Below, piece by piece: positions 1 through 64,000 of a stretch of 64,000 nucleotides of DNA. Positions within the stretch are counted from its first letter, which is position 1, and every line of letters begins with the position of its first letter. The notes beneath the pieces are model-generated. The model did no database searches. It saw only the letters and a list, made by a program, of their open reading frames with translations, and was not told where the DNA came from. This DNA is from an uncultured bacterium (GTDB lineage: Bacteria > Verrucomicrobiota > Verrucomicrobiia > Limisphaerales > UBA8199), in contig CAVQND010000015.1 of assembly GCA_963713735.1 (NCBI GenBank), positions 8,095-72,094 of the forward strand. Reading direction: 5' to 3'. Both the position numbers and the translations under genes were made by a program.

Positions 1-273
1 AAACGGTATTGCGCATCCGGCCGGTGGGCGAGAGGTTTTTTTGATAACCCCTGAAGAGCAGCAGCCCAGGAATTCATCCCGGAGGGATGACAGATGGTAG
101 CCGGGGTCGAAGCGTCGCGAGACCCCCGGTTCAGCGGCGGTGTGGGTCGGCATCCTATAGGGATGCCAGAAGGCGGCCTGCCCCCTTTGTGCAGCCTTCT
201 GGCACCGCGCTCCGGGGTACAGGCCCCCTCTGGCCGCAAACCGGGGGTTGCGGCGATGCCCATTCGCGTCAGG

Positions 274-504
274 CTAAGGTTTGGCGCGCAGTTGACGCGG
301 CGGCCTTTTCTGTGTCCGACACAGGAGCAGCACGTTTTTGTCTTCGATTAGCCACTTCATTTCTTCCCCTTTTTTGATCTCCAGCGCCTCCGCCAGGACC
401 ACCGGCAAGTTCAGATAGTAGGAGCGATTGGTTGGCCGCTCCACCTTTTGCACTTTGATGAGGTAACCCGTCGTTTTTTCTGTCGCCTTTTGTCGCTTTG
501 GCAT
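274..504 (-). CDS. AbrB/SpoVT-family DNA-binding protein (76 aa), passenger gene inside the IS
   Basis: The translation ...YYLNLPVVLAEALEIKKGEEMKWLIEDKNVLLL matches the looped-hinge AbrB/MazE/SpoVT pattern. Lower GC than surroundings by eye. The C-terminal tail runs into the inner IR block. Confidence 0.55.
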   Translation of the reverse strand: MPKRQKATEKTTGYLIKVQKVERPTNRSYYLNLPVVLAEALEIKKGEEMKWLIEDKNVLLLCRTQKRPPRQLRAKP

Positions 505-522
505 ATAGTATTAATACTATAT
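503..522. promoter_or_regulatory. Perfect 20-bp AT-only palindrome atatagtattaatactatat (candidate operator)
   Basis: Exact self-complementarity read from the sequence. It fills most of the 28 bp between the divergent start codons at 504 (minus) and 533 (plus) and overlaps the ATG of the AbrB-like ORF. Confidence 0.45.
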
Positions 523-532
523 AAAACCACGC

Positions 533-1894
533 ATGTCATCTCCTAACCCTTCCGCGCAAAACAATTCCGGTTTGCCCGCCTCCCTCCACCAACAGCTCCC
601 GGCCTGCCTCCCCAAACTCGACGCCATCGACGCCGAGGGTATCGCCCGAGCCTCAGGCTTTCTGCAGCGCAGCCCACGTAAAATCCCCATGCTCAAATTT
701 GCCAAGGGCCTCCTGGCCCTCGCTCCCGAAACCGACCTCGCCTTGGAGCATACCGCCGCAGTCATCGGCTTGGCCGCCGACACCACCTACACTAAACAGT
801 CTTTGAGTGAACGGCTCTCCGGTGGCCTCAAAGGCTTTCTGGCTGGGGTCGTCACGGCCCTCTTCAGCCAGATCGCTCGTGGCGTTCCGACCTGCCAAGC
901 CCTTGAACGCTTTGCTCACGTCTGGGTCCATGACAGCACCTCCCAAACGCTGCCCAAGCACTTGGCTGAACTCTTCCCCGGGGCCGGCAACCAACATGGG
1001 CAAGACTACGCCACCCTCAAAATCCAATGGATCTGCGACATCAAAAACGGCGTGGTCGGGCACGTCTCCCTTTCGGGCTATACTCGCAATGACCAGGCCG
1101 CCGCCCCGGACATCCTGGAAGTCGCCCGCCCCGGCGATCTGGTCCTGCGGGATCTGGGTTACTTCACCACGGCAGTCCTGGCCCAGTTTGTCAGTGCGGG
1201 CATCTCCTTCCTCAGCCGCTACCGCCACGGCGTCAATCCCTACGACCCCAAGACGGGCCAACCGCTGAATTTAAAGGCCCTCCTGAAGAACTCTGGCTCC
1301 TTGGATATGGACGTGCTCCTGGGACCGGAGCGAGCGGCCGTGCGCTTGGTCGCCCTGCCCGTGCCAGAGGAAGTGGCCAATCAGCGGCGGCACAAGGCCA
1401 AAGTCTCCGCCCAGAAACGCCACCGCTCCCCTCCTGGCGCCGAGCATCTCTTCTTGATGGGCTGGAACATCTTCGTGACCAACGTGCCGGCGGCGACTTG
1501 GCCCCCCAAGGTCCTGGCCGCGATCTATCGGCTGCGCTGGCGAATTGAGATCATTTTAAAACCTGGAAAAGCCACCTGGGATTGCCTCACCTCAACTGCC
1601 GCACCCCGGTCTTGCTTGAGCCTCTCGGTGCTGACCAAGTTGTTGTTCTGCGCGCTGGTCTGCCAGCTTTCTGACCTGCTGGAACTCAATTGTCCCCACG
1701 GCCAACACGTCAGCCTCCTTCGCCTGGGGCACATTCTCGGACAGTGCGCTTGCTGGTTCTCGGCCATGGTGCTGGGCGTCTCGGTCGTTCAATGGGTGGA
1801 GTTCTGCCTCGCCCGCCATGCCTTCTACGAAAAGCGAAACGATCGCAAAAACTACTACGAACTGCTGTCCGGAGCCGCAGACGCCTTAGCCTGA
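533..1894 (+). CDS. IS4-family DDE transposase
   Basis: 453-aa ORF with ...VHDST..., ...LVLRDLGYF... and the C-terminal YRLRWRIEI motif (Y-x2-R-x3-E signature of IS4/IS5-type DDE enzymes). Sequence after the YRLRWRIEI motif deviates from the usual ...K pattern and may be partly degenerate. Confidence 0.8.
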   Translation: MSSPNPSAQNNSGLPASLHQQLPACLPKLDAIDAEGIARASGFLQRSPRKIPMLKFAKGLLALAPETDLALEHTAAVIGLAADTTYTKQSLSERLSGGLKGFLAGVVTALFSQIARGVPTCQALERFAHVWVHDSTSQTLPKHLAELFPGAGNQHGQDYATLKIQWICDIKNGVVGHVSLSGYTRNDQAAAPDILEVARPGDLVLRDLGYFTTAVLAQFVSAGISFLSRYRHGVNPYDPKTGQPLNLKALLKNSGSLDMDVLLGPERAAVRLVALPVPEEVANQRRHKAKVSAQKRHRSPPGAEHLFLMGWNIFVTNVPAATWPPKVLAAIYRLRWRIEIILKPGKATWDCLTSTAAPRSCLSLSVLTKLLFCALVCQLSDLLELNCPHGQHVSLLRLGHILGQCACWFSAMVLGVSVVQWVEFCLARHAFYEKRNDRKNYYELLSGAADALA

Positions 1895-2128
1895 CGCGAA
1901 TGGGCGATGCCGTGACTCCCGACTACCATCTGTCATCCCTCCGGGATGAATTCCCGGGCGGCGGGTACTCTCCCCGAGCTCGAGACCCACATGGTGGCAC
2001 TGACGGGCTGCGCCCTGCCACGGCGGCGCGTCCCCGATCGTTTGACGAACTGCTCTCCTTTACCTGCGAACCGATTCCCACTCGCGTCCACACGCTGGCA
2101 CCCCAGGGCCGCGCCGAAGGCGGCGGGC

Positions 2129-2306
2129 AGGGCCAGTGACAAAGTTCTCCGCAAACCATTGTAGGAGACGACGTGAGGAGTCTCTGATTGATTTTTGGCC
2201 ACAGCGAAAGCCTGCTCCACTCCGAGGCCATTGATCAGAGACTCCTTACGTCGTCTCCTACAGTCAGGGAATGGGGCCCGTTTCGGCGACTTTGTCAGCC
2301 GCCCTG
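2129..2306. repeat. 178-bp palindromic MITE/REP-like element, copy 1 (near-identical copy at 49328-49506)
   Basis: Near-identical sequence at both loci. Inner arms tgtaggagacgacgtgaggagtctctgat / atcagagactccttacgtcgtctcctaca, and outer arms sharing the tgacaaagt core in inverted orientation. Confidence 0.85.
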
Positions 2307-2381
2307 AAGCGGCGGGAAGACGGCAGGGTCCGTTGCTTGACTCCTTGTCGCCATCTGGCATCATCGAAAAGGAATCTCACG

Positions 2382-4367
2382 ATGAATACACCTCCCATTC
2401 CGGTCCTTCCGGTCGCCCTTCTGCTCTGCTGCAGCCCACTGGCCTGCCTCGGCCAGGTTGATCCCAAGCAACTTGGGGGTGTCCTGGGCGAGGAACTCGT
2501 TCCCCCGAGCGTGTCCGAGCATCAGTTGCGCCATTACCTGGTGAATCTCGTGGCGCCCCCGCCTTCGCCCGCGACCGCCGGCCAGTGGAGCCAGGAGGCC
2601 AAACAACTGCGCGAGCACTGGCTCAACGACGTGGTTTATCATGGCTGGCCGCGCGACGTCATCGAGGCCCCGCCCCGATTCGAGGAGACCGGAGTCATCG
2701 AGACCGGCAAAGGATACCGGGTCCGCAAGCTGCGCTACGAGATCGTGCCGGGGTTCTACTCGGCGGCGCTGCTTTACGAGCCGGAGGGCGCCCGGCGTGG
2801 CTCACCGGCCATTTTGAACGTCAATGGGCACGTGGGCGCGCCGGGCAAGACTGTCGAGTACAAGCAGAGGCGGTGCATCCAGTTTGCCAAACAGGGCATC
2901 CTGGCCCTGAACCTGGAATGGCTCAGCTTTGGCGAGCTCTCCCAAAGTGAGAACCAGCACTGGTACGGCGCGCACCTCGACCTGGTGGGGGCGCACGAAC
3001 TGGGCTTGTTCTACCTGGCCATGCGCCGGGGACTCGACTACCTCTGCCATCATCCCCTGGTGGACCGCGAGCGGATCGGGATGACCGGCCTGTCGGGCGG
3101 TGGCTGGCAGACGATCATGCTCACCGCCCTGGATACGCGGATCAAAGTCACGGCGCCCGTGGCCGGCTTCTCCTCGATTGCTTCGCGGGTCGAGGCCAAG
3201 CGCTATGGCGACTTGGGCGACATCGAGCAAGCCCCGACCGACTTCTTCGTCGGAAGCGACTACACGCACTTGGTGGGCCTGTGCGCGCCCCGCCCCACGC
3301 TGCTGATCTATAATGCGGAGGATGATTGTTGTTTCCGGGCGCCGTTGGTCAAGCCGCTGGTCTTCGACGCGATGCGCCCGCTCTTCGCACTTTATGGGGC
3401 TGGGGAGGCCTTGCAGTGGCACGAAAACCTGGACCCGGGAACCCACAATTACCAGAAGGACAACCGGCTGGCAGCTTATCGCTTTTTTGCCGCCCACTTT
3501 CATCTGCCACCATTTGCGGAGGAAGGAAATCTGGATTCGGAACTCAGAAGTTATAACGAGCTCACCGTGGGGTTGCCAACGAACAATCTTACCATCCTGG
3601 GTCTGGCGCAAAAACTGGGCCGGGAAATAGCCCGCACCCCCATTCCCACAAACCAGGCCGAGCGCGCGCGCTGGGTTCTGGCAGAGCGGGTTCGGCTCGA
3701 ACAGGTCATCCGGCACCGATCGCCCGCGCTGGCCGAGCCTTGGCCGGTGGCCAGCACCAAGAACGGGGGCGTGGAGAGCATCTCCTACGTGTTCGACTTC
3801 GGAAACGGTCTTTCGGCCAACGGCGTGCTCATGCGCCTGATGGGCTGCCCGGAAACCGCGCCGGTGACGCTCATCCTGAATGATAAGGGCAAGAGGGAAA
3901 GCGCCGGCCCGGTCGCGGCCCGGGTCGTCAAGGGCGAACAGGTTCTGGCACTGGACTTGGCTTTCTACGGCGACGCCTGGCGGGGGGTGCCCGTGCCCGA
4001 TTACGCGCAGATCATTCACGGGTTGGGCGAGCGCCCGCTGGGCATCATGGTGGGACAATTACTGGAGATCAGCCGGTGGCTGCGCGACCGGGCCGGTGGA
4101 GCCCGCGTGGGCGTGGAAAGCGCCGGTTTGCGCCACCAGGTAGTGGTTCTCTCGACCGCCGCCCTCGAGCCCGACCTGTTCTCTGAGATTACCATCCGCG
4201 ACGGAGTGAAGAGCCTGTCCTGCCTTTTGGAAAGGCCCGTCCAGTTTTCCCAGGCCCCGGAGTTGTTCTGCCTCGATTTCTTCAAGGACTTTGACCTGGA
4301 CCGGCTGCAAGCGATGATTCGGGGCGTGCGGGTCGAATTCAAGAGCCTGGGCGAGCCGGCCAAATGA
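2382..4367 (+). CDS. Secreted alpha/beta-hydrolase (acetyl-xylan-esterase / dienelactone-hydrolase-like)
   Basis: Signal-like N-terminus MNTPPIPVLPVALLLCCSPLACLG at the internal ATG 2382. Nucleophile elbow GLSGGG (G-x-S-x-G). Intact 661-aa frame. Confidence 0.7.
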   Translation: MNTPPIPVLPVALLLCCSPLACLGQVDPKQLGGVLGEELVPPSVSEHQLRHYLVNLVAPPPSPATAGQWSQEAKQLREHWLNDVVYHGWPRDVIEAPPRFEETGVIETGKGYRVRKLRYEIVPGFYSAALLYEPEGARRGSPAILNVNGHVGAPGKTVEYKQRRCIQFAKQGILALNLEWLSFGELSQSENQHWYGAHLDLVGAHELGLFYLAMRRGLDYLCHHPLVDRERIGMTGLSGGGWQTIMLTALDTRIKVTAPVAGFSSIASRVEAKRYGDLGDIEQAPTDFFVGSDYTHLVGLCAPRPTLLIYNAEDDCCFRAPLVKPLVFDAMRPLFALYGAGEALQWHENLDPGTHNYQKDNRLAAYRFFAAHFHLPPFAEEGNLDSELRSYNELTVGLPTNNLTILGLAQKLGREIARTPIPTNQAERARWVLAERVRLEQVIRHRSPALAEPWPVASTKNGGVESISYVFDFGNGLSANGVLMRLMGCPETAPVTLILNDKGKRESAGPVAARVVKGEQVLALDLAFYGDAWRGVPVPDYAQIIHGLGERPLGIMVGQLLEISRWLRDRAGGARVGVESAGLRHQVVVLSTAALEPDLFSEITIRDGVKSLSCLLERPVQFSQAPELFCLDFFKDFDLDRLQAMIRGVRVEFKSLGEPAK

Positions 4368-4380
4368 AAGGGGCAATGAC

Positions 4381-6220
4381 ATGCATCTGCCTTGGACACG
4401 CCGCAGGACACAAGTCCACCAGTCGCTGCCGCTCGTGGCGGTCCTGCTGGCGGGAAGCCTGAACACCCCCGCAGAGGACTGCCGGCTCGGGTACGCCCGC
4501 GACCTGCTCCGCTCGGCCAGCCTCCCGGCAGCCGTTGACCTGAAAGTGGAGCGGTCCCTGGGACCTGAGGAGGCCTTTGCGATAAGCCTCGGCGCCGGCG
4601 GCGGGGTCCTGGTTGCCGGAGGCGGACCCGCCGGTGTGCTTTATGGTGTCCAGGAGACCCTGGCAGCCCGGGGCGCAGTGCGGCCGATGGCCGAGAAACC
4701 GGATTTCGACCTCCGTGGCACGGTCTTGTTTTGGATGAAGGATTCCAGCTACGACTTCGAACTGAGGCCGGAAGAGTTTCCCTGGTTTTATGATCGCGCG
4801 CTGCTGACGCGTTACCTGGATTATCTCTTCGAGAGCCGGTTCAACGCCATCTTTGTCTGGAGCGGCTTTGTCTTCCCGAGCCTGGTCGAGTTGCCGGAGT
4901 ATCCCGAGGCCCGCACCTTGAGCGAGACGACCTCTGGCTGGCTGGAATTGGACGCTACCTGTGGAAAGTGGACCGGGACCCGACGTCAGAGATGGCTTAT
5001 TGGGCAGCGCGGCTGGCGGAGCGATTCGGCTCGGCCAAGGCCGGGGCGTTGCTCCGCGATTGGTACATCACCACCGGTCCGATCCTGCCGGGTCTGCAGA
5101 ACCTCACCAGCGTGATGAACATGAACTGGTTCCCAACAGCCGTTGGGAAGGAGCAAGACGTGGATGCCATCCTGAGTTCGCGGCAAACGATGGAGGGCGA
5201 CCGGCGCGCCAACGAAGACATTGCCAAGGCTGCCGTCGCCTGGACCGCCCACTATCCCACTCGCCCGGTGGATTCATTTTTCCTCGAACGCTATGGCCGG
5301 GAGTACGGCCTGCACCTGACCAACCGGATGAGCATGCCGGTGGCCGAATATGCCGCAAAGCTCGCCCGTGGCCAGCCGGCCAGCGAACGCCATGACTCCG
5401 GACAAGGTGGTGGAGTTACTGGTCACTCTGGCGCGCGAATCCGAGGGCCTCGCCCGCCAGGCCGAAAGCGCGGCCACCCGCGCCCGGGACGAGGCGGAAC
5501 GGTATGTGACCGACAGCCAAGCCATCTCACTCATTGCTCAATACTATCGAGCCAAGGTCCTGGCCGCCCTGGAGAAGCAGCTCTGGCGGCTGACCTGCGA
5601 CAAGGCCCACCGGCAGGCCTTTCTTGCCCACCTGGGCCAGTCGGTCGTTCTCTATCGGCAGTTGGTCGAACTGACCGGGCGAACCTACCTGACCGCGACC
5701 GACATGATTACGACCTTGTCCTGGGGCGGCGGCCTCGAAGCGGCTGAGGACGACCTGGCCCTCCAGAAGCGATTCGTTCGCCGCCAGCAGGAAGCAACTC
5801 GCCCCGGTGTCTGCTGGGTTTACGCCGACGAAATGCAGGGAGGCTGGGCCAAACGGCGCAACTACCCCGGCTATCTTGGCGAGTGGTTTCGCTCGCCTGA
5901 GGACGAGTCCCGGAAGCAAGCCGCGCTGGGCCTCGAGCTGGGACTTGCGCGTGCGGGCAAATACGCGGTTTGGGTTCATGCGTTGATCGGCGGCGCCACG
6001 CCGGATCGTGCCCTGGTCACGGGCGTGAACGAACTGACCTTTCCTGCTTCGCATGGGGAAGCCGGCCCTGCCGGGAGGCAAATTCGTCTGGCACAAAGTC
6101 GGCGAGGCGGACCTGCCTCGCGGCATCGCGAGCATATCCATCAAGGCGATGGGCAGCGGTTGGGCCGGCCTGGATGCCGTCGTTCTGACCCACGACCCGG
6201 CCTGGCAGCCCCCGCCATAG
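4381..6220 (+). pseudogene. Glycoside-hydrolase-like gene (GH20b/GH67N-type N-terminal domain), split over at least 3-4 frames
   Basis: ORFs 4381-5115, 4968-5747 and 5350-6465 join into one protein-like reading, plus a fourth frame ending ...AVVLTHDPAWQPPP* at 6220. N-terminal motif ...VAGGGPAGVLYGVQETL... The junctions require frameshifts. Confidence 0.6.
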
Positions 6221-6322
6221 GCCCATTTCGAGTCGCCGTCGGCCACCGGGAGGTCCTTTCGGCCAAAGCGCCGTCGAGGCCGCGAAGCCAGGCGTTGCGT
6301 GGGTGGCGGCTCAGGTTGTTTC

Positions 6323-9300
6323 TCATCTCGGCGGTGTGTCTGCGGAAGGCCAGGGAGCCTCGAAGACGTAGCTGCCCGAGCCGACTTCGAAAACCGCCGT
6401 GCCATTCTCGGCGGGCAGGGGCCGCGCCTCCTCTGCGTCGCGGGCGGGCCTGCCGGACTCTGTAACCGCCCCGGGCGCGCTGGTCGGCACATGGACGGTC
6501 GCGCTTGTGTTCGGCGGCACAATGACGTGGAGGGTGAGCCTGGCTCCTTCGATCTTCCAGTCACACACAATGCGTCCGCGAATGGACTGGTACTCGCCTT
6601 TGGCCCAGGTCACGCCGCCCCCCGGATACGGAGCGACGGTGAAATGCTTCCAGCCGGGTTGCGCGTCGTCGGGGTTCAGGCCGGCGATGTAGCGCCACAT
6701 CCACTCGCCCACGGCGCCAAAAGCCCAGTGGTTGAACGAATTCATTCCCGCGTCCTGGAAACCGCGGCCCTTGACGTAACCGTCCCACCGTTCCCAGATC
6801 GTGGTCGCGCCGTTGTCGAGCATGTAGAGCCAGGATGGAAAAGTGCGGTTGGTGAGTAGTTGCCAGGCGACCTCGGGGTAATGCTCGCGCGCCAGTTCCA
6901 GCATGGCGCGGTGGGTGGTCTGGATGCCGGTGGAGAGGTGGTTCTGGTAGCGGCGGATGTTTTCGACCAGGTGCTGCGCGGATTTCGCGCGGAGGTCCTC
7001 CGGCAGCAGGTTGAAGTTGAGCGCCAGCGCGTAGCCGCCTTGGGTGTCGCCCTCGATGCGACCGTCGGGCTTGACGAAACGGTGGTTGAAAACGGCTTTG
7101 ATCCGGTTGAACAATTCGCCATAACAGCGGGCCTCTTCCTGGCGTCCAGCACCTCGGCCATCTTCGCCACCAACTCTGTGGAGTGAGCGAAGAAGGCGGT
7201 GGCAAAAACTTCGTTCGGGACCGAGCCGCCTTGGCTGGGCCAGCCGGCCTGCTGGATCCAGTCGCCGTTGAGCCAGTCATTGTAGTCGTTATTGCGGCCC
7301 TTGGACCAGGTCAGGTCCGGATTGTTCCGGTGGACATACTCGACCCAGCGCCGGGCGGCCTCGAAATGCCCGGCCAGGAGCCGGGCGTCGGCATAGTTCT
7401 GATAAGCGCGCCAGGGGACGATTACACCGGCGTCGGCCCAGGCGGGCGCGCCCGAGGCGCCCTGGTTCGGGTCGCCCGGGTGCGGCGCGTAATCCGGAAA
7501 GCGGCCGTCGTCCGCCTGGTCGTCGCGGATGTCCTGGGCGAACTTGGTAAAGAAGGCGGCCAGGTCCATGTTGAAGATCGCGGTTTGGGAGAAGGCCTGG
7601 ATGTCGCCCATCCAGCCGAAGCGCTCGTCGCGCTGGGGGCAGTCGTTGGGCGAGCTCATGAGGTTGGCGCGCTGCGTCCAGAGGAGGTTGCGCATGAGCT
7701 GATTGAGGGAGGCATCAGAGCACTCGAACTGCCCTGCCTCGGGGGAAGTGGAGTGAAAAACCCGGCCGATGAGCGCCGCCCTGGCCGGCGGTTTGGCCAG
7801 GCCGCTCAGCTCGACATACCGAAAGCCGTGGTAGGTGAAGTGTGGTTCGAAGACAAACTCCCCGTCCACGCGCGGGAGGTAACGGTCCACCTGCAACGCG
7901 CCGCGCAAGTTCGCCGTGTAGAGGGTGCCATCGTCGTTGAGCATCTCGGCATGGCGGAGGGTGACCGTTTTGCCGGCGGCCCCTGACGGCGTGCAGGCGG
8001 CACCAGCCAACCATGTTCTGGCCGAAATCGAACACAAAGACGCCGGGCTTTGGCTCGGTCATTTTGGCCGGGGCAATTTCCTGGACAACCCGGATGGGTT
8101 CGTTGGGCTGCCAAACCAGTCGCCGCGCATCCAGCTCGAAACTCCTGGCGCGGACCGCCACGCCGAGGCGTCGAAACCAGGCGCATCCCAGCCGGCCACT
8201 TCTTCGCGGGCGTCATAGACCTCCCCGTCGTAAATGCCGGCGGAACGAATCGGACCATCCGTGGTGCAGCGCCAGGAGTCGTCGGAAACCACCGTGCTGC
8301 GTCGTGCCGTCGGCGAACTCGATTTCCAGTTGCAGCAGGAAACGCGGCTGGGTGCCGTAGGCAAAGCGGCCCACGCCCATCAGGCGCCCCGCATACCAAC
8401 CCTCGCCCAAGAGAGCGGCCACGGCGTTCTCGCCCTGGCGCAACAACGCGGTCGACGTCGTGGGCCTGGTACTGCACGCGTTTCCCGTAACTGGTCCATT
8501 CGGGCGCCAGCAAGTCCTCGCCCACGCGCTGGCCGTTGAGGCGAAGCTCGTAGAGGCCCAGTGCGGTGGCATAGGCGGTGGCCCGCTTGACGGGACGATC
8601 CAGTCGGAACGATTTGCGGACCAACGTGGCCGGCAGCGCCCCGCCGTGCGCCGGGCTTGACCGTCTCGCACACGCCGTCGGTCAGGTTGGCCTTGGCCCA
8701 CGGCGCCGGTTTCAATCGAATCCAGCGCCAGGACTTTGGCCTCCTTTCCCAGGTTGGTCTCTCCCTGCAAGACTTGCATCTCCGCCAAGCGCAAACCCAA
8801 AGTGGCTCGCATCCCGTTGGCGCAAGCGTGTGACCCTCAGCCGGACAAAGCGCGAAGTGGCGGCGGCGAAGCGATAGAGCGGCGCGTTGGTGCCGGGGTT
8901 GGGTTCGTCGCTCGCGGTGCGGTCAACGAGCACCCGCGCATCGGAGAAATCGGACCGTGAGGCCGCCTCGATGCTGAAGCGCGCCGGGAAAGAGGAAGCC
9001 TGGCGTGTCGGGCTGCCAATCGTAAGGCCGCGCTGGAAACAGGCGGACGGCATCGAAGCTCTGCGGTTCGCCCAGGTCAATCGCCACCCACTTGGTCGTG
9101 TCCGCCGAGTTCGCGAACTCGCTGTGATAGCCGTTGAGGGGGCCGGGCGCGATGACGTTAGTCGCGCTGTCGGCATCCGCTATCCACCTCGCGCGCCAGT
9201 CGGACCGGTGCAGCAAACCCATCGTCCAAGTGCCGGGCTCGCTCCAGGCGGAGGCCTGGTCACGCCTGTCCCAGACACGCACCTTCCACCACACGCGCAT

Positions 9301-9763
9301 CCGCGATGGGAGCGGCTGCCCGGCGTAACCAACCTGTAGCGTCTGGTCGAAAGCGACTTTGCCACTGTCCCACAAATCGCCCTCGTCGCGGGCCAACCTT
9401 TCGGCCGAGGACGAAACCAGAATTTGGCGGCCGGTTTGCTGGTCCCCGCGCCGGCCAGAGGCCAGCGTCCACGACAATCGCGGCCGGGCCACGTCGATTC
9501 CCAGAGGGTTCCGCCGATACTCGCACCGCAGGTCCGAGGGCCGGATGCCGGGCGGCAGCGGGGCGGCATCCGCAGCGTCGAGGAAGGCGACCCTTGAACC
9601 GTTCTCGCGCCCCCCGGCAAAGGCCAGCAAGGCGCCATTGCCGGCGCGAACGACCGCCGGGACCTGCAGGGCATGGCAACCCTCTGTCCCGCCTTGGAAG
9701 ACCTGCACCTGGACGCCCCCCGAGAATCAATGCGCAGGCCAGGATCTCGAAATAGCTGTTCAT
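6323..9763 (-). pseudogene. GH78 alpha-L-rhamnosidase with discoidin (F5/8 type C) insertion, multiply frameshifted
   Basis: Fragments in different frames: LRCEYRRNPLGIDVARPRLSW (N-terminus), YELRLNGQRVGEDLLAPEWTSY, FHGFRYVELSG, NDCPQRDERFGWMGD, TTIWERWDGY (C-terminal). 8923-9708, 8712-9176, 7806-8624, 8213-8812, 7715-8161, 6742-8037 and 6323-7114 each carry a piece. Confidence 0.8.
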
Positions 9764-9874
9764 GCCCTCGATTCTACCCACGAACCCCAAGCCCAAAAAG
9801 GAGATTTGAGCAGGCGTGCCTGAGCATCCGCATGAAGGATTTACTTATCACTTTCTTTGACTATTCTGGCGCCC

Positions 9875-11291
9875 ATGCATGACCGCAACCTCGAGGCCGG
9901 CCAGGCGTTGGCCGGCCTGTCTGGTGCTGCCGGAGCCGGCGGCGTGAGGCCACTGCTTTCCCGGCGGCGGCAACTCACGACCTGGCTCGCGCTGGCCGTG
10001 CTGTTGACGGGACTGCTGTTCCTGGTCACCGGTTGCAAGACTTTCTCCGTGCGCACGGTCTCCGATCCGGCCCCGGCGGTGGCACGGCTGCAAGCCGGCG
10101 GCAGGATTGGCGAGGAAGTGGAACGTCTGGCGCGACCGCTCGTCGAGAGCGGCGAAATCTACGGCATTGCCGTGGGCGTGTTGACGCCCGAAGGCCGCAC
10201 GCGCGCCTTTGGCTATGGCCGCACCGGGACGCCGGGCGGGGCGCAACCGCCGGACGGCGACACCGTTTTTCAGATCGGTTCGGTGTCGAAGCTGTTCATT
10301 ACGGCACTGCTGGCCGTCCTGGTGGACGAAGGGGTGCTGCGCTACGAGGACACCGTGCGCAGCATTTTGCCGCCGGCGGTCCGGCTCAACGAGGAAGTCG
10401 GCAAGGTGACGTTGTATGAACTGGCGACCAACACCGGAGGCTTTCCCCGGCAACCCCTTTGCCTTGCCCAACTGTGGGATTTCAGCGCCTTCCTGTTGAC
10501 GGGCCGCAATCTTTACAGCTACCTCGACAAGCCCTACCTCTACAAGTATCTTCGCAAAACCCACGTCAAACCAAAGGAGAAACGGCAATACGCGTACTCG
10601 AATATCGGCTTTGGATTGCTGGCTCATCTGATCCAGGTGAAAACGGGCCGGTCTGTAACCAGGAACTGCTTGACGAGAAGATCTGCCGGCCTTTGAAACT
10701 GCGCGACACGACCTTCGTGCTCAATGAGGAACAGAAGAAGCGCCTGGCCATGGGCCACGCCGGCGGGCAACCCCGCTTCCTGCGCCGCGGCCACCCGCTC
10801 GAGCCGTGGACATGGGCGAGATCATGCGGCCGGTCGGCTGCCTCTATTCCACGGTCAACGACCTGATGGTCTTCGCCAAAGCCAACCTCGGGATGCTGGG
10901 CCATCCGCTCGAGGCGGTGCTGGCCTCCACCCAGCGCGTGCAACTGAGCCGCCCCACCGAAGAAGTGGCCTTGGGCTGGCTGGTCAACTATCTCGGGGAC
11001 GACCGGCTCAAGGTCACTTACAAGCAGGGCGTGGTCGCGGGTTACAGCGGATACATCGGGATGGACGCCGAGGCCCGCGTTGCCGTGGTCGTGCTCTACA
11101 ACACTTTCAGTTGGGATGAGAAGATCGGGCATAACCTGATTCTGCGCCTGGCGCGCGGACTGCCACCGCTCCAAAGCGGACATGTTCGGTCACCTCACGT
11201 AGGAGACGACGTAAGGAGTCTGGCTTCCGCGGGGGTCGGGCTTTCGCGGGGCCAAAAGCTTAGTCAGGGACTCCTAACGGAGCTTTGCTGA
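9875..11291 (+). pseudogene. Beta-lactamase-family serine hydrolase (lipoprotein signal), two frameshifts
   Basis: S-x-x-K motif in FQIGSVSKLF and YAYSN motif. The reading continues in ORFs 10459-10866 and 10806-11291. The 3' end runs into a REP-like repeat. Confidence 0.7.
11199..11288. repeat. REP-like imperfect palindrome of the gtaggagacgacgtaaggagtc family
   Basis: The left arm shares the core with 2129-2306, 22177-22297 and 49328-49506. The right arm is a degenerate inverted copy. Confidence 0.6.
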
Positions 11292-11545
11292 ATCCGTGTC
11301 ATCCGTGTCATCCGTGGTTAATTCCTTTCCCCGGTTGCGGTTTTGCCGCGCTGCGAAATATCTCCCCTGAACGTCCTGGCCTGCCATGCTGATTTCGTGC
11401 AACAACTCCGCGCGATTTCCTCTTTATGGTGTGGACGGCGGTTTCCGCCGAACGAAACGAAATATGAATAAGATGTTTGGACCCGCTCGACCCTGCGCCG
11501 CGTGGCGCCAGGCCGGCTGGTTCAAGTAACCACTCAACAATAGCG

Positions 11546-12043
11546 ATGAAAGCGAAAGGCGTTATGAGCAGACTGATTCTCATTAGTATCTCGGTTGCGA
11601 GCCTGGCCTTGCTTGGCCAGTCGGCCCGCGCCGCCAGTTATTCTTCCGGCGGCTTCCATTCCGGCGGCGTCCACTATGGCGGAGGTGGCGCCGGCGGCGT
11701 CCACTATGGCGGAAGTCACTCCGGTGGCGTCCACCCCGGCGGCGGTCACTCCGGCGACACCCGTCCTTATTCGACCTCCACTTACCGCGTGTACACCTAC
11801 GGCCCCTATCCCTACGGCGCCTATCCCTACCCGGTCTATGGGTTTGCCGGCGTTGGACCCGCGGCCTGGCCGGGCGCCGGGCTGCCGCTGGTGCGGCTGC
11901 ATGAGTTCGAGAAGGCCAGCGGTTACGTCTTTGGAAGGCCAGGGCACCAGGTCGTTCTCAACGCCCCTGTGGGCGGCGGCGGCCCGCATCCCGAGTGGCA
12001 GACCAAGGCCGGGGCGAAGGCCCTAACCAAGTGGGAACGATAA
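11546..12043 (+). CDS. Secreted Gly/His/Tyr-rich low-complexity repeat protein
   Basis: Signal peptide MKAKGVMSRLILISISVASLALLGQSARA. Repeats GGFHSGGVHYGGGGAGGVHYGGSHSGGVHPGGGHSG are followed by the YGPYPYGAYPYPVYGF block. Confidence 0.55.
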   Translation: MKAKGVMSRLILISISVASLALLGQSARAASYSSGGFHSGGVHYGGGGAGGVHYGGSHSGGVHPGGGHSGDTRPYSTSTYRVYTYGPYPYGAYPYPVYGFAGVGPAAWPGAGLPLVRLHEFEKASGYVFGRPGHQVVLNAPVGGGGPHPEWQTKAGAKALTKWER

Positions 12044-12068
12044 GCCTCTCCGGGAAAGGAACTACAGT

Positions 12069-13088
12069 ATGAAAACCTCTGTTTATTTGTTTGTCGGCGG
12101 CGTTCTGATGAGCTGCCTGTTTGCCGGAGGCGGCTGCGCCTCGAGTGCCCCTCGCCGGCCGGCCACAACGACGGCCCGCCCCGACTCGACTGCCCTCCTG
12201 AACATGCGCCTGATGCTGGCGGCCAAGGCCGGGCGCGTCGCTGCGGTTCAGGACTTCCTGGCCCGAGGCGCGAAGGTCAATGCCAGTGACTTTCGCGGCC
12301 GAACCGCTTTGATGTGGGCGGCGGGCAAGGGCAACGCCGAGGTGGTGCAACTGCTCCTGAAGTCGGGAGCGGCCGTGAACCAGACGGAGAAGGACGGCAG
12401 CACCGCCTTGATGTGGGCGGCGGGCAGCGGCCACGCTGAGGCCGCGAACCTGCTGTTGGCTGCGCGGGCGGAGGTGAACACGAAAGCCGAGGATGGCAGC
12501 ACCGCCTTGATGTGGGCTGCGGGCAACGGTTGCGGGGAGCTTGTGACGCTGTTGCTCAAGGCCGGCGCAGTCCCCGGCGCCGCGGACCGCGAAGGCGCCA
12601 CCGCCCTTGCCTGGGCTGCGAGCGGCGCCCACCGCGCGGTTCTCAAAACCCTCTGGGATGCCGGGGCGCCCTCCCCTCTGGCGCCGGAGTCCGCCGTTGC
12701 GCTGGCCTGGGCCGTGGGCAGCGGGGATGCCGCCACGGTGCAGATGCTGCTCCAGGCGGGCATTGCCCCCGACGCCCGGGCGGCGGATGGCAGCACGGCG
12801 CTGCACTGGGCCGCCGGCTGCGGCCGGCCGGACGTTCTGAAAGTCCTCCTGGCCGCCCAAGCCAAGGTGAATGCGGCCAGGAATGACGGCGCCACGCCCC
12901 TCATGTTCGCCGCCGGCGCGGGCAAGTCCGAACTCGTCCGCCTGCTGTTGGCCGCCGGGGCCGACGTCAACGCCCGGCTCAAAGACGGGACCACCGCGCT
13001 CGCTTGGGCCAAGCAGCACGGCTACCCCCAGACCGCCGAGTTACTCCGCCAGGCCGGTGGGAAGGAGCACGTTCAGTCCAAGGGCTGA
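12069..13088 (+). CDS. Ankyrin-repeat lipoprotein (about 9 repeats)
   Basis: Lipobox-type signal ...VLMSC.... Repeated G.TALMWAA..G..E.V.LLL.AGA units, with near-identical 99-bp tandem DNA units around 12390-12590. Confidence 0.85.
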   Translation: MKTSVYLFVGGVLMSCLFAGGGCASSAPRRPATTTARPDSTALLNMRLMLAAKAGRVAAVQDFLARGAKVNASDFRGRTALMWAAGKGNAEVVQLLLKSGAAVNQTEKDGSTALMWAAGSGHAEAANLLLAARAEVNTKAEDGSTALMWAAGNGCGELVTLLLKAGAVPGAADREGATALAWAASGAHRAVLKTLWDAGAPSPLAPESAVALAWAVGSGDAATVQMLLQAGIAPDARAADGSTALHWAAGCGRPDVLKVLLAAQAKVNAARNDGATPLMFAAGAGKSELVRLLLAAGADVNARLKDGTTALAWAKQHGYPQTAELLRQAGGKEHVQSKG

Positions 13089-13184
13089 CCTTTGCTTGGG
13101 CAAATTTGAAGGCTTGCGCCCCAGGGCACGGCGGATACACTGCTCGAGGCTATCCTAGAAATTAACATCAGCAAGGTTGTAAAC

Positions 13185-13905
13185 ATGAGAATCAGCATGA
13201 CGACTATGGTTGTGCCGCTGGCGCTGGTAGTGCTGGGAGGAGCAGGCTGCGCCACGTCGGGGCGTTATGTCGCGCTCAAGGAATTCAGCGCGCCGAGGCC
13301 CTCAGGAGAAAACTCGCCGCTCAAGGGACGCGTGGTCTGCGTCAAACCATTTGCCAGTGGCTTCAGCATCAATGACCAACTGCCCGACAAGAACACGGTC
13401 GAGCCTCCCAACTACACCTACGTTAGCCCGACCAGAGAAGAGGCCAAGCTGTGGGACAACGAAGTCCGGCAGCGCAAGCAGGCAACGTCCAAGACTGACT
13501 GGCCGCAGATCGGTTATGTGCGGAATGGTTTTGGTACGGTCATGAGCAAAAGTGTACGCGCTCAATGATCCTGGCACGTGGCTGGCCGATACGCTCAAGG
13601 CGGACTTGCAGAAGTTGGGGGCGCGCGTAGTGGACCCGTCCCAGGAAGCCGACGCGGACATCAGCGTGTGGGGCACGATCAGGTATTTCAAGGCGGATAT
13701 TTACATGAGCATGTGGTCGGACCTCGTGGTGGACACGCAATTGAAAGCAAAAGCCAAAACGGCCACGACTCGCCCCATCCACACGAGAGCCGCCCAGACC
13801 GCCTGGACCGGCTCCAGCTTCGAGTATTATCAGTCTCTCCGTCAGTGCCAGCAGAAGTTTTCGCGCCTGGTGATAGCGGACATGGAACTGTTGCTCAAGG
13901 AATGA
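13185..13905 (+). pseudogene. Lipoprotein of unknown function, single frameshift near 13545-13555
   Basis: ORFs 13185-13568 (signal ...LGGAGC) and 13552-13905 read as one protein if a 1-nt shift is allowed (...GFGTVMSK / VYALNDPGTW...). Confidence 0.5.
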
Positions 13906-13929
13906 CCCCTCAAACTTGCCTGGAGGGCC

Positions 13930-14898
13930 TCAGTTCACCTCGACCTCGCGGCGCGGCAGCGAAAAGAACCGGCCTGCAGTGTTGCGGAAAATCAGGCGGT
14001 CGGCGCCGTTTTCCAGGATTGTTCCCTTCATGGCCACCCGGCCCGCTTTGATGCCGTAATCGACGCGCGCGTGCAGCAACCGCGCGCGAATGGTCACCGG
14101 TGGCGCACTCGGGTTTGGCGCTCCTCCCATGTATTGCAGAGCGTAGCCTGCCAGCTTCGCACTTTCTGTAATTCCCTCGGCGACAGCCTTCCGGAAAGCC
14201 GCACCCCCGTCCTCCGCCCAGAGTGCGATGGCCTTTTCGGCGTCGGGTTCGCCAATCTCGGCCGAGTGATACGTGAGGATGTTGGCCGCCTTCGGTCTGC
14301 CGTGCCTTCCGGGAGGGAAGAAGCCCAGGCCGGTTGACACCACAAAGACACGGCAGTCCTGCGAGATGTAGTAGTCGGCGCCGACGTTGAGCACCGCCCG
14401 TTGGGCGACCATTTGCTTGGTCACGGGCGGCAGGGTAGTTCCACTGATGTCCTCCACCTTGTCCGCCTTGAGCCAGGAAATCCCCATGACCGCGTTGGAA
14501 ATCGCCTGCCAGTACAGCCTGCGAAAATCCACGTCTTTCACGCGCTCGCGCAACTCCTGCACCCGTTTCTCCGCGTTGTGCTGCCGGCTGCTGTTGACGC
14601 CGGCGTTGATGACCGCGCCGATGAGACCGCCCCCGGACCCGTAGCCGGAAAGGATATACTCGGCCTTCACCTCGCCTTGCGGCAGAAAGCGGCGAACGCC
14701 CGTGCAGGTGACGGTCGAGACGACCTCCGGCTTGAGCGTTGGACCCGTGGCCGCACAGCCCGCGGCCAGGCACAGAAGGAGAGCCGCGCTGACGGTTCGC
14801 AGAGTAACGACGGTGGGCCTGCGCAACGGAAAACCGGCCACGACTGCGGCGGCGGCGGCGCGGAAGCCAATACGGGCGAACTTTATGCTGATGTTCAT
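13930..14898 (-). CDS. Lipoprotein of unknown function
   Basis: Internal start MNISIKF... followed by ...LLLCLAAGC lipobox. Intact frame; no family recognised. Confidence 0.5.
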   Translation of the reverse strand: MNISIKFARIGFRAAAAAVVAGFPLRRPTVVTLRTVSAALLLCLAAGCAATGPTLKPEVVSTVTCTGVRRFLPQGEVKAEYILSGYGSGGGLIGAVINAGVNSSRQHNAEKRVQELRERVKDVDFRRLYWQAISNAVMGISWLKADKVEDISGTTLPPVTKQMVAQRAVLNVGADYYISQDCRVFVVSTGLGFFPPGRHGRPKAANILTYHSAEIGEPDAEKAIALWAEDGGAAFRKAVAEGITESAKLAGYALQYMGGAPNPSAPPVTIRARLLHARVDYGIKAGRVAMKGTILENGADRLIFRNTAGRFFSLPRREVEVN

Positions 14899-15129
14899 GC
14901 GATGAACCCCTGAGGTTGTATGTTTCTTTTGAGTTTGAGCTTTCCGCAACCGGCTGGCATCCACTCAGACGCCAGCCGTTCTGACTTGGGCGAGCTTGCC
15001 CTTCGCGCCGAACGCGTGTCAAGGTTGGACTACTCGAACTCCACGAAAGGAGCTTGATCTTTATGAACCGAACTCCCACTATGGATGAGTCATTAGCCGA
15101 AAATGCAGAAAAGCTCAACCGTAAGACTT

Positions 15130-15765
15130 ATGAAGAACACGAAGCAAACCACTCGCCTCCTGACCTACTGCTCACTCCTGACAGGCGCCGCAATCATTTG
15201 CGGGTGCGCGACCAACACGGCCGAACCCAAAGCGACCTCGGAGCCCGCAGCCCCGGAGACAACCAAGGCCAAGGTCGGATACAAGGACCGGCAATACGTC
15301 GCGAACCCGTCGAAGGTCAAGTTTGGCGAGTTCAAGTCCGCTGAGTTGAAGACGACCGAACTCACAGCCCAGGAGAATACCGAGGGCAATCGGAAGTCAG
15401 CGGCGAGGATAGATGAGATGTTGGCGGCGGGTCTGAGAGGCATTTGGCCGGACCTAAAGATTATTCCCCCGGGCGGGGACTTTTCCAAGGGCGGCGAGCG
15501 GACCTTGCAGATTTCCCCCCGAATTGAGCACATCCATCTCGTCAGCGTCGGCGCCCGCGTCTGGATCGGCGTCATGGCCGGCGGCTCGGATCTGGTCATG
15601 CACGTTGACTACCGGGACAGTTCCACCGGCGAAATCATCGCTAATCCGGACTTTTGGAAGGGCAACAACGCCTGGTCGGGCGGATGGAGCCATGGGGCTA
15701 CGGACAATCAGATCCGCGACGCCGCCGTCGCCCAGATCATCGGCTACACTATGGGCAACAGGTAA
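15130..15765 (+). CDS. Lipoprotein, DUF4410-like (tentative)
   Basis: Signal MKNTKQTTRLLTYCSLLTGAAIICGC. The C-terminal ...VGARVWIGVMAGGSDLVMHVDYRDSSTGEII... resembles DUF4410-type lipoproteins from memory. Confidence 0.5.
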   Translation: MKNTKQTTRLLTYCSLLTGAAIICGCATNTAEPKATSEPAAPETTKAKVGYKDRQYVANPSKVKFGEFKSAELKTTELTAQENTEGNRKSAARIDEMLAAGLRGIWPDLKIIPPGGDFSKGGERTLQISPRIEHIHLVSVGARVWIGVMAGGSDLVMHVDYRDSSTGEIIANPDFWKGNNAWSGGWSHGATDNQIRDAAVAQIIGYTMGNR

Positions 15766-15783
15766 ATTGCCCGGCAACCTCAT

Positions 15784-16392
15784 TTGAACATATTCTTCCG
15801 CGCGGTGCTGGTGGCGGCTGCCGGACTGGTCGTGCGACACGCGACCGCCGGGGACGTCCGGATTGAATCAGGCTCGGTCGCGTTCTTGAAGCAAGAGAGG
15901 CGCGTCAACCTGGAATACGATTACAGCGACCTCAAGGCAGGCCGGACTGCCAAAGACTGTCTTCCGGAGCAGCAATTCATCGCCCGGGAGGTCGCGCGGG
16001 AAAATGGCAGGAAAGCCGGCGGCGGCGAGGCTTGGAGGCGACAGTGGATCGGCCTGCGCACCGTGCAATTCCAACCCAGGTTCCAGGAAATCCTGAACAA
16101 GCTGTTGGCGGAGGGCAATGTCCCGCTCGAGTTCGGGGCCTTCAAAGATGCGAAATACACCTTGATCCTGAAAACGACCATGCTGACGGGTTCACTGAAC
16201 TTTGGCGGCCCCCTCCCGCTCCTCACCGCGGACGCTCTGTTCGTGGAGACCAACCACCGGACAAGGACGGCCGCCGTGGTCAAACTGGTCAACGAACCCG
16301 GACGGGACGCTTGGTCGGGGTTTGACATGCGCGAGGCTTATGCCAAGGCCGGCAAGGACCTGGGGATTCTGATCCGCGGGAAAATCAAATAG
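15784..16392 (+). CDS. Secreted hypothetical protein (TTG start)
   Basis: Signal-like N-terminus. 202-aa intact ORF with balanced composition, directly downstream of the lipoprotein gene. Confidence 0.45.
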   Translation: MNIFFRAVLVAAAGLVVRHATAGDVRIESGSVAFLKQERRVNLEYDYSDLKAGRTAKDCLPEQQFIAREVARENGRKAGGGEAWRRQWIGLRTVQFQPRFQEILNKLLAEGNVPLEFGAFKDAKYTLILKTTMLTGSLNFGGPLPLLTADALFVETNHRTRTAAVVKLVNEPGRDAWSGFDMREAYAKAGKDLGILIRGKIK

Positions 16393-17086
16393 GCCGCTCG
16401 CCCCGGGGAGTGCTTCCGGCCTTGCGGGCGGTCAAGAGTGCGTTCGAGCTCAGTCCAGTGCCTGGGTGCGTTTGCACTTCGAGGAAGCCGGCCTGCGCCA
16501 GCAATTGCTGCTGGTCTTTGAGGCTTCCGAAGTGCAAACCATAGGCGGTCTTGTTCTGGCGCAAGCGGACGCCCCATCGTTCAGACCAGACTGTGAGCCG
16601 ATGCCCCCAGTTGTCGGCCGTGAAGGCGTCGCGCAGCACCAGCCAACCGCCCGGCCGCAGCGCCGCGAAGGCCTTCCGCAGCACCCGCTCTTTGAGGGCG
16701 GGCGGGAGGTAGTGGAGCAAATCGCACATCAGCACGCAGTCGCAGGCCGGATACTCCCAACCCAGCACGTCCCGGTGCTCGAAGCAGACTCGCGGGTTGA
16801 GGCTGGCCGTAATGCGGGCGACGCGGACTTTCTCCTCATCGCTATCGACTCCGAGCACGGTCCGTTCCGGCGACCCGCAGGTCAGCCAATTTGCCACGAT
16901 GCCGTAGCCGCAGCCGAGGTCCAGGATTTCTGCTGCCCTTGGCACGGTCTGGCCGACCACCTTGAACAGCGGGTCGAGGCGCATTTTCCAAAAGACGAAT
17001 TGCGTCACCGAGGGGCTCTTGGTAGCGGTAAAGCCGGCAGACTTGCTGGCGCCGGGCGGGCGCGCCATCCGGTCTGGCCTCGCCAA
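16385..17086 (-). CDS. Class I SAM-dependent methyltransferase
   Basis: Motif I ILDLGCGYG and post-I LGVDSD. The N-terminal limit is uncertain because the upstream MMPL ORF overlaps it in another frame. Confidence 0.75.
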   Translation of the reverse strand: MARPDRMARPPGASKSAGFTATKSPSVTQFVFWKMRLDPLFKVVGQTVPRAAEILDLGCGYGIVANWLTCGSPERTVLGVDSDEEKVRVARITASLNPRVCFEHRDVLGWEYPACDCVLMCDLLHYLPPALKERVLRKAFAALRPGGWLVLRDAFTADNWGHRLTVWSERWGVRLRQNKTAYGLHFGSLKDQQQLLAQAGFLEVQTHPGTGLSSNALLTARKAGSTPRGERPI

Positions 17087-19562
17087 AGCTCAGGAGAGGA
17101 CCTGCCGCCCGCCGCCGCAATCCCGCCATGCATGGAGGGACGAGAAACAGAGTGGCCAGCAGCGTCAGGCTGATGCCGAGCCAGGCGCTCAGGCCGATGG
17201 AAAACATGGCCGGATGCTTCGCCAGCACCAGCACGCCCACGCCCAGCAGGGTGGTGCCGGCGCAGATCGTCACCGCGCCGCCCGTGGACGCGGTCCGGTC
17301 CGCGCGCCCGCGCCACGGCTCGAGTTCCGCCATGACCATGAACAGGCTGTAGTCGCCGCCAACGCCAATGACGAAGATGGCGAAAATGAAGTTAGCCATG
17401 TCAATGGGCTGCCCCAGCAACCCCAGCACGCCGAGTGTCCAGAACACCCCCGCCGCCATCGGCAGCAGCGTGATCAAAACCAGTTCCATTCGGCCCAGCA
17501 GCACGAACAGGAGCGCGGCGTTGAGCGCCACCACCAGCGCCGCAAAGACCGGCAGCGCCCGCCGGGCGACACGGATGATTTCGTCTGTCATCGCCGCCTG
17601 GTTGAGCAGCAAGGCCCCGGGCGCTTCCTTGTGGATGGCCTCGCGCAATCGCAGCAGGCTCGCGCGGTTGCCGGCCTTGACCAGGGTGCAAACCGACACG
17701 CGCCCATCCTCCCGGCCCCAGTAATCGCGCAACAGCCGGTCCAAGGCCGGCGTGGCGCCGGCCCCGGTCGCGGAAATGTTTGCCGCGGTTGCGAGGCGTT
17801 CTAGAAACGGCGCGAAGGCCCCGGCCCGAAAGCCCAACTTCGCCGCGGCGTCCGCCAGGGAATTGCTCAGTTCCTGGCGGCGGGTTTCGGACCAGAACCG
17901 CGACCAGTCGCGTAAGTTCGCCCGGCGCGTTTGTTCCGAAGGAAACAACGGCGCGATCGAGGCGAACAACTCCACCTCCCGTTTTTGCTGCAAGGCGCGC
18001 AACACGGCGCAAATCCGCTCGTTCTTCTGCAACGCTTCCTCGCGGCCGGCGCCCGTCACTACCACCGTCGTCAGCGACAATGCCTTTCCCCATACCTCCC
18101 GCACTACAGCTTCGTCGCTCCGCGTTTGGGGCGTCACACCGTTGAGCCGGGCGAAATCGCCGTCGAAGCGCAATCGCAGCGCACCCGCCGCGCAGAGCCC
18201 GGAAAAGAGCAGGAGCAAAGGCAGCACGACCTGCGCCCGCCGGCGGCGCCAGGCGAACAATCGCTGCATCGCCCTCGTCAACGGCAGCACCCGGACTGGC
18301 CCGGTGGCGCCCACCGGGACAAAGAGGGGGAGAATCCCTATGGCGAAGAGGGCCGCCAGCGCCACTCCAACCGCGCCAAACAACCCCAGTTGCCGGTGCC
18401 CCGGCACGGGCGAAAGCAACATCACCACGAACGCAGCCATCGTGGTGAGTGCGCCGAAGGCCAGCGTCGGCGTCAGTTGTGCCACGGCCCGCGCCAGTTG
18501 CTCACGGTCCGAGGGCGGCGCGTCGTCGGTGTGGTAGAGGACATAGATGCCGTAGTCCACGGTGACGCCGATCAAAATGCTGCCGCAGCCCAGCGCGACC
18601 GCCGAAACCGGGTCGCCGGCCAGGTAGAACACCACCATCGCCCCCAACGCGCCAAACAGCGTGGGCGCCAGCCCCAGCAGCGCCAGCCAGCGCCGCCGGT
18701 ACGCCGCGAACATCAGCCCCGCCACCGCCACCGTGGCGATCACGCTGGTCAGGGTAATGTCCTTTCGAACCATCGAGGCGTTCTCGAGCGCCACCAGGTG
18801 TGCCCCCGTGATGGCGACACGCACCGAGCCGGCCGGGAAGCCGGCTTCCACGCCCCGCGCAGCCTCCAACACCCGGCCCACCAGGGGCGCGCTCCGCTGC
18901 AACTCCGAAGCCCGAAATCCCGGCGCCGCGCTGATGAGCACATGGCGTCCATCCGCGCTGGTGATGCGGCCGGCGACGATGCGGGCGTCTCCAATACCGG
19001 CCTGCAAGGCGCGCAATCGGGCCGACACCGCGTCGCCCAGGCCCGCCGGATCGGTTTGCACCACGTCCTTTAACATCAAACCCTGGGGCTGGCTTATCGC
19101 CTTCTTCATCCACGCCAGCCGTTGTTCCAGGGCGGACGTTTCCAGCCTGCCTTCCATTTCGTGAAGGTCATTGGATGAGAGCAGCGTGGGCAGTTGGGCC
19201 TGCAACTCCTCGAACATCTCCCGCAGGTCGCCCGCCTCGAGGTTGTAGCGAAACTCGCTCAGTTCGGAAATCTCCCGCAAGGCGCCGTACATCCGGTCCG
19301 CCGCCTGGGCCAACAACTCCGAGTCCGACCGGGTCGTGCCGACATCGACGAACAAACGGTCAGCCTGGCGAACATGTTTGAGTGCCTCCACCTGTTCTGC
19401 GATGGCCGGGTCGGCCATCGGCAACATGTCGGTGAAGTCCTCGTTCAGCTTGAGCCGGCGGCTGCACAGCAGCGCGCTGGCGGCAAACATGGCGGCCAGC
19501 AGCAACACGGCCCCGCGATGGCGGGCCAGAAACAAGTGCAGGCGGACAAACAAGTCACTCAT
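16842..19562 (-). CDS. MMPL/RND-superfamily lipid exporter
   Basis: 906-aa ORF with two blocks of hydrophobic helices, of the type found in aryl-polyene/hopanoid-type lipid clusters. The last ~80 aa overlap the methyltransferase ORF out of frame, so the true 3' end is probably near 17090 or fused to it. Confidence 0.75.
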   Translation of the reverse strand: MSDLFVRLHLFLARHRGAVLLLAAMFAASALLCSRRLKLNEDFTDMLPMADPAIAEQVEALKHVRQADRLFVDVGTTRSDSELLAQAADRMYGALREISELSEFRYNLEAGDLREMFEELQAQLPTLLSSNDLHEMEGRLETSALEQRLAWMKKAISQPQGLMLKDVVQTDPAGLGDAVSARLRALQAGIGDARIVAGRITSADGRHVLISAAPGFRASELQRSAPLVGRVLEAARGVEAGFPAGSVRVAITGAHLVALENASMVRKDITLTSVIATVAVAGLMFAAYRRRWLALLGLAPTLFGALGAMVVFYLAGDPVSAVALGCGSILIGVTVDYGIYVLYHTDDAPPSDREQLARAVAQLTPTLAFGALTTMAAFVVMLLSPVPGHRQLGLFGAVGVALAALFAIGILPLFVPVGATGPVRVLPLTRAMQRLFAWRRRRAQVVLPLLLLFSGLCAAGALRLRFDGDFARLNGVTPQTRSDEAVVREVWGKALSLTTVVVTGAGREEALQKNERICAVLRALQQKREVELFASIAPLFPSEQTRRANLRDWSRFWSETRRQELSNSLADAAAKLGFRAGAFAPFLERLATAANISATGAGATPALDRLLRDYWGREDGRVSVCTLVKAGNRASLLRLREAIHKEAPGALLLNQAAMTDEIIRVARRALPVFAALVVALNAALLFVLLGRMELVLITLLPMAAGVFWTLGVLGLLGQPIDMANFIFAIFVIGVGGDYSLFMVMAELEPWRGRADRTASTGGAVTICAGTTLLGVGVLVLAKHPAMFSIGLSAWLGISLTLLATLFLVPPCMAGLRRRAAGPLLSFGEARPDGAPARRQQVCRLYRYQEPLGDAIRLLENAPRPAVQGGRPDRAKGSRNPGPRLRLRHRGKLADLRVAGTDRARSR

Positions 19563-20739
19563 GGCGGGCCATTGACTTGGCTCGCGCCGCCCAACGAGCC
19601 ACCAGGAACGCGACGCCCGTGCCCAGCAACCCCGCCACCGCGGCCAGCACCACGCTGCCCAGCGCCCACTGGCAAAGATAGGAGGGAATCTGCCGGACCG
19701 CGGCGGCCGGAGAGAGGTCCACCCAGCGGCCAGTCCAAAGGAAGTGCCCCACGATCAGCCCGGCCGCCAAAACAATCGGTGCGACCGGCGCGAAGGAAAT
19801 ATTGCTCGCGATCATCGCGATGGCCTTGTTCAACCGGCACTTGTGGGCCAGGATGGCCGCCGCCGCCATTTGAAACCCCCAGATCGGCGCCAGGCCGCAG
19901 AACAATCCCAATCCCACCGCCACCGCCAGACGGCCAGGCGTCTGCGTGTTCTCCGAAAACAGGAGGCGCAACACTGTGCGATTGCGCCGGCCGCGCGGCA
20001 GGTCGCGCAGCAAACCTTGCGTTGCCAGCCGCCGCAAAACGGCGGGCACGAAAAAGGCCTGTATCGAGAGCCTGGAATGGAGCCAGGAAACTGCCGCCAT
20101 GTCCCGCCACGGCCGAAAGTGCGACAGCCTCGAGGTGGGGGCGGCGTAATCCGTCTCGACCGGTTGCGCCACTAGGGGCACGCCCGCCCACGCCGCCTTG
20201 ACCAGGAGTTCCAGTTCGTAGGCGTAGCGGCCCGAGGTTGCGCGCAGCGGCCGGAGCGCCGCCAGCGGATAACAGCGATAGCCGCACTGCGTGTCGGCCA
20301 GGGGCAAGCCGGTTTCAAACTTGAACCAGAAGGTCGAGAGTTGGTTGCTCGCCCGCCTGGCCAAGGGCGCACGGGCCGTGCGGAGGTCGCGCACGCCGAT
20401 GATGAGGGCCTCCGGCTGCCGCCGGCAGGCCGCCGTGAAATCGGCCAGCGCGCCGGTCGGGTGTTGTCCGTCCGCGTCGAGGGTAATGGCATGGGTAAAC
20501 CCCTGTTGCTGCGCCTGGGCGAAGCCGGCCCGCAGGGCCGCCGCCTTGCCCTGATTGCAGGGCAGCGTCACGACGGTGATGCCGCCTTCCCCTGCAAGCG
20601 CCGCGGCGGTCGCATCGGTCGAGCCATCATTGACCACGATGACCGGCAAGGCCGCCTTGGCCGCGCGCGCCACGCCTTGCACGGTGAGTCCGTGGTTATA
20701 GACCGGGATAACAACACAGATGCGGGGCCAACCACTCAT
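19555..20739 (-). CDS. Family-2 glycosyltransferase fused to a DUF2062 membrane domain
   Basis: CVVIPVYNH..., VVNDGSTD, LDADGQH GT2 motifs and a hydrophobic C-terminal half. ATGA overlap with the upstream gene and an 8-nt overlap with the downstream gene. Confidence 0.8.
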   Translation of the reverse strand: MSGWPRICVVIPVYNHGLTVQGVARAAKAALPVIVVNDGSTDATAAALAGEGGITVVTLPCNQGKAAALRAGFAQAQQQGFTHAITLDADGQHPTGALADFTAACRRQPEALIIGVRDLRTARAPLARRASNQLSTFWFKFETGLPLADTQCGYRCYPLAALRPLRATSGRYAYELELLVKAAWAGVPLVAQPVETDYAAPTSRLSHFRPWRDMAAVSWLHSRLSIQAFFVPAVLRRLATQGLLRDLPRGRRNRTVLRLLFSENTQTPGRLAVAVGLGLFCGLAPIWGFQMAAAAILAHKCRLNKAIAMIASNISFAPVAPIVLAAGLIVGHFLWTGRWVDLSPAAAVRQIPSYLCQWALGSVVLAAVAGLLGTGVAFLVARWAARAKSMARHE

Positions 20740-22046
20740 GCCGGAAGAGCGGTGGGCGGCCGGAGGTCGACGAAATAGCGGCGTTTGCGCGCGCCCTCGG
20801 GCATCTGCAGGGCCTCGATCTCGGCTGGGGCGGCGAGGGTGATTTCAGGAACCGCTTTGACGGCGCCCTGGAAACGCTCGCGCAAAGCGCGCCGCGCCCC
20901 GTTCCCGTCCCCGCTGGCGGCAAAACGCACCTCGACTGCGTCTGCGCCGCTGGCGGTGCGGCGGGCCATAATCACGTAGGCCGATATCTCAGGAAACGAG
21001 TCGAGCACCGCTTTCAGAGAGGCCGGAAAGACCGTTGTGCCCTTGAGCTTGAGTTTCTGGCTGGCCCGGCCCACAATCGGACCGAGGCGCAAGGTGGAGC
21101 GCCCGCACGAGCACAGCTCTCGGTAAAGGGCGGCGAAGTCGCCCGTGCGGTAGCGAATCAGCGGCATGGCCTCCACGCCGAAAGTCGTGGCGGTGAGTTC
21201 GCCCACCCGCCCGTCCGGCACGGGACAGCCGGCTTCATCGAGGGCCTCGACGTAGAGCAACTCCGGGTGGAGATGCCCGCCGCGACCGGCCTCACATTCG
21301 CAAAGCGAAGCGGCCAATTCCGTGTTGCCGTACGTCGAGTACACTCGGGCTTGCCACTGCTGCTCAAGAAGTTGGCCCGCGCGGTTGAGCGAAAAGTCCG
21401 GGTTCCGGATCGGCTCGCCGATGCAAACCAGCTTCCGTACGCCCAGCCTGGCAGGGTCCAGTCCGGCTTCCCCGGCTTTCCCGGCCAGCAGCAACAGAGA
21501 AGAGGGGACCCCGACGATGGCAGTGACCCGGGCAAGTTGCAGCATCTCCAGGCTCAGCAGCGGCGTGGCGGGGCCGGCCCGCACGATGGCGCAGCCCAGG
21601 CGCCGCAGCCCCATGAAATACGCCATCCCGGCAATGAAACAGCGATCCAGCGTGACGGCGAGCAACACGGTGTCAGACGCGGTCAACCCGGCGCAGCGGA
21701 AGGAGTGATGCTCGTTGAGCGCCAGCCGTTGCAGGTCGGCCTCGGTCAGCAGGCACACCAGCGGCTTTCCCGTCGAGCCGCTGGTGCTGACGATGTCCAC
21801 CACCCGCTCGGGCGGGACGCACAAGAAGGCCCCGGGATTTCCGGACAGGACCGACTTGTCAATCGTGGGGACCTGGACGATTTCCTTCAGTGGCATGGGG
21901 GTCTGCGCGGCGCCGCCCACCCGGCGCAGGTGCTCGCGGTAGAAGGGGGAACGCGCCCGGGCGTGTTGCCATGCTCTGGCCCAGGCCTTCTCCTGGAGGG
22001 CCGCTATCCCTTCGCCTGTCAACCGCTCTTCCTGCGTCATTTTCAT
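20736..22046 (-). CDS. Phenylacetate-CoA-ligase-like (PaaK / F390-synthetase family) adenylating enzyme
   Basis: STSGSTGKP P-loop-like motif, YGNTE and RYRTGD motifs. The start is taken at MKMTQEE (22046), giving the typical ~436 aa. The upstream part of ORF 20736-22550 runs through repeats. Confidence 0.75.
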   Translation of the reverse strand: MKMTQEERLTGEGIAALQEKAWARAWQHARARSPFYREHLRRVGGAAQTPMPLKEIVQVPTIDKSVLSGNPGAFLCVPPERVVDIVSTSGSTGKPLVCLLTEADLQRLALNEHHSFRCAGLTASDTVLLAVTLDRCFIAGMAYFMGLRRLGCAIVRAGPATPLLSLEMLQLARVTAIVGVPSSLLLLAGKAGEAGLDPARLGVRKLVCIGEPIRNPDFSLNRAGQLLEQQWQARVYSTYGNTELAASLCECEAGRGGHLHPELLYVEALDEAGCPVPDGRVGELTATTFGVEAMPLIRYRTGDFAALYRELCSCGRSTLRLGPIVGRASQKLKLKGTTVFPASLKAVLDSFPEISAYVIMARRTASGADAVEVRFAASGDGNGARRALRERFQGAVKAVPEITLAAPAEIEALQMPEGARKRRYFVDLRPPTALPA

Positions 22047-22176
22047 GTCTCCAAACCAGTGGAGCACCGGCGGCAGGCCAAGGCCTGTCTGTCGCCCGCC
22101 CACATAGGTGGACCAGCGCTCATAAGCGATAAACCTCACGACTGAGTCAATAAAAAACCGGGGCCAGAGAAGAGCG

Positions 22177-22297
22177 CAGGGCTGATTCAACATTCTGTAG
22201 GAGCCGACGTAAGGAGGCTCTGATCGGGGTTCAAAATAGATACTGAGCCTCCTCACGTCGGCTCCTGCAGTCCCGGGGCGATCTTGAATCAGCCCTG
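22177..22297. repeat. 121-bp palindromic REP/MITE-like element (tgtaggagccgacgtaaggaggctc family)
   Basis: Outer 14-bp perfect IR cagggctgattcaa / ttgaatcagccctg and inner arms ctgtaggagccgacgtaaggaggctc / gagcctcctcacgtcggctcctgcag. Confidence 0.8.
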
Positions 22298-22350
22298 AGC
22301 AGAGGGCAGGGGCTCGAGGGCAGGTCATGCAAGAGTCCGGCGCCGCTAAC

Positions 22351-22547
22351 GCGGATATTCCACAGCCTAAGCGCGGTACTGGGCTGCCGAAGCTGCGTAG
22401 CGCAGATTTCCAACCTGCTGTATCGCCGACTTCAAGTCGGCAGGCTGTACCTGGTTGGGAGCATGTGCGGATTGGAAATCCGCGATACGGCAGGCTGGAA
22501 GCCTGCGCTACGCCTTCCAGTTTGCGAAACCCGTGAAATATCCGGGC
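22351..22547. repeat. ~200-bp TIR-bounded MITE, copy 1 (inverted relative to the copy at 30826-31024)
   Basis: High similarity to the reverse complement of 30826-31024. Internal sub-repeats include gcaggctggaagcctgcgctac. The terminal motif gcccggatatttcac is intact at the right end and degenerate at the left. Confidence 0.8.
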
Positions 22548-22678
22548 CAAGACTTGCTTCCTGCCAGGGGCGACATTACTCTGCCAACGTGAAGGTGTTG
22601 GAACCAGTGCTGCACCGCCAAGCCCAAGCCGTGGCCACCGCCGGCGGTGTCGCCCCCCGGACGAAACGGTCTCGCTCC

Positions 22679-23545
22679 ATGATTCGCTGGTGGTGGGTGC
22701 TGCTTCTGCCGTGGCTGACGACGTCCTGCGTCTCGATCATGACCAACTATCGCGGTCACAAGGTTTTCAACCCGCTCTACCTGTTCTATCTCGAATCGCC
22801 CAAGCGCGACCAGTGGCAGATGCCGGAGCAGGTGTTGGATGCGCTGCATTTGTCCGAGGGCAGTGTGGTCGCTGACATTGGCGCCGGCGGAGGTTACTTC
22901 ACCGAGAAACTCTCCCGCCGCGTCGGGGTCGGCGGGCACATTTATGCCACGGACGTTCAAGCGGTGATGATCCGCAAGCTCGAGAAGCGGGTGCGGACGC
23001 GCGGCCTGGCAAACGTCAGCGTGATCCGTGGCGAATTCCACGACCCCAAGCTGCCCGCCGGCAAGTGTGACTGGCTGTTTTTGTCGAGTGTTTACAAGGA
23101 GATCGACCAACGCGTTGCCTACATGAAAACGGCCCGCCAGGCCCTCAAGCGCCGCGGCCGCGTCGCCATCATCGAATACCGGATGGACACCAAGGAGCCG
23201 GGTCCTCCGCGGAAATACCGGCTGCCGGAACCGCAGGTGAAGGCCGAGATGGAAGCCGCTGGCTTCCGGTTGGTCGAACGGTTCGATTTCCTGCCCCGGG
23301 AATACTTCCTGGTTTTTGAGCGGTCGGACAGCGAGTCGCGGCCGGGCGCATCCGGACACTGCCCGCGGAGCGCCGGCTTGGCAGCAGCAACAAGGATAGA
23401 AGTGCTTTCTTCGAGTAACTTGATAACCTTCCTCCCCGAATATGTTCGTCGCGATGAAGACAACCGGACCAAGCGCTCAGCGCTGGCTGACCCTGCCTGC
23501 AGCACTGCTGGTGTTGCTCGTTCCGGCACTGGGCGGCACGGATGA
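22679..23545 (+). CDS. Class I SAM-dependent methyltransferase with N-terminal signal/anchor
   Basis: MIRWWWVLLLPWLTTSC..., motif I VADIGAGGGYF. The last ~70 aa look non-homologous and overlap the next gene, so the native stop may be lost. Confidence 0.65.
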   Translation: MIRWWWVLLLPWLTTSCVSIMTNYRGHKVFNPLYLFYLESPKRDQWQMPEQVLDALHLSEGSVVADIGAGGGYFTEKLSRRVGVGGHIYATDVQAVMIRKLEKRVRTRGLANVSVIRGEFHDPKLPAGKCDWLFLSSVYKEIDQRVAYMKTARQALKRRGRVAIIEYRMDTKEPGPPRKYRLPEPQVKAEMEAAGFRLVERFDFLPREYFLVFERSDSESRPGASGHCPRSAGLAAATRIEVLSSSNLITFLPEYVRRDEDNRTKRSALADPACSTAGVARSGTGRHG

Positions 23546-25857
23546 CAGCCTTGGCACACGGCAGCTTCCTCTAAATGAAAGGACGGACCGCGTCGCGCAA
23601 TCACGAGCGGGAACCGACTTCTTCACACCGCCAACAGGGGCCTGTTCGCTGGCGTCCGCAGTCAACCTCATTCGCGACGGCACACATGCCGCAGCCATCG
23701 TGGATGCCCGCCTGTACGAGTTGATTGCCCCCACCCTGGAGGATTACCTGAAGGCTGCCGCCCGGCGGCGGCGATTTGGCATCGCGTTGCTTCCGATCCT
23801 GGCCCTGGACGACCAGCGCCCCGAGCAAGTGCGCGCCGCGCTGCAAAGTTGGCACGCTGCCAAGCCGGAATTGGAGGGGGTCCTCTTCATCGGCAATATC
23901 AAGCTGCCGTCGTTCTTCCTGCCGCGGGCGGACGTCCACTCGGTCCGCCTGTGGCCGCGGTATTTCGAGGACTTGGATATGACCGTTACTCAGCGAGTGG
24001 CGCCCGGGACGAGCCTGAGAGGCCAGGATGCTCCGGCCGGGAGTTGGCCCAAAATCGTCGGCGTGGACACGCTGACGGTCCCACCCCACGATTTCGACGA
24101 CCTGGCCGAAGGCCCCGGCCTTGGGCCGGAGCTTTGGGCGGCGTTCCTGCCCGTCGGCTTCGAAGATTCGGGGAAGAACAACTACGCGGGATGGGCAGGC
24201 CAACTGGAGCAGCTTCTTCAAGAAGGCGACCGCCTTCCACAAGGGCGAGGTGGCCTACGGGCGCGGGCTCTACCTGGTGTCCAACGACCTGGGGCTGCTG
24301 GAGCGCGCCAAGCCGGCTTGGGATGCGGTTGGGGCGGCGCAGATCGAGTTTTACTCCGTCAACGAGAAAGGCCCCGGCGCTTTCAAGAACAACCCGGCCG
24401 GTTACCAGCGGGTGAACCTGCAGAAATACGGGTCCTTGGAAGGCTTTCTGGCATACGCGCGGACTCTGCCCTGGATGGATGAGGGCTGGCAGTCGGCCGA
24501 GATCTTCCTCCGGCACATGGCCGAATCCCGCCGCAGCGTGGTGTGGTGGAACGTGCATTCCAACCCCGAGCTGTCGCTGGTGTCCTGGGAACAGGCGCGA
24601 GACCTGCGCAACGGGGGGCTGATCGCGCTCCTGAATGGCTGCTCGGTGGGCGGCTTTGCCCAACCGGGAGCCAACACCAAGCTGGACACGAAGGTGACGC
24701 CTGAGCGGAATGTGCTGGTGAACCTGGTCTATGGGCAATCCGGGTTTGTGGCGGCGATGGGTTCGGCGCATGACCGCGTCACCGAGGAGCGGGCCACGCC
24801 GCTGCTGCGGCACCTCTATTCCGGGGGCTATCTGGGCCAGGCTCATTTTCTACGCCTCCAGCAACAGGACCGTGACGTTCAAGGCAACCCGTCCCTGGTG
24901 CGCGAGTTTCAGGAAATGCTGATCGGCGACCCGTTTGCTGACGCCCAATCCATGCACGCTGCCAAGGCAAGAGGTCCGGTCAAAGTCTTCATTCTGGCAG
25001 GTCAGTCCAACATGGAAGGCCAGGGGGTGGCCGACCTCAAAGGCAAAGACTATAACGAGGGTAAGGGCACGCTCGAAATGCTGATGAGCGATCCCGCCAA
25101 AAGGCAGCTATTCAAGCACCTAAAGGACGATAAAGGCCAATGGACGGTGCGGGAGGACGTGTGGGTTCGGTATAAACCGGAGGATGGACCCTTGAAGGCC
25201 GGGCCTCTGACACTGGGTTTCACTCCTTACGAGGGCAGGCACCATTTTGGCCCCGAGCTGCAGTTTGGATGGGTGATGGGCGATTTCTTCACGAACCAGG
25301 TCTTGCTCATAAAGACCGCTTGGGGCGGCAAGAGTCTTTTCCAGGACTTCCGCCCGCCAAGTTCCGGCGGCAAGGTGGGCCCTTATTACACGAAGATGAT
25401 CGAGGAGGTCCGCGAGGCCCTGGCCAACCTGAAGAGCGATTTTCCCGGGTATGATGGCGGCGGATACGAGTTAGCGGGATTGGTGTGGTACCAGGGCTGG
25501 AACGACGGCTGCGACCCCAGGAATGCGGTCCCGGCGTATCAAACGAATCTGGTGAACCTGATCCGGGATGTGCGCAAGGAACTGAATGCACCCCGGCTGC
25601 CGGTCGTGATCGGAGAACTGACCGGTCCCTGGGTCAAGGCCGAGGGGGCCTGGGCGGCGCTACGCAAGGCCCAGGCTGATGCGGCGGCCTGGCCGGAGTT
25701 CAAGGGTACGGTGCGATTCATCGAAACCCATGATTTTGTGCGGGAGCCGGAGGACTCCCCCTGCCCGGGGCATGGTCATCACGAGTTTGCCAATGCCGAA
25801 ACCTACTTTCTGGTGGGCAACGCTTTGGGTGAGGGCATGAAGCAGTTGCTCGAGTAA
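23442..25857 (+). pseudogene. Fusion protein: clan-CD (C25/gingipain-like) domain + SASA/DUF303-type carbohydrate esterase, one frameshift near 24205-24215
   Basis: ORF 23442-24482 joins ORF 24121-25857 (...AGWAGQL / SSFFKKATAFHKGE...). His/Cys dyad candidates WWNVHSNP and LLNGCSVGGF. Esterase motifs ILAGQSNMEGQG and WYQGWND. Confidence 0.6.
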
Positions 25858-26342
25858 CAACTGGCCGACATCACGCCGATGCTGAAAGGCAGCGCGTGTA
25901 CGACAAACCGGCCCTCCTTGAAGGCCTGCTGAATGTGCCGCTGGCGCTCGGGCACCTGACCGGGCCAGTCCCCGAGCACCTGGGTCGCCGGCCAGCCCGG
26001 GATGGTCCAGACGAATTGCTGCTCGGGCGGCAGGGAACGGTTCTGGTCAACCACTTTGAGGGCGTCATCGATCATCGCGGTGCGGTAACGCTGCACGACA
26101 TTCGAGGCCATCTCGGTGTAGCCGATGTCAAAGTGCGTCTTGAACGCAATGATGACCTGGCGGAGACCGCCGGCGGACGGCTCGGCAGCCAGCCCGCTCA
26201 CCAGGGGCGAAAGCAGCAGCGTGGCCAGACAAGCGGCGGCGCCGGCCATTGAGAACGGAGAAGGAACAAAGGAGGATGCGGGGCGCCACCTGCGCGGCAT
26301 TCCGCCGCTCCCGCCGATCCGCCCGGGGATTACGGTCTTCAT
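25803..26342 (-). pseudogene. GH38-like (alpha-mannosidase-type) N-terminal fragment
   Basis: Signal peptide followed by ...VIIAFKTHFDIGYT...FVWTIPGWP...GRFVVHALPFS. The reading then stops after ~180 aa where the convergent gene ends, so the rest of the enzyme is absent. Confidence 0.5.
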
Positions 26343-26384
26343 GGCCCGAGAGAATCAGCTACCCAGGGAGAAATCAATCCGCAA

Positions 26385-27362
26385 TCATTTGCCGGTTGCG
26401 ACATTGTTCTGTTTGGCATAGGCGCCGATGATTTCGAACAGCGACTTTTCCCACTGGGCCAGCCCAATGCCCCGTTCAGGAGCCATCATGAACCCCAGGT
26501 CGGGCGTTCGATCCGCCCAGTGGTCCTTGGTATCATCCAGCGCGTGCATGAAATCGCGCCCGGCCACCGATTGACCTTTCGGAAAGCGGCTTTTTTGATA
26601 TGCGGCGGCCAGCTCGCCGAAAAGCCGCTCACCCTCGTTCCTCAGCTTTTCAATCGCGTCGTGCGCCGCTGCCAGGTGGCCGAGGGCCGCCGCCGGCCGC
26701 TGTGATTGGGCGGCAGCCTGGGCCGCCTCGCATCTCTGTTCGGCCTCCACCAGGCCCGGTAACAACCGCCAGTGGTGGCCCATGAAGCGTGCCGCCCAGT
26801 CCAGGCAACGCTTCAAGGTTTCCATGCGGTCCTGGTGGTGTTTGGTGTCCCAGTGCAAAAACCGGAGCTGGAGCCTGGGCCAGTCCTCGATGACCCCTTT
26901 GGGCAACAACAGCCGATCGGCGGCATCCCGTTTGATCAGTTGCACGAGGGTTTGCACGCCGTAGAACAGGCCCGGGTCGCCGTTCCCGGTGACTTCGATG
27001 GCGTCGTCGGCAATGGTCAATCGGTAGGCCTGGGTGTCGATTCCCGGCTCAGACCGGGTGGCGACAGTCCCCGGCGAAACCGCCAGCCGGATGACCTTGG
27101 CGCCGGCGCCGTGCGGCAGGTGGAGCGAGTGGAACTCGGCCAGGTCACGCGCCAATGAACGGACGGCAATATGGTTGGCGCCGGCTTTGCGGTCCTCCAA
27201 GGTCCATTGGCCGCCCAGGACGACCTCCCCGGCTTGAAGCTGGACTGTCCGCGGGCTCGGGATGACCGAGCAACCGCGAAGCGACAATGGGGTGGGATTC
27301 TGGGCGCCGGCCAAGCCGGCAAGCCAGAACCACGCGGACACACAAAGGATTGGCACTTTCAT
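26385..27362 (-). pseudogene. GH20-like protein retaining the GH20b N-domain but apparently lacking most of the catalytic barrel
   Basis: ...GLFYGVQTLVQL... N-domain and ...RFLHWDTKHH start of the barrel, then an abrupt transition to a helical C-terminus. Total ~325 aa, short for this family. Confidence 0.45.
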
Positions 27363-27375
27363 GCTAAAGATCGGA

Positions 27376-28794
27376 TCAAACGCCATCGGACGCTCCTTCC
27401 TTCAAGCTGCCGAGCGATTTCGGTTTCAACCGGAAGCCGCGCGTCACTATCGCCAGGTAAATGATACCCACGCCCATCCACACACCCCCGACCAGGATGG
27501 TTCTTTGGTTGAGGTTCCGCCAGACATAACCGCAGACCAGCGCGCCCAGCAGGGGAAAAACCAGGTTGGTCCAAAAACCGGCTCCGCCCCGGCGGCCCAG
27601 CCGGAAATAGTAATGCCGGATGACGCTCAGGTTCACCAGGATGAAGCCCACGAACGCGCCGAAGTTCGTCAGCTCCGTCACGCCTTGAAAATCGAAGACG
27701 GCAGCACCCAACAGCGAGACGGCCCCCATCAGGTAAATGCCGCGTGTTGGGGTCGAATGGCGCGGGTCCAGGTAGCCGAAGATGCGGCGCGAAATCACGC
27801 CGTCGCGTCCCATGCCGAACAGCAGGCGCGAGGCCCCGGCCTGCCCCGTGAGCGCGCTGGCCAATCCCGCCACCACCAGCACCAGCGTGATGAAACCGAA
27901 CATCCACGCCCCGCCGACCATTCGCCCGATGTCCAGGATGATCGTCTCGGCATTGGGAAAGGTCTTGTAGTCCGGCCACACCAGCGCGGCCAGATAGACC
28001 GTGACAAAGCAAATCACCGTTTGCAGAACGCACACCAGCACGGTGGCAAAGGCGATGTCGCGTTCCGGGCGCACCGTGTCCTCAGCCAGGGTGGAAATGG
28101 CGTCAAACCCGAGATAGGAAAGCGTGGCAATTCCGGCGCCCAACATCAGCGGTTGAACCGCGAAAGTCCGGGGTTGGAAGATCGCCGCCTGTGAAAACAG
28201 GCCCGCGAAACCATGCCCCGACACCACCCACCGGGCCGCCAGCCACACGAACAGCACGGCGCAGGCGCTCATGATCGCCATCATCACCTTGTTGGCCTCG
28301 GTGGTGACGCGAATCCCGCGCAGGTTTATGACCGTAATCACGCCAGCGGATAGCACGACCCAGAAGAAATAGGGAATCTTCCAGTGCAGATAAGGAACCG
28401 CCGGTAGAATGCGCTGCATCGTGAGCGCCACATAGATCACGCTCAGCAGCGGGATGAGAAAATAATCGAGGATCATCGCCCAGCCTGCCAAAAAGCCGAG
28501 GTGCTCGTTGAGCGCCTTTTGGGTAAAGGTGTAGGTCGAGCCGGCGGCGGGGAAGGCGGTGGCCATCTTTCCGTAGCTGGCCGCGGTGAAAAGCATCGCC
28601 ACCATCGCCACGAGGTAACTCAAGGCCGCGTGCCCCTGCGAATTCTGCTGCACCAGGCCGAAGACCGGGTAGGGGGCGGTCGGCGTGAGAATCACCAGGC
28701 CGAAGAGGATCAGGTCGCCGCGCGTGAGCACGCGCTTGAAGCGCGGCCCTCCGCCGGGCACATCTTGACCGGGAGTTGGGACGGCATCAGCCAT
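27376..28794 (-). CDS. APC-superfamily amino-acid/polyamine permease (PuuP-like)
   Basis: Intact 472-aa ORF with ~12 hydrophobic segments and N-terminal ...LTRGDLILFGLVILTPTAPYPVFG... typical of APC permeases. Confidence 0.8.
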   Translation of the reverse strand: MADAVPTPGQDVPGGGPRFKRVLTRGDLILFGLVILTPTAPYPVFGLVQQNSQGHAALSYLVAMVAMLFTAASYGKMATAFPAAGSTYTFTQKALNEHLGFLAGWAMILDYFLIPLLSVIYVALTMQRILPAVPYLHWKIPYFFWVVLSAGVITVINLRGIRVTTEANKVMMAIMSACAVLFVWLAARWVVSGHGFAGLFSQAAIFQPRTFAVQPLMLGAGIATLSYLGFDAISTLAEDTVRPERDIAFATVLVCVLQTVICFVTVYLAALVWPDYKTFPNAETIILDIGRMVGGAWMFGFITLVLVVAGLASALTGQAGASRLLFGMGRDGVISRRIFGYLDPRHSTPTRGIYLMGAVSLLGAAVFDFQGVTELTNFGAFVGFILVNLSVIRHYYFRLGRRGGAGFWTNLVFPLLGALVCGYVWRNLNQRTILVGGVWMGVGIIYLAIVTRGFRLKPKSLGSLKEGASDGV

Positions 28795-28911
28795 CGGGCA
28801 GGGCGGCGTTGTTCAAGCCGGGTCGCATTTTCAGTCGGCCAAAGGCATGGGGCGAACGGTATGGTGCATCTGACCTCTGGGCGAGCAGTTTTTTGCAGGG
28901 CCGGTTCCAAC

Positions 28912-28959
28912 GGGATCGGGATAGGGACGCCGGTTGCCCGGCGCCCCTATCCCGATCCC
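28912..28959. repeat. 48-nt near-perfect hairpin in the divergent intergenic region
   Basis: gggatcgggataggg-a-cgccgg-ttgc-ccggcg-c-ccctatcccgatccc. The arms are complementary over 21 bp around a ttgc loop. Confidence 0.7.
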
Positions 28960-29142
28960 GTCACCGCCTCCGTCCTGCGCCGAAACCGACAAGAAACTGG
29001 CAAAATGTGCCCCTTGACGGTCCGGTCCTCCCCTGGTATCAACCGGCCATAATGAGTGAGAGCGAAAGCCAATTCTCCCTCACCCGCGCAGCGTCAAAAC
29101 CGGGGCGCGGCAAAAGACCAAATTCTTATCGGTCGAGAGTTT

Positions 29143-29841
29143 ATGATAAGCGCGCGTGTCATCACGCTTGATTGTTACGGCACGCTGATTGATACGAGGC
29201 CGATTACTGAAATGATCGAGGGCATCGCCGAGGCGCACGGGGTTGATCGGGAGGTTTTTGTTTCCGCGTTTGATGCGGAAGAGGTGCGCCAAATGCAGGC
29301 TGCCGAGTTTAGGCCGCCGGATAAGATTGTAGGTGCTTGCTTCAAGCATTGCGGGGAGACATTTGGAGTCGGATCGTTAGAGCAATACGAGCAGCCGGTT
29401 CTGGAACACTACCGGCAATTGAAGCCGTTTCCAGAGGTGATTGACGTACTGCATCGATTGGGTTCTCAGTTCGACCTCTACATCATGTCCAACTCGCAGT
29501 CGGACGTTATTGATTCGAACGTCCGGGCGCTCAAAACCCGGTTTAAGGGCGTTTTTATCGCCGGAGAGCTTCGGTGCTACAAACCCGACCTCCGCTTTTT
29601 CCGTGCGGTCGCCGGGCGGCTTGAACTCGGGAAGCCTCAGGTCTTTCATGTTCACATCGCGGCAGGATTTTGGTGGGACATCATACCGGCATCCCAACTC
29701 GGTTGGAATCGAATCTGGGTGAATAGGCGGAAGGGCGCCGGTGAGAGCAAATACCGGCCATACTTTGAGACTTCCGATTTGGCTGGGTGTGTCGAACGGG
29801 TCGAGGAGTTGGAGAAACGAATATGGCCTCAAGACCTATAG
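29143..29841 (+). CDS. HAD-superfamily hydrolase, type II haloacid-dehalogenase-like
   Basis: Motif I LDCYGTLID (D-x-Y-G-T), MSNS motif II and a K...D region. Visibly lower GC than neighbours. Confidence 0.7.
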   Translation: MISARVITLDCYGTLIDTRPITEMIEGIAEAHGVDREVFVSAFDAEEVRQMQAAEFRPPDKIVGACFKHCGETFGVGSLEQYEQPVLEHYRQLKPFPEVIDVLHRLGSQFDLYIMSNSQSDVIDSNVRALKTRFKGVFIAGELRCYKPDLRFFRAVAGRLELGKPQVFHVHIAAGFWWDIIPASQLGWNRIWVNRRKGAGESKYRPYFETSDLAGCVERVEELEKRIWPQDL

Positions 29842-29995
29842 CGGTTGTGGGTGATTTCAGTCCAAGCCTGGTTCGTTTTCCTGGGAGTCAGGTCAATTTC
29901 GGCCCTTGGCAAGAGCCCGATGCAGTGGCAGGATTTGCAGCCAACCACTATGGCCGTGAACCCGCTCAAGTCCGCCGCCGGGCCGTGATTGCAGC

Positions 29996-30613
29996 ATGAT
30001 TGCGGCGGTCGCAACTGGGCTGCTGTTGGGCCTTTCCTGTGGCCTCGCACCCGGCCCGCTGATGGCGCTAGTCCTGGCCCAGTCTCTGCGGCACGGCGCA
30101 CGCGAAGGCTGCAAGATAGCGCTGGCTCCGCTCCTGACCGACACGCCGATCATCCTGTTGGCCTGGCTGTTGGCCGCAAAGGCGGCGGATTTCCAGAAGC
30201 TCTTCGGCGGGCTCTCGCTCGCAGGCGGGGCGTTCGTCCTGTATCTGGCTGTGGACATCTTCCGCCCGGCACGGCTGGATGGGGCGACGGCTGACAGGAG
30301 CGCAAGCTCGTGGTTCAAGGGCATATTGACAAACCTGTTGAGCCCGCATCCCTGGCTGTTTTGGCTCACCATTGGGGCGACCGCCCTGGCGAGAGCCTTG
30401 GCCCAAAGCTGGCTGGCGGCGGTGGCTTTTCTCGCCAGTTTCTATCTCATGCTGGTCGGCTCCAAAGTGGCGCTCGCCCTGCTCGCGGCCCGCTCACGCG
30501 AGTTCCTGGCGGGCCGGCCCTATCGGTTCACCATGCGGACGCTTGGCGTCCTGCTCGTGGCGTGTGCGGCACTGCTCTTCCGGCAGGCCTGGCGCCATTT
30601 GGGAGCGACTTGA
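29996..30613 (+). CDS. LysE/RhtB-family amino-acid exporter
   Basis: 205 aa with six hydrophobic segments. N-terminal ...GLAPGPLMALV... and ...NLLSPHPWLFW... motifs. Confidence 0.8.
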   Translation: MIAAVATGLLLGLSCGLAPGPLMALVLAQSLRHGAREGCKIALAPLLTDTPIILLAWLLAAKAADFQKLFGGLSLAGGAFVLYLAVDIFRPARLDGATADRSASSWFKGILTNLLSPHPWLFWLTIGATALARALAQSWLAAVAFLASFYLMLVGSKVALALLAARSREFLAGRPYRFTMRTLGVLLVACAALLFRQAWRHLGAT

Positions 30614-30825
30614 GTTTTGAGGCCAGGATTTCGTCCCCAGCCAGCCGGAACCTCCGCAGCGTGGTGTTGTCCCAGGCAGTCGGTCCCGTCCGCCGCCGTA
30701 ATGCACGCCGCCTCGGGCAGGGTCGCGCAGCACTACCAGGCGTTTGCAGCCAGACCCCTGGTTGAACTCGGCAAACCCAGTATCAGATGATACCCATGGT
30801 CAGATGATCCGCATGAACGGACCTG

Positions 30826-31024
30826 GCCCGGATATTTCACGGGTTTCGCCAACTGGAACGCGTAGCGCAGGCTTCCAGCCTGCTGTATCGCGGATTTCCA
30901 ATCCGCAGATGCTCCCGAGCAGGTACAGCCTGCCGACTGGAAGTCGGCGATACAGCAGGTTGGAAACCTGCGCTACGCAGCTTCGGCAGCCCAGTGCCGC
31001 TCTTAGGCTGTGAAATATCCGGGC
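30826..31024. repeat. 199-bp TIR-bounded MITE, copy 2
   Basis: 15-bp terminal inverted repeat gcccggatatttcac at both ends. Reverse complement closely matches 22351-22547. Confidence 0.85.
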
Positions 31025-31071
31025 TAAGACTCGGGCGGCTGCGGAAACGAAAGGGCCTCCGACCGTTCAGG

Positions 31072-31311
31072 CTAAGCCCGCCTCCGTTTCCGCCAACTCC
31101 GCTTAATCGCCCGGGCCAACCGGGCTTTCCCCTGGGGCGTTTGGGTCCAATGCAGCTTCTTGCCTGCGCGCGCAGGTGCCGAAGATGCTGGCAGACCGTT
31201 GCCGGCCTGGACACCCAGGATAGAAGCCAGTTCGGCCTGGGCGGCGTCGAGTTTCTCTTTAATGGCTGCGGCCCGTCGGAGCTGCGCCGGGCTCAATTCA
31301 AGAATGTTCAT
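31072..31311 (-). CDS. Small hypothetical protein (79 aa)
   Basis: MNILELSPAQLRRAAAIKEKLDAAQAELASILG...; helical N-terminus and basic C-terminus. The upstream part of the ORF is discarded as repeat read-through. Confidence 0.4.
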   Translation of the reverse strand: MNILELSPAQLRRAAAIKEKLDAAQAELASILGVQAGNGLPASSAPARAGKKLHWTQTPQGKARLARAIKRSWRKRRRA

Positions 31312-31494
31312 TGGAGACAACCTACACATTAGGAGCCACGGCACAACCCAATAGCAGCAGAGACCGGAGGTTCTGGCACCCCCCGCATCGCCGTTGCCGC
31401 TCATGGTCTGGACCTCGGCGGCGCGGCAGAACCGGCACGGCAATATCCCCGCGATCATCTCGGGGCGAGGCGTCCCCACTCCCTTAGGGCTCGC

Positions 31495-32589
31495 CTACTC
31501 GGCCCCCTCCTCTTTTTCCGCGTCCTCCTCTTTGATTGCGCCCATCTCGCGCAGCATGGGTTTGACCCTTGCCCATACCTCCTTGGGGACCTTCTCTCGT
31601 TGCGGTTGCGTCTCGATTGGGCCATCGAAGATCAACTTGCCGTCGCTGTCATAGACGGTGAGGTGTCTCGTTGGGGCGGCCACAATGACATAGGTGCCCG
31701 AGTCGTCGGACTTGACCATGCTCTTGACTGATTTGCGATCCTTCTTGACGACTACGGTCGCTCCTTTCTTGACGTCCACCCCGCCCTCGGCCATGTCCTC
31801 CAGGTCCTTGGTCGCGGGCCCTAGGGCCTTCTGGGTGTGGCGCAAGGCCTCGCGCACGGCTTTGCGGGCGTCCTCGACACTGCGTTGGACCTCGAACCGG
31901 ATCTTGTCCTTGTCCACGCCTGCCTTGGCCAGCGCCTCACGGATTGCTTTCATCTGTTCGGTCATGTTCTCGCCGAGTTTGAGGTCGCCGAGCCGGCGTT
32001 GGAGTTCCTCCAGCTTCCCGGGGAACACGCCATCGTCGAGCATTGATCCCCCACCATGCGCGGTCTTGCCGAGCGTGGCGGAGACCGACTGCTTTTTGCC
32101 GGCCCGATAGATGCCCAGTTTGATTGTGTCGCCCTCCTTGTGCATTTGCACGAGTTTGCGCAACTGCGCCGGGTGGACGAGCAACTGGTCGCCGAACTGC
32201 ACCAGCACGTCGTGCTTCTGCAGGCCGGCCTTGGCCGCCGGGCTGTCGGCCGCCACATAACTCACCACCAAGCCCTCCCCGGAATTCAGGCCCAACTGCG
32301 ACGCGAGGGCGTCGGTCGTTTCCTCCGTGGACACACCCAGCCACGCCACCTCCTGGGCGTCCGGTTTTCCACTTTCCGGTTCGATCGTCTCGATAACGAT
32401 TCGCTTCTGCTGCGCGGCGGTTTCTTTGGCCGGTTGGCCCTCATCGTCCCCAACCACCATGGATTGCACCGCCACGGTGCGTTGCTCTTGCCCGGCGGCC
32501 GGTTGGGCCGCCAACCCCACCGCCAAGGCGCTGGCCGCAACCATCAACCACGCCCCTGTATTGTCTGCTCTAAGATGTCTTGTTTTCAT
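31495..32589 (-). CDS. Periplasmic PDZ-domain protein
   Basis: Signal peptide. PDZ-like ...AWLGVSTEETTDALASQLGLNSGEGLVVSYVAADSPAAKAGLQKHDVLVQFGDQLL.... Last gene of the sigma/anti-sigma operon. An alternative GTG start lies at 32622. Confidence 0.7.
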   Translation of the reverse strand: MKTRHLRADNTGAWLMVAASALAVGLAAQPAAGQEQRTVAVQSMVVGDDEGQPAKETAAQQKRIVIETIEPESGKPDAQEVAWLGVSTEETTDALASQLGLNSGEGLVVSYVAADSPAAKAGLQKHDVLVQFGDQLLVHPAQLRKLVQMHKEGDTIKLGIYRAGKKQSVSATLGKTAHGGGSMLDDGVFPGKLEELQRRLGDLKLGENMTEQMKAIREALAKAGVDKDKIRFEVQRSVEDARKAVREALRHTQKALGPATKDLEDMAEGGVDVKKGATVVVKKDRKSVKSMVKSDDSGTYVIVAAPTRHLTVYDSDGKLIFDGPIETQPQREKVPKEVWARVKPMLREMGAIKEEDAEKEEGAE

Positions 32590-32622
32590 TGTCTCACTGT
32601 CTTTCGTTTTCGCTTGTTTCAC

Positions 32623-33105
32623 TCAGTACGTTTCAAATCTCACTGGCACCACCTCGACGCGCGGCGCGCGCTCCTGCACGACAAGCCCGCGGGCCTGGTC
32701 GCGCACCACCACCTGGTCCACCCATTCCCGGCACCGGAACCGAATCGCCTCCCCGCCCGGCAGCCGGCCGATCGCATCGAACGTGGCAACCAACTCCTGG
32801 TCGATCTGGACGCCGTCCGCCTTGAGCGGCGCCGCGGCGACCGTGGCGTCGGACCCAGATGCAACGTGTCCTGGTGCTCGGCGCCATGCGAACAGGCCGG
32901 CGGCAAGGACTGCGGCAACCGTGCCGGCAGCCAGCCAGCGCAACGCTCGCATCCAGCCTGCCACCCCGAAATCCCCCTTAGGCGCTAAGGATTGATACGT
33001 GCCGACGGAAGGCTTCGCGGCGCGCAGTCGCGCCATGAAGGCCTCCGGCGGCCGGGCCGGCGCGACCCGTTTGAGTTCGGCTTCGAATTGCTGTTCGTCG
33101 TTCAC
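32623..33105 (-). CDS. Anti-sigma factor-like single-pass membrane protein
   Basis: Position directly after the ECF sigma with a 4-nt overlap. One TM segment, LRWLAAGTVAAVLAAGLFAW. Confidence 0.55.
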   Translation of the reverse strand: MNDEQQFEAELKRVAPARPPEAFMARLRAAKPSVGTYQSLAPKGDFGVAGWMRALRWLAAGTVAAVLAAGLFAWRRAPGHVASGSDATVAAAPLKADGVQIDQELVATFDAIGRLPGGEAIRFRCREWVDQVVVRDQARGLVVQERAPRVEVVPVRFETY

Positions 33106-33619
33106 GCGAGTGCCTCCTGGGTGAGCTTGCGCAATTCGGCCAGTCCGTAGCGGTAGCGGGATGCCGCGGTGTTGGCAGGGATAGCCAGCGCCTGGGCGAT
33201 CTCAACGAACGTCAATCCGCCCCATACCTTGAGCGTGATCACCTCGCGATAAATGGGCGTCATCTGCTGCATAGCTTCGTGGAGCAATCGGGCCGATCCC
33301 GTTCCTCGACTCCGGAGTCGAACCAACACTGAGGCGCGTCGAGGTTCGCCCCCAACTCCCGGCCAGCGCGGCGGTCCTCGCTCCGGGCAAAGTCCACGGC
33401 CCGGCGCCGGATGGTCGCGAACACCATGGCCAGAGGCGGAGGCGCCTCAACCGCCCGACGGCGCCAGCATTCGACCACCGCCTCCTGGACCAGGTCCTGG
33501 GCGTCGGCCTCACAACGGGCTTGTTGCCGGGCAAACAGCAGCAGCGCCGGGCCGTGCCCGGCCAGCCACCGTTCCCAGTCCGAGGAAGCGGGAGTTTCAT
33601 GTTGCCAACCGCCATTCAC
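33102..33619 (-). pseudogene. ECF (sigma-70 family group IV) sigma factor, one frameshift near 33295-33310
   Basis: Region 2 (DAQDLVQEAVVECW) lies in ORF 33260-33619 and region 4 (LTFVEIAQALAIPANTAASRYRYGL) in ORF 33102-33329. The junction lies at cggccc and could be a lost g. Confidence 0.7.
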
Positions 33620-33706
33620 GCGATTTCACCTTCGTAAGCGCCGCCACGGGCGTTTTTTGTCTAACACCAAATGAGATTAGCCGGACAATGGCATGGAGTA
33701 GTGACA

Positions 33707-33817
33707 GAAGACGACCGGGTCCAAATCGCGGATGGCAGAGATCATTAGGCCCTTGGCATCGTAGGGTGTCGAGGGAATCACCACCTTGAGGCCCGCCAAC
33801 CGGGCGTACAAGACTCC
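33707..33817 (-). pseudogene. Remnant of a 2-oxoacid dehydrogenase E1 beta-subunit gene
   Basis: Only ~37 aa are recognisable, ...[31 protein letters not shown], matching the conserved PGLKVV.PS.PYDAKGLL..AIRD..PV.F block. No flanking homology. Confidence 0.5.
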
Positions 33818-34010
33818 AGCCCCGCATCGGCGTGTTGGCCGGCCTGAAATGGCTGCCGGCCCAACCGTTGTTCCGGCAATGCCAGCCCGTGGGGTGATTG
33901 GGGTTGTCCGGATGGTCCAGCCAATTGAGTCATGGTTTACTGGTTTCGATTTCACGCGATCCGTTGGTGGCCCACAATCCGAACCCTTTGGCGAATGAGG
34001 AGAAGCGGAC

Positions 34011-35660
34011 CTATTCTGCCGCTGCTTGTCGTGTGACGATGGGGACATACCCTGCTTCCAAGCCTGGTGGCGGGGTCACGATCAAGGCCGGGTCAATGTC
34101 CGCCAGTGTTCCAATTGTGGGGGGCGGCAGGTAGTCGCGGTCTTTCGTCCAGTTCCGGTGGAGCTTTTCCACCCGCGCTTGCAGGCTCTCCCGCTCTTGC
34201 TCGGTTAAACCGGCGTTCTGTAATGCCGGCTGGTCGGCGAATCGATACCAGGAGTACGTCACCACACTCCCATCCCCCGGATGCGCCTGGAAAGGACCGG
34301 CCACCGGGCCGGGCCGCTTCCAGCAACTCTTCGCATCGTCGGGAGTGACGTAGGGTTCGGGGCGATCCTCGCGGGGCCGATGAAAGCGAAACTGGACCAG
34401 ACCTGTGGCCGCGGGAACATCTTCCGCTCGCACCGCAACCCACTCCGCCTTCTGGCTGCTATTGGTCACCAGGTGGAAGTATTCGGGCAGCGTAACCAGT
34501 GAGCGATCTTGAAGAATCGTCTCTGGCGACCATTTGGTAGTTCCACCGGTATCCGAAGGTATTTGAGCCGAAGGCCATGGGGGTCGCAAACGCACGCCAG
34601 GCAAGAGGCGCGCTTTTCTCGCCGGGGACGCCAGGCGTAGAGATTTTCCAGGTCGCGCCCCCGCGTCCGTTAAAACGGTGCAGAGAGGCCCCCAGAGGGT
34701 CGATGGCGCCGCTAGCCGCGGGCCCCCCTCAAACCAGGCCCTCACGGCGTCCCAAAGGGCCTTCCGGCTGTAGGAGGTGATGCGGTGCACGACCACCGAA
34801 TCGCCCTCCGGCCCCCGGGGAAAGAAAGTTCGCGCGATATGGGCGTAGGTCTCCCCTTTTTCGTCTACGCACTGAACGCTGGGGACGTACTGGGTTTCCA
34901 TCTGCAAAGCCCGGTTCGGCTGGGAGGGGCGGGTATCCAGAAGCATTCCAGCCAAGCGTGGCTCGGCGAGAGCCGCGTGGGACCAGAAATAGGGGGTGAA
35001 AAAGGCCACCGGGCCTTTGAAGTTCCGCGTGTTCAGGAACAAAGTCCAACAATTGTCTCCGGTCGGCACGTTTTTCCCGGCGGTGGCCGATTTGGCGGGG
35101 GTGAGCGGCAGCGGCAGGTACCCATAGCCGAATAGCTCACCGCGGGTGCCTGGTTTCAGATTCAAGCCATCGGGGGGCCATAGCAGCCAGGGACTGAGTT
35201 GCGCCACACCGTACAGGCCCTTCGGGTCATCCCAGTCGCGTCCTTTGCCGGCCCCGGGTCCGTTGGCCCATTCAATGAAATCCGGGGCCACTCCGCCCAT
35301 GATGAACTTGGGCGTTTCGGTGGCAAACCGCGTGTCCCGCCACCAGCCCAGCCCGCCCTCGATATCGGAATACAGGTTGGTCGGCGCGGGGCCGTCATAC
35401 TGAGCAAACATCCAGGTGCCGAACAGGCCGGTCTGAAAACGATGCCCCGGGTATTCCTGCAATAAAGGCCAGGCAGCCACATACATGGAGAACCCGGCGT
35501 TATAGGTCTCTGGGACCTTCTCGTTCGGGACCAGCAGGTATCCGGCCATCTCCCCTTCCCGAATCTGATTCGGGGCGCCCAGGAGCGGTGACCGAGAGAA
35601 GACGAGCCCGAGCGCCAGGCTCGAAACGAACCATGCGAAGAGCCTCTTTCCCGACCCCAT
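34011..35660 (-). CDS. Secreted hypothetical protein (~550 aa)
   Basis: Start taken at [22 protein letters not shown] (signal peptide). Trp/Tyr-rich globular composition. An Arg/Pro/Ala-rich stretch at ~34530-34720 may reflect a compensated double frameshift. Confidence 0.5.
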
Positions 35661-35913
35661 ATTGAAATTCCTTCCTGACACTCCACGTTTGCCCAGGAAC
35701 TGCATCTCTACCGAGTTCATTGACGGTGATTGTCTGGCTATCCCCGCCGGGGAGGCAAGCGTTTTGTGTAAGCCGTGACCAGACGCCATGGGACTTACGG
35801 GGGGTGGCCAGAGAACTTGCCCCGGCGATTCGATGACGGCTGGGTCGCTGGGCATACTGCGCCTTTTGGCCTTGAGCGGCTTGGCAGGAATGGAAGGTAG
35901 AAAGGATAATTCG

Positions 35914-36203
35914 ATGAACCGGCGTAATTTCGTGAAGGCTGGGTTGGTGGCGGGCACGTGCGGGCCATCCGGGCCGCGCAGCGCCTGCCCAACCTCCATC
36001 TGGACACCTCGTCGGTGGTATTCATGCAGTACCTGGAACAAGCCGCGCAGGAACTGCCGGCGGAGAAACTGCTCTTTGGATCAGACGGTCCGCTGGTGGA
36101 TGCGCGGGTTGAGCTCCAGAAGGTCCGGCTGTTGAAACTGCCCCCTGAAAAGGAAGCTTTGGTCCTCGGAGGCAATATCCGCCGCCTGCTCGGTCTGGAT
36201 TAA
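35914..36203 (+). pseudogene. Amidohydrolase-family remnant (Tat-like signal fused to C-terminal end)
   Basis: MNRRNFVKAGLVAGT (Tat-type) in one frame, then ...LLFGSDGPLVDARVELQKVRLL...GGNIRRLLGLD (amidohydrolase C-terminus) in another. The central ~300 aa are missing. Confidence 0.5.
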
Positions 36204-36231
36204 GGGGCCGTCAAGAAATAAAGGTGGCAAG

Positions 36232-36477
36232 ATGCCGCCGGGATTTATTGATAAGAAATTGGTTTTTTGCGCGCCCGCACGTACTGAACGCTGCGCGGGT
36301 CAACTCATTGCGATTGGCGAACAGCACGTCAGGCTGCGGCTGCCCGAAGGGGCGCGAGTCAGGCGCGTGCGGCTGCTGGCCGCTGACAAGCGCCCGCACG
36401 CCGAGCGCGCCGGACAATATCTGCGCGTCACTGTGCCTTCCATCCTCGACCACGAAATCGTCGCGATTGATTTGTGA
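36232..36477 (+). pseudogene. Orphan 81-aa fragment, probably the C-terminal piece of a larger enzyme
   Basis: ...GQYLRVTVPSILDHEIVAIDL looks like a beta-sandwich C-terminal end. No N-terminal domain present. Weak. Confidence 0.25.
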
Positions 36478-36504
36478 GCGCGGATCTGTTGCTCAACGAG
36501 CACC

Positions 36505-37739
36505 ATGGTGTTGATAATGAGACCGTCACTTCTTGCCTTCGGCGCCACTGCGCTCGTGGTCCTGGCGCAACCGATAGCCGGCGAGGCTGCGGGAGAAGAG
36601 CTTACGAATGCCGTCCACGCGTTTCTGCAACATCGCATCGACATCGAAAAGTTGGGCGTTGGCATGGTGGTCGGCATGGTGGACGAACACGGAAGCCGCG
36701 TTGTCAGATTGAGCGTGGAGCGATGCGGCGGGAGGATGCTGTGGCCAGGTATTTGCCCAAATCGGTCAGGATGCCGACCCGCCACGGCAAGGAAATCACC
36801 TTGCTCCAACTGGCCACGCACACCTCCGGGCTTCCCCACGAGCCCGACAACCTCGCCCCCAAGCGCGCGGATAATCCCCGGGCCGATTATGCCGCCGGGG
36901 ACCTGTATGCCTTCCTGTCCGGGTACGAATTGACTCGTGACCCGGGAGCGGAGTATGAGTATTCCAGCCTGGGAGTGGGGTTGCTCGGTCATGTCATCGC
37001 CTTGAAAGCCGGGACGAACTACGAATCGCTCGTGGCGGACCGGATCTGCCGGCCATTGGGGATGGAGAGCACCCGCCTCAGCCTGACCCCCGAACTGCAA
37101 GCCCGATTCGCCCAGGGATACAACGAACTCGGATACCCGGTATCGAGCTGGGATTACCTGGCTTTGTCCGGTTGCGGCGCGCTGCGCTCGACGGTCAATG
37201 ATCTGCTGAAATGCACGTCGGCCAATCTCGGCCTGACACCGTCCAGTCTCACGCCGCTCATGGAAAAGACGCACGCAGGTCACTTTCACCAATTGACCAT
37301 TTTTGACTTTGGCTTGGCTTGGGTGATCCGGCAGGCGCACGATCTCGGCCACGCCTTTTCCTACAAGCGGACCTCCGAGCAGCCGCCCAAAACCCCCGAA
37401 CCACCGAAACCGCGGGTCGCGATCAAGCTGGACGCAAGACTGCTGGGTGCCTGTGCCGGCCACTATGAGTTTCCGCCGAACGGAGTGTTTCCCCCCACGG
37501 GAATGAAAGTGAGGATCTGGCGGGAAGGAGAACAGTTGCTCTGGCAAGCCTGGGGCAAGGACGCAGCCAAAGGCGCAATTGATCTTTATCCCGAGTCGGA
37601 AACGAACTTCTTCCTCAAGTTCAATGGTGCGCAACTGACCTTCCTCAAGAACGACAAAGGAGAAGTGACCGCAGTACGTCATCATCTGGAGGGGTTGCCC
37701 GATTGTGAGGGAAAGAAACTGCCAGCCCCAGCCGATTGA
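36505..37739 (+). pseudogene. Beta-lactamase-family serine hydrolase with DUF3471-like C-terminus; catalytic S-x-x-K region deleted
   Basis: Signal plus ...VGMVDEHGSRVV, then a frame change directly into ...ERGAMRREDAVARYLPKSVRMPTRHGKEITLLQLATHTSGLP. The ~40 aa that normally hold the S-x-x-K are absent. Confidence 0.65.
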
Positions 37740-38260
37740 AGCGCGCGCTCACCCGCGAAGCGGCAAAACCGGCGCGGCGGCAAAAAAGCAATTTCTTATG
37801 TGCAGCCTTCTGTCCTTTGACATGCTTGCAGGTGCAAGAGTATCAGATTTGGTGCAAGCGGAATTTCATAAAAAGTTGTTGGAGGACACCGCGACGGCCA
37901 CCGTTTGTGAACGGTTTATGCGCATTTAGCGGGGACGCAACCGTTGGTCAAAGATCGGACCCGAGACGGGGGAAGGCCGATGGCAAACTGACCCCGCCCG
38001 GTCTGCGGACTAGTGCTACGAGACCCCTGGAGAGTTCTCCGCCGGAACCCCTGAGAGCAGCTCCATGGTCTAAGTATCTTTGAGCAGCACCGCCACGCCA
38101 GCCAGGCGTGAGCGGGGAAAGGGGAGGCCAGTTGGTAATCTTGCACAAACAGCCGGTATCCCTTACCGCTGTGGTCCCACTTGAACCACTCCGGCCTACC
38201 CCCCGCCCCGGATCCTCCTTCAACCGCGCCGGCGACGCACCCTGGATTGAAGCCTCGCCC

Positions 38261-39733
38261 TCAGGCCTTGGCGCTACAGGAGTGTTGCGGTAAGGGCAAG
38301 GAAATTGAGTGGCTTTCTTGAACCATCGCGCGCCACTTTCCCAAGGCAGTATAGGGCGCAAAGACCTGGGCTAATGGGGCCTTGGACTGCCACTTGATTA
38401 GGAGTTTGGGCCAGAGTTCCAGGTAATAAGCCGCCCGCGCTGGGGCGGGGGACTCGGGCGCGTACAGGTCGGGCGGCAGGTAAAGGGTTTGCCGCTGCAT
38501 CAAGGATTTGCCCAGACCCAAGAGGTCTTTGGCCACCACGAAATCGGCATGGCTCTTGCGGGCCTGGACGTCTCGGTAACGTTGCTGGAGTTCAGGTGGG
38601 CCCATTTGCCCCATTTTATTGGCGGCTTGGACCAGGTAATTTTTGAGGTGATGATTACAGCGCTGCCAGACTCCCAAGACGACCGGAGCCTGGTCGGGGC
38701 CACCACTCTGCCTGGTGGCGGGAACGATGCCCGCATAGGAACAGAGCAAATCCAAGTTGGGTAATTGGTCCGGCGGCCCCAGTTCACTGGCCATGCCGGC
38801 GGCCAAGGTGACACCGATGCCGGCGATGGAAGTCAGGACCGCACCCGGGGTCTTGGCGAGCAAGGGGGCAATTTGACGATCCAAGCCGGTGATGACTTGT
38901 TGGAGAGATTGGCTTTGGTCGGCCAGGACTTTAAGTAGTTGCTGCCAGGTGGCCACATATTGGGTGGAGGGCGGCAGGACTTCACGGGCCAAAGATTGGA
39001 GGGTGGCAGCCGCCGTGGGGGCGTCGGGCAGGCCCTGGCGCTGGAGGCCCTCGATGAGGTTGCCGGTACGGCGCTGGGCAATTTGTGGAGCGCTAAAACG
39101 ATCTTCCAGCAGCCACCAACAGGCCGGAGTGAAAGGCGGGATGCCGCTCTTTTTGGGGTCCAGGAATTGGGGAAAGAGCCGGTCGACATAATTATGGAGG
39201 CGATTGGTCAGCGCCGTGGCGGAGGTGACGAAGCAATGACGTTCCCGGCACAGGTCGCGCAAGTGGCGGTAATCGTCGGCGACGGGAGGATTGAGTTTGC
39301 CGCGTTGTTTGAGCAGGCATTGAGCAATTCCCAGCAGGTCCAGGGTGTCATTGGAGGCTTGGAAGTTTACGCGTTGCTTTTTGGCTTCCCAGGCGTTGAC
39401 ACGAGCGACGGCAAAACCTTTGGCTCGGAGGGCGGTGATAAAGTTCTCGGCCCAAGCCGGGACATCCTCCCCGCCGAAGAAAGCGTGGGTGGACTGGAGA
39501 TGATGATGACGGCAAGTGTCGTCCAGTTGGGCGAGCGGGCCGGTTAAGCCGCTGGGAGAGTTATCCACGCTAAAAGCTTTCTTGAGGATATCGCCCACGC
39601 CATTGCAGAAAAGGACGGTGTGCTTACGCTTGGCATAGTCAATGGGAGCGCAGAGAACCCTGCGCGGATCCCCGGCCCGCTCAAACAGGTTGCGCAATTC
39701 GGGTTGGGGTTTAGCATAGATGGACGCAGTCAT
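38261..39733 (-). CDS. IS110-family (DEDD RuvC-like + Tnp domain) transposase/recombinase
   Basis: PIDYAKRKH..., ...SNDTLDLLGIA..., ...TSIAGIGVTLAAGMASELG... and ...SYAGIVPATRQSG... motifs typical of IS110/IS116/IS902 enzymes. Start taken at MTASIYAK (39733). Confidence 0.85.
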   Translation of the reverse strand: MTASIYAKPQPELRNLFERAGDPRRVLCAPIDYAKRKHTVLFCNGVGDILKKAFSVDNSPSGLTGPLAQLDDTCRHHHLQSTHAFFGGEDVPAWAENFITALRAKGFAVARVNAWEAKKQRVNFQASNDTLDLLGIAQCLLKQRGKLNPPVADDYRHLRDLCRERHCFVTSATALTNRLHNYVDRLFPQFLDPKKSGIPPFTPACWWLLEDRFSAPQIAQRRTGNLIEGLQRQGLPDAPTAAATLQSLAREVLPPSTQYVATWQQLLKVLADQSQSLQQVITGLDRQIAPLLAKTPGAVLTSIAGIGVTLAAGMASELGPPDQLPNLDLLCSYAGIVPATRQSGGPDQAPVVLGVWQRCNHHLKNYLVQAANKMGQMGPPELQQRYRDVQARKSHADFVVAKDLLGLGKSLMQRQTLYLPPDLYAPESPAPARAAYYLELWPKLLIKWQSKAPLAQVFAPYTALGKWRAMVQESHSISLPLPQHSCSAKA

Positions 39734-39739
39734 ACAGCT

Positions 39740-39968
39740 TGGTTCAAGTTGAGGCAGCGCGGTTTCGGCGCGTTGCCGATTAATCTTAACGGACTTGGAC
39801 TGATTAGCTTCCGCCAGCTCGTGGGTTAACACCACTGGCTGGCGGTCTCATTTGGGGGAAAAACTCTCAGAACCGGCCGAGGCCTGTCCCCTCGTTGGGG
39901 AATGGGTTGGCGGGCGAGCTTCGCCCGGGGGCTCGCCCGCCAACCCATTCCCCAACGAGGGTGAAGGT
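39740..39968 (-). ncRNA. Structured 5' leader of the IS110 recombinase (candidate bridge-RNA-type guide RNA)
   Basis: On the recombinase strand: 31-bp hairpin; hairpin CCGCCAGC...GCUGGCGG with inner GUGG/CCAC; 5-bp stem UAAUC/GAUUA closing the loop AGUCCAAGUCCGUUAA (plus 39786-39801); hairpin GGCAACGCG-CCGAAAC-CGCGCUGCC. The function is inferred from published IS110 biology. Confidence 0.4.
39889..39961. repeat. Perfect 31-bp-stem hairpin with 11-nt loop
   Basis: 39889-39919 (ccctcgttggggaatgggttggcgggcgagc) is the exact reverse complement of 39931-39961. Confidence 0.95.
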
Positions 39969-40012
39969 ACTAGTCCTGCCTGGTCAATGGATGGTTGGGC
40001 CGAGTAGTGATA

Positions 40013-40156
40013 GCAGACCCCGGCCGGGGGAGACCCCGGATGGTGCAAGCTCTGCCGTAAACGGGCGGGCCTGTCGGTGGCGCAAGTCATCGCCGGGGAC
40101 GGGCCAGCCGCTCTAGCCAACATGCAGGCCGCAACATTACGAGAAGACTGCCGCTC
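40013..40156 (+). ncRNA. Conserved ~145-nt structured module, copy A (paralog of 55521-55665); class unknown
   Basis: Shares with copy B an identical 28-nt block (ctctgccgtaaacgggcgggcctgtcgg), plus caggccgcaac and gactgccgctc. Closing helix GCAGA/UCUGC. Hairpin CCGGGG-GAGA-CCCCGG. The strand is tentative. Confidence 0.5.
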
Positions 40157-40246
40157 CGTTAATTAAAGGAGTCATTAAAGGAGTCAACCCATAGTATGGC
40201 TCATTGTTGTGTTGACTCTTGAGGGGGCGAGTGCGAAAAGAGGACC

Positions 40247-40459
40247 ATGCCGCGCAAGCCGCGGGTTGAATATCCCGGTGTCGTGCAGATGGCGCCGGAA
40301 TACTGGAGACTCAGAACCGGACACTCTCCCTTTTCGTTTCCCGAGCTGTGTTCCCACTGGCGTCGGCAGGGGCTGCCGAAGCGCGGGACCCCGGTTTTCG
40401 TGCGGTCGCAAGATCTACCTGAGCTGCCTGGTGCAGGGCCAGGCGCTCCCACACCTTGA
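40247..40459 (+). pseudogene. Possible remnant of an IS200-like/REP-associated tyrosine transposase (RAYT-type) gene
   Basis: Only the N-terminal MPRKPRVEYPGVV resembles the MPRKPR.EYPGA.YHV start common in this family. The rest is unrelated, implying deletion. Confidence 0.3.
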
Positions 40460-40625
40460 ACCATTCGGTTTCCCACCATCGAATGCAGCTACTCATTGGC
40501 GAGACTTTACCGCCTCGAGAGGGTTCACTTCAATCGGGCCAACACCGGAAAATTCCACCGGGGATTCACTGGGAAACATAATTAATTTGGAAATGGCCCG
40601 GCGTTAAAACCTGGGTTATTCTCAG

Positions 40626-42209
40626 ATGGCAACTATGAATAAGCCAATTCGGGGCGGGCCGCTGTCGCCCGAGGAATTTCAGAAGCAACTGTCGGACTTT
40701 GTCCGGCAGCATTTTCAGAATTTGCGCGCCACGCCGGCGGCGGAACCTGCCGGCGGGGGCGCGGGCGCGCCGGAGGCCAAAGAGACCCAGGCCGGGCCGG
40801 AGGCGTTCGAGTTCAAGCACAAGCCGCGTGAGATCAAGGAGTATCTTGACCGCTTCGTGATCAAGCAGGACGAGGCCAAGAAGGTGCTGAGCGTGGCCTT
40901 GTGCGACCACTATCATCACGTGCGCCTGGCCCTGGAGGGAAAGGAATCTCCCAATTACGCCAAGCAGAATATCATCCTCATCGGGCCGACCGGGGTGGGC
41001 AAGACTTTCCTCATTCGCAACGCCGCCGACCTGGTTGGGGTGCCTTTTGTAAAGGCGGATGCGACGAAGTTTTCTGAAACCGGCTATGTCGGGGGCGACG
41101 TGGAAGATATGGTGCGGGATTTGGTGCGGCTGGCCGACGGCGACATCACGCGCGCCCAGTATGGCATCATTTACATCGACGAAATCGATAAAATCGCCTC
41201 AGCCGCCAACCTGGCAGGGCGGGATGTCAGCGGACGGGGCGTGCAAACCAATCTCCTCAAGCTCATGGAAGAGACCGAAGTTCCCGCCCGTTCGCCCAAC
41301 GACATCGCCGGTCAGATCCAGGCCATGATGGATTTCACCCAGCGCGGCCGCAAGGCGCCCAGCACCATCAACACCAAGCATATCCTGTTTATCGTCAGCG
41401 GGGCGTTCGATGGGCTGGAAAAGATCACCCGCAAACGCCTGCGCGAGGCAACCATTGGCTTCGCAGCCAAGGAGCGCCCGCCCGACACCGCCGCCGAGGT
41501 GCTCGACCACGCCCAAACCCCGGATTTCATCGAGTTCGGCTTCGAGCCGGAGTTCATCGGCCGTCTCCCGGTGCGGGTCGTTTGCCATTCGCTCCAGGTC
41601 GATGACCTCTTTGACATCCTCAAGAATTCCGAAGGCAGCCTCATCCGCCAATACGAGCAGGACTTCGCGGCCTACGGCATCGAGGTGTTGTTTTCGGACC
41701 CTGGTTTGCGAGCGATCGCGCAACGCGCCGCCCAGGAACAGACCGGGGCCCGCGGGCTGATGACCGTCAGCGAACGGGTGTTCCGGGACATCAAGTTCGA
41801 GTTGCCCTCCACCGGCGTCAGGCGGTTCGTCGTCACGGGCCAACTGGTGAATGATCCCGCCGGTGAGCTCAAAAAGATCCTCGCCGACCCCAGGCAGGAA
41901 GAGCGAATTGTCGCCCGCCAGCTCGTGGAGGAGTTCGCCCGGCGTTTCCAGGAAACTCACGGCATGACGCTCCGCTTCACCGAGGCCGCCGCCGGGATGC
42001 TGGTGGATGAGGCGCTCGACAAATCACAATCGGTGCGGGACCTCTGCGCCACCCGCTTCAAAGACTTTCACTTCGGCCTTAAGCTCATTGCCCAGAACTC
42101 CAGCCAGCGCGAGTTCGTCATCGACACGGACGCCATCAACGCCCCCGACAAGGTGCTCAGTGAATGGGTCGTCGCCAGCTACCGGTCCGCGGAGGCAAAG
42201 ACCGGCTGA
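40626..42209 (+). CDS. ClpX-family AAA+ unfoldase paralog lacking the N-terminal zinc-ribbon
   Basis: Walker A GPTGVGKT, Walker B IIYIDEIDK, an IGF tripeptide (ATIGFAAK), EFIGRLP sensor region and GARGL. No CxxC pairs at the N-terminus. ~90-aa C-terminal extension. Confidence 0.8.
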   Translation: MATMNKPIRGGPLSPEEFQKQLSDFVRQHFQNLRATPAAEPAGGGAGAPEAKETQAGPEAFEFKHKPREIKEYLDRFVIKQDEAKKVLSVALCDHYHHVRLALEGKESPNYAKQNIILIGPTGVGKTFLIRNAADLVGVPFVKADATKFSETGYVGGDVEDMVRDLVRLADGDITRAQYGIIYIDEIDKIASAANLAGRDVSGRGVQTNLLKLMEETEVPARSPNDIAGQIQAMMDFTQRGRKAPSTINTKHILFIVSGAFDGLEKITRKRLREATIGFAAKERPPDTAAEVLDHAQTPDFIEFGFEPEFIGRLPVRVVCHSLQVDDLFDILKNSEGSLIRQYEQDFAAYGIEVLFSDPGLRAIAQRAAQEQTGARGLMTVSERVFRDIKFELPSTGVRRFVVTGQLVNDPAGELKKILADPRQEERIVARQLVEEFARRFQETHGMTLRFTEAAAGMLVDEALDKSQSVRDLCATRFKDFHFGLKLIAQNSSQREFVIDTDAINAPDKVLSEWVVASYRSAEAKTG

Positions 42210-42295
42210 GGGGGCGAGTGTCGAGGGGCGGCGCTTCGCGCGCCTCTCGGAATTTTCCAAATGGGCATGTGTCCTGGAGTATTGGGGATTATTGA

Positions 42296-42392
42296 GAGTT
42301 GAGAATTGAGAATTGGTCAATGGCAATTAATACCCGGGAGCGATGCTGCCCGGGTTCGTATGCCAATGACCAATTCTCGACAATCAATTCTC
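42296..42392. terminator. AT-rich imperfect inverted repeat with central GC hairpin between convergent genes (candidate bidirectional terminator)
   Basis: Arms gagaattgagaattggtcaatggca / tgccaatgaccaattctcgacaatcaattctc flank cccggg-agcgatgctg-cccggg (42333-42354). Confidence 0.35.
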
Positions 42393-42480
42393 AATCAGAT
42401 CCTTCCGGGAAAGACTCTCTTGGAAGAATCTGAGATGCGGTGGCACTGCGTTCCCTCGGCCCTCGACCCTTGCCCCTTGG

Positions 42481-42954
42481 TTATGAAACGGCTTCTACGG
42501 AGGCGGCGCGCGCGCGGGCTTGGTTGAAGCTGTGCAGGAAGAGCGTGTTTTCGGTCACCGCCTTTTCGATCAACTGCTGCAACAGGAAGAGCTCCGAGCT
42601 GTTGATCACCGCATGCACGCTTTGCTGGAAGGCTTGCATGGGCGTAAAGGTCAGGAACGAGTCGCCCAGAAGAATGATCGTCGCATGACGGCGCTGGCCC
42701 ATGGGCATGTTCTGCAGGGCCTGCAAGGTCAGGTTCTCGCTGATGTCGTTGGCGGCAAACCGCTCCTCCACAATCACCACTTGGTAGCGCACCTGGCAGA
42801 ACCGGACCAGGAAATCGCTGTGAGTGGCGGCGGTATGGACCTTATAACCCAGCTCATTGAGCGCCTTTCTGGCGGCCTCGAGCCATGGCGGCGTCGAGAA
42901 AGCCACCAGGGCGGGCTTGTCGGTTGGGCTGATAAACTCGAATTTCTCAGGCAT
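42481..42954 (-). CDS. Hypothetical protein (157 aa), last gene of the pilT operon
   Basis: Intact ORF of balanced composition, 14 nt downstream of the PilT-like gene. No family recognised. Confidence 0.5.
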   Translation of the reverse strand: MPEKFEFISPTDKPALVAFSTPPWLEAARKALNELGYKVHTAATHSDFLVRFCQVRYQVVIVEERFAANDISENLTLQALQNMPMGQRRHATIILLGDSFLTFTPMQAFQQSVHAVINSSELFLLQQLIEKAVTENTLFLHSFNQARARAASVEAVS

Positions 42955-42968
42955 GGCAGTCTAGCGAG

Positions 42969-44171
42969 TCATTTGAACTTGAGGATCGCTATGGGCGGCT
43001 CGTCCGGCACGGCTGAGTTGTGGCCGCTTTTCATCCGCAAGCTTTGCAGCGTGGTGGTGCATTCGCCGCGAACCTTCTTGACGTTGTCAATGCCGCGCGC
43101 CACCGAGCCGCGTTTGCTGCAGTAGAGCAGGGCGGTCTCCTCGGTGATTTTCCCCTGCTCATAGGCCTCCAGGCTCGAAAAATCAAAGGTGCGCCAGCCG
43201 AAAGTCTGGCTGGCTTCGATGATTTCGTAGAAGCTTTTGCCTTCGGATTCACCCAGCCGGATGCTCTCCTGGACGCGGAGGCTGGAACCCATGACCTCGA
43301 GCAGCGCATGGCGGCCGCCGCCGATTCTGGGCACGAGCCGCTGGCTGACGACCCAGCGCAAGGCATCGGCCAGGCGCGCCCGAAGCTGTTCCTGCTCTTC
43401 AATCTCGAACATGCCCAGCACGCGATTGATCGTCTGGCCGGCATCGATCGTGTGGAGCGTGCTCAGGACGAGGTGGCCGGTCTCGGCCGCGCTCAGGGCA
43501 ATCTTCACGGTCTCGCGGTCGCGCATCTCGCCCACCAGGATCACCTTGGGCGCCTGCCGCAAGGCCGCCCGCAGCCCGTTTGCGAAGGTGTCAAAATCCG
43601 TTCCCAGCTCGCGCTGATTGAAAGTGGCCTGGCGTTGGGTATGAACGAATTCAACCGGGTCTTCCAGCGTTACTATGTGAACGGATTTGGTCCGATTGAT
43701 CTCATCGAGGATCGCCGCCAGGGTGGTCGACTTGCCCGAACCGGTCGCGCCGGTGATCAGGACAAGCCCGGTTTTTTCTCGCGGAATCTCCTTGACGATG
43801 CCGGGAAACTTCAACTTGTCCAGGGTGGGAATCGTGGTGTTGAGCTGGCGCAAAACCACCGAGTAGTTCTCGCGTTGGGAGAAGATGTTGATGCGGAAGC
43901 GGGCCTTGTCGGCAAGGGTGTAGGCCGTATCGCAGGAGCCGCGCCGAAGCAGGTCGGCGATATGCCACGGGTTGTCCCCGATCAGGTTCAGGGCGATGGT
44001 CTCGGTCTGGAAAGGAGTGAGCTTCTTGATCGGCGGCTCGCAGGCCACCGGTTTGAGTTCCCCAAACGATTCGACCTGCAACGGCCGGTCAACCGTGAAA
44101 AGCAAGTCCGAGACCTCAGGCTGCGCCTCGAGCATTGTGGCCAAGAGAAAGTCCAGTTCGGGGCGGCGCAT
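42969..44171 (-). CDS. PilT/PilU-family type IV pilus retraction ATPase (paralog 2)
   Basis: Walker A GATGSGKST, Asp box, Walker B VILVGEMRD, His box TGHLVLSTLHT. Confidence 0.85.
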   Translation of the reverse strand: MRRPELDFLLATMLEAQPEVSDLLFTVDRPLQVESFGELKPVACEPPIKKLTPFQTETIALNLIGDNPWHIADLLRRGSCDTAYTLADKARFRINIFSQRENYSVVLRQLNTTIPTLDKLKFPGIVKEIPREKTGLVLITGATGSGKSTTLAAILDEINRTKSVHIVTLEDPVEFVHTQRQATFNQRELGTDFDTFANGLRAALRQAPKVILVGEMRDRETVKIALSAAETGHLVLSTLHTIDAGQTINRVLGMFEIEEQEQLRARLADALRWVVSQRLVPRIGGGRHALLEVMGSSLRVQESIRLGESEGKSFYEIIEASQTFGWRTFDFSSLEAYEQGKITEETALLYCSKRGSVARGIDNVKKVRGECTTTLQSLRMKSGHNSAVPDEPPIAILKFK

Positions 44172-44215
44172 GGGTTATGATCGATAAGAGACAAGGCAAG
44201 GCAAGTTCTGGATTT

Positions 44216-45310
44216 TCAGCCCTCGTCATCCTCCGGAGGATGGGGCAGGAAAGGACGGAATTTCTTCTTGTCCAGGGCCTTGTCGTAGGCATCCTCGGGC
44301 GAAATGCGTTTCATCCGCAGGTGTTCCATGATGGCGTCATCGAGCGGCTGGTTTCCGTGCTTCTTGCCGACCTGGATCATGCCCGGGATTTGATGCGTCT
44401 TGCACTCCCGGACAAGGTTGGCGATGGCGGTCGTGAAGACGAGGATCTCCAGGGCCGCCACGCGGCCCTTGTTGTCAATCCGCTTGAAGAGATTCTGCGC
44501 CACCACCCCTTTCATGGCTTCGGAGAGAGTGGCGCGCACCTTGTTCTGCTGGTCTGCAGGGAAGACATTGATGATGCGGTCCACGGTCTTGGCGGCGCTG
44601 GGGGTGTGGAGCGTGCCCAGCACCAGATGGCCCGTGCTGGCCGCCACCAGCGCCAGTTCGATGGTCTCCAGGTCGCGCAGCTCGCCCACCAGGATGATGT
44701 CCGGATCCTCCCGCAAGGCCCCGCGCAACGCCGCCGCGAACGACTTGGTATTGAGCCCAACCTCCCGGTGGTTCACCAGGCAGTTCTTGCTCTCGTGCAC
44801 GAACTCGATCGGGTCTTCGATTGTGATGATGTGGTCCCGGCGGTTCTTGTTCGCATAATCCACCATGGCCGCCAGGGTCGTGGATTTGCCCGACCCTGCC
44901 GGGCCCGTCACCACCACCAGCCCGCGGTTGAGCATGGCCAGTTTCTTCAACACTGCCGGCAACGGAACACTCATCTTCTCGAAGTCCTCGAACGACAGCA
45001 CTTTGGTCGGAATTTGCCGGAATGCCGCCGCCACCCCATGCTTCTGATCGAAGAAATTGACCCTGAACCTGGATATTTGCGGGATCTCATACCCGAAATC
45101 CACGTCGCCGGTCTCCTCGAAGATCTTGGTCTTGAATTCGGGGGCGATCTCATAAAGCATCTTCTTGAGTTCGTCGCTCTCGAGCACGGGATAGTCCACC
45201 CGATGCAGTTCGCCGTTGATCCGGAGCATCGGTTGGTTGCCCGAGGAAAGGTGGAGATCCGAGGCCTTTTGCTCGAACATCAGGTTGAAGAATGCATCGA
45301 TCTTCGCCAT
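44216..45310 (-). CDS. pilT: Twitching-motility ATPase PilT
   Basis: MAKIDAFFNLMFEQKASDLHLSSG..., GPAGSGKST, IILVGELRD, TGHLVLGTLHT. Start chosen at the internal ATG 45310. Confidence 0.85.
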   Translation of the reverse strand: MAKIDAFFNLMFEQKASDLHLSSGNQPMLRINGELHRVDYPVLESDELKKMLYEIAPEFKTKIFEETGDVDFGYEIPQISRFRVNFFDQKHGVAAAFRQIPTKVLSFEDFEKMSVPLPAVLKKLAMLNRGLVVVTGPAGSGKSTTLAAMVDYANKNRRDHIITIEDPIEFVHESKNCLVNHREVGLNTKSFAAALRGALREDPDIILVGELRDLETIELALVAASTGHLVLGTLHTPSAAKTVDRIINVFPADQQNKVRATLSEAMKGVVAQNLFKRIDNKGRVAALEILVFTTAIANLVRECKTHQIPGMIQVGKKHGNQPLDDAIMEHLRMKRISPEDAYDKALDKKKFRPFLPHPPEDDEG

Positions 45311-45435
45311 AAATTCCGCTACGGTCGGAACCAACCGTGGCTGGAAAGACAGCATTCTTCGGGCCGTGAACGAAGTCGCAAAAAAGATCACAGCAGAAAT
45401 CAGGGCGTACGGGCTCGATCTCGTTCGCCCGTTTC

Positions 45436-46521
45436 ATGGAGTTGGCGCTTTATTGTCCTGTTTATGGATATTATGAGAGGGATCAAGACACTGCGGGCCG
45501 GGCCGGGGACTACTACACCAGCGTCAGCGTCGGCAGTTTATTCGGCGAGTTGCTGGCCCTCCAGTTTGCGGAATGGCTTGAGGAGGTTTTGAAGCTCGAG
45601 GCCCAGGGGCCAGGGTCCAGGGCTCGGGGCGGGGTGGTGGGCATGGTGGAGGGGGGGGCGCATGACGGGCGATTGGCCGGGGATATCCTGGCTTTTCTTC
45701 GGGCACGGCGGCCGGAGTTGTTTGCGCGGATGGAGTACTGGATTGTGGACCCGTCGGAACGGCGGCGGGCCTGGCAGGAGCGCCGCCTGGGTGAGTTTGC
45801 CCCGAAGGTGCGGTGGGTCAGGCAGTTGCGGGAATTGCCCGGCGCCCGCTCGCGAGGGGGTGTTCGAGGGGTTCTCTTCTCGAACGAGTTGTTGGATGCC
45901 ATGCCGGTGCATCGGTTTGGATGGGATGCGCGGGAGCGGCGTTGGTTCGAGTGGGGGGTGAGCGTCGAGGCAGAGCGGTATGTATGGACGAAGATGTTGA
46001 ACAGCCGGATGGCCCCGGCAGTGTCCGGCCACTGGGAGAATCTGCTGGGGGCCTTGCCGGACGGATTCACCCTGGACATGGGGCCGGCAGCGGCGGCCTG
46101 GTGGCGAGAAGCGGCCAAGGTGCTGGCTGAGGGAAGATTGGTGACGATTGACTATGGTTTGACAGAGGAGGAGTTCTTCGCGCCCGAACGGAGGGATGGC
46201 ACGTTGCGGGCGTATTCGCGCCATCGGCAGGGGGCCGAGGTGCTCGCCCGGCCCGGCGGGCAGGACCTCACGGCCCATGTGAATTTCTCCGCCATTCGGG
46301 CGGCTGGGGAAGAGGCGGGCCTGGAGACGGAGACCTTTACGACGCAGGAAGAGTTCCTGACGCGGATTGCGGCCCGGGTTTGGGAAGGGGGGGTAAGCTT
46401 CGGGGAGTGGAACTCGGGGCGCACGCGCGAGTTTCGGACGCTCACGCACCCGGAGTTTTTAGGCCGGCCATTTCGGGTGCTGGTTCAGCGTCGTGGAGGC
46501 AGGCCTGGAGTTCGTAGTTAA
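45436..46521 (+). CDS. MidA/NDUFAF7-family (DUF185) SAM-dependent methyltransferase, N-terminus possibly truncated
   Basis: FMELALYCPVYGYYE motif at the very start. Homologous residues (...GSISFARF) continue upstream in frame, with no start codon before a stop at 45367. Confidence 0.65.
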   Translation: MELALYCPVYGYYERDQDTAGRAGDYYTSVSVGSLFGELLALQFAEWLEEVLKLEAQGPGSRARGGVVGMVEGGAHDGRLAGDILAFLRARRPELFARMEYWIVDPSERRRAWQERRLGEFAPKVRWVRQLRELPGARSRGGVRGVLFSNELLDAMPVHRFGWDARERRWFEWGVSVEAERYVWTKMLNSRMAPAVSGHWENLLGALPDGFTLDMGPAAAAWWREAAKVLAEGRLVTIDYGLTEEEFFAPERRDGTLRAYSRHRQGAEVLARPGGQDLTAHVNFSAIRAAGEEAGLETETFTTQEEFLTRIAARVWEGGVSFGEWNSGRTREFRTLTHPEFLGRPFRVLVQRRGGRPGVRS

Positions 46522-47248
46522 GGACAGAGAGGCAATAGGTGGCGGCGGTGTCGCTACGCAGGACCCGTGGGCCGAGGGTGATGGGCAAGCTGCCGGCGGC
46601 TATGATGGCGTTTGTTTCGGCGGGCGTGAAATCGCCTTCCGGCCCCACCCAGACGCAGGCGGTCCGGGGGGGGCGCCTGTGTTGGGTGCGGAAGGCCTCG
46701 AAATAGTGCCGTGGGTGGCGGCTGCCCGGTTCGAGGGAGGCCAGGAAAGGGAGTTCGATTGGTTCGTGGCGGGCGAGCCACTCCTGGAGGGTCAAAGGGG
46801 CCTGGACCTTGGGCAGCCAGGCCAGGCCGCACTGTTTGATGGCCTCGATGGCGACCCGTTGCCATTTCGCGGTTTTATGGACGGCTTCGCGGGCGCTGAA
46901 GCGCGCGACGGCGCGTTCGGCGAGCAGGGGCACGATGCGAGCCGCGCCCAATTCAGTTGCCTGCCGGATGATGGATTCGATGGTTTGTCCCTTGGGGAGG
47001 GCCTGGAGCAAGGTAATCTGACAGGGTGGGGGAGGGAGGGCCTGCCTGTCGAGGATGGCCAGGCTGACTTTGCCGCGTTCCGATTGCCGGGTTTGGCAGA
47101 GGAACTGGTCGCCTGCCCCATTGAGCACGATGACCCGCTGGCCGCGGCGCAGGCGGAGGACCTGCACGGCATGGCGGGCTTCGCTCTCAGTGAGCCAGAG
47201 AGTTTCATCCTGGCACTGTTCCGGCGGCAGGTAGAAGCGGTGGATCAC
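46442..47248 (-). CDS. rsmE: 16S rRNA (uracil1498-N3)-methyltransferase RsmE
   Basis: (V)IHRFYLPPE start and ...[11 protein letters not shown]...[11 protein letters not shown]... C-terminal SPOUT motifs. The GTG start overlaps the dnaJ stop (GTGA). Confidence 0.8.
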
Positions 47249-48371
47249 TGGAAGAGCTTTCTGGCCTTTTCGAAGAAGCGTTGGGTGGCGGGGCTTTCTT
47301 TGCCGCTGCACAATTCGGCAAATTCGATGAGCTTCGCTCTTTGGGCCGCGGCCAGGTGGGTTGGCACCTCGATGTTGACGCGGACATGGAGGTCGCCGCG
47401 GCCGTAGCCCTGGACGTTGTTGACGCCTTGGCCTTTGAGGCGAAAGACGGTGCCGGGCTGGGTGCCCGGGGGGATTCTGAGGGGAGTTGTTCCGTCGAGG
47501 GCGGGCACCTGGAGTTCGGCGCCCAGGGCGGCTTGGACGAAGGTAATGGGCACTTCGCACAGCAAATCGTCGCCATCCCGCTGGAACAACTCGTGGGGGC
47601 AAACATGGAGGACGACATAGAGGTCTCCGGGGGGGCCGCCTCGATAGCCGGCTTCGCCGTTGCCGGAGGAGCGCAGGCGGGAGCCGGTGTCCACGCCCGG
47701 GGGAATGCGCAAGGTGATCTTGCTGGCGGCTTCGCGGCGGCCGATGCCGCGACAGGCCTTGCATGGGCGCTCGATGACGCGGCCGGCGCCCTGGCAGTGG
47801 GGGCAGGTCTGGGCAATGCTGAAGAAGCCGCGTGAGGAAACCACCTGGCCGCGTCCCCCGCAGGTCGGGCAGGTCCGGACCTTTGAGCCGGCCTCGGCGC
47901 CGGTGCCCTGGCATTCGGTGCAGCGCTCCGGTTTGGAGAGGGAGATCTCTTTTTGGGTCCCGCGGACGGCCTCCTCGAAGGAGATCTCCATGTCGTAGCG
48001 GAGGTCGTCGCCCCGGTGGGGCTGGGCGGGGTCGGAGGACCCCCGCCGAAGAGGTCTTCGAAGATGTTGCCGCCGCCGAAGACCTCGCGGAAGATCTCGA
48101 ACGGGTCATGGAAGCTGCCGGCGCGGGCATAAGCGCCGGCGCGGCGGTCGAAGGCGGCGTGGCCGTATTGATCGTAAGCGGCCCGCTGCTGCGGGTCGTT
48201 GAGCACTTCGTATGCCTCCCCCAGTTCCTTGAACTTTTCTTCGGCAGATTTGTCTCCGGGATTCTTGTCCGGGTGATACTGGATGGCCAGTTTGCGGTAG
48301 GCCTTCTTGATTTCGTCCGGCCCCGTGTCTTTGGCGACTCCCAGGACCTCGTAATAGTCGCGTTTGGCCAT
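47245..48371 (-). pseudogene. dnaJ: Chaperone DnaJ, frameshifted as assembled (1-nt indel in a C5/G5 run at 48040-48044)
   Basis: J-domain [12 protein letters not shown]...HPDKNPGD and the G/F region lie in one frame. ...[13 protein letters not shown], four CxxCxGxG zinc motifs and the C-terminal domains lie in ORF 47245-47991. Confidence 0.85.
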
Positions 48372-48372
48372 G

Positions 48373-48945
48373 TCAGGCGGGAGGTTGTTTGGCCACGATG
48401 ACGGCAGCGGGTCGGAGGAGGCGTTCGCCGAGGCGATAGCCTTTGCGGAGTTGCTGCACGACCTGGCCCTCGGGGGCGTCCAGGGTTTCCTGTTGGGCAA
48501 CCGCCTCGTGCAGCTTGGGGTCGAACGGCTGTCCGAGGGCGTTGACCTCGTCCAGGCCGGTGTCCTTGAGGGCAGTCCTGAGTTGCTGGTGAATCATGTT
48601 GATGCCGGTCTGAAGGGACCGGACTGCCTGGTCCGGGGCGGCTTGGGCAGAGGCCAGGGCGCTATCGAGGTTGTCCAACACCGGGATGAGCTTCGCAAGC
48701 AACGCCTCGTTGGCGTAGCGGGCGGCCTCCTGCTTCTCGCGCGCGGCGCGCTTCTTGTAATTGTCAAGGTCCGCCGAGGTCCGCAAGAGCCGTTCCCAGT
48801 GCTCGTCGGCCTTTGCGGCGCGTTCTTTCAAGTTCTCGAGTTGTTCAGGAGTTACGGCAGCCAATTCCACTGGGACCAACGGTTCCGCCCCTTGCGGTGG
48901 AACGGCGGGCTCCGAATTTGCATTTTCCACGTCAATATGTTTCAT
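48373..48945 (-). CDS. grpE: Nucleotide exchange factor GrpE
   Basis: ...[20 protein letters not shown]..., ...LIPVLDNLD..., ...[12 protein letters not shown]... motifs. Immediately upstream of dnaJ. Confidence 0.85.
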
Positions 48946-49327
48946 GGAGCAGAAATCCCTCAAGCATCACGTTCGAAAAACGATAAACGATTATTGGTGG
49001 TCCGGCAAGGGAAAGCGTGGGGAGGCGGGGGAGCTCGTCGAGCGTGGAGCGTGGAGGTACTGCCGGGCCCGTGGGAGGAGCGACACACAACCTCGAAGAG
49101 AATAGCCGCGAAGAGGCACAAGGGGCCCAGCGCAGCGAAGCCGCAACCGAAGTCCTTGAACCCCAAAATAAACCCCGCCCGGCAAATTCGGTTGCAGAGG
49201 AGGTCTGAGGCTCCGCCTCGTTAGAAGAACCTCCCAAGGAATGCGCGATTTTGAACTATTGCACTGCACGCGCGACGGCTAGCCGAGGCCTGGAGAGGGC
49301 AAGGAGCGGGCCCGGCCACCGGCTACA

Positions 49328-49506
49328 CAGGGCCAGTGACAAAGTTCTCCGCAAACCATTGTAGGAGACGACGTGAGGAGTCTCTGGTTGATTCTTGGGC
49401 ACAGCGAAAGCCTGCTCCCCTCGGAGGCCATTGATCAGAGACTCCTTACGTCGTCTCCTACAGTCAGGGAATAGGGCCCGTTTCGGCGACTTTGTCAGCC
49501 GCCCTG
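49328..49506. repeat. 179-bp palindromic MITE/REP-like element, copy 2 (same orientation as 2129-2306)
   Basis: Near-identical to 2129-2306 along its full length, with a handful of substitutions. Confidence 0.85.
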
Positions 49507-49681
49507 CCGGCTACAAAGGGGGTATCGGATTATAGGTGCAATGGGGCCGCCGTTTCGGTAGGATGAGGGGTGAACCGATGAAACGTCATTGCGCCCCGGC
49601 AGAAGAGGGAGTTGGTTTAGTGCTTGCAGGGCAGGCGGGCGGGCTGTTTAATAGTGCCGATGAACTGAGCGAGGCTTATTT

Positions 49682-50251
49682 ATGGACGTGGTAATCTACT
49701 CAATCTGTTTCGGCGTCGGGCTGGTGTTTGCGGTGGTCAGCGCCTTTCTCGGGCATCTGTTTGGGGGACACGATATGGATGGGGGCCATATTGACCTGGG
49801 CACCGGGGGACATGCGGAGGCTGGATTCCAGGAGACGGGCATGCCGGGGCTCTCGCCGTTCAGTCCCACGACCATTACGTCGTTTATCACTGCTTTTGGC
49901 GGTCTCGGTTTGATTTTCACGCGCCTCGAGGCGACGCGCAGTCCGTGGGTGAGCGCGCCGCTGGCGACCCTGGGCGCCCTGATGATAGCCGCCAGTGTGG
50001 TCGCGTTGTTTGGGTGGATATTTCACCATACCCAGAGTTCGAGTGAATCGCGCATCGGGACCCTGACCGGGATGACCGGCACGATTATCACGCCCATACC
50101 GGCCAACGGGGTCGGTGAGATTGCTTATGTCCAGGCGGGCACGCGCTACACGGCCCCGGCGCGTGATGAGCGGGGCGCACCGGTCCCCAATGGCCAAACA
50201 GTCAAGATCGTCCGCATCGTCGGCTCGCAGTTTTACGTCGTTCCAGTCTGA
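49682..50251 (+). CDS. NfeD-family membrane protein
   Basis: Hydrophobic N-terminal half and C-terminal OB-like ...GEIAYVQAGTRYTAPARDE...VKIVRIVGSQFYVVP. Directly upstream of flotillin. Confidence 0.75.
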   Translation: MDVVIYSICFGVGLVFAVVSAFLGHLFGGHDMDGGHIDLGTGGHAEAGFQETGMPGLSPFSPTTITSFITAFGGLGLIFTRLEATRSPWVSAPLATLGALMIAASVVALFGWIFHHTQSSSESRIGTLTGMTGTIITPIPANGVGEIAYVQAGTRYTAPARDERGAPVPNGQTVKIVRIVGSQFYVVPV

Positions 50252-50295
50252 TTGGGCAGCCAATCGCCAACCTAACCCTCAACCGAACAGTATCT

Positions 50296-51825
50296 ATGAA
50301 CTTACCTCCCCTCCTCGCTGAAGTGTCGAACCCGGGCGCCATAGCCGTTGTGGTGGCCGGGTTGGTGGTCATGATTTTCATCCTGCTGGCCATTTGGGCC
50401 GGTCGTTACACGAAGGTCGGTCCGAACCAGGTGCTGATCGTGTCCGGGCGCAAGCATCGCTACCTTGACCCTGATGGGAGCGTGCAGGCGCGGGGATTTC
50501 GGGTGGTCAAAGGCGGCGGGACGTTCATCATCCCGGTGCTGGAGAAGATGGACGTGCTGTCCCTCGAGCTGCTGACGATTGATGTGCAAACGCCGGAGGT
50601 CTATACCAGCAAGGGGGTGCCGGTGATGGTGGACGGGGTAGCGCAGATCAAGGTCAAAGGGGATGACATCTCGATTTCCACGGCCTCCGAACAATTCCTG
50701 AGCAAGGGGACCGACAACATCAAGAGCATCGCGATGCAAACGCTGGAGGGCCACTTGCGCGCGATTCTGGGGACGATGACGGTTGAAGATATTTATCAAA
50801 ACCGCAACCAGTTTGCGTCGAAGGTGCAGGAGGTTGCCGCCGGGGACATGGCGAACATGGGGTTGGGGATTGTCAGTTTCACGATACGTGACATCCGGGA
50901 CAAGCAGGGCTACCTGGACGCCTTGGGCAAGCCGCGCATCGCGCAGGTCAAACGCGACGCCCAGATCGCCCAGGCCGAGGCGGACCGGGATGCGATGATA
51001 CGTTCCTCCCAGGCCCAACAGGCGGGCCAGGAGGCCAAATTCGCCGCCGATTCGAAGATCGCCGAGGCGCAGCGGGATTACTCGATGAACGTGCAGAACT
51101 ATACGGCGTCGGTGAACGAAAAGAAGGCCACCGCGGACCTGGCCTATGATTTGCAGAAGTACAAGACCGGCCAGCTCGTCAAGGCCGAGGAGATCCAGGT
51201 CACGATTGTCGAGAAGCAGAAGCAGATCGAACTGCAAGAGCAGGAAATCCGGCGCAAGCAGAAGGAACTCGAGGCAAACGTGCAGAAACCGGCCGACGCC
51301 GAGCGGTACCGGGTCGAGACGCTGGCCAACGCGCGGAAGTTCCAGTTGGAGACCGAGGCGGTCGGCTCGGCAGCCGCCACGAAGGCCACCGGCTTTGCGA
51401 ATGCGAATGTCGTCAAGGCCACCGGCATCGCCGAGGCGGAGGCGCAAAAGGCCAAGGGACTGGCGCAGGCCAGTATTATCGAAGCCCAAGGCAAAGCGAC
51501 CGCCGAGGCGATGCGGGTGAAGGCGGAGTCGTTCAAGCAATACAACGAGGCGGCGGTGGTGGAGATGATAATCCGGGTGCTTCCCGAGGTGGCCGGCAAG
51601 ATCAGCGAACCGCTCTCCAAGACTGAGAAGATGGTGATCATCAACTCGGGCAGCGGCGTGGGGGGCGGCGCCAGCAAGTTGACCGGGGATGTCACGCAAA
51701 TCGTGGCCCAACTGCCGCCGATCATCGAGAGTTTGACCGGCATCAAATTCGAGAAACTGATCGAGCGAGTGCCGGGTTTGACGAGGGCCCCGAGCGCTCC
51801 TGTGGCGGAAGAGCACAAGAAGTAG
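50296..51825 (+). CDS. Flotillin-like SPFH/band-7 protein (FloT/YuaG type)
   Basis: N-terminal membrane hairpin, SPFH domain and a long Ala/Glu/Gln-rich coiled-coil (flotillin repeats). Confidence 0.85.
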   Translation: MNLPPLLAEVSNPGAIAVVVAGLVVMIFILLAIWAGRYTKVGPNQVLIVSGRKHRYLDPDGSVQARGFRVVKGGGTFIIPVLEKMDVLSLELLTIDVQTPEVYTSKGVPVMVDGVAQIKVKGDDISISTASEQFLSKGTDNIKSIAMQTLEGHLRAILGTMTVEDIYQNRNQFASKVQEVAAGDMANMGLGIVSFTIRDIRDKQGYLDALGKPRIAQVKRDAQIAQAEADRDAMIRSSQAQQAGQEAKFAADSKIAEAQRDYSMNVQNYTASVNEKKATADLAYDLQKYKTGQLVKAEEIQVTIVEKQKQIELQEQEIRRKQKELEANVQKPADAERYRVETLANARKFQLETEAVGSAAATKATGFANANVVKATGIAEAEAQKAKGLAQASIIEAQGKATAEAMRVKAESFKQYNEAAVVEMIIRVLPEVAGKISEPLSKTEKMVIINSGSGVGGGASKLTGDVTQIVAQLPPIIESLTGIKFEKLIERVPGLTRAPSAPVAEEHKK

Positions 51826-51880
51826 GCGGCGGCACAGGGGCGCGGCGGCCTTGGTGGGCGCTTGCTGTTTGGACAATGTT

Positions 51881-52507
51881 ATGCGGCTGTTCGATGCGAT
51901 TATAGACGCCAATCACCGGGCGCTGGGGGGCGATGCCTCGGCGGGGCTGCACCCGGCGGATTTCGGGCAGGAGCTGCCGATGGTGGCGCTAACGTGCATT
52001 GATGTGCGGCTGAACCGGCTGCTGCCGCAGGTGCTGGGCGTGGCGGAAGACCAATTCATCTGGCTGCGCAACGCGGGCAACATCATTACCGGTCCGCTGA
52101 GCAGCACGATGCGCTCACTGGCCCTGGCGTGCGCGCTCAAAGGAGGGCAGAGCGTGGCCATCATTGGCCATACCGACTGCCAGGTCGGCAAATTCACGAC
52201 GATGGAGTTGATCGAGCGTTTTCAGGCGCTGGGCATCCCACGGGAGCGTTTGCCTGAAAACGTCAACGAGTATTTCGGGACCTTTGCCAGCGAGCGGGCC
52301 AATGTCATCAAGGCAGTCAATGTCGTCCGGCACAGCCCGCTGATTAGTCCCCGGATGGCGGTGCACGGGCTGATGGTGGATACGGCCAGCGGCAGGCTGG
52401 ACTGGGTGGTCAACGGCTACCAGGACCTCGAAGACCCTGAGGCGCTCAAATGCCGGACCGGGCGCACCACCCGGCCCGATCAAGCCGATTGGCGCTTTCG
52501 ATCTTAG
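51881..52507 (+). CDS. Beta-class carbonic anhydrase-like protein
   Basis: Zinc ligand motifs C-I-D-V-R and G-H-T-D-C. Confidence 0.7.
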   Translation: MRLFDAIIDANHRALGGDASAGLHPADFGQELPMVALTCIDVRLNRLLPQVLGVAEDQFIWLRNAGNIITGPLSSTMRSLALACALKGGQSVAIIGHTDCQVGKFTTMELIERFQALGIPRERLPENVNEYFGTFASERANVIKAVNVVRHSPLISPRMAVHGLMVDTASGRLDWVVNGYQDLEDPEALKCRTGRTTRPDQADWRFRS

Positions 52508-52714
52508 CGCCCTGAAATTTCCTAAGGTGAAGATTGGGGGGACCGTCTCGAGCATCGGCGATTGGGCGGGGCACAAGAGTGAGCCTGCCGGCACGGGAGA
52601 GCCACCCCAGGCGCCGGAACCTCAGCCCCAGCCGCCCCCGAGGATCCCCGTGCCTCCGCCCCTCAAACCCGCGCTGCACTTCCATAAAGGACCTAAGTAT
52701 GTCCACCCCAAGGC

Positions 52715-53362
52715 ATGACAGACCCGCTGGCAAAGCAGCGCCGCGGCTGCTTCTTTTACGGATGCCTGGCCAGTTCGGCGCTGGTGCTGGCGATGCTGAC
52801 CACGGCCTTCCTGGGCTTATGGTACATCAAGCGGGCGCTTAACGAGTTTACGGACACCGGGCCCATACCGGCGCCGGTGGCTCAAGTTTCGGCGGCCCAG
52901 GGTGAGGAGGTCCGGCAACGGTTCGAGGCCTTCGGGCAGGCCGTCCGCGACCATCGGCCCGCGGTCCCGCTGGTGATGAGCGCTGACGACATCAACGCCC
53001 TGATTGCGACCAATCCGCGCCTCGAGGCCTTGAGAGGCAAACTCTACCTGATTATCGAGGGCAGCCGCGTGAAGGGGTTGGTGAGTGTGCCGCTTTCAGA
53101 AGTGGGCCTGAAAATCTTCGCGGGCCGTTACCTGAATGGCATTGCGACTTTTGGCTTCTCGCTCAATAGGGGCGTCCTCGGGGTCCGGGTCGAGGACTTC
53201 CAGGTGAGGGGCAAATCGCTGCCCAAGCTCTTGCTGAACCGAATCCGCAAACAGGACCTGGCGCAGAGACTCAAGCCCGACCCGCACGCTGCCAGCGCGC
53301 TGGACCGGCTTCAAGACCTTGGCGTCAGGGACGGCAAGCTCGTTATCGTGCCGGCTCCTTAG
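52715..53362 (+). CDS. Membrane-anchored hypothetical protein
   Basis: One TM segment (CLASSALVLAMLTTAFLGLWY). Intact 215-aa ORF. The ATG overlaps the stop of the upstream Pro-rich ORF (ATGA). Confidence 0.5.
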   Translation: MTDPLAKQRRGCFFYGCLASSALVLAMLTTAFLGLWYIKRALNEFTDTGPIPAPVAQVSAAQGEEVRQRFEAFGQAVRDHRPAVPLVMSADDINALIATNPRLEALRGKLYLIIEGSRVKGLVSVPLSEVGLKIFAGRYLNGIATFGFSLNRGVLGVRVEDFQVRGKSLPKLLLNRIRKQDLAQRLKPDPHAASALDRLQDLGVRDGKLVIVPAP

Positions 53363-53411
53363 CCGCTCCAGCTCTGTTTCCTCCGTTACCTTCTGTTGGT
53401 TCCTGAACCGC

Positions 53412-54635
53412 TCAGACGGCCAGGAGTTGCTGGACGGAAATGCCGCGCAACTCGAAGAGGCGGCGGATGGCGTCTTCGATGAGGTTGTTGGGGCAGGAGG
53501 CGCCGGCGGTGATGCCGACGGTGACCTTTCCCCGGGGGAGCCAATGGCGCGTCATGATTTCCGCGTGTCTGTGCTGGTCGTAATGGAGGATGGAATCGTC
53601 GGACTTCATCTTGGCGGCATTCTTGATGAAATAGGTGGGCAGTTTGGCCTCTCCCATTTCGGCTAGGTGGGAGGTATTGGAGGAATTATAGCCGCCGATG
53701 ACCAGGAGCAGGTCGGGCGGTTCGCGCAAGAGTTTTTCCAGGGCGTCCTGCCGGTCCTGGGTTGCGCCGCAGATGGTGTCGAAGAAGCGAAAATGTTCCG
53801 GCAGGGCTGATTCGCCGAATTTTCTGGCCATGGCCGCCTTGAGCCGCCGCTGCACCTCCTCGGTTTCGCCGCGCAGCATCGTGGTTTGGTTGGCCACGCC
53901 GATGGCCTGCAAATGAATGTCCGGGTCGAAGCCTTCCGAGTAGGCCCCCTTGAATTTCTCGAGGAATTCCTCTTTACGACTGCCGTGGATGATGTAGTCG
54001 CAGAGGTAATCGGTTTCGGCGAGCGTGAAGACCACCAGGTAATGGCCGGCGCCGCTGGCGCGCGCCTGGGAGGTGGTGGCCATGGTTTCTTCGTGCCGCG
54101 CCTTGCCATGGATGATGCTGGTGACGGAGTCTTTGGAGTACTGGCGCACGCGTTTCCAGACGCTCATCACGTCCCCGCAGGTCGTATCAACGAACAGGCA
54201 GCCCTTTTCCTCGAGTTTCCGGCGGGTGGAGACCTCGGTGCCGAAGGCCGGGATAATGACGATGTCCTCGGGCCGGAGTTGGTTGATCTCCTCATCCCGG
54301 GGATGGCCGGCGATGGTGACAATGCCCATGCGGCGAAGCTGATCGTTGACTTCCGGGTTATGAATGATCTCGCCCAGGAGGAAGATCCGCCGGTCGGGGT
54401 AGGCGCGGCGGGCGGCGTAGGCGAGGTCAATGGCGCGCTCGACGCCGTAACAGAAGCCAAATTCCTTTGCCAGCTTGATGGTCAGATCTCCGGCCGAGAG
54501 GATATGGCCGCTGGCGCGAATCCGTTCCACCAGGTCGCTGCGGTAATGCGAGAGCACCTGGGCCTGCACCGCCGCCATGATGTCAGGCCGGCGCAGATTG
54601 ACCTTCTGAGGCATTGGCGGGGCTGCCGTTGACAT
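53412..54635 (-). CDS. ispH: 4-hydroxy-3-methylbut-2-enyl diphosphate reductase (long-form IspH/LytB)
   Basis: ...EFGFCYGVERAI..., ...VDTTCGDV..., ...FDTICGATQDRQ... (three Cys ligand regions), ...GGYNSSNTSHL.... Confidence 0.85.
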   Translation of the reverse strand: MSTAAPPMPQKVNLRRPDIMAAVQAQVLSHYRSDLVERIRASGHILSAGDLTIKLAKEFGFCYGVERAIDLAYAARRAYPDRRIFLLGEIIHNPEVNDQLRRMGIVTIAGHPRDEEINQLRPEDIVIIPAFGTEVSTRRKLEEKGCLFVDTTCGDVMSVWKRVRQYSKDSVTSIIHGKARHEETMATTSQARASGAGHYLVVFTLAETDYLCDYIIHGSRKEEFLEKFKGAYSEGFDPDIHLQAIGVANQTTMLRGETEEVQRRLKAAMARKFGESALPEHFRFFDTICGATQDRQDALEKLLREPPDLLLVIGGYNSSNTSHLAEMGEAKLPTYFIKNAAKMKSDDSILHYDQHRHAEIMTRHWLPRGKVTVGITAGASCPNNLIEDAIRRLFELRGISVQQLLAV

Positions 54636-54690
54636 ACTGGGCAGAATCTAGCACAGCCCCCCGGAGCGTCCAGCACAAAGCCTCCATTTC

Positions 54691-54786
54691 CAGCAATTCT
54701 CATTTTGGGGCCCTGCCGCATGAATGCGGCAGCGAGGCGCCGAAGCGAGAACGGCCGGGCTCCGAAAGCCAAAATGAGAATTGCTG
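54691..54786. repeat. 96-nt element: 18-bp perfect inverted repeat enclosing an 8-bp hairpin
   Basis: cagcaattctcattttgg (54691-54708) is the exact reverse complement of 54769-54786. Inner hairpin ctgccgca-tgaa-tgcggcag (54713-54732). Confidence 0.8.
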
Positions 54787-54799
54787 CTCCATTTCGTTA

Positions 54800-54828
54800 T
54801 TGCGCAACGCTGCGGTTGTGGGATACTT
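54800..54828 (+). promoter_or_regulatory. Sigma-70-like promoter candidate for tRNA-Pro
   Basis: ttgcgc, a 17-nt spacer, then atactt, ending 14 nt before the tRNA 5' end. Pattern match only. Confidence 0.3.
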
Positions 54829-54841
54829 GCACTTCCGGCTC

Positions 54842-54919
54842 CGGAGCGTAGCTCAGCCTGGCTAGAGCACTTGGTTTGGGACCAAGACGTTGCAGGTTCA
54901 AATCCTGTCGCTCCGACCA
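54842..54919 (+). tRNA. tRNA-Pro (anticodon UGG), CCA encoded
   Basis: Hand-folded cloverleaf. Acceptor CGGAGCG/CGCUCCG, D stem GCUC/GAGC, anticodon stem CUUGG/CCAAG with loop UUUGGGA, 5-nt variable loop, T stem GCAGG/CCUGU with loop UUCAAAU, discriminator A, then CCA. Confidence 0.9.
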
Positions 54920-54998
54920 CCACTTTACACCGGAAAACACGGCAGGAACGTCACGCGCGGCAGAAGATTGGGGAGTCAGGACGCTGAAACGAAGCCAA

Positions 54999-55334
54999 TT
55001 GAAGGCCAAAGCCGCCCGTTACACGAAACTAGTGGAGTGGAGCGACGAGGACGGTTGCTTTGTCGGCAGCGCCCCGCCGCTAATCGGCCCATGCTGTCAC
55101 GGCCGGGACGAGGCCAGGGTGTACGCGCAACTCTGCCGGATCGTCGAGGAGTGGATTGAAATTCTCGAAACTGACGGGCGCGAGCTGCCCGATCCCCTGG
55201 GCAAGGCCAGCGATTTCAGCGGCAAGTTTGTGTTGCGGCTTGAACCGGCGTTGCACCGCCGCCTGGCAGCCAAAGCCCTCGCCGCCGGCGAAAGCCTGAA
55301 CAGCTTCTGCGTCAAAACGCTGTGCAAAGCATGA
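54999..55334 (+). CDS. hicB: HicB-family antitoxin (no hicA partner found)
   Basis: ...YTKLVEWSDEDGCFVGSAPPLIGPCCHGRDEARVYAQLCRIVEEWIE... (HicB fold) plus C-terminal RHH-type ...GKFVLRLEPALHRRLAAKALAAGESLNSF.... The start is uncertain (TTG 54999 or CTG 54984). The ORF as called overlaps the tRNA. Confidence 0.65.
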   Translation: MKAKAARYTKLVEWSDEDGCFVGSAPPLIGPCCHGRDEARVYAQLCRIVEEWIEILETDGRELPDPLGKASDFSGKFVLRLEPALHRRLAAKALAAGESLNSFCVKTLCKA

Positions 55335-55432
55335 CGCAAAAAGGGCTCGCCACGAAAACGGAGGCCGAGAAATGGTTTACCGTCTCTCCGCAGCAGCCCG
55401 GCAACGTGGTCCAGCTTGGAAGAACCGCCTGA

Positions 55433-56300
55433 GAGACTAGCAGCCTGTCGGACTTAGAAACCGATTTCGGTGGCTGGACCCCATCACCAGATCCCGCTGC
55501 TCACAAAAATCAAGAAAAAAGCAGACTCCAGCGAGGGGAGCCCCTGGCTGGGGCAATCTCTGCCGTAAACGGGCGGGCCTGTCGGCGGCCCAGAGCCGCG
55601 GACGGGGGCTGGTGAGCCGCTCCAGCCAACGTCCAGGCCGCAACGTCAACAACTGACTGCCGCTCAGAAAGCGCTTCCTTCTCTGAAACCACTGAGGAGG
55701 GCGTCTTGGAACAGCCGAACCGTGATAGGAACGGTGAAGGCTCTGATGACCGGGAGATGAGCGATCAAATGAACTCCGTCAGCCGACGGGGTAGAGGTCG
55801 CGGCATGGACGGAAGGTATGTCAAAGCAAAGAAGGGAAGGTGAGCCGAACGGCCCGCGAGGGCAAAGACCGCCCAGAGCAAGCCGAACAGGCCCAAGCTG
55901 CACGGAGTTCGCCAGACCGCCGCATCAGGCCGTAGTAGCGTTTGCAGGCGAGGGGACAAAAAACCGTACTGAGCCAAGGGCCCGTGGGCACAGCCGCGAT
56001 CCGATACATCTGGACTCTGAGCCAGACACGGAAAGGAACGCAGCCTCCGCGTCAAACGCCGCCGGGGACGGCTGCGGAAGGGCGCGGAGCGACAAGGCTG
56101 GCTGACGACCGTACCGGAAAACTCACCCTGCGGGATGAACAGAGGGGGTGGGGGAAACGTGGGCAGCACCCGATGGCCATTCGCAACGATGCTCGAAAGG
56201 GCAGAAACACACCAAGCCATTGGTCCAAGCCGTCCGCGCCTCCACTCCACTCGACCAGTCGTTGGTCAATAAAGAAACTGCCGCCCCGCGGCGATTTCTG
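55433..56300 (+). ncRNA. Candidate large structured RNA / giant structured leader (class unknown)
   Basis: No credible ORF in any frame across ~980 bp. Purine-rich plus strand with GNRA-capped helices (55852-55863 GCGA loop, 56191-56202 GAAA loop), a tandem-G.A symmetric helix at 55713-55742, pseudoknot-compatible segments at 56039-56088 and an 11-bp hairpin at 56273-56299. Confidence 0.45.
55521..55665 (+). ncRNA. Conserved ~145-nt structured module, copy B (paralog of 40013-40156)
   Basis: Same order of conserved blocks as copy A. Helices keep their position but change sequence: GCGGC-CCAGA-GCCGC here vs GGCG-CAAGUCAU-CGCC in A. The outer helix CUCCAGC/GCUGGGG needs a U.G pair, which is valid only on the plus strand. 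Confidence 0.5.
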
Positions 56301-56313
56301 GTAAGCTCCCGCC

Positions 56314-57844
56314 ATGAAGTTCAATAAGTTCGTTTGGGATCTCTACAGTCAATCCACGCGCGGCGAGAAAGCCCTCGAAAGATTCTCGCGGCTGAACAAC
56401 GAGTTCATCGAACCTTGGTGCCGAGCCATGCAGTTTGAGTTCTTCGGGGAGTTCAAGGAGAAATGTGGACGCACTAAACTGGATATTGATGTTCCCCAAT
56501 TGGTGCGCGACGCAGTAGCGCACATGAAGTTCGAGGAACTCAAGGACGCGACTCGGCACTACAAGGAGACTCTGATCTCGAAAGGCATCCCGTTCGAGAT
56601 GGAGGACAAGACCGGGCAGAAACAAGTGATCTTCGAGTTTCCCGGGGCCAAGGGAGATTGGTATGACTACGTGGCAGCTGTCTCGCTTGGCCTGTATCAG
56701 GCACAGCCCGAGTATTTCCTGTCTTACAATTTTCGGACCAAATTCAACCAAGTGGAAGAAATCCATGCAGAGTTTAACATTCCGCTGCCTCCTGTCCCCG
56801 GCAAATCGGACAAGCTGGCGCGTTGCTCTTACTACGCTGCCATTAACGAGGTCTGGCAAAAGTTCCGCAAACGCCACGGCCTCACGCCGGTTGAGATGTG
56901 CGCATTCCTCTACGACTTCGCACCTCAATTCACCACGCCGATGGATTCCAGTGACCTGCCAACGCCGTCAAAGGTATGGCTCATCACAGGAGGATCATGG
57001 GATATAGAAACCGCCGAGAAGGCAACGCCCAAAACAACGAGCATGTGGGGTGGGAATCCCGCCATTCGTCGCGGAGACATTTTGATTGCTGTACCTTGTC
57101 AGTCCGCGCAAGGCCATAGATTCCATCTGGCGGGCCTGTACGGACGGATTCATCGATCCCTTCTTTCATTATCACGGCACAGTGTGGATCTGCGCACAAA
57201 TCAGGACGGTACACGTAAGCTTCTCCGAGATCAAAGCCGACCCATTGCTTTCCGCAAAGCCGGCTGTGAAAGGCAACTTTCAGGGACCAAGCGGCAAGGC
57301 AGCGTTCACAGTCGAAGAATACGAAGCCATCTTGGCGATCATGAAAGGCAAAGGGCAGGACATTTCAGCTCTGCCACGAATCTCGGCTTCGAATTACCTG
57401 CCGTCCGTTGAGCTCCAAAGCGAGCGGGATGTCGAGATTCACCTGATCGAGCCGCTCCTTGAGCGGCTTGGGTACAAATGTTCCGACTGGTTAAGGCAAA
57501 TGCCTGTCAAAATGGGGCGTGGTGAACGGAACTACCCGGATTGTGCTTTCGGGGCAAATCCGAAACGTGGCGAGGAGAGCGCGAAGATGGTTCTCGAATC
57601 CAAGTTCCAACTAAGCGCACGGAGCGAGTTCACTGAGGCGTTCTACCAGGCGAAATCCTATCCGCTCCGCCTCCAGTCCAATATGATGGCTATGGCGGCG
57701 AAAGAAGGCGTTTGGGTCTTTGCGCCGGATAGCGGAGTTTTCGACATCAAGAAGTTCGTCCATAAAGGCTGGGGCGAGTTGAACCATCCCGATCACTTTC
57801 ACGAAATCCTTCAATTGATCGGTCGGGATCGAATTCTTGGTTGA
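56314..57844 (+). pseudogene. Three-domain protein: unknown N-domain + PUA-like (EVE-type) domain + HsdR_N-type PD-(D/E)xK nuclease domain; one frameshift near 57083-57088
   Basis: ORF 56314-57411 joins ORF 57086-57844 (...RRGDILI / LYLVSPRKAIDSIWRA...). C-terminal ...ERDVEIHLIEPLLERLGYKCSDW...GRGERNYPDCAF...MVLESK matches the type I restriction HsdR N-terminal nuclease-like module. Visibly lower GC. Confidence 0.55.
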
Positions 57845-59049
57845 GCCAAGCGTCGCCAATAGGCCCAGTCCACGCCAAGAAGCAATGTCTCGCCCGGCTT
57901 AACGGTAGCGGCCTCCTGCAGTTTGCCTCGAACCTTGCCATCGAAACCCAGCCGCTCAACGGCCGGTGTTCCCGCAACGGGTTCTGGGGAATCGTTGATG
58001 ACCCAGACACATATCTTGTCAGGCGTCCGCTCAAAGGACACCAACACCGGTTCGTACGCGCGGCGCATGAAGTAGAAGGCAATCTTCGGCTCCAGGTAGT
58101 AGTCCAGGACGCTGGAGTAGATCATCGGCCAAGCGTCGTTGAACCGCCAGACGATGTTGCCCCAGCAGCGCCGGCTGCCGGCGGGCTCGTCATCGGGGAC
58201 TCCGCGGCGCTCACGTTCGATGCGCTCGCGCAGGTATTCACCGTGCGCGGTGCCCAGCACGCGGATGAGTTCCTCGGCGGAGGTGGGGTCGCAGTAGTCC
58301 TGGATCGGGCCGATGCGGTCCCAGGTCGCGATGCCGGTGGAATGGTAGGCCCAGGCCGGCGGCCAGGCGGGCTGGCCCGGCTTGCGGACGGCGGGACTGA
58401 ATCCCGCCGGCCAGAGTTCGCCCTCGCTCAGGAACCGCCTCATGCTCGAGAGCGCAGGCACGCTGGCGCGCAGCACTTCCGAGCCAAACAACGGAAGCGA
58501 GGCGCCAGGGGTGAAGTTGATCGTCGTGTAATCGTGCCAGTCGCCCTCGAGGCCCGTTGCCCGTCGGGCCGCTGCCGTAGGGCGAACTGGTATGGAACAG
58601 GCGCGTCGGATCGAGCCGCTTGCAGGCATCGGGCATCAGCCGCTCGAAAATCTCGCGTTTGGGCTCCGGGACATTTGTCGTTGAAGTCCAAAGATATTGC
58701 TCATTGCCGCCGCACCAAAGCAGGACCGAGGGGTGATTGCGCAGGCGGCAGCATTCGTGCCGATGTGCGGGTCGGGAATCAAACCGCGCGCGAGCAGCAG
58801 TTCGTGAATCTGAGCCGGCATCCGCGCCGGCATCCAGGACTTGTCCGGCGAGATGGCCTCGCGGGCCAGTGCCGCCACGTCCGGTTTGTCAGTATCGAGT
58901 TGCCGGACCGACCACCCGTCCCGCAAGGGAACTCGTCTCCGCAGGACCGTGTCGTCGTTCTCCGCTGCCATCGACAGCAGGGCGAGGGCTAGCATCACAA
59001 CGGTCAAAGCACCTGGTGCCTTGCATGGAGAATTCCGGGCTGCGTCCAT
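57811..59049 (-). pseudogene. GH2 beta-mannosidase-like gene with internal deletion and frameshifts
   Basis: N-terminal ...RVPLRDGWSVRQL...WMPARMPAQIHELLLARGLIPDPHIG... (58636-59049). Mid/C-terminal pieces lie in other frames (...PDACKRLDPTRLFHTSSPYG..., ...GDWHDYTTINF...). The total length is far below the ~850 aa usual for the family. Confidence 0.6.
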
Positions 59050-59313
59050 AACCTCGCCGCAGGGACTTGCGTCTAACCAGTACCGTGTGCGCATGCCCCG
59101 AAAGGCGTGGGCGCGGAGTGCATCGGCCATCCGGTGCCCTGCCTCATGGGTACTGGCGCCATGCCTTACGAAACGCCGTTTGGGAACGTCCGTCTGATCA
59201 GGGAATATGTGGCATAGTCGGAGGATCATTCATGGTCAGTTTTTGTGTTTGAGCCGCATTTGCCGGCGTCGGAGCGCCAGACAGCCGGTCCGGGCCAAAG
59301 GCAAATCGCTTGA

Positions 59314-62300
59314 GTGTCGGGCCAAACTCATCCTAGACTCGAAGAGAATATGTCCAATATCCTGCTTGCCAGCCCATTACGAGCCGTAGGATGGTCTCGA
59401 ATGGCAGACTTCGTAATCCGACCGTCGACCTTCCTTCGTACTTCAACCTTTGGACGTCGGACTTGTGGCCCGCTTTCGTCCCGCGGTCTGCTCCGCCCTT
59501 GCTGCTGGCCGCTCCTCGCCCTGCTGGTCTTGAGTTTCATTCCCTCGCTGTTCGCCCAAAGTCTTGTGGTGGAAGACCTGCGTTGCGAGTATTGCATCAA
59601 TCCCCTGGGTCTGGATACCCCGAAACCGCGCTTGAGCTGGATCCTCTCCTCCAGTCGGCGGGCCCAACGGCAAACGGCTTACCGCATCCTGGTGGCCTCT
59701 TCTTTCGAGGCCGTGGCAGCGAATCGCGGCGATCTGTGGGATAGTGGCAAAGTCGCCTCGGACCAATCGGTCCAAATCGATTACGAGGGCACCCGCTCTC
59801 CAGCCGAGCGCGTTGCTTTTGGAAAGTCCGCGTGTGGGATAAGGACGGCACGCCCTCCGATTGGAGCGCCCCGGCACAATGGGAAATGGGTTTGTTGGCC
59901 CCCCAAGACTGGAAGGCCGAGTGGATTCAGCAACGCACGCCGGAACCAAGGTCTGAAGAGGAGCGGTTCAATGACCAGCCCGCTCCCCTCTTGCGCCAGG
60001 AGTTTACGGTTGACAAAGCCGTCGCGCGCGCGCGCGCGTACATCAGCGGTTTGGGGTACTGACGAACTGCGTCTGAACGGCAAGCGGGTCGGCGACAATG
60101 TGCTGGACCCGGGTTGGACGACCTATTCCAGGCGTGTTCTGTATTCGACTTATGATGTGGCGTCTCAACTCGCCCGTGGCCGCAACGCCGTCGGGATCAT
60201 GCTGGGCAACGGCTGGTTCAACCCGCTGCCGTTGCGGATGTGGGGTCGGTTGAACCTGCGCGAGCATCTCACAGTTGGCGTGCCGCGCGTCATCCTGCAA
60301 TTGGCGATTGACTATGTTGATGGCAGCTCGCAGATGATCACCACCGACACCACTTGGAAAGCCGGCCCGGGACCAGTCCTCCGCAACAGCGTCTATCTTG
60401 GTGAAGTGTATGACGCTCGCCGCGAGCAGCCCGGATGGGATGCGCCGGGTTTCGCGAACACGAAATGGGAACCCGCAGTGCTGGCCACCGCTCCCCTTGG
60501 GGCGCTGCGGGCGCAAACCGCCCCGCCCATCCGCGCCACACGGGTGCTGCGACCCGTGAAACGCACCCAGCCCCGGCCCGGCACCCACATTTTTGATTTA
60601 GGGCAGAATTTCGCCGGCTGCGTGACGCTTCGTGTGAAAGGGCCGGCCGGCACTGTGGTGCGACTGCGTTATGGTGAGCTGCTATATCCGGACGGCACCT
60701 TGAATGGCATGACCTCGGTGGCGGGCCAGATCAAAGGGGGCGGTCTCAACTATGTTTACCCGGGCACTGGGGCCCGAAAACCGCCTGGCAATGTGACGTC
60801 TATACGCTCAAAGGCGGGGCGGAGGAAACCTATACTCCTCGTTTCACCTTCCATGGTTTCCGCTATGTGGAAGTCACGGGCTATCCCGGGGAGCCGCCGT
60901 TGGAGGCTTTGGAGGGTTTGCGCTTGAACAGCGCTGTCGAACGCGCCGGCACGTTCGCTTGCTCGAACGAGCGCTTCAACCAAATCCAAAAGCAAATCGA
61001 ATGGACATTCCTGGCCAACCTGTTCAGTGTCCAATCCGACTGCCCCGCTCGCGAGAAGTTCGGCTACGGCGGGGACGTGGTTGCCACCAGTGAGACTTTC
61101 CTGCTGAATTTCGACATGGCTCGGTTCTACGGAAAAACGGTCCGTGATTATGCGGACGCGGCGCGGCCCAATGGGGGCCTGACCGAGACGGCCCCGTTCG
61201 TGGGGATTGCCGACGAAGGCCTTGGGAGAGATTCAGGCCCGGTGGGGTGGGGAACAGCCTTTCCCCAACTCCAGTGGCAGCTCTATCAGTATTACGGCGA
61301 TCGCCGGATCCTGGAGGAGCAATACCCGCTTACCCGAAACTGGGTTGAATTCCTCCACGCCCGCGCCAAAGACAACCTCCTCGACAATGGTATCAGTGAC
61401 CACGAGAGCCTCGTGCCGAAGCCCCGGGCACTGACGGGAACGGCGTTCTACTACTACAATGTTCAGTTGCTTTCCCGCATCGCGCGGGTCCTGGGCAAGA
61501 CTCAGGACGCCGAGCACTACGCCGCCCTCGCCGGGGAGATCAAACAGTCCTTTAACCGCCGTTTCCTGAAAACAGGCACCGGGGCCTATGACACCGCCAC
61601 GCAGGCCTGCCAGGCCTTCGCCCTCTTTCTGGATCTGGCGCCGCCGGAGGAAAGACCAAACGCCCTCAAAGTCCTGGTTCGGGACCTTCTCGAATCGCAC
61701 CACGGTCATTTGACCACGGGAATATTCGGCACCCGTTTTCTGCCGCTGGTCCTATCGGACTTCGGTCGAACCGACCTGGCCTGCGCGGTTGTGGATCAAG
61801 GGGACTTTCCCGGCTGGGGCTATATGCTCGAACGGGGAGCCACCACGCTCTGGGAACACTGGGAGTTCAGCGACAACACCTTCTCCCACAACCATCCTAT
61901 GTTTGGCTCGATTGGGGAATGGTACTTCAAAGCCCTCGCAGGCCTTCAGCCGGATCCTGAAACGGCCGGGTGCGGGCATTTCATCATCCGGCCCCAACCG
62001 GCGCCAAACCTGACCTGGGTCAAGGGGGAATACCGAAGCGTGCGCGGCCCAGTGGCCAGCGAATGGCATGTCGCGGAGGGCAGAATCAACCTGCGGGTAG
62101 CGATCCCTGCCAACATGTCGGCGACCGTTTATGTTCCGGCCGGGGATTCGGCGGCAGTTGAGGAGAGCGGCCGGCCGGCGGGCGAGGGCGGCGGGGTAAG
62201 ATTCCTGAGAGCCGAAGCGGGGGCGGCAGTGTATGAAGTTGGCTCAGGCAGCTTTGTCTTCGAGGCACCCTTCGTCCCCGCGGGCGCAGCACGAAGCAGG

Positions 62301-62366
62301 CACATGCCGGGAACGGATCTGCCCGACCCGGGGCGGAACGGGCCCGGACCAGATGATCAGCTATGA
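59314..62366 (+). pseudogene. GH78 alpha-L-rhamnosidase (second copy), at least three frame disruptions
   Basis: LRCEYCINPLGLDTPKPRLSW; CFWKVRVWDKDG in a second frame (shift at a C-run ~59791-59795); in-frame TGA at ~60060 where an extra g breaks GLGYYELRLNGKRV; shift near 60790-60860. Intact C-terminal two thirds (60867-62366) with FHGFRYVEVTG, DCPAREKFGYGGD, TTLWEHWE. Confidence 0.8.
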
Positions 62367-63670
62367 AGCCGCGCCCAGCGTGGTTGGCATGGTCTTTCCT
62401 CCTTGCTGCGGGTGGTTTACTGCCCGCAGCCGTTCGTGCCGAAACCCGCACGGCCGCAGCGTTGACTCCGGAAGCCGTCTGGGACGCCATCAACGCGGCA
62501 AAGGACGGGGACATCGTACAGCTTCCCGAGGGGACGGCGGTGTGGAAGAGCGGATGGAACTCCAAGCATTGGGCGAAGATGAAAGCGATCACCATTCAGG
62601 GCGCCGGAATTGACAAGACGATTATTCGCACTGATACAACCACGGCCCCTGGAGACAAGGCGTTCGTGCTAAATGGGGTAGAAGGAAAACCCTTCCGGAT
62701 CACAGGGATCACTTTCGACGGAACCGGGTTTACCAACGCGGGAACATGGGCCGGCGAGGTCGTGATCAGCGGAAACTGCAAGAACTTCCGCGTGGACCAC
62801 TGCAAGTTTCTGAATATGGATCAGATGATGACAATCACTGGAGACACTTATGGATTGGTGGACCACTGCTACTTTCACGCCCTGGAGAAGAATCGCCTGG
62901 CTCAGACGATCTGCTGTCAGGGACCCGGCAAGGTCGCCTTCAGCAGGCCTCTGACGATGGGCACTGCCCAAGCGGTCTACTTCGAGGACAATGAGGCTCG
63001 CTTCAGCCCGGCGGTCGTGAACACGGACGGCAACAACCCGTGGATCGTGCCCTACAACGGCGCGCGGGTCGTGATCCGGCACAACCGGATCATCAACAGC
63101 CAACTGGAAATCTACAGGGTCCGCCCGGGGGCCTATGGATGCCAGAGCGCCGAGATCTACGACAACACGTTCTCCGCCGAGGGCGTGAAGATGGGCCGGC
63201 CCCAGGGGTTCATCTTCATCGCCGGCGGCGTGGCGATGGTGTTCAACAACACCGTGACGGGAACGACCTACAACACCCGCACGATCCAAGTCAGTCACGA
63301 ACGATCGTTCCAAGCCATTGGCGAGTTTGGGATCTGTGACGGCAACAATCCCATTGACGGCAATCAGATTCCTGCGGGCCAGAAAGGGGCAGGCTATCCA
63401 GCCATGGGCCAACCGGGCCGGGCAACGGATGCCGACGGAGATGGCGTATTCGAACCATCGCCCTGCTACGCATGGAACAACACGCTCAATGGGGCGAAGC
63501 TCAACATGGTGCTGCGCCCTTGGGGGGATCCAGAAAAGAACGCGAAACAGGCGGCGCACGTCACGGAAGGGCGGGATTTCTTCAACGAGGCGCCCAAGCC
63601 CGAGTACTACAGGCCGTACACCTATCCGCACCCGCTTCAAAGCGGTCAGGAGGCCAGATCGGGATTTTGA
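62363..63670 (+). CDS. Secreted right-handed beta-helix (pectate-lyase-fold) protein
   Basis: Signal peptide. Repeated ...I.G..F.G... / ...V.HC.F... / ...N.I... coil-like segments. Intact. The ATG overlaps the GH78 stop (ATGA). Confidence 0.6.
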   Translation: MKPRPAWLAWSFLLAAGGLLPAAVRAETRTAAALTPEAVWDAINAAKDGDIVQLPEGTAVWKSGWNSKHWAKMKAITIQGAGIDKTIIRTDTTTAPGDKAFVLNGVEGKPFRITGITFDGTGFTNAGTWAGEVVISGNCKNFRVDHCKFLNMDQMMTITGDTYGLVDHCYFHALEKNRLAQTICCQGPGKVAFSRPLTMGTAQAVYFEDNEARFSPAVVNTDGNNPWIVPYNGARVVIRHNRIINSQLEIYRVRPGAYGCQSAEIYDNTFSAEGVKMGRPQGFIFIAGGVAMVFNNTVTGTTYNTRTIQVSHERSFQAIGEFGICDGNNPIDGNQIPAGQKGAGYPAMGQPGRATDADGDGVFEPSPCYAWNNTLNGAKLNMVLRPWGDPEKNAKQAAHVTEGRDFFNEAPKPEYYRPYTYPHPLQSGQEARSGF

Positions 63671-63826
63671 AGCACACGTTTTTCGGCGGTCGCGTGGCTG
63701 GCGGGGCCGGGCAAGGGCGACGAATGGAAAGCGGTGGTAGAGCCATGCCGGAACTTGCTCCAGAAGCCGAGGCTGCGTTGAGAGGCGCTACCTCCACCTC
63801 TTTGGTCGGGCACCCTTGACTGCTGC

Positions 63827-64000
63827 TCAACGCCACCTCTCCACCGACGCTCGATCAGGGACCATCGGTCCGACGATGCGGGGGAGTTCGGGAGGCGCAA
63901 ACTCCGGACCGCCCACCAGAAAGCGCAGCATCAAGTACTCCACCAATTGGGAATAGGCGAACCCCACCTGCTTCGCGCACTCCGACGAGTAAGCGGTGAG
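63827..64000 (-). CDS. 3' end of an ORF running off the window edge (unknown function)
   Basis: Open frame ...AYSSECAKQVGFAYSQLVEYLMLRFLVGGPEFAPPELPRIVGPMVPDRASVERWR* ends at TGA 63827-63829. Only 57 codons are visible. Confidence 0.3.
   Translation of the reverse strand, partial: LTAYSSECAKQVGFAYSQLVEYLMLRFLVGGPEFAPPELPRIVGPMVPDRASVERWR

What the first reader, a model, noticed from the sequence alone, without database searches (positions are those of the whole stretch)
38009..39974. IS110-family element inserted in the centre of a perfect palindrome, with a leader hairpin loop repeating the target half-site twice (bridge-RNA-like)
actagt flanks the element on both sides (38009-38014 and 39969-39974). 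Deleting 38015-39974 (the IS plus one actagt copy) rejoins the flanks as ...gcGGACTAGTCCtgcc..., a perfect 10-bp palindrome. In the recombinase 5' leader, on the same (minus) strand, a 5-bp stem UAAUC/GAUUA closes a 16-nt loop AGUCCAAGUCCGUUAA (plus-strand ggacttggact at 39791-39801). AGUCC is the complement of the left half-site top strand and also of the right half-site bottom strand. That is exactly what left and right target guides would have to be for a palindromic target. Published work on IS110/IS621 elements shows that the non-coding left end encodes a bridge RNA whose loops base-pair with target and donor DNA. A tandem occurrence of the specific target pentamer inside a leader hairpin is unlikely by chance. 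However, the architecture here (a simple loop rather than an internal loop around a central stem) differs from IS621, and I could not identify a donor-binding loop.
Basis: partly seen in the sequence, partly recalled or inferred. Interest (0 to 1): 0.7.

Follow-up and report, generated by a model that had tools for sequence, protein, structure and literature searches.

The report
IS110 element; bridge RNA lies downstream
This is a fairly ordinary RNA-guided (IS110-family) jumping gene of 2.1 kb whose guide ("bridge") RNA lies after its recombinase gene, not before it.

Summary
The element is an IS110-family insertion sequence, yet it spans 37839-39971 (2133 bp), not 38015-39968. It is flanked by a CT core on each side (39973-39972 and 37838-37837, minus strand).

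Eight relatives share the extra 170 nt. More than 50 uninterrupted metagenome homologues align without gaps to the flanks rejoined at 37838|39974. The real target is GGCAGGA-CT-TGCAC, a T-loop-like hairpin in a dispersed ~275-nt repeat, not GGACTAGTCC.

The guides lie in the 3' non-coding region, on the recombinase strand, with IS621 geometry:
- LTG 38183-38173
- RTG 38146-38140
- LDG 38081-38070
- RDG 38019-38010
- a 3-nt handshake guide, UCC, at 38009-38007

Across 40 elements the guides follow their own targets, and the helices flanking both loops covary.

That segment is by design the reverse complement of the left junction GGA-CT-AGT, which explains the apparent palindrome.

The leader hairpin is absent from the predicted minimum-energy fold and its stem is broken in a close relative. 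Its AGUCC repeat does not track targets.

Verdict: a new, divergent member of a known kind.

The parts
39972..39973 (-). Left copy of the CT core (AG on the + strand); the left target ...GGCAGGA lies just outside it at 39974-39980
   Evidence: Flanks diverge immediately upstream of CT in the window, L081, L082, L084, L086 and L089. The empty-site alignment agrees.
37839..39971 (-). The insertion sequence proper, 2133 bp (left end AGTACCTT..., right end ...TCTGATACT)
   Evidence: The same ends are found in 53 of 90 related loci, with element lengths of about 2.0-2.15 kb for most.
39889..39961 (-). Left-end hairpin with a perfect 31-bp stem, starting 10 nt inside the element
   Evidence: Long hairpins of unrelated sequence sit at the same place in L008, L017, L038 and L046. 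Its function is inferred only: a 5' stabiliser or insulator of the junction-promoter transcript.
39781..39806 (-).
   Evidence: Not in the minimum-energy fold. The stem is broken in L082. No family-wide complementarity to targets. No covariance-model hit.
38261..39733 (-). Recombinase gene, 490 aa, of the DEDD (RuvC-like) plus Tnp type
   Evidence: Pfam PF01548 at 4e-16 and PF02371 at 9e-11. D32, E89 and D129 are invariant and D132 is nearly invariant (27 of 28); S343 sits in the Q-[ST]-G-G motif. The profile hits the IS621 and ISCro4 transposases in the PDB.
38114..38209 (-). Target-binding loop module. Outer stem 38209-38184 / 38136-38114; LTG CAAGUGGGACC 38183-38173; inner stem-loop 38172-38147; RTG GUGCAAG 38146-38140; then AUU 38139-38137
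   Evidence: The RTG is the exact reverse complement of CT+TGCAC. The LTG matches GGCAGGACT at 7 of 9 positions, counting two G:U wobbles. The helices covary. Covariance-model hit at 38132-38188.
38000..38091 (-). Donor-binding loop module. Outer stem about 38091-38084 / 38006-38000; LDG AAAGAUACUUAG 38081-38070; inner stem-loop 38069-38025; RDG GUAGCACUAG 38019-38010; handshake guide UCC 38009-38007
Evidence: The LDG matches GATACT+C of the right end. The RDG pairs with CT+AGTAC of the left end. The UCC pairs with the GGA of the left target. The helices covary. Covariance-model hit at 38003-38087.
37839..37999 (-). Right-end tail: conserved structured stretch, T-run, -35-like TTGCAC (37857-37852), left donor ...CTGATACT (37846-37839)
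   Evidence: Conserved in all close relatives. The simulated circle junction gives TTGCAC-17 nt-TACCTT. The same TTGnnn-17-TAnnnT arises in 44 of 47 elements.
37837..37838 (-). Right copy of the CT core; the right target TGCACC follows at 37836-37831
37749..37838 (+). Left part (+ strand) of the ~275-nt dispersed repeat that holds the target hairpin GCAGG-TGCAAGT-CCTGC
   Evidence: BLAST of the rejoined flanks against the metagenome loci covers query positions 311-585.
39974..40158 (+). Right part of the same repeat (group-II-D1D4-4-like)
   Evidence: Rfam RF02003 scores 34 bits in the window, where the repeat is interrupted. It scores 55.5 bits, above the gathering score, in the intact homologue L090.

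Best explanation
A 2133-bp IS110-family insertion sequence (37839-39971, minus strand) sits between two copies of a CT core, in the loop of a small hairpin of a dispersed repeat. Its recombinase is guided by a bridge RNA encoded downstream of the gene, on the same strand.

The RNA has two internal loops:
- The target-binding loop carries a left target guide with the sequence of the left target's top strand, so it pairs with the bottom strand. It also carries a right target guide complementary to core + right target.
- The donor-binding loop does the same for the element's own joined ends. It ends in three 'handshake' bases that pair with the last three bases of the left target once strands are exchanged.

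By inference from IS621, the element excises as a circle. Joining the ends then builds a promoter (TTGCAC-17 nt-TACCTT) that drives the leader, the recombinase and the bridge RNA. The recombinase-RNA complex would then insert the circle at GGCAGGA-CT-TGCAC.

Shown here: the boundaries, the empty site, guide-target and guide-donor complementarity with family-wide covariation, and the helix covariation.
Inferred: transcription, RNA processing, circle formation and catalysis.
For: Boundaries
- Sequence conservation runs to ...TCTGATACT|CT in 8 independent loci whose outer flanks are unrelated.
- 53 loci have both ends.
- More than 50 uninterrupted homologues are colinear, without gaps, with the flanks rejoined at 37838|39974.

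Guides
- Across 40 elements the RTG pairs with its own core+RT at positions 1-7 with frequencies 1, 1, 1, 0.8, 0.85, 0.85, 0.85. Against unrelated targets, positions 3-7 give 0.26-0.5.
- The LTG matches its own left target: mean 7.45 of 9, against 6.28 for unrelated targets. Wrong-strand controls show no difference.
- Exact examples: L017 CGUUACACU, L073 ACUACGGCU.
- The window and L081 differ by a compensatory pair: RTG GUGCAAG with target CTTGCAC, against GUGAAAG with CTTTCAC.
- The RDG base C or U follows right-donor G or A in 40 of 40 elements.
- The handshake triplet pairs with its own left-target positions 7/6/5 at 0.92/0.70/0.57, against 0.44/0.46/0.55 for other targets. It avoids its own donor (0.25/0.02). 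This is the behaviour described for IS621 (PMC11208158).

Structure
- 18 consensus pairs flank both loops; 14 show compensatory changes.
- 98.5% of cells are paired; 0 of 500 shuffles reach the observed values; slid registers give 27-52%.
- A model built only from relatives whose transposase is at most 49% identical ranks the two loops first and second, on the right strand and in the right order.
- G:U pairs in guides and helices fit only the recombinase strand.

Other
- Geometry follows PMC11208160.
- A junction promoter is reconstituted in 44 of 47 elements.
- No sigma-70-like promoter is found in the integrated copy.
Against: - No RNA, circle or activity data exist for this element or its subfamily.
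- The window LTG is imperfect: 2 mismatches and 2 wobbles in 9.
- The covariance-model scores on the window are weak (9.4 and 6.8 bits, E 0.015 and 0.077, and only with filters off).
- The NCBIfam IS110 model scores 116.6, below its cut-off of 140.
- The 3 nt after the RTG do not clearly pair with the donor.
- The functions of the 235-nt leader, its 31-bp hairpin and the 160-nt tail are unassigned.
- The tandem AGUCC in the leader is statistically unusual and remains unexplained.
Confidence: 0.9

Rival explanations
1. The IS is 38015-39968, inserted in the centre of the palindrome GGACTAGTCC. The tandem AGUCC in a leader hairpin loop serves as both left and right target guides.
For: - The actagt repeat, the rejoined palindrome and the AGUCC x2 are all in the sequence.
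- L082 has AGCCC in the first pentamer and GGCT instead of GACT in its left flank, a change that could be compensatory.
- Two AGTCC within 10 nt are rare in shuffles (0.17%).
Against: - The 170 nt beyond 38015 travel with the element in 8 loci with unrelated flanks.
- Empty sites lack both those 170 nt and the palindrome.
- L081 has the same left target but one pentamer mutated. L084, L086 and L089 have no complementary pentamer in that loop.
- The family-wide rate is 5 of 40, against a 17% background.
- The hairpin is not in the minimum-energy fold, and its stem is broken in L082.
- True guides are found elsewhere, with strong covariation.
Confidence: 0.02
2. Modular composite, as in ISPpu9/ssr9. 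A shorter IS ending at the internal ACTAG (38010-38014) sits next to a separate ~170-bp hitch-hiking module bounded by its own end-like box. Either unit could move alone.
For: - ISPpu9 forms several circles using alternative end boxes (PMC12288879).
- The internal GUAGCACU-AG resembles the true right end GAUACU-CU.
- L084 and L085 carry an inverted partial copy of the tail inside their leader, so the tail can be rearranged.
Against: - The internal site lies inside the donor-binding loop. A break there would separate the RDG from its closing stem.
- None of the 53 elements lacks the tail.
- The resemblance to the right end is expected, because the RDG is the complement of a left end that partly mirrors the right end.
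- No solo tails were found in the window.
Confidence: 0.04
3. The bridge RNA is as described, but the leader AGUCC repeat has an accessory role. [quoted passage not shown]
For: - AGUCC equals the bottom strand of left target + core.
- In the window, L081 and L082 at least one pentamer keeps 4-nt complementarity to that element's own LTG.
- The tandem repeat is rare in shuffles.
Against: - Only 4-5 nt of pairing are available.
- It is absent from L084, L086, L089 and the wider family.
- The three supporting elements are close relatives (transposases 86-88% identical), so shared ancestry explains the pattern.
Confidence: 0.04

Closest known systems
IS621 (IS110 group) and its bridge RNA (Durrant et al. 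2024, PMC11208160; Hiraizumi et al. 2024, PMC11208158)
   Same: - DEDD + Tnp recombinase and a CT core.
- Two internal loops, with the target-binding loop 5' of the donor-binding loop.
- The LTG has the top-strand sequence; the RTG is complementary to core + right target.
- The RDG pairs discontinuously (GUA[GCA]CUAG against CTAGTAC).
- Handshake bases follow the RDG; they pair with the left target and avoid the cognate donor.
- A promoter is built across the joined ends.
   Different: - The bridge RNA is encoded after the gene, not before it.
- The recombinase is 490 aa, against 326-328 aa, with a conserved C-terminal extension of about 100 aa.
- Sequence similarity is only detectable with a profile (E 7e-6).
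- The element also has a long structured 5' leader with a 31-bp hairpin.
- The element is 2.1 kb; by my recollection IS621 is about 1.3 kb.
IS1111 group (ISEc11, ISKpn4, ISPa11) seekRNA elements (Siddiquee et al. 2024, PMC11187229)
   Same: The long non-coding region with the guide RNA lies downstream of the transposase gene. A junction promoter is presumed to transcribe the transposase gene and the RNA together.
   Different: - No subterminal inverted repeats of 7 bp or more: the longest is 5 bp, which is chance level.
- The order of the two target matches is the IS110/IS621 order. That paper describes the IS1111 order as the reverse.
IS110-type elements with a 3' non-coding region or with two long non-coding regions (groups noted in PMC11187229: 26 of ~350 ISfinder entries have two long non-coding regions; some IS110-type have a 3' one)
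   Same: Both a long 5' (235 nt) and a long 3' (~420 nt) non-coding region, with short imperfect terminal repeats.
   Different: I could not tell whether any named ISfinder entry belongs to this subfamily. The best plasmid-borne relatives are about 25% identical.
ISPpu9 of Pseudomonas putida (PMC12288879)
   Same: An IS110-family element that targets a repeated palindromic element. It has a structured 5' UTR, a small-RNA gene downstream of the transposase gene, and end-like internal boxes.
   Different: In ISPpu9 the downstream sRNA (Ssr9) is dispensable and the bridge RNA is upstream. ISPpu9 also forms no junction promoter. Here the downstream RNA carries the guides, and a junction promoter is predicted.

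Membership tests
IS110 family (DEDD recombinase elements) | Recombinase with an N-terminal RuvC-like DEDD domain and a C-terminal Tnp domain | tested here: met
   PF01548 at 59.6 bits (cut-off 29) and PF02371 at 42.5 bits (cut-off 21.3). D32, E89 and D129 are invariant and D132 is nearly invariant (27 of 28) across 28 relatives.
IS110 family (DEDD recombinase elements) | Scores above the curated cut-off of NCBIfam NF033542 (IS110 family RNA-guided transposase) | tested here: not met
   116.6 bits against a cut-off of 140. It is the best hit by far, so this is a divergent member rather than a non-member.
IS110 family (DEDD recombinase elements) | Site-specific insertion with a short core present at both junctions, no target duplication and no long terminal inverted repeats | tested here: met
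   CT at 39973-72 and 37838-37. Empty sites have a single CT. No terminal inverted repeat above chance.
Bridge-RNA (bRNA/seekRNA) guided recombination | A non-coding region folds into two internal loops closed by conserved helices | tested here: met
   18 consensus pairs, 14 with compensatory changes; 98.5% paired; 0 of 500 shuffles reach the observed values.
Bridge-RNA (bRNA/seekRNA) guided recombination | Loop 1 carries segments matching the left target (bottom-strand pairing) and the right target (top-strand pairing), both including the core, and these covary with insertion sites | tested here: met
   In the window, RTG GUGCAAG matches CTTGCAC, and LTG AGUGGGACC matches GGCAGGACT at 7 of 9.
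Bridge-RNA (bRNA/seekRNA) guided recombination | Loop 2 carries segments matching the element's own right-end/left-end junction | tested here: met
   LDG AAAGAUACUU matches GATACT-C. RDG ..CACUAG matches CT-AGTG/A. The RDG base follows right-donor position 1 in 40 of 40 elements.
Bridge-RNA (bRNA/seekRNA) guided recombination | Handshake guide after the RDG pairs with the non-cognate left target and not with the cognate donor | tested here: met
   0.92 at position 7 for the element's own target, against 0.44 for other targets; 0.25/0.02 against its own donor. In the window, UCC pairs with GGA at 3 of 3.
Bridge-RNA (bRNA/seekRNA) guided recombination | The RNA is expressed, binds the recombinase and is required for transposition; a circular intermediate exists | not testable with these tools
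   Only a sequence-level prediction of a junction promoter is available.
IS110 group (sensu Durrant/Siddiquee) | The guide RNA is encoded in the left end, upstream of the recombinase gene | tested here: not met
   The guides are 38209-38000, downstream of the stop codon at 38261. The leader shows no guide signal.
IS1111 group | Subterminal inverted repeats of 7-17 bp | tested here: not met
   The longest exact inverted repeat between the first and last 40 nt is 5 bp; the shuffle mean is 4.7.
IS1111 group | Long non-coding region with the guide RNA downstream of the transposase gene | tested here: met
   ~420-nt 3' non-coding region holding both loops.
IS1111 group | [quoted passage not shown] | tested here: not met
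   Here the bottom-strand-pairing LTG is 5' of the top-strand-pairing RTG. Caveat: this assumes the paper orients targets relative to the transposase gene as I do.
Group II intron (for the target repeat only) | Matches the Rfam group-II-D1D4-4 model and is accompanied by domain V/VI and/or a reverse-transcriptase ORF | tested here: inconclusive
   34 bits (gathering score 49) in the interrupted window copy; 55.5 bits in intact L090. No RF00029 hit and no long ORF next to the copies examined.

The most novel reading that the evidence does not exclude
The ~2.1-kb elements represented here may form a distinct, so far uncharacterised lineage of bridge recombinases. They occur in Desulfobacterota, Verrucomicrobiota, Planctomycetota and other environmental MAGs. 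The lineage would combine:
- IS110/IS621 guide order and the lack of subterminal repeats;
- a downstream-encoded bridge RNA;
- a 3-nt handshake guide;
- a conserved ~100-aa C-terminal extension;
- Ser/Thr alternation at the presumed nucleophile;
- a conserved left-end hairpin.

On this reading the leader, including the AGUCC repeat in this clade, would add a regulatory layer, for instance an RNA mimic of the target that titrates the left target guide.
Probability: 0.12. Interest if true: 0.5.

Novelty: new member of a known kind. Interest (0 to 1): 0.3.

Why it matters
It matters mainly as a correction. The apparent new, minimal "single-loop" bridge RNA and its palindromic target are a misreading of a canonical two-loop bridge RNA encoded at the other end of the element.

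The case shows a trap for annotators. In IS110 elements, the right donor guide plus handshake guide is a reverse-complement copy of the left junction, so it can pass for an element end and a target duplication.

There is also a modest positive result. The work defines a widespread environmental subfamily with exact ends, a CT core, natural guide reprogramming in 40 elements, and empty sites. Its unusual mix of IS110-type and IS1111-type traits could supply further orthologues for work on bridge recombinases.

Tried and rejected
- **Rfam on the region.** There was no bridge-RNA family hit. The only hits were miRNA-like matches to the left-end hairpin and a sub-threshold group-II-D1D4-4 hit in the flank.
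- **Other copies in the window.** None found.
- **BLAST of the leader and tail against 85 loci.** Only the five closest loci matched, so nucleotide similarity alone could not define the family.
- **Minimum-energy fold of the whole 3' UTR.** Uninformative, with long-range pairings that comparison does not support.
- **Free-register guide scoring.** The signal was diluted, so I replaced it with fixed-register scoring.
- **Handshake role for the 3 nt after the RTG.** No clear pairing with the donor, and my register extraction was inconsistent in some clades. I make no claim.
- **Covariance model with default filters on the whole window.** No hit. Hits appeared only with filters off, on 2.6 kb.
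- **phmmer of the protein against the PDB.** Nothing. The profile was needed.
- **Synteny of the target repeat with the window's neighbouring genes.** None.
- **Intrinsic terminator or sigma-70 promoter inside the integrated copy.** No promoter, and no convincing terminator.
- **IS1111 membership.** Considered because the RNA is downstream, and rejected on subterminal repeats and guide order.
Full report
**1. The observation.**
The raw features are present.
- actagt lies at 38009-38014 and at 39969-39974.
- Deleting 38015-39974 gives gcGGACTAGTCCtgcc.
- On the minus strand, UAAUC and GAUUA can close a 16-nt loop, AGUCCAAGUCCGUUAA (39806-39781).
- The minus-strand ORF 39733-38261 (490 aa) has both Pfam IS110 domains.
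- A perfect 31-bp hairpin (39889-39961) sits next to the left end.
- Rfam has no family that matches the leader.

**2. The right boundary is wrong.**
I fetched the closest relatives of the recombinase: L081 (88% identical), L082 (86%), L083 (84%), L084/L085 (72%) and L086-L089 (63-68%).

The left boundary is sharp. Flanks diverge immediately upstream of CT|AGTACCTT.

It continues for ~170 nt in every locus, to ...TTGC(A/G)C-N7-TCTGATACT|CT. Only after that do the flanks become unrelated. In the window this point is 37839/37838.

The same ends, (A/G)GTACC(T/A)T... and ...CTG(A/G)T(A/G)CT with CT outside each, occur in 53 of 90 loci. These include relatives only 40-49% identical from Desulfobacterota, Verrucomicrobiota, Planctomycetota and other MAGs. 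Most of these elements are about 2.0-2.15 kb long.

The element is therefore 37839-39971 (2133 bp) with a CT core on each side.

**3. Empty sites.**
More than 50 of these contigs are colinear with the window flanks rejoined at 37838|39974, at 80-93% identity over up to 275 nt. There is no gap at the junction. L132, L102, L184 and L171 read TTGCAGGTGCAAGTCCTGCCT.

In recombinase orientation the target is GGCAGGA-CT-TGCAC. It lies in the loop of a T-loop-like hairpin, GCAGG-UGCAAGU-CCUGC.

**4. Where the guides are.**
I used the geometry published for IS621 (PMC11208160):
- LTG = top-strand sequence of left target + core
- RTG = reverse complement of core + right target
- LDG = left donor + core
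- RDG = reverse complement of core + right donor

With this, the guides are plain to see in the 3' non-coding region of every element. In the window they are:
- LTG CAAGUGGGACC, 38183-38173. Its 3' 9 nt, AGUGGGACC, match GGCAGGACT at 7 of 9 positions, counting two G:U wobbles.
- RTG GUGCAAG, 38146-38140. This is the exact complement of CTTGCAC.
- LDG AAAGAUACUUAG, 38081-38070. It matches GATACT-C.
- RDG GUAGCACUAG, 38019-38010. Read as GUA[GCA]CUAG it pairs with CTAGTAC, the same discontinuous pattern described for IS621.

Statistics over 40 elements:
- The RTG pairs with its own core+RT positions 1-7 at 1, 1, 1, 0.8, 0.85, 0.85, 0.85. Against unrelated targets, positions 3-7 give 0.26-0.5.
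- The LTG scores 7.45 of 9 against its own target and 6.28 against unrelated ones. Wrong-strand controls show no difference.
- The RDG base follows the first base of the left end in 40 of 40 elements.
- The window and L081 differ by a matched pair: GUGCAAG with CTTGCAC, against GUGAAAG with CTTTCAC. Both target variants exist among the empty sites.

The wobble pairs fit only an RNA made from the recombinase strand.

**5. Structure.**
An alignment of 40 such regions gives a consensus with four helices that close two internal loops.
- 14 of 18 pairs show compensatory changes.
- 98.5% of cells are paired.
- 0 of 500 shuffles reach the observed values.
- Slid registers pair at only 27-52%.

A covariance model built only from distant relatives (recombinase at most 49% identical) was run with filters off on 37600-40200. 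It ranks 38132-38188 (target loop, E 0.015) and 38003-38087 (donor loop, E 0.077) first and second, on the minus strand and in the right order. Nothing in the leader scores above noise.

**6.
The three bases after the RDG vary between elements and are flanked by conserved sequence. They are complementary to the last bases of that element's own left target:
- pairing of 0.92/0.70/0.57 at positions 7/6/5, against 0.44/0.46/0.55 for other targets;
- pairing of only 0.25/0.02 at positions 7/6 with the element's own donor.

This is the behaviour of the handshake guide of the IS621 donor-binding loop. That guide pairs with the incoming target top strand after strand exchange and must not pair with its own donor (PMC11208158).

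In the window, ...CACUAG-UCC (38015-38007) is therefore the exact reverse complement of the left junction GGA-CT-AGTG. The apparent second actagt, and the palindrome obtained by joining it to the left flank, follow directly from this.

**7. The leader hairpin.**
- The proposed stem is absent from the minimum-energy fold of the window leader.
- Its 3' arm GAUUA is GGACG in L082, with no compensating change. There the second AGUCC is predicted to pair within a different small stem.
- L081 has the same left target but AGCCC in the second pentamer.
- L084, L086 and L089 have no complement of their left target at the homologous place.
- Family-wide, the complement of an element's own left target + core occurs in 5 of 40 leaders, against 17% for unrelated targets.
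- Two AGTCC within 10 nt occur in only 0.17% of shuffled leaders. The repeat is therefore unexplained rather than shown to be chance. I give an accessory role about 4%.

What is conserved in leaders is a long hairpin just inside the left end, with unrelated sequences in different clades. Its role is inferred only.

**8. Expression (inferred).**
Joining right end, CT and left end gives TTGCAC-17 nt-TACCTT in the window. It gives TTGnnn-17-TAnnnT in 44 of 47 elements. The integrated copy has no sigma-70-like promoter. This matches the junction promoters known for IS110/IS1111 elements (PMC11208160, PMC11187229).

**9. Classification.**
The protein is a divergent IS110-family recombinase.
- NCBIfam NF033542 scores 116.6, below its cut-off of 140.
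- A profile of the family hits the IS621 and ISCro4 transposases at about 1e-6.
- The best plasmid-borne relatives are about 25% identical.

The RNA is downstream of the gene, as in the IS1111 group. However, there are no subterminal inverted repeats, and the guide order is that of IS621. Siddiquee et al. note that some IS110-type elements have a 3' non-coding region, and that 26 ISfinder entries have two long ones (PMC11187229). This arrangement is therefore within known variation. I file the element as a new, divergent member of a known kind.

**10. Target context.**
The target hairpin opens a ~275-nt repeat (37749-37838 + 39974-40158).
- It matches Rfam group-II-D1D4-4 at 34 bits in the interrupted window copy and at 55.5 bits, above the gathering score, in the intact homologue L090.
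- It shows no synteny with the window's genes, and many contigs break inside it.
- No domain V/VI or reverse-transcriptase ORF lies beside the copies examined.

Targeting a dispersed repeat is typical of the family.

Noticed in passing
window 37749-37838 + 39974-40158 (+); L090:3118-3340 and about 50 other loci among L090-L209: The IS target lies in a ~275-nt dispersed repeat that begins with a T-loop-like hairpin. It matches Rfam group-II-D1D4-4 (above the gathering score in L090). No domain V/VI or reverse-transcriptase ORF is nearby, and contigs often break inside it. Its nature is open: an orphan group II intron fragment, an sRNA family or a small mobile element.
   Followed up: partly
window 55520-55660 (+): Partial paralogue (85% over 73 nt, similarity continuing to about 140 nt) of the right part of the same repeat. 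It lacks the target hairpin. It lies about 600 nt downstream of a tRNA gene (54842-54916).
   Followed up: partly
window 40043-40056 (-): GGCAGAG-CT-TGCAC is a second near-match to the target, with 2 mismatches and an identical right half. It lies about 70 nt away inside the same repeat and could be a half-match site.
   Followed up: no
L084:~500-620 and L084:~2540-2657 (also L085): The leader of this 72%-identical relative carries an inverted partial copy (~100 nt) of its own right-end tail, including the -35-like box, inserted just after the left-end hairpin.
   Followed up: partly
window 38261-38570 (-), recombinase residues ~388-490: A conserved C-terminal extension of about 100 aa lies beyond the Pfam Tnp domain (motifs RAAYY..LWPKLL.KW, PLGQWR, ISLPLP). 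The 326-328-aa IS621-type proteins lack it.
   Followed up: no
window 38705-38707 (-), residue S343; alignment A1: The residue in the Q-[ST]-G-G motif, presumed equivalent to the catalytic serine of IS621, is Thr in 19 of 28 relatives and Ser in 9, including the window. The equivalence to IS621 S241 rests on memory of the SG motif and was not verified structurally.
   Followed up: partly
window 40162-40185 (+): An exact tandem duplication of ATTAAAGGAGTC (two copies), each with a Shine-Dalgarno-like AAGGAG, in the intergenic region upstream of the ClpX/HslU-like ORF (40626-42209).
   Followed up: no
window 2128-2306 and 49328-49506; 22347-22549 and 30824-31026; 61-279 and 1884-1962: Other long repeats in the window: a 179-nt direct repeat (97%), a 203-nt inverted repeat 8.3 kb apart (94%), and nested inverted repeats bracketing a ~1.9-kb segment at the window start, which may be another mobile element.
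   Followed up: no
window 12296-12592 (+) and 11661-11750 (+): Three tandem 99-nt units (63-71% identical to the first copy), which look like ankyrin-type protein repeats, and three tandem 30-nt units nearby.
   Followed up: no

Follow-up and report, generated by a model that had tools for sequence, protein, structure and literature searches.

A repeated, covarying RNA module is very probably part of domain I of decayed group II introns that lack a reading frame

The closest described counterparts of the RNA discussed here are bacterial group II introns of the IIA/IIB type, ORF-less group II introns that are mobilised in trans, and the class IIC elements named HYER. Examples of ORF-less introns mobilised in trans are found in cyanobacteria. 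ORF-less derivatives of bacterial and archaeal introns that encode a reverse transcriptase (RT), likewise mobilised in trans, have been described (Dai & Zimmerly, RNA 2003, via PMC11754743), and they have a known RT-encoding parent in the same genome. HYER elements, according to PMC11754743, are ORF-less class IIC introns of about 0.4-0.6 kb, with a short domain I and without EBS2, that recognise targets of roughly 7 nt, hydrolyse DNA and multiply without an intron-encoded protein (IEP) (Liu et al., Science 2024).

The DNA analysed here, called the window below, is a stretch of 64,000 nt from an uncultured bacterium in which a module of about 145 nt is present twice. This duplication, reported by the first-pass annotation, is far beyond chance: in a blastn comparison of the 64-kb window with itself, 40012-40156 and 55520-55665 are 78.8% identical over 146 nt (E 2e-29), and the identical blocks listed in that annotation, one of 28 nt together with caggccgcaac and gactgccgctc, were all found. 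No third copy was found by blastn within the window, and a profile of the full-length element introduced below matches the window only at 39963-40163 (profile positions 28-229) and at 55519-56255 (positions 76-815). Both modules (copy A, 40013-40156, and copy B, 55520-55665, each on the plus strand) very probably represent the best-conserved domain I stretch of group II introns of about 815 nt without a reading frame, and the two intron copies that contain them are, as judged from their predicted architecture, dead relics of mobile ribozymes of an already known type. The window thereby loses a candidate for a novel structured RNA. The intron relics would account for the duplicated module, for the location of an IS110-family element inside the intron and, with 737 nt, for about three quarters of the ORF-free region of 979 nt at 55335-56313.

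Module copy A is made up of a closing helix (GCAGA/UCUGC), an apical hairpin with a GAGA loop, the junction CGUAAAC, a branched hairpin and the stretch CAGGCCGCAAC...GACUGCCGC. The helices were examined in an alignment of 103 distinct homologous sequences, taken from among the matches listed, with helix partners slid by 1-3 columns and 500 shuffles as controls. Double-sided changes occur in all six pairs of the hairpin that follows GUCGG and in 7 of the 11 pairs of the apical GNRA hairpin, and these two of the helices proposed in the first-pass annotation are therefore upheld by the 103 sequences; the third, the closing helix, is 97.6% paired with no double changes and neither supports nor opposes covariation. 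Over the whole module structure 96.6% of the cells are paired, as against 32-50% with slid partners, and the 22 compensatory pairs compare with 11.3 ± 1.7 after shuffling, a number that none of the 500 shuffles attains. Most of the structure is also predicted independently by RNAalifold, and single-sequence folding is uninformative (z = 0.26 for copy A and -3.15 for copy B). The compensatory changes are thus genuine, and with them the proposal that RNA secondary structure is under selection. That copies A and B differ by such changes can be explained by their descent from two diverged subfamilies, in each of which the helices were kept: copy A is nearest to the homologue L006 (89.9% identical) and copy B to L003 (91.5%), and the identity between L003 and L006 is 85%.

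Real, covarying helices, together with the fact that neither window copy reaches any Rfam gathering score, would also suit a free-standing small RNA with structure, or a cis-regulatory element, that belongs to a new family and is linked to IS110 or RAYT genes, as the first-pass annotation had implied. This explanation is nevertheless highly improbable, because the module is not self-contained: in each of at least 100 homologues it occupies a fixed position (about 78-222) within an element of about 815 nt, with homology on both sides. Copy A, moreover, matches the whole of a group II model, and homologues score above the gathering score of that model. The supposed neighbours fare no better, since no other fetched copy adjoins this IS110 element, and the start of the RAYT-like ORF beside copy A recurs, as a 34-nt match, only near the intron of L097, about 47 nt upstream of it and on the opposite strand. 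Under the group II reading, the module is probably subdomain IC (the C1 hairpin, the junction and the branched C2) plus the strand that leads to EBS2 and the start of subdomain ID. This naming is based on the alignment of the junction CGUAAAC with the 'GAcAA' of the Rfam consensus and on the conserved DIC1/DIC2 junction, 'GACAANGUA', described in PMC11754743.

Homologues were collected with a pattern derived from the shared blocks, which was searched in species-representative genomes and then in metagenome contigs. Six of the eight pattern matches in the genomes are true homologues; the other two, L001 and L002, were dropped as chance matches. The named hosts are Verrucomicrobiota MAGs (labelled Verrucomicrobia/Pedosphaerales or Limisphaerales); five of the six homologues come either from MAGs with these labels or from one other MAG. 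As the nearest relatives of the window's intron copies lie in Verrucomicrobiota MAGs, the window itself may belong to this phylum. The module pattern is carried by at least 120 metagenome contigs, and members of the family are numerous in metagenomes from peat, soil and fresh water. A search with a family profile built from four complete copies yielded, among the matches listed, 57 full-length copies, 52 of them unique, with lengths of 776-822 nt and a mode of 814 nt; no reading frame was found in any of the 57. The ends of the full copies are sharp (GTGCAGCC...CACTCGAC) and their flanks are varied; the full-length copy of L003, for example, occupies 2509-3324 on the minus strand. They start with GUGCAG and finish with CACUCGAC, and the 5′ GUGCA(G), which all of them share, agrees with the GUGYG consensus at four of five positions. 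Homology reaches far past the module at locus B, where 744 nt (55520-56259) align with L003 at 91.5% identity, and locus A is 84-90% identical to L003-L008 over about 195 nt (39965-40162). The MAG JAOSKK01 contains three copies, CAVVMW01 two and the window at least two, and L007 and L008, which come from one MAG and have differing flanks, are 98.8% identical, a near-identity that points to recent mobility. A blastn search of the full intron against a plasmid collection gave no match, and a literature search on ORF-less group II introns in Verrucomicrobia gave no description of this family.

Comparison with Rfam, to which the first-pass annotation had pointed, separates the window copies from their homologues. 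With RF02003 (group-II-D1D4-4; gathering score 49), the six homologues from genomes reach 49.9-60.5 bits, a domain I match that likens them, as does the 5′ GUG, to bacterial introns of the IIA/IIB type, whereas the window copies stay below the gathering score: copy A (39961-40139) matches the full model with 34 bits (E 6e-6), and copy B gave 11 bits in a narrow scan and no match in a permissive 1-kb scan of its locus. The low scores can be explained by the fact that both copies are truncated or interrupted, and their assignment to group II consequently comes from homology to full-length copies. In the whole window, nothing but one tRNA is found by Rfam at the gathering score. RF00029 (Intron_gpII, domains V-VI) matches neither the window nor the six loci at its gathering score, nor the full L003 element even at E ≤ 10, and this failure can be attributed to the purines that stand opposite the catalytic triad of domain V.

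The pairings of the intron with its upstream exon are of the kind known from IIA/IIB-type introns and involve both EBS1 and EBS2. The EBS1 loop (consensus GAUAGGAA) lies just 5′ of the strand that closes domain I and pairs with the last six bases of the exon, on average in 5.44 of 6 positions, against 4.47 ± 0.08 for shuffled exons (maximum 4.81 in 1000 shuffles). EBS1 and IBS1 switch together among subfamilies (ATAGGA/TCCTAT, CAGAAG/CTTCTG, TTAGGA/TCCTAA, ACAGAA/TTCTGT and GCATC/GGATGC). EBS2 (consensus UUGCUU), in the loop that immediately follows the module, pairs with exon bases further upstream, with a mean of 4.77 pairs against 3.94 ± 0.11, a value that 1000 shuffles never reach. A further likeness to IIA/IIB-type introns is a domain III-like internal loop (GUAGUA/AAG), which lies in a block, GGCC-GUAGUA...AAG-GGCC, that is invariant in the alignment; at the homologous place in L003 the model RF01998 matches weakly (14.6 bits, E 9.2).

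The domain V-like hairpin (positions 659-695 of the family consensus; about 2640-2680 on the minus strand of L003) has, as in IIA/IIB-type introns, two helices, a bulge of 2 nt (CC) in the 3′ strand and an A-rich loop (GAAAA), and its stems are 95-97% paired with covariation. Unlike in those introns, purines are conserved opposite the triad, and the triad itself, read in the canonical register, is AAC in about half of the copies (29 of 52, with AGC in the other 23). Opposite it stands G-R-A in place of the usual G-U-U, and A.A (52/52) and R.R (50/52) thus take the place of the usual A-U and G.U at the base of the domain. The second opposition is G.A, A.G or A.A in 46 of 52 copies, and beneath the oppositions C.U is conserved, as are two Watson-Crick pairs. 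G.A and A.G alternate among copies, as if one specific non-Watson-Crick pair were kept. Domain VI is unusually long in comparison with IIA/IIB-type introns (about 115 nt). Compensatory changes are seen in its 13-bp helix, which is 98.2% paired. As in those introns, an A is bulged (in 51 of 52 copies) at a distance of 7 nt from a 3′ end in AC, and CUCGAC comes after it.

From these features we conclude with high confidence that the family of about 815 nt is an ORF-less group II intron of the EBS1 + EBS2 type with an atypical domain V, and we predict that its intact members are ribozymes. The first-pass annotation had allowed that the module might prove to be the end of a known mobile element whose protein-binding sites account for the conservation; the element does belong to a known mobile kind, but protein-binding sites are not the cause, since the RNA structure explains the conservation. 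The presence of EBS2 and the length of about 815 nt set the predicted intron apart from class IIC, and it lies outside the HYER group, because HYER are class IIC and much shorter. In that comparison, the two resemble each other in being ORF-less and multi-copy within genomes and in apparently spreading without an encoded protein; our family differs in its length and in its use of EBS1 + EBS2 with about 12 nt of pairing. Its departures from IIA/IIB-type introns are, besides those of domains V and VI, the lack of an IEP in any copy, the 5′ end GUGCA and the nature of the main target, which is a multi-copy intergenic repeat and not a gene.

This repeat, the main landing site of the family, is conserved and about 50-155 nt long, with the core UCACCCGCGCAGCG-YCAAGUAC-..GCGGGCGCGC-CAAAAASCAAAUUCCUAU. 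No convincing structure was obtained for it with RNAalifold. It is found both occupied and empty, in some cases twice on one contig. Copies of the repeat lie at 429-582 in L027 and at about 1516-1672 in L105, 9111-9190 in L015 and 1523-1602 in L080, and the same four loci have empty sites that read ...TTCCTAT|CAGT.... Another empty site is present in the window at 29129/29130, where a repeat (28976-29129, plus strand) ends in ...CAAATTCTTAT|CGGTCG and represents the target without an intron; an ORF starts (ATG at 29143) 13 nt beyond the end of this repeat. With empty sites available for comparison, and with near-identical copies in different flanks, insertion is seen to be precise, as it is in IIA/IIB-type introns.

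In a model of how the family may move, a full copy would be transcribed together with host RNA and would fold into a six-domain ribozyme. The target would then be recognised through pairing of EBS1 and EBS2 with the last 14 nt or so of the upstream exon, and movement would proceed through reverse splicing, after which a putative RT supplied in trans would reverse-transcribe the intron. No RT was found inside any intron copy, and a crude motif screen of the 529 kb of fetched DNA and the window, which covers short contigs, found none. The family is like the ORF-less introns mobilised in trans in having no ORF, several copies per genome and an EBS that is retargeted among subfamilies; unlike them, for which an RT-encoding parent is present in the same genome, no such parent was seen on the short contigs covered here.

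The same lack of any ORF in all 57 full copies listed and of an RT-like ORF in the 529 kb would be expected if the family were derived from group II introns and no longer spliced, having become a domesticated or selfish RNA, for example one that cuts DNA or integrates itself without protein and spreads without an IEP. A base of domain V that is non-canonical in a conserved manner, the lack of a match to RF00029 and the multi-copy, recently mobile character of the family are in keeping with this idea, and HYER, which as ORF-less class IIC introns multiply without an IEP and hydrolyse DNA according to PMC11754743, would be a precedent. The family, however, is not class IIC, having EBS2 and about 815 nt; it has kept the hallmarks of splicing, namely the 5′ GUG, EBS1 and EBS2, and the bulged A of domain VI at -7; and a trans-acting RT may lie elsewhere in the genomes, of which the contigs seen were short. 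We therefore regard loss of splicing as improbable. Somewhat less so, though still a doubtful proposition, is the broader one that these introns are an undescribed, non-IIC, protein-less group II lineage with purine-purine oppositions at the domain V triad, which would still be multiplying in Verrucomicrobiota, possibly without an IEP, by targeting of about 12 nt and homing into the repeat of about 50-155 nt. The interest of the family lies in its abundance, its lack of a protein gene, its signs of recent movement and its atypical domain V. If it moves without an RT of its own or with an altered catalytic core, it would bear on the protein-free reach of group II ribozymes, and, if true, this would also be relevant to compact RNA-only tools for DNA targeting.

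Copy A of the predicted intron extends overall over 37800-40163 and is split. Its 5′ exon (37748-37799, plus strand) is a copy of the homing-site repeat that ends in ...GCAAAAAAGCAATTTCTTAT| and can be aligned with the other flanks, and the exon sequence before 37800 is the usual ...GCAATTTCTTAT. This repeat copy comes after the stop of a beta-lactamase-family ORF. The first 39 nt of the intron (37800-37838, plus strand; GTGCAGCC...GGTGCAAG) contain the 5′ splice site and lead into domain I, and 37748-37838 is 84.8% identical to the 5′ flank and intron start of L003. The copy is interrupted after 37838 and continues at 39974 (TCCTGCC...) with a second segment (39974-40163, plus strand), which completes the 5′ hairpins of domain I and includes the module; nhmmer aligns 39963-40163 with profile positions 28-229 (E 8e-58).

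The interruption is an IS110-family element of about 2135 bp (37839-39973, minus strand), which is inserted at GGTGCAAG^TCCTGCC with a 2-nt (AG) ambiguity at the junction. That it was inserted into the intron follows from the fact that intron homology stops at 37838 and restarts at 39974. When 37800-37838 is joined to 39974 and the sequence onward, the product matches the family consensus across the junction, and this joined sequence therefore gives the state of locus A before the insertion. Locus B had been put forward for that role, but it is 5′-truncated at 55519 and preceded by unrelated DNA; the similarity of the two loci around an upstream gactag motif proved spurious, for the 'ctag' of A is the IS end and the sequence upstream of B has no homologue in the fetched loci. 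The element carries a transposase ORF (38261-39835, minus strand) with the Pfam domains DEDD_Tnp_IS110 (4.7e-16) and Transposase_20 (9.8e-11); an exact-protein look-up of the transposase with two alternative starts returned no record, and neither did one of the LytB-domain ORF. The element looks complete, and its target corresponds to a conserved loop, GGUGCAAG^UCC, of the first hairpin of the intron. At the IS end the sequence is GGTGAAGGTACTAG, similar to the target GGTGCAAG, and AG is common to both junctions. No second copy of the element was found that would confirm its ends.

The IS end at 39973 lies 39 nt before the module, a proximity that the first-pass annotation had recognised, and the non-coding end of the element upstream of the transposase, which faces the module, contains a near-perfect palindrome of about 92 nt (39870-39961, a blastn self-match). 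This arrangement might bring to mind a part of the IS110 element itself, for example a bridge (guide) RNA or a recombinase-binding end. Such an origin is, however, exceedingly unlikely: the module lies outside 37839-39973 and on the strand opposite to the transposase, intron sequence is also present on the far side of the IS (37800-37838), and copy B and at least 100 homologues have no IS110 nearby.

On its other side, copy A of the intron breaks off near 40163, at the position of EBS2 (about intron position 229), and the remainder, domains II-VI, is found nowhere in the window. Split by the IS110-family element and deprived of everything from EBS2 through domain VI, copy A is predicted to be incapable of working. 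At the break (40163-40246), AAAGGAGTCA occurs twice as a short direct repeat; beyond it, outside the intron, follows a short ORF (MPRKPRVEYPG..., 40247-40459, plus strand). This ORF had been called a RAYT-like remnant, a description that finds no backing in Pfam, which gives no match. Any likeness that it bears to the N-termini of Y1 transposases is our presumption.

Copy B (55519-56255, plus strand) corresponds to profile positions 76-815 (nhmmer E 7e-188) and runs to the 3′ end of the intron, ...CCACTCGAC, after which follows CAGT. Its homology begins abruptly at 55519, at intron position 76, and about 75 nt are therefore absent from the copy, among them the 5′ splice site and the two initial hairpins of domain I. 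The 184 nt between 55519 and the stop of a HicB-domain ORF (55334) have no match in the fetched loci. A diverged 5′ end upstream of B, considered on account of a GTGGTCC... resemblance, was rejected, since the profile starts at 76 and the upstream 185 nt or so are unmatched. Within the copy, the EBS2 region (55671-55678, plus strand; GCGCUUCC) is homologous to the family EBS2, and the EBS1 loop (55724-55731, plus strand; GAUAGGAA) is complementary to the exon ends UUCCUAU and UUCUUAU. A domain III-like stretch (55928-55982, plus strand; GGCC-GUAGUA-GCG...GAGCC-AAG-GGCC) was assigned by eye. Domain V (56108-56138, plus strand; equivalent to consensus positions 659-695) is decayed: compared with L003, it has lost 2 nt and carries three substitutions. 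Domain VI (56142-56255, plus strand) reads GAG-GGGGUGGGGG...CCUCCACUCC, with the bulged A, CUC and a 3′ end in GAC. With its 5′ splice site and first 75 nt or so gone and domain V damaged, copy B would likewise be unable to work. Further upstream, a tRNA (54842-54916; Rfam 64.6 bits) directly precedes the HicB-domain ORF (Pfam 1e-11), which extends to 55334; the listed start of this ORF overlaps the tRNA, and its true start is therefore likely to be further downstream.

Other copies of the family have also received insertions. The L004 copy, from the MAG JAOSKK01, is interrupted at about intron position 223-246 by an element of about 1.5 kb (about 2446-3905, minus strand), whose frameshifted ORFs resemble an ISL3-family transposase when the N-terminal sequence is compared by eye; an interpretation of this insert as an IEP was rejected on account of its frameshifted, ISL3-like transposase. 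In L065 (about 191-1150), L025 (about 480-1465) and L053, intron copies abut or are nested, a full copy being followed, for example, by the next GTGCAGCC... start, and this arrangement suggests tandem or intron-into-intron insertion.

Follow-up and report, generated by a model that had tools for sequence, protein, structure and literature searches.

A decaying copy, very probably of an ORF-less group II intron, in an uncultured Limisphaerales bacterium

Introduction

Group II introns are retroelements built on a self-splicing ribozyme. Most bacterial group II intron copies are truncated or inactivated (PMC4424553), and introns without an ORF are a recognised sub-type (PMC4424553, PMC2882425). 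The TeI3 family of Thermosynechococcus elongatus is ribozyme-only and ORF-less and has proliferated to many copies; it comprises families that differ in EBS/IBS specificity, its insertions lie mostly outside genes, some copies are interrupted by IS elements, and an RT acting in trans is presumed to drive its mobility. In T. elongatus, related 'driver' introns that contain the ORF are known, and remnants of the domain IV ORF are visible (PMC2882425). C.te.I1 of Clostridium tetani and other independent ORF-less introns have non-standard splice-site or catalytic features, C.te.I1 being single-copy, located inside a gene and subject to alternative splicing (PMC4424553). The large RNAs GOLLD, ROOL and OLE span several hundred nucleotides, are rich in GNRA-type loops and have a conserved structure (PMC12286853). 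For Verrucomicrobia or Limisphaerales, our literature search produced no relevant account of group II introns.

Here we analyse a gene-free stretch of the window, by which we mean the whole 64,000-nucleotide stretch of DNA under study, from an uncultured Limisphaerales bacterium. Positions 55520–56255 of its plus strand very probably derive from an ORF-less group II intron, of which they form a decaying copy without the 5′ end; a sequence-only reading had failed to match group II intron signatures by eye. The element is of a known kind, and it is the unusual catalytic end of its lineage that standard searches miss. Its family shares with TeI3 the ORF-less, multi-copy state, the diversity of target specificities, the location mostly outside genes, the occasional interruption by IS elements and a presumed reliance on an RT in trans. 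Unlike TeI3, it resides in Limisphaerales (Verrucomicrobiota), its domains V–VI are unrecognised by the Rfam model RF00029, its main subfamily carries an insertion of ~88 nt in domain VI, and its main target is a dispersed motif near gene starts; unlike in T. elongatus, no RT gene or ORF remnant was found in 131 loci. Like C.te.I1, this family has no ORF and has non-standard splice-site or catalytic features, but the Limisphaerales family is multi-copy and intergenic. Although it resembles GOLLD, ROOL and OLE in size, loops and conserved structure, it differs from them in having intron boundaries, exon-binding sites (EBS) that covary with the flanks and a domain I match, and its adjacency to a tRNA is not recurrent.

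Results

A gene-free stretch with homologues in unrelated flanks

The HicB-like ORF (Pfam HicB) ends at 55334, and no plausible start follows before the ATG at 56314; the interval (55335–56313) contains no credible ORF. The longest ORFs there, of 161 aa (minus strand) and 120 aa (plus strand), are both Arg/Pro-rich and gave zero Pfam matches. Codon periodicity, sought over 55370–56270 in 150-nt windows, was absent (codon-position GC difference at most 0.14, as against 0.24–0.48 in the flanking genes by the same test), and the ORF-free character of this ~1 kb, claimed from the sequence alone, is thereby confirmed. So is the purine richness of the plus strand (A 25.3, G 31.9, C 29.9 and T 12.9 %). 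An islet of lower GC, also claimed, was not found: GC is 61.8 % in the stretch and 62.4 % in the whole window, and the lower-GC part begins at ~56200 and belongs to the downstream gene. Folding of the single sequence gave only a mild advantage over shuffles (z = −2.7 on the plus strand, −1.4 on the minus strand).

The stretch is divided as follows.

55335–55519, no strand assigned: unrelated upstream spacer of 185 nt, without homologue in 131 related loci and without family match
55520–56255, plus strand: very probable ORF-less group II intron copy (~815 nt when full), from intron nt 77 to the last nt
56256–56313, plus strand: 3′ flank of 58 nt, unique to the locus, starting CAGT as at cognate homing sites

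Homology is direct and extensive. Positions 55520–56259 align with one relative (L005) at 91.5 % identity over 744 nt and with two others (L009 and L008) at 78–82 %; a fourth (L006) also matches, and all of these lie in unrelated flanks. Against the profile of the intron family, the window copy scores E = 2.7e-215 (nhmmer). The family, assembled from chained BLAST hits, numbers at least 149 copies or fragments, 48 of them with both ends; they come from MAGs of Limisphaerales/Verrucomicrobiota, among them MFD03726.bin.2.170, Limisphaerales palsa_1440 PLZQ01 and SRP192927_co7_213, and from metagenomes of peat, soil and lake sites. Full-length examples are L005 2509–3324 (minus strand) and L020 11811–12628. 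A metagenome scan returned at least 120 loci. This ORF-less intron family is very common in soil and peat Verrucomicrobia. No match was obtained in a plasmid collection (blastn) or in viral contigs (pattern scan).

The assignment to group II introns comes from the full-length members, of which 24 match RF02003 (group-II-D1D4-4, clan CL00102) at 47.6–66.5 bits, 22 of the 24 reaching the gathering score of 49. The match runs end to end over the whole 138-position model, which covers only part of domain I. The sequence-only reading had allowed that a known Rfam family might fully explain the stretch; this holds for the full-length relatives but not for the window copy itself, for which Rfam searches at the gathering thresholds and at E ≤ 10 returned only tRNA-Pro, because the RF02003 match begins in the lost 5′ part.

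Consensus structure and boundaries

An alignment of 23 non-redundant copies folded with RNAalifold yielded 211 pairs, with 97.0 % of cells paired. Changes on both sides were seen in 66 pairs, compared with 31.3 ± 3.4 in shuffled alignments (0 of 500 shuffles reached 66) and 12–19 in a slid-partner control. The proposal of a large, highly structured RNA in the sequence-only reading stands, with 211 base pairs supported by homologues. The tentative choice of the plus strand was likewise borne out: the RNA strand is plus because many conserved G-U pairs would read A-C on the minus strand. Mapped onto the window copy, the consensus (alignment A3) gives the following features, all on the plus strand.

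55520–55835: remainder of domain I (A3 columns 77–401), the 5′ strand of its closing helix lost
55671–55676: EBS2-equivalent segment GCGCUU (UUGCUU in intact relatives), which covaries with flank positions −14 to −9
55725–55731: EBS1, AUAGGAA, in the loop of the 55713–55742 helix, complementary to TTCCTAT in the flank that intact copies have
55836–55921: domain II (A3 helices 19–21), with the GCCC-GCGA-GGGC tip at 55852–55863
55926–55984: domain III (GCCGUAGUAGCG...CCAAGGGCC; A3 helices 22–23)
55987–56090: domain IV region, ORF-free, with two hairpins (A3 helices 24–28)
56106–56136: domain V-like hairpin (A3 columns 692–725), damaged in the window copy
56142–56252: domain VI (A3 helices 30–33), a helix of 13 bp from which A56249 bulges
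56253–56255: GAC, which ends the intron (3′ boundary after C56255)

Several helices picked out by eye recur in the 23 homologues, namely GCCC-GCGA-GGGC at 55852–55863, the helix around GAUAGGA at 55713–55742, and GCUC-GAAA-GGGC at 56191–56202, whose U.G pair is UG in 15, UA in 6 and CG in 2. At 56039–56088, where interleaved segments had suggested a pseudoknot, the UCCGCG/CGCGGA pairing is conserved in the 23 homologues but the helices are nested, and no pseudoknot is needed because GGCUGCG pairs with the inner CGCCGCC. The hairpins proposed at 56212–56223 and 56253–56267 are not conserved pairings, and the second spans the 3′ end of the element. At the place equivalent to domain III, L005 has a weak match to RF01998 (group-II-D1D4-1). 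Domain IV is ~130 nt long, and 11 pairs of its helices 27–28 have compensatory changes.

Intron ends are 5′ GUGCAG and 3′ CUCGAC. The 3′ AY is present and the 5′ GUGYG is matched at 4 of 5 positions, with A instead of G at position 5. The 3′ boundary is placed by head-to-tail junctions (...CUCGAC|GUGCAG...) in two loci (L076 and L088), together with the point at which flanks diverge. Domain VI has an invariant bulged A six nucleotides before the last nucleotide, and its helix changes in a compensatory manner between the main and compact subfamilies (GAGGGGGUGGGGG/GCCUCCACUCC vs GAGGGGACUGGGG/CCCCAGUCCU); the main subfamily is further marked by the insertion of ~88 nt in the domain VI tip, which holds the GCUC-GAAA-GGGC hairpin.

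In group II introns, domain V is a ~34-nt hairpin that has a GNRA-type loop and a 2-nt bulge, its base being formed by the paired AGC/CGC catalytic triad. In the expected place, the family has a conserved 33-nt hairpin with a 2-nt bulge (consensus CCGUAC-CGGG-GAAAA-CUCG-[CC bulge]-GUACGG), the lower helix of which covaries (CCGUGU/GCACGG in L019, L072 and L083) and which has AGCCGUA...GUACGG in common with canonical domain V sequences. At the position of the catalytic triad, 10 of 23 copies have AGC and 12 of 23 have AAC, and the basal partners are not Watson-Crick. RF00029, the domain V–VI model, was sought at E ≤ 10 in the window, in ~40 family members and in dedicated 201-nt and 121-nt searches of the family 3′ ends, each time without a match; it is a detection model and not a defining feature of group II introns. 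When ORFs of at least 150 aa with a Y/F-x-D-D motif were sought in the window and the 131 loci, few motif matches emerged and none was RT-like, and translation of the sequence beyond two divergent copies gave ScpA rather than an RT.

The window copy is a relic

Truncation is frequent in the family, with 18 copies cut at the 5′ side and 27 at the 3′ side, ~14 of the latter only apparently so (diverged 3′ parts); IS110 and IS5 elements split some copies, and mini-derivatives without most of domain I occur at no fewer than ten distinct loci. In the window copy, the 5′ splice site is missing together with 76 nt at the start of domain I, and 30 of the 211 consensus pairs are gone through this truncation; another 13 pairs are broken. 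The copy has private changes at 22 of 317 otherwise invariant columns, compared with 0–10 in other copies; in its domain V, the upper helix has lost 2 nt and the lower helix contains a C-C mismatch. Its damaged domain V and its private mutations, the most numerous of any aligned copy, mark it as a dead relic. The loss of the 5′ splice site and 76 nt, together with this damage, leaves it capable of neither splicing nor movement, and at most it would now form a structured RNA of ~740 nt that is not translated, provided that transcription covers the interval between hicB and the downstream gene.

Exon-binding sites covary with the flanks

Across the family, the EBS1 loop is complementary to flank positions −1 to −9 over a mean run of 6.45, compared with 4.30 ± 0.21 when flanks are permuted (maximum 4.96 in 1000). 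The covariation resolves at least nine target specificities: the flank/EBS1 pairs are TTCCTAT/AUAGGAA, CTTCTG/CAGAAG, ATTCTGT/ACAGAAU, GATGCG/CGCAUC, GGACTGA/UCAGUC, AAATGCT/AGCAUUU, CGCTCCTAA/UUAGGAGCG, CATCCTGT/ACAGGAUG and CGCGGTGTA/UACACUGCG. For the EBS2 segment and flank positions −14 to −9, the mean run is 5.16, against 4.50 ± 0.15 permuted (maximum 5.0). The window copy keeps its EBS1 and EBS2 segments, and its cognate 5′ exon is absent. Intact copies usually stand 13–63 nt before a gene, since this is where the homing motif lies; the window itself has an unoccupied example of the motif.

29051–29129, plus strand: unoccupied homing-site motif of ~65–80 nt (...CAAATTCTTAT|CGGT), 13 nt upstream of the start codon of a HAD-hydrolase gene

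Upstream of 55520, the best local alignment to the homing motif was equalled or beaten by 125 of 300 shuffles. A simple deletion that left the motif in place upstream of 55520 is rejected on this account. The 5′ end may have gone in a later deletion or rearrangement, or through cDNA synthesis that stopped early; the family includes copies truncated at either side.

Flanking sequences and the downstream gene

Homologues of the flanks (54920–55519 and 56260–57900) were sought and none was found. In the upstream spacer, the ATG of a 33-aa ORF (55331–55432, plus strand) overlaps the hicB stop codon; downstream, a terminator-like hairpin lies at 56273–56299, 14 nt before the ATG at 56314. The downstream gene is split into two overlapping frames, and its 252-aa ORF has a sub-threshold HSDR_N match, beyond which nothing was obtained for the 33-aa ORF and the downstream ORFs in NCBIfam and PADLOC (Pfam for the downstream ORFs only). 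The neighbouring tRNA-Pro, to which the sequence-only reading attached meaning, is incidental: among 35 related loci there is 1 tRNA, and a search downstream for an att-type direct repeat of the tRNA end found none.

A second copy split by IS110, and alternative explanations

The window holds a second copy of the intron in two parts.

37800–37838, plus strand: second intron copy, nt 1–39, preceded by the homing motif at 37748–37799
37839–39972, minus strand: IS110-family insertion sequence that splits the second copy (transposase ORF 38261–39835; Pfam DEDD_Tnp_IS110, Transposase_20)
39973–40158, plus strand: second intron copy, nt 40 to ~225 (reference positions 135–320), cut off at the 3′ side

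The 39973–40158 part matches the family profile with an nhmmer E of 2.1e-59, and within it 40012–40156 is 79–85 % identical to 55520–55665. As this is the sole internal match of 55520–55665 and it adjoins an IS110-family transposase ORF, one might take the 55520 stretch for an IS110 remnant or bridge RNA. In four other genomes, however, 37838 is joined directly to 39973 without an IS, from which it follows that the IS110 element entered the second intron copy and that the shared segment was its target and lies outside the IS. That segment also falls within the RF02003 match, and no transposase is near 55520. The bridge-RNA explanation, refuted by these uninterrupted copies, has next to no probability left, and we hold a decayed protein-coding gene to be just as improbable. 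Some coding regions in the window likewise have far more A than T on the strand, and ORFs of 120–161 aa are present, yet neither codon periodicity nor a family match supports coding, and the homologues differ by 1–3-nt indels and paired compensatory changes; the decayed ORF is rejected.

The remaining alternatives accept the intron ancestry and add a function. A domesticated, group-II-derived class of large ornate ncRNA with a cellular role (GOLLD/ROOL/OLE-like) would fit the large and strongly conserved structure, the failure of RF00029 to recognise domains V–VI, the lack of an RT nearby and the persistence of mini-derivatives without most of domain I at ten or more distinct loci. Covariation of EBS1 and EBS2 with the flanks, in many specificities, is nonetheless the signature of reverse splicing into DNA and not of a cellular RNA gene; the ends are sharp and intron-like, with a branch-site A, and copies are split by IS110 and IS5 and often truncated. 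Models of GOLLD, ROOL, OLE, HEARO and raiA, run at E ≤ 10 over 54600–56700 and a full-length relative, gave no match, and the large ornate RNA first proposed for this stretch is very improbable. Slightly less so, though still quite unlikely, is co-option of the truncated intron as a structured 5′ leader or transcriptional barrier for the nuclease-like gene at 56314. The intron copy, hicB and the downstream ORF share one orientation, the copy ends 58 nt before the ATG with a terminator-like hairpin, at 56279–56293, just before the start codon, and intact copies normally lie at a similar place, 13–63 nt upstream of genes. Against this, the flanks and downstream gene are unique to the locus and other copies precede unrelated genes; the excess of private changes at conserved positions points to a constraint that has relaxed, not to a new one, and the downstream gene itself is in two overlapping frames. 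The giant leader of the sequence-only reading is not supported. A decaying group II intron copy is the reading that we retain.

Discussion

For intact family members we infer a life cycle from the known group II pathway. The intron would be transcribed inside a host RNA, usually from within a dispersed motif that lies shortly before a gene, and its RNA would fold into six domains and excise itself with the bulged adenosine of domain VI as branch point. With an RT from elsewhere, it would then reverse-splice into DNA sites that pair with EBS1 and EBS2 of domain I and be copied into DNA.

The locus itself is of little importance and should be annotated as a dead retroelement fragment, not as a new RNA class. 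The family to which it belongs is of wider interest, as an abundant ORF-less group II lineage in uncultured soil and peat Verrucomicrobia that escapes detection by RT genes and by the Rfam domain V–VI model, and as another natural instance, Thermosynechococcus being the first, of introns that proliferate while their target specificity diversifies; its main target is itself a multi-copy motif near gene starts. Tentatively, the family may represent an overlooked group II lineage that has no intron-encoded protein, that is hidden from RF00029- or RT-based surveys by a non-canonical domain V base and an expanded domain VI, that might have reached high copy number in Limisphaerales by homing into the dispersed near-gene-start motif, and whose mini-derivatives, without most of domain I and both exon-binding sites, may occupy many distinct sites. 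If so, this would imply that a trans-acting RT or RNA mobilises the family or that gene conversion spreads it. A covariance model built from the alignment would let the family be masked or annotated in MAGs. The repeats of the family visibly break metagenome contigs.

A repeated element in the gene-free stretch

Between the end of the HicB-like ORF at 55334 and the next plausible start codon at 56314, ORFs are at most 161 aa long, Arg/Pro-rich and without a match in a Pfam search; the spread of GC over the three codon positions is at most 0.14 in 55370-56270 versus 0.24-0.48 in the genes on both sides. The + strand is 57 % purine with only 12.9 % T, and single-sequence folding was only mildly better than that of shuffles (z = -2.7, + strand; -1.4, - strand). 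At 61.8 % GC, the stretch is not the lower-GC islet described in the sequence-only reading; the low-GC segment starts with the downstream "nuclease-like" gene (56314-57844; GC 52-55 %), whose sole family signal is a sub-threshold one to Pfam HSDR_N. This gene is split into two overlapping frames (56314-57411 and 57086-57844), probably through a frameshift that made it a pseudogene or through a sequencing error.

Comparison of the window with itself gave one related segment, 40012-40156, adjoining an IS110-family transposase gene. Its reading as an IS remnant or bridge RNA was dropped because the sequences flanking the IS (37748-37838 and 39965-40158) are contiguous in other genomes, so that the IS110 element has split a second copy of the repeated element. 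An exact-pattern scan of species-representative genomes returned seven true matches in four Verrucomicrobiota/Limisphaerales MAGs, against which BLAST kept 55520-56259 as a single unit (91.5 % identity over 744 nt to L005, a full-length relative; 78-82 % to the related loci L009 and L008). Metagenomes from peat, soil and lake sediment contributed at least 120 loci by pattern scan, and chaining of BLAST hits gave at least 149 copies or fragments, 48 with both ends; truncation at either end is common. Many metagenome contigs terminate within the element. A family profile searched with nhmmer against the 64 kb matched only the window copy and the IS-split copy.

Conserved structure and strand

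The ends of 32 full-length copies coincide exactly, and 23 of these copies form a non-redundant set (pairwise identity 72-96 %) for which RNAalifold gave a consensus of 211 base pairs. Standard pairs fill 97.0 % of the cells, versus 92.2 % in shuffles, and 66 pairs have changed on both sides, versus 31.3 +/- 3.4 in shuffles (0 of 500 reached 66) and 12-19 in a slid-partner control. Conserved G-U pairs are numerous (for example, alignment columns 218-358, 222-354, 517-541 and 764-813). Taken from the opposite strand they would be A-C, which identifies the window + strand as the RNA strand; the earlier suggestion of a large structured RNA on that strand holds.

A divergent group II intron

Rfam returned no match for the window copy, whereas full-length L005 aligns with the whole of RF02003 (group-II-D1D4-4) at 55.9 bits (gathering score 49), beginning within the 76 nt missing from the window copy; 23 further copies match at 47.6-66.5 bits. 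The intron ends, 5' GUGCAG and 3' CUCGAC, are fixed to the nucleotide by head-to-tail junctions (...CUCGAC/GUGCAG...). Such copies with the exact joint occur in loci L076 (1-1055), L088 (1009-1040) and L062; they may be genuine tandem insertions, or misassemblies caused by a high-copy repeat.

Most copies are preceded by TTCCTAT, to which EBS1 (AUAGGAA) is complementary, and in subfamilies with other 5' flanks the loop changes to match.

IBS1 and EBS1 sequences
IBS1 CGCTCCTAA, EBS1 UUAGGAGCG
IBS1 CTTCTG, EBS1 CAGAAG
IBS1 ATTCTGT, EBS1 ACAGAAU
IBS1 GATGCG, EBS1 CGCAUC
IBS1 GGACTGA, EBS1 UCAGUC
IBS1 CATCCTGT, EBS1 ACAGGAUG
IBS1 AAATGCT, EBS1 AGCAUUU
IBS1 CGCGGTGTA, EBS1 UACACUGCG

The mean complementary run between EBS1 and flank is 6.45, versus 4.30 +/- 0.21 with loops permuted among copies. 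EBS2, immediately 3' of ...CUGCCGCCCCGAA, shows covarying pairing with flank positions -14 to -9 (mean run 5.16 versus 4.50 +/- 0.15 permuted).

At the 3' end, domain VI is a 13-bp terminal helix with an invariant bulged A six nucleotides from the end, multiple compensatory changes between the main and the compact (~776 nt) subfamily, and a structured insertion of ~88 nt in the main subfamily. Directly upstream lies a strongly conserved 33-nt domain V-like hairpin, capped by a GAAAA loop and interrupted by a 2-nt bulge, whose lower helix covaries (CCGUAC/GUACGG versus CCGUGU/GCACGG) and which has the AGCCGUA...GUACGG core in common with canonical domain V sequences. At the triad position, 10 of 23 copies have AGC and 12 have AAC, with non-Watson-Crick partners, and RF00029, the Rfam domain V-VI model, was never matched, even in searches restricted to the 3'-terminal 201 or 121 nt. 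Group II introns are defined by GUGYG...AY ends, EBS/IBS pairing, the domain V triad and the domain VI bulged A (PMC4424553). With domain I, EBS/IBS pairing, the 3' boundary and the branch site all found in the family, we file the element as a new, divergent member of this class.

Domain IV is ORF-less in every copy, and no RT-like ORF was found within the window or the 131 related loci. Published surveys detect introns through the RT gene or RF00029 (PMC8919778), and ORF-less introns would have escaped notice only where domain V departs from known ones (PMC4424553), a gap into which this family would fall. [quoted passage not shown]

Anatomy and decay of the window copy

Features of the window copy and its surroundings
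55335-55519, unique spacer sequence
55331-55432, 33-aa ORF (MTQKGLATKTEAEKWFTVSPQQPGNVVQLGRTA), its ATG overlapping the hicB stop codon (ATGA)
55520-56255, +, intron fragment, intron nt 77 to end
55520-55835, +, remainder of domain I
55671-55676, +, EBS2 equivalent
55725-55731, +, EBS1
55836-55921, +, domain II
55926-55984, +, domain III
55987-56090, +, domain IV
56106-56136, +, domain V
56142-56252, +, domain VI
56249, +, branch A (by position)
56256-56313, unique 3' flank with terminator-like hairpin 56273-56299

The window copy is a dead group II intron fragment. It has neither the 5' splice site nor one strand of the domain I closing helix, its domain V carries a 2-nt deletion and a C-C mismatch, and it has private changes at 22 of 317 otherwise invariant columns (0-10 in other copies). 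The proposal of a new ornate RNA or giant leader beside a tRNA is not borne out, and tRNAs are not associated with the family (1 of 35 loci); the GAUAGGA loop at 55713-55742, already noted by eye, is the one that bears EBS1.

No homologue of either flank of the window copy was found among the collected related loci. The 3' flank of this copy starts with CAGT, as cognate sites do, which mildly favours an insertion upstream of the next gene that was full-length at first and later lost its 5' part; alternatively, the 5' loss may have come about through incomplete cDNA synthesis. The 33-aa ORF, without a family match, may be what is left of a gene removed by an intron-truncating rearrangement.

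Homing sites and mini-derivatives

The intron's main homing site, a dispersed intergenic motif of ~65-80 nt, is composed of TCACCCGCGCAGCG, a GC-rich hairpin and GCAAAAAGCAAATTCCTAT/CAGT (also given as ..CCAATTCTCCCTCACCCGCGCAGCG..hairpin..GCAAAAAGCAAATTCTTAT/CAGT). Unoccupied motifs lie 13-63 nt 5' of the start codons of unrelated genes, and the motif itself may act as a promoter or 5' leader.

Homing motifs
Window 29051-29129, unoccupied, before a HAD-hydrolase gene
L020 9125-9189; L041 503-581; L051 3842-3777 and 3611-3557
L054 2568-2648; L006 767-817

Mini-derivatives are missing the greater part of domain I, with EBS1 and EBS2; a short hairpin, CUGCCGUAAACGACAG, takes the place of the absent part. 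They were found in L101 (2250-1631 and 5983-5455), L111, L071, L022, L055, L058, L123, L116 and others, and the same junction hairpin occurs at at least 10 distinct sites, two of them within one contig; at least four loci carry another type of deletion (reference 173-464). A conservative account of this spread would be gene conversion between dispersed copies; it may also reflect real mobility.

ORFs with the motif HVM(S/N)RGNRRQDIF(L/V)DD, presumably typical of REP-associated tyrosine transposases, lie near intron copies in L040 (3178-3885), L090 (3137-3637 and 7577-8071) and L096 (1500-820).

Insertion sequences and other repeats

IS elements interrupt copies in the window (IS110) and in L080 (IS5); the latter, an IS5-like DDE transposase element at 303-1215 identified by eye only, lies at reference position 387. 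The window element (37839-39972; transposase ORF 38261-39835, minus strand) interrupts the second intron copy within its GGUGCAAG/UCCUGCC hairpin. The IS has a perfect 31-nt inverted repeat (39889-39919/39931-39961) in its non-coding end upstream of the transposase, the part of IS110 elements that encodes the bridge RNA. The truncated end of the second intron copy is followed immediately by a tandem duplication of ATTAAAGGAGTC (40159-40190).

Between ispH and tRNA-Pro, 54691-54786 holds an 18-bp perfect inverted repeat (CAGCAATTCTCATTTTGG ... CCAAAATGAGAATTGCTG) around 60 nt, and a mir-322 match at this site is spurious. A ~30-nt palindromic unit, TGTAGGAGACGACGTGAGGAGTCTCTGAT (at ~2160, 22195 and 49360), recurs in both 203-nt inverted repeats (94 %; 22347-22549 and 30824-31026, ~8.3 kb apart) and a 179-nt direct repeat (97 %; 2128-2306 and 49328-49506, 47 kb apart), and looks like a REP/MITE-like repeat family. 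The 45-nt inverted repeats (93 %) at 61-105 and 1918-1962, 1.8 kb apart, together with a further pair at 242-279/1884-1921, probably mark the termini of another insertion sequence.
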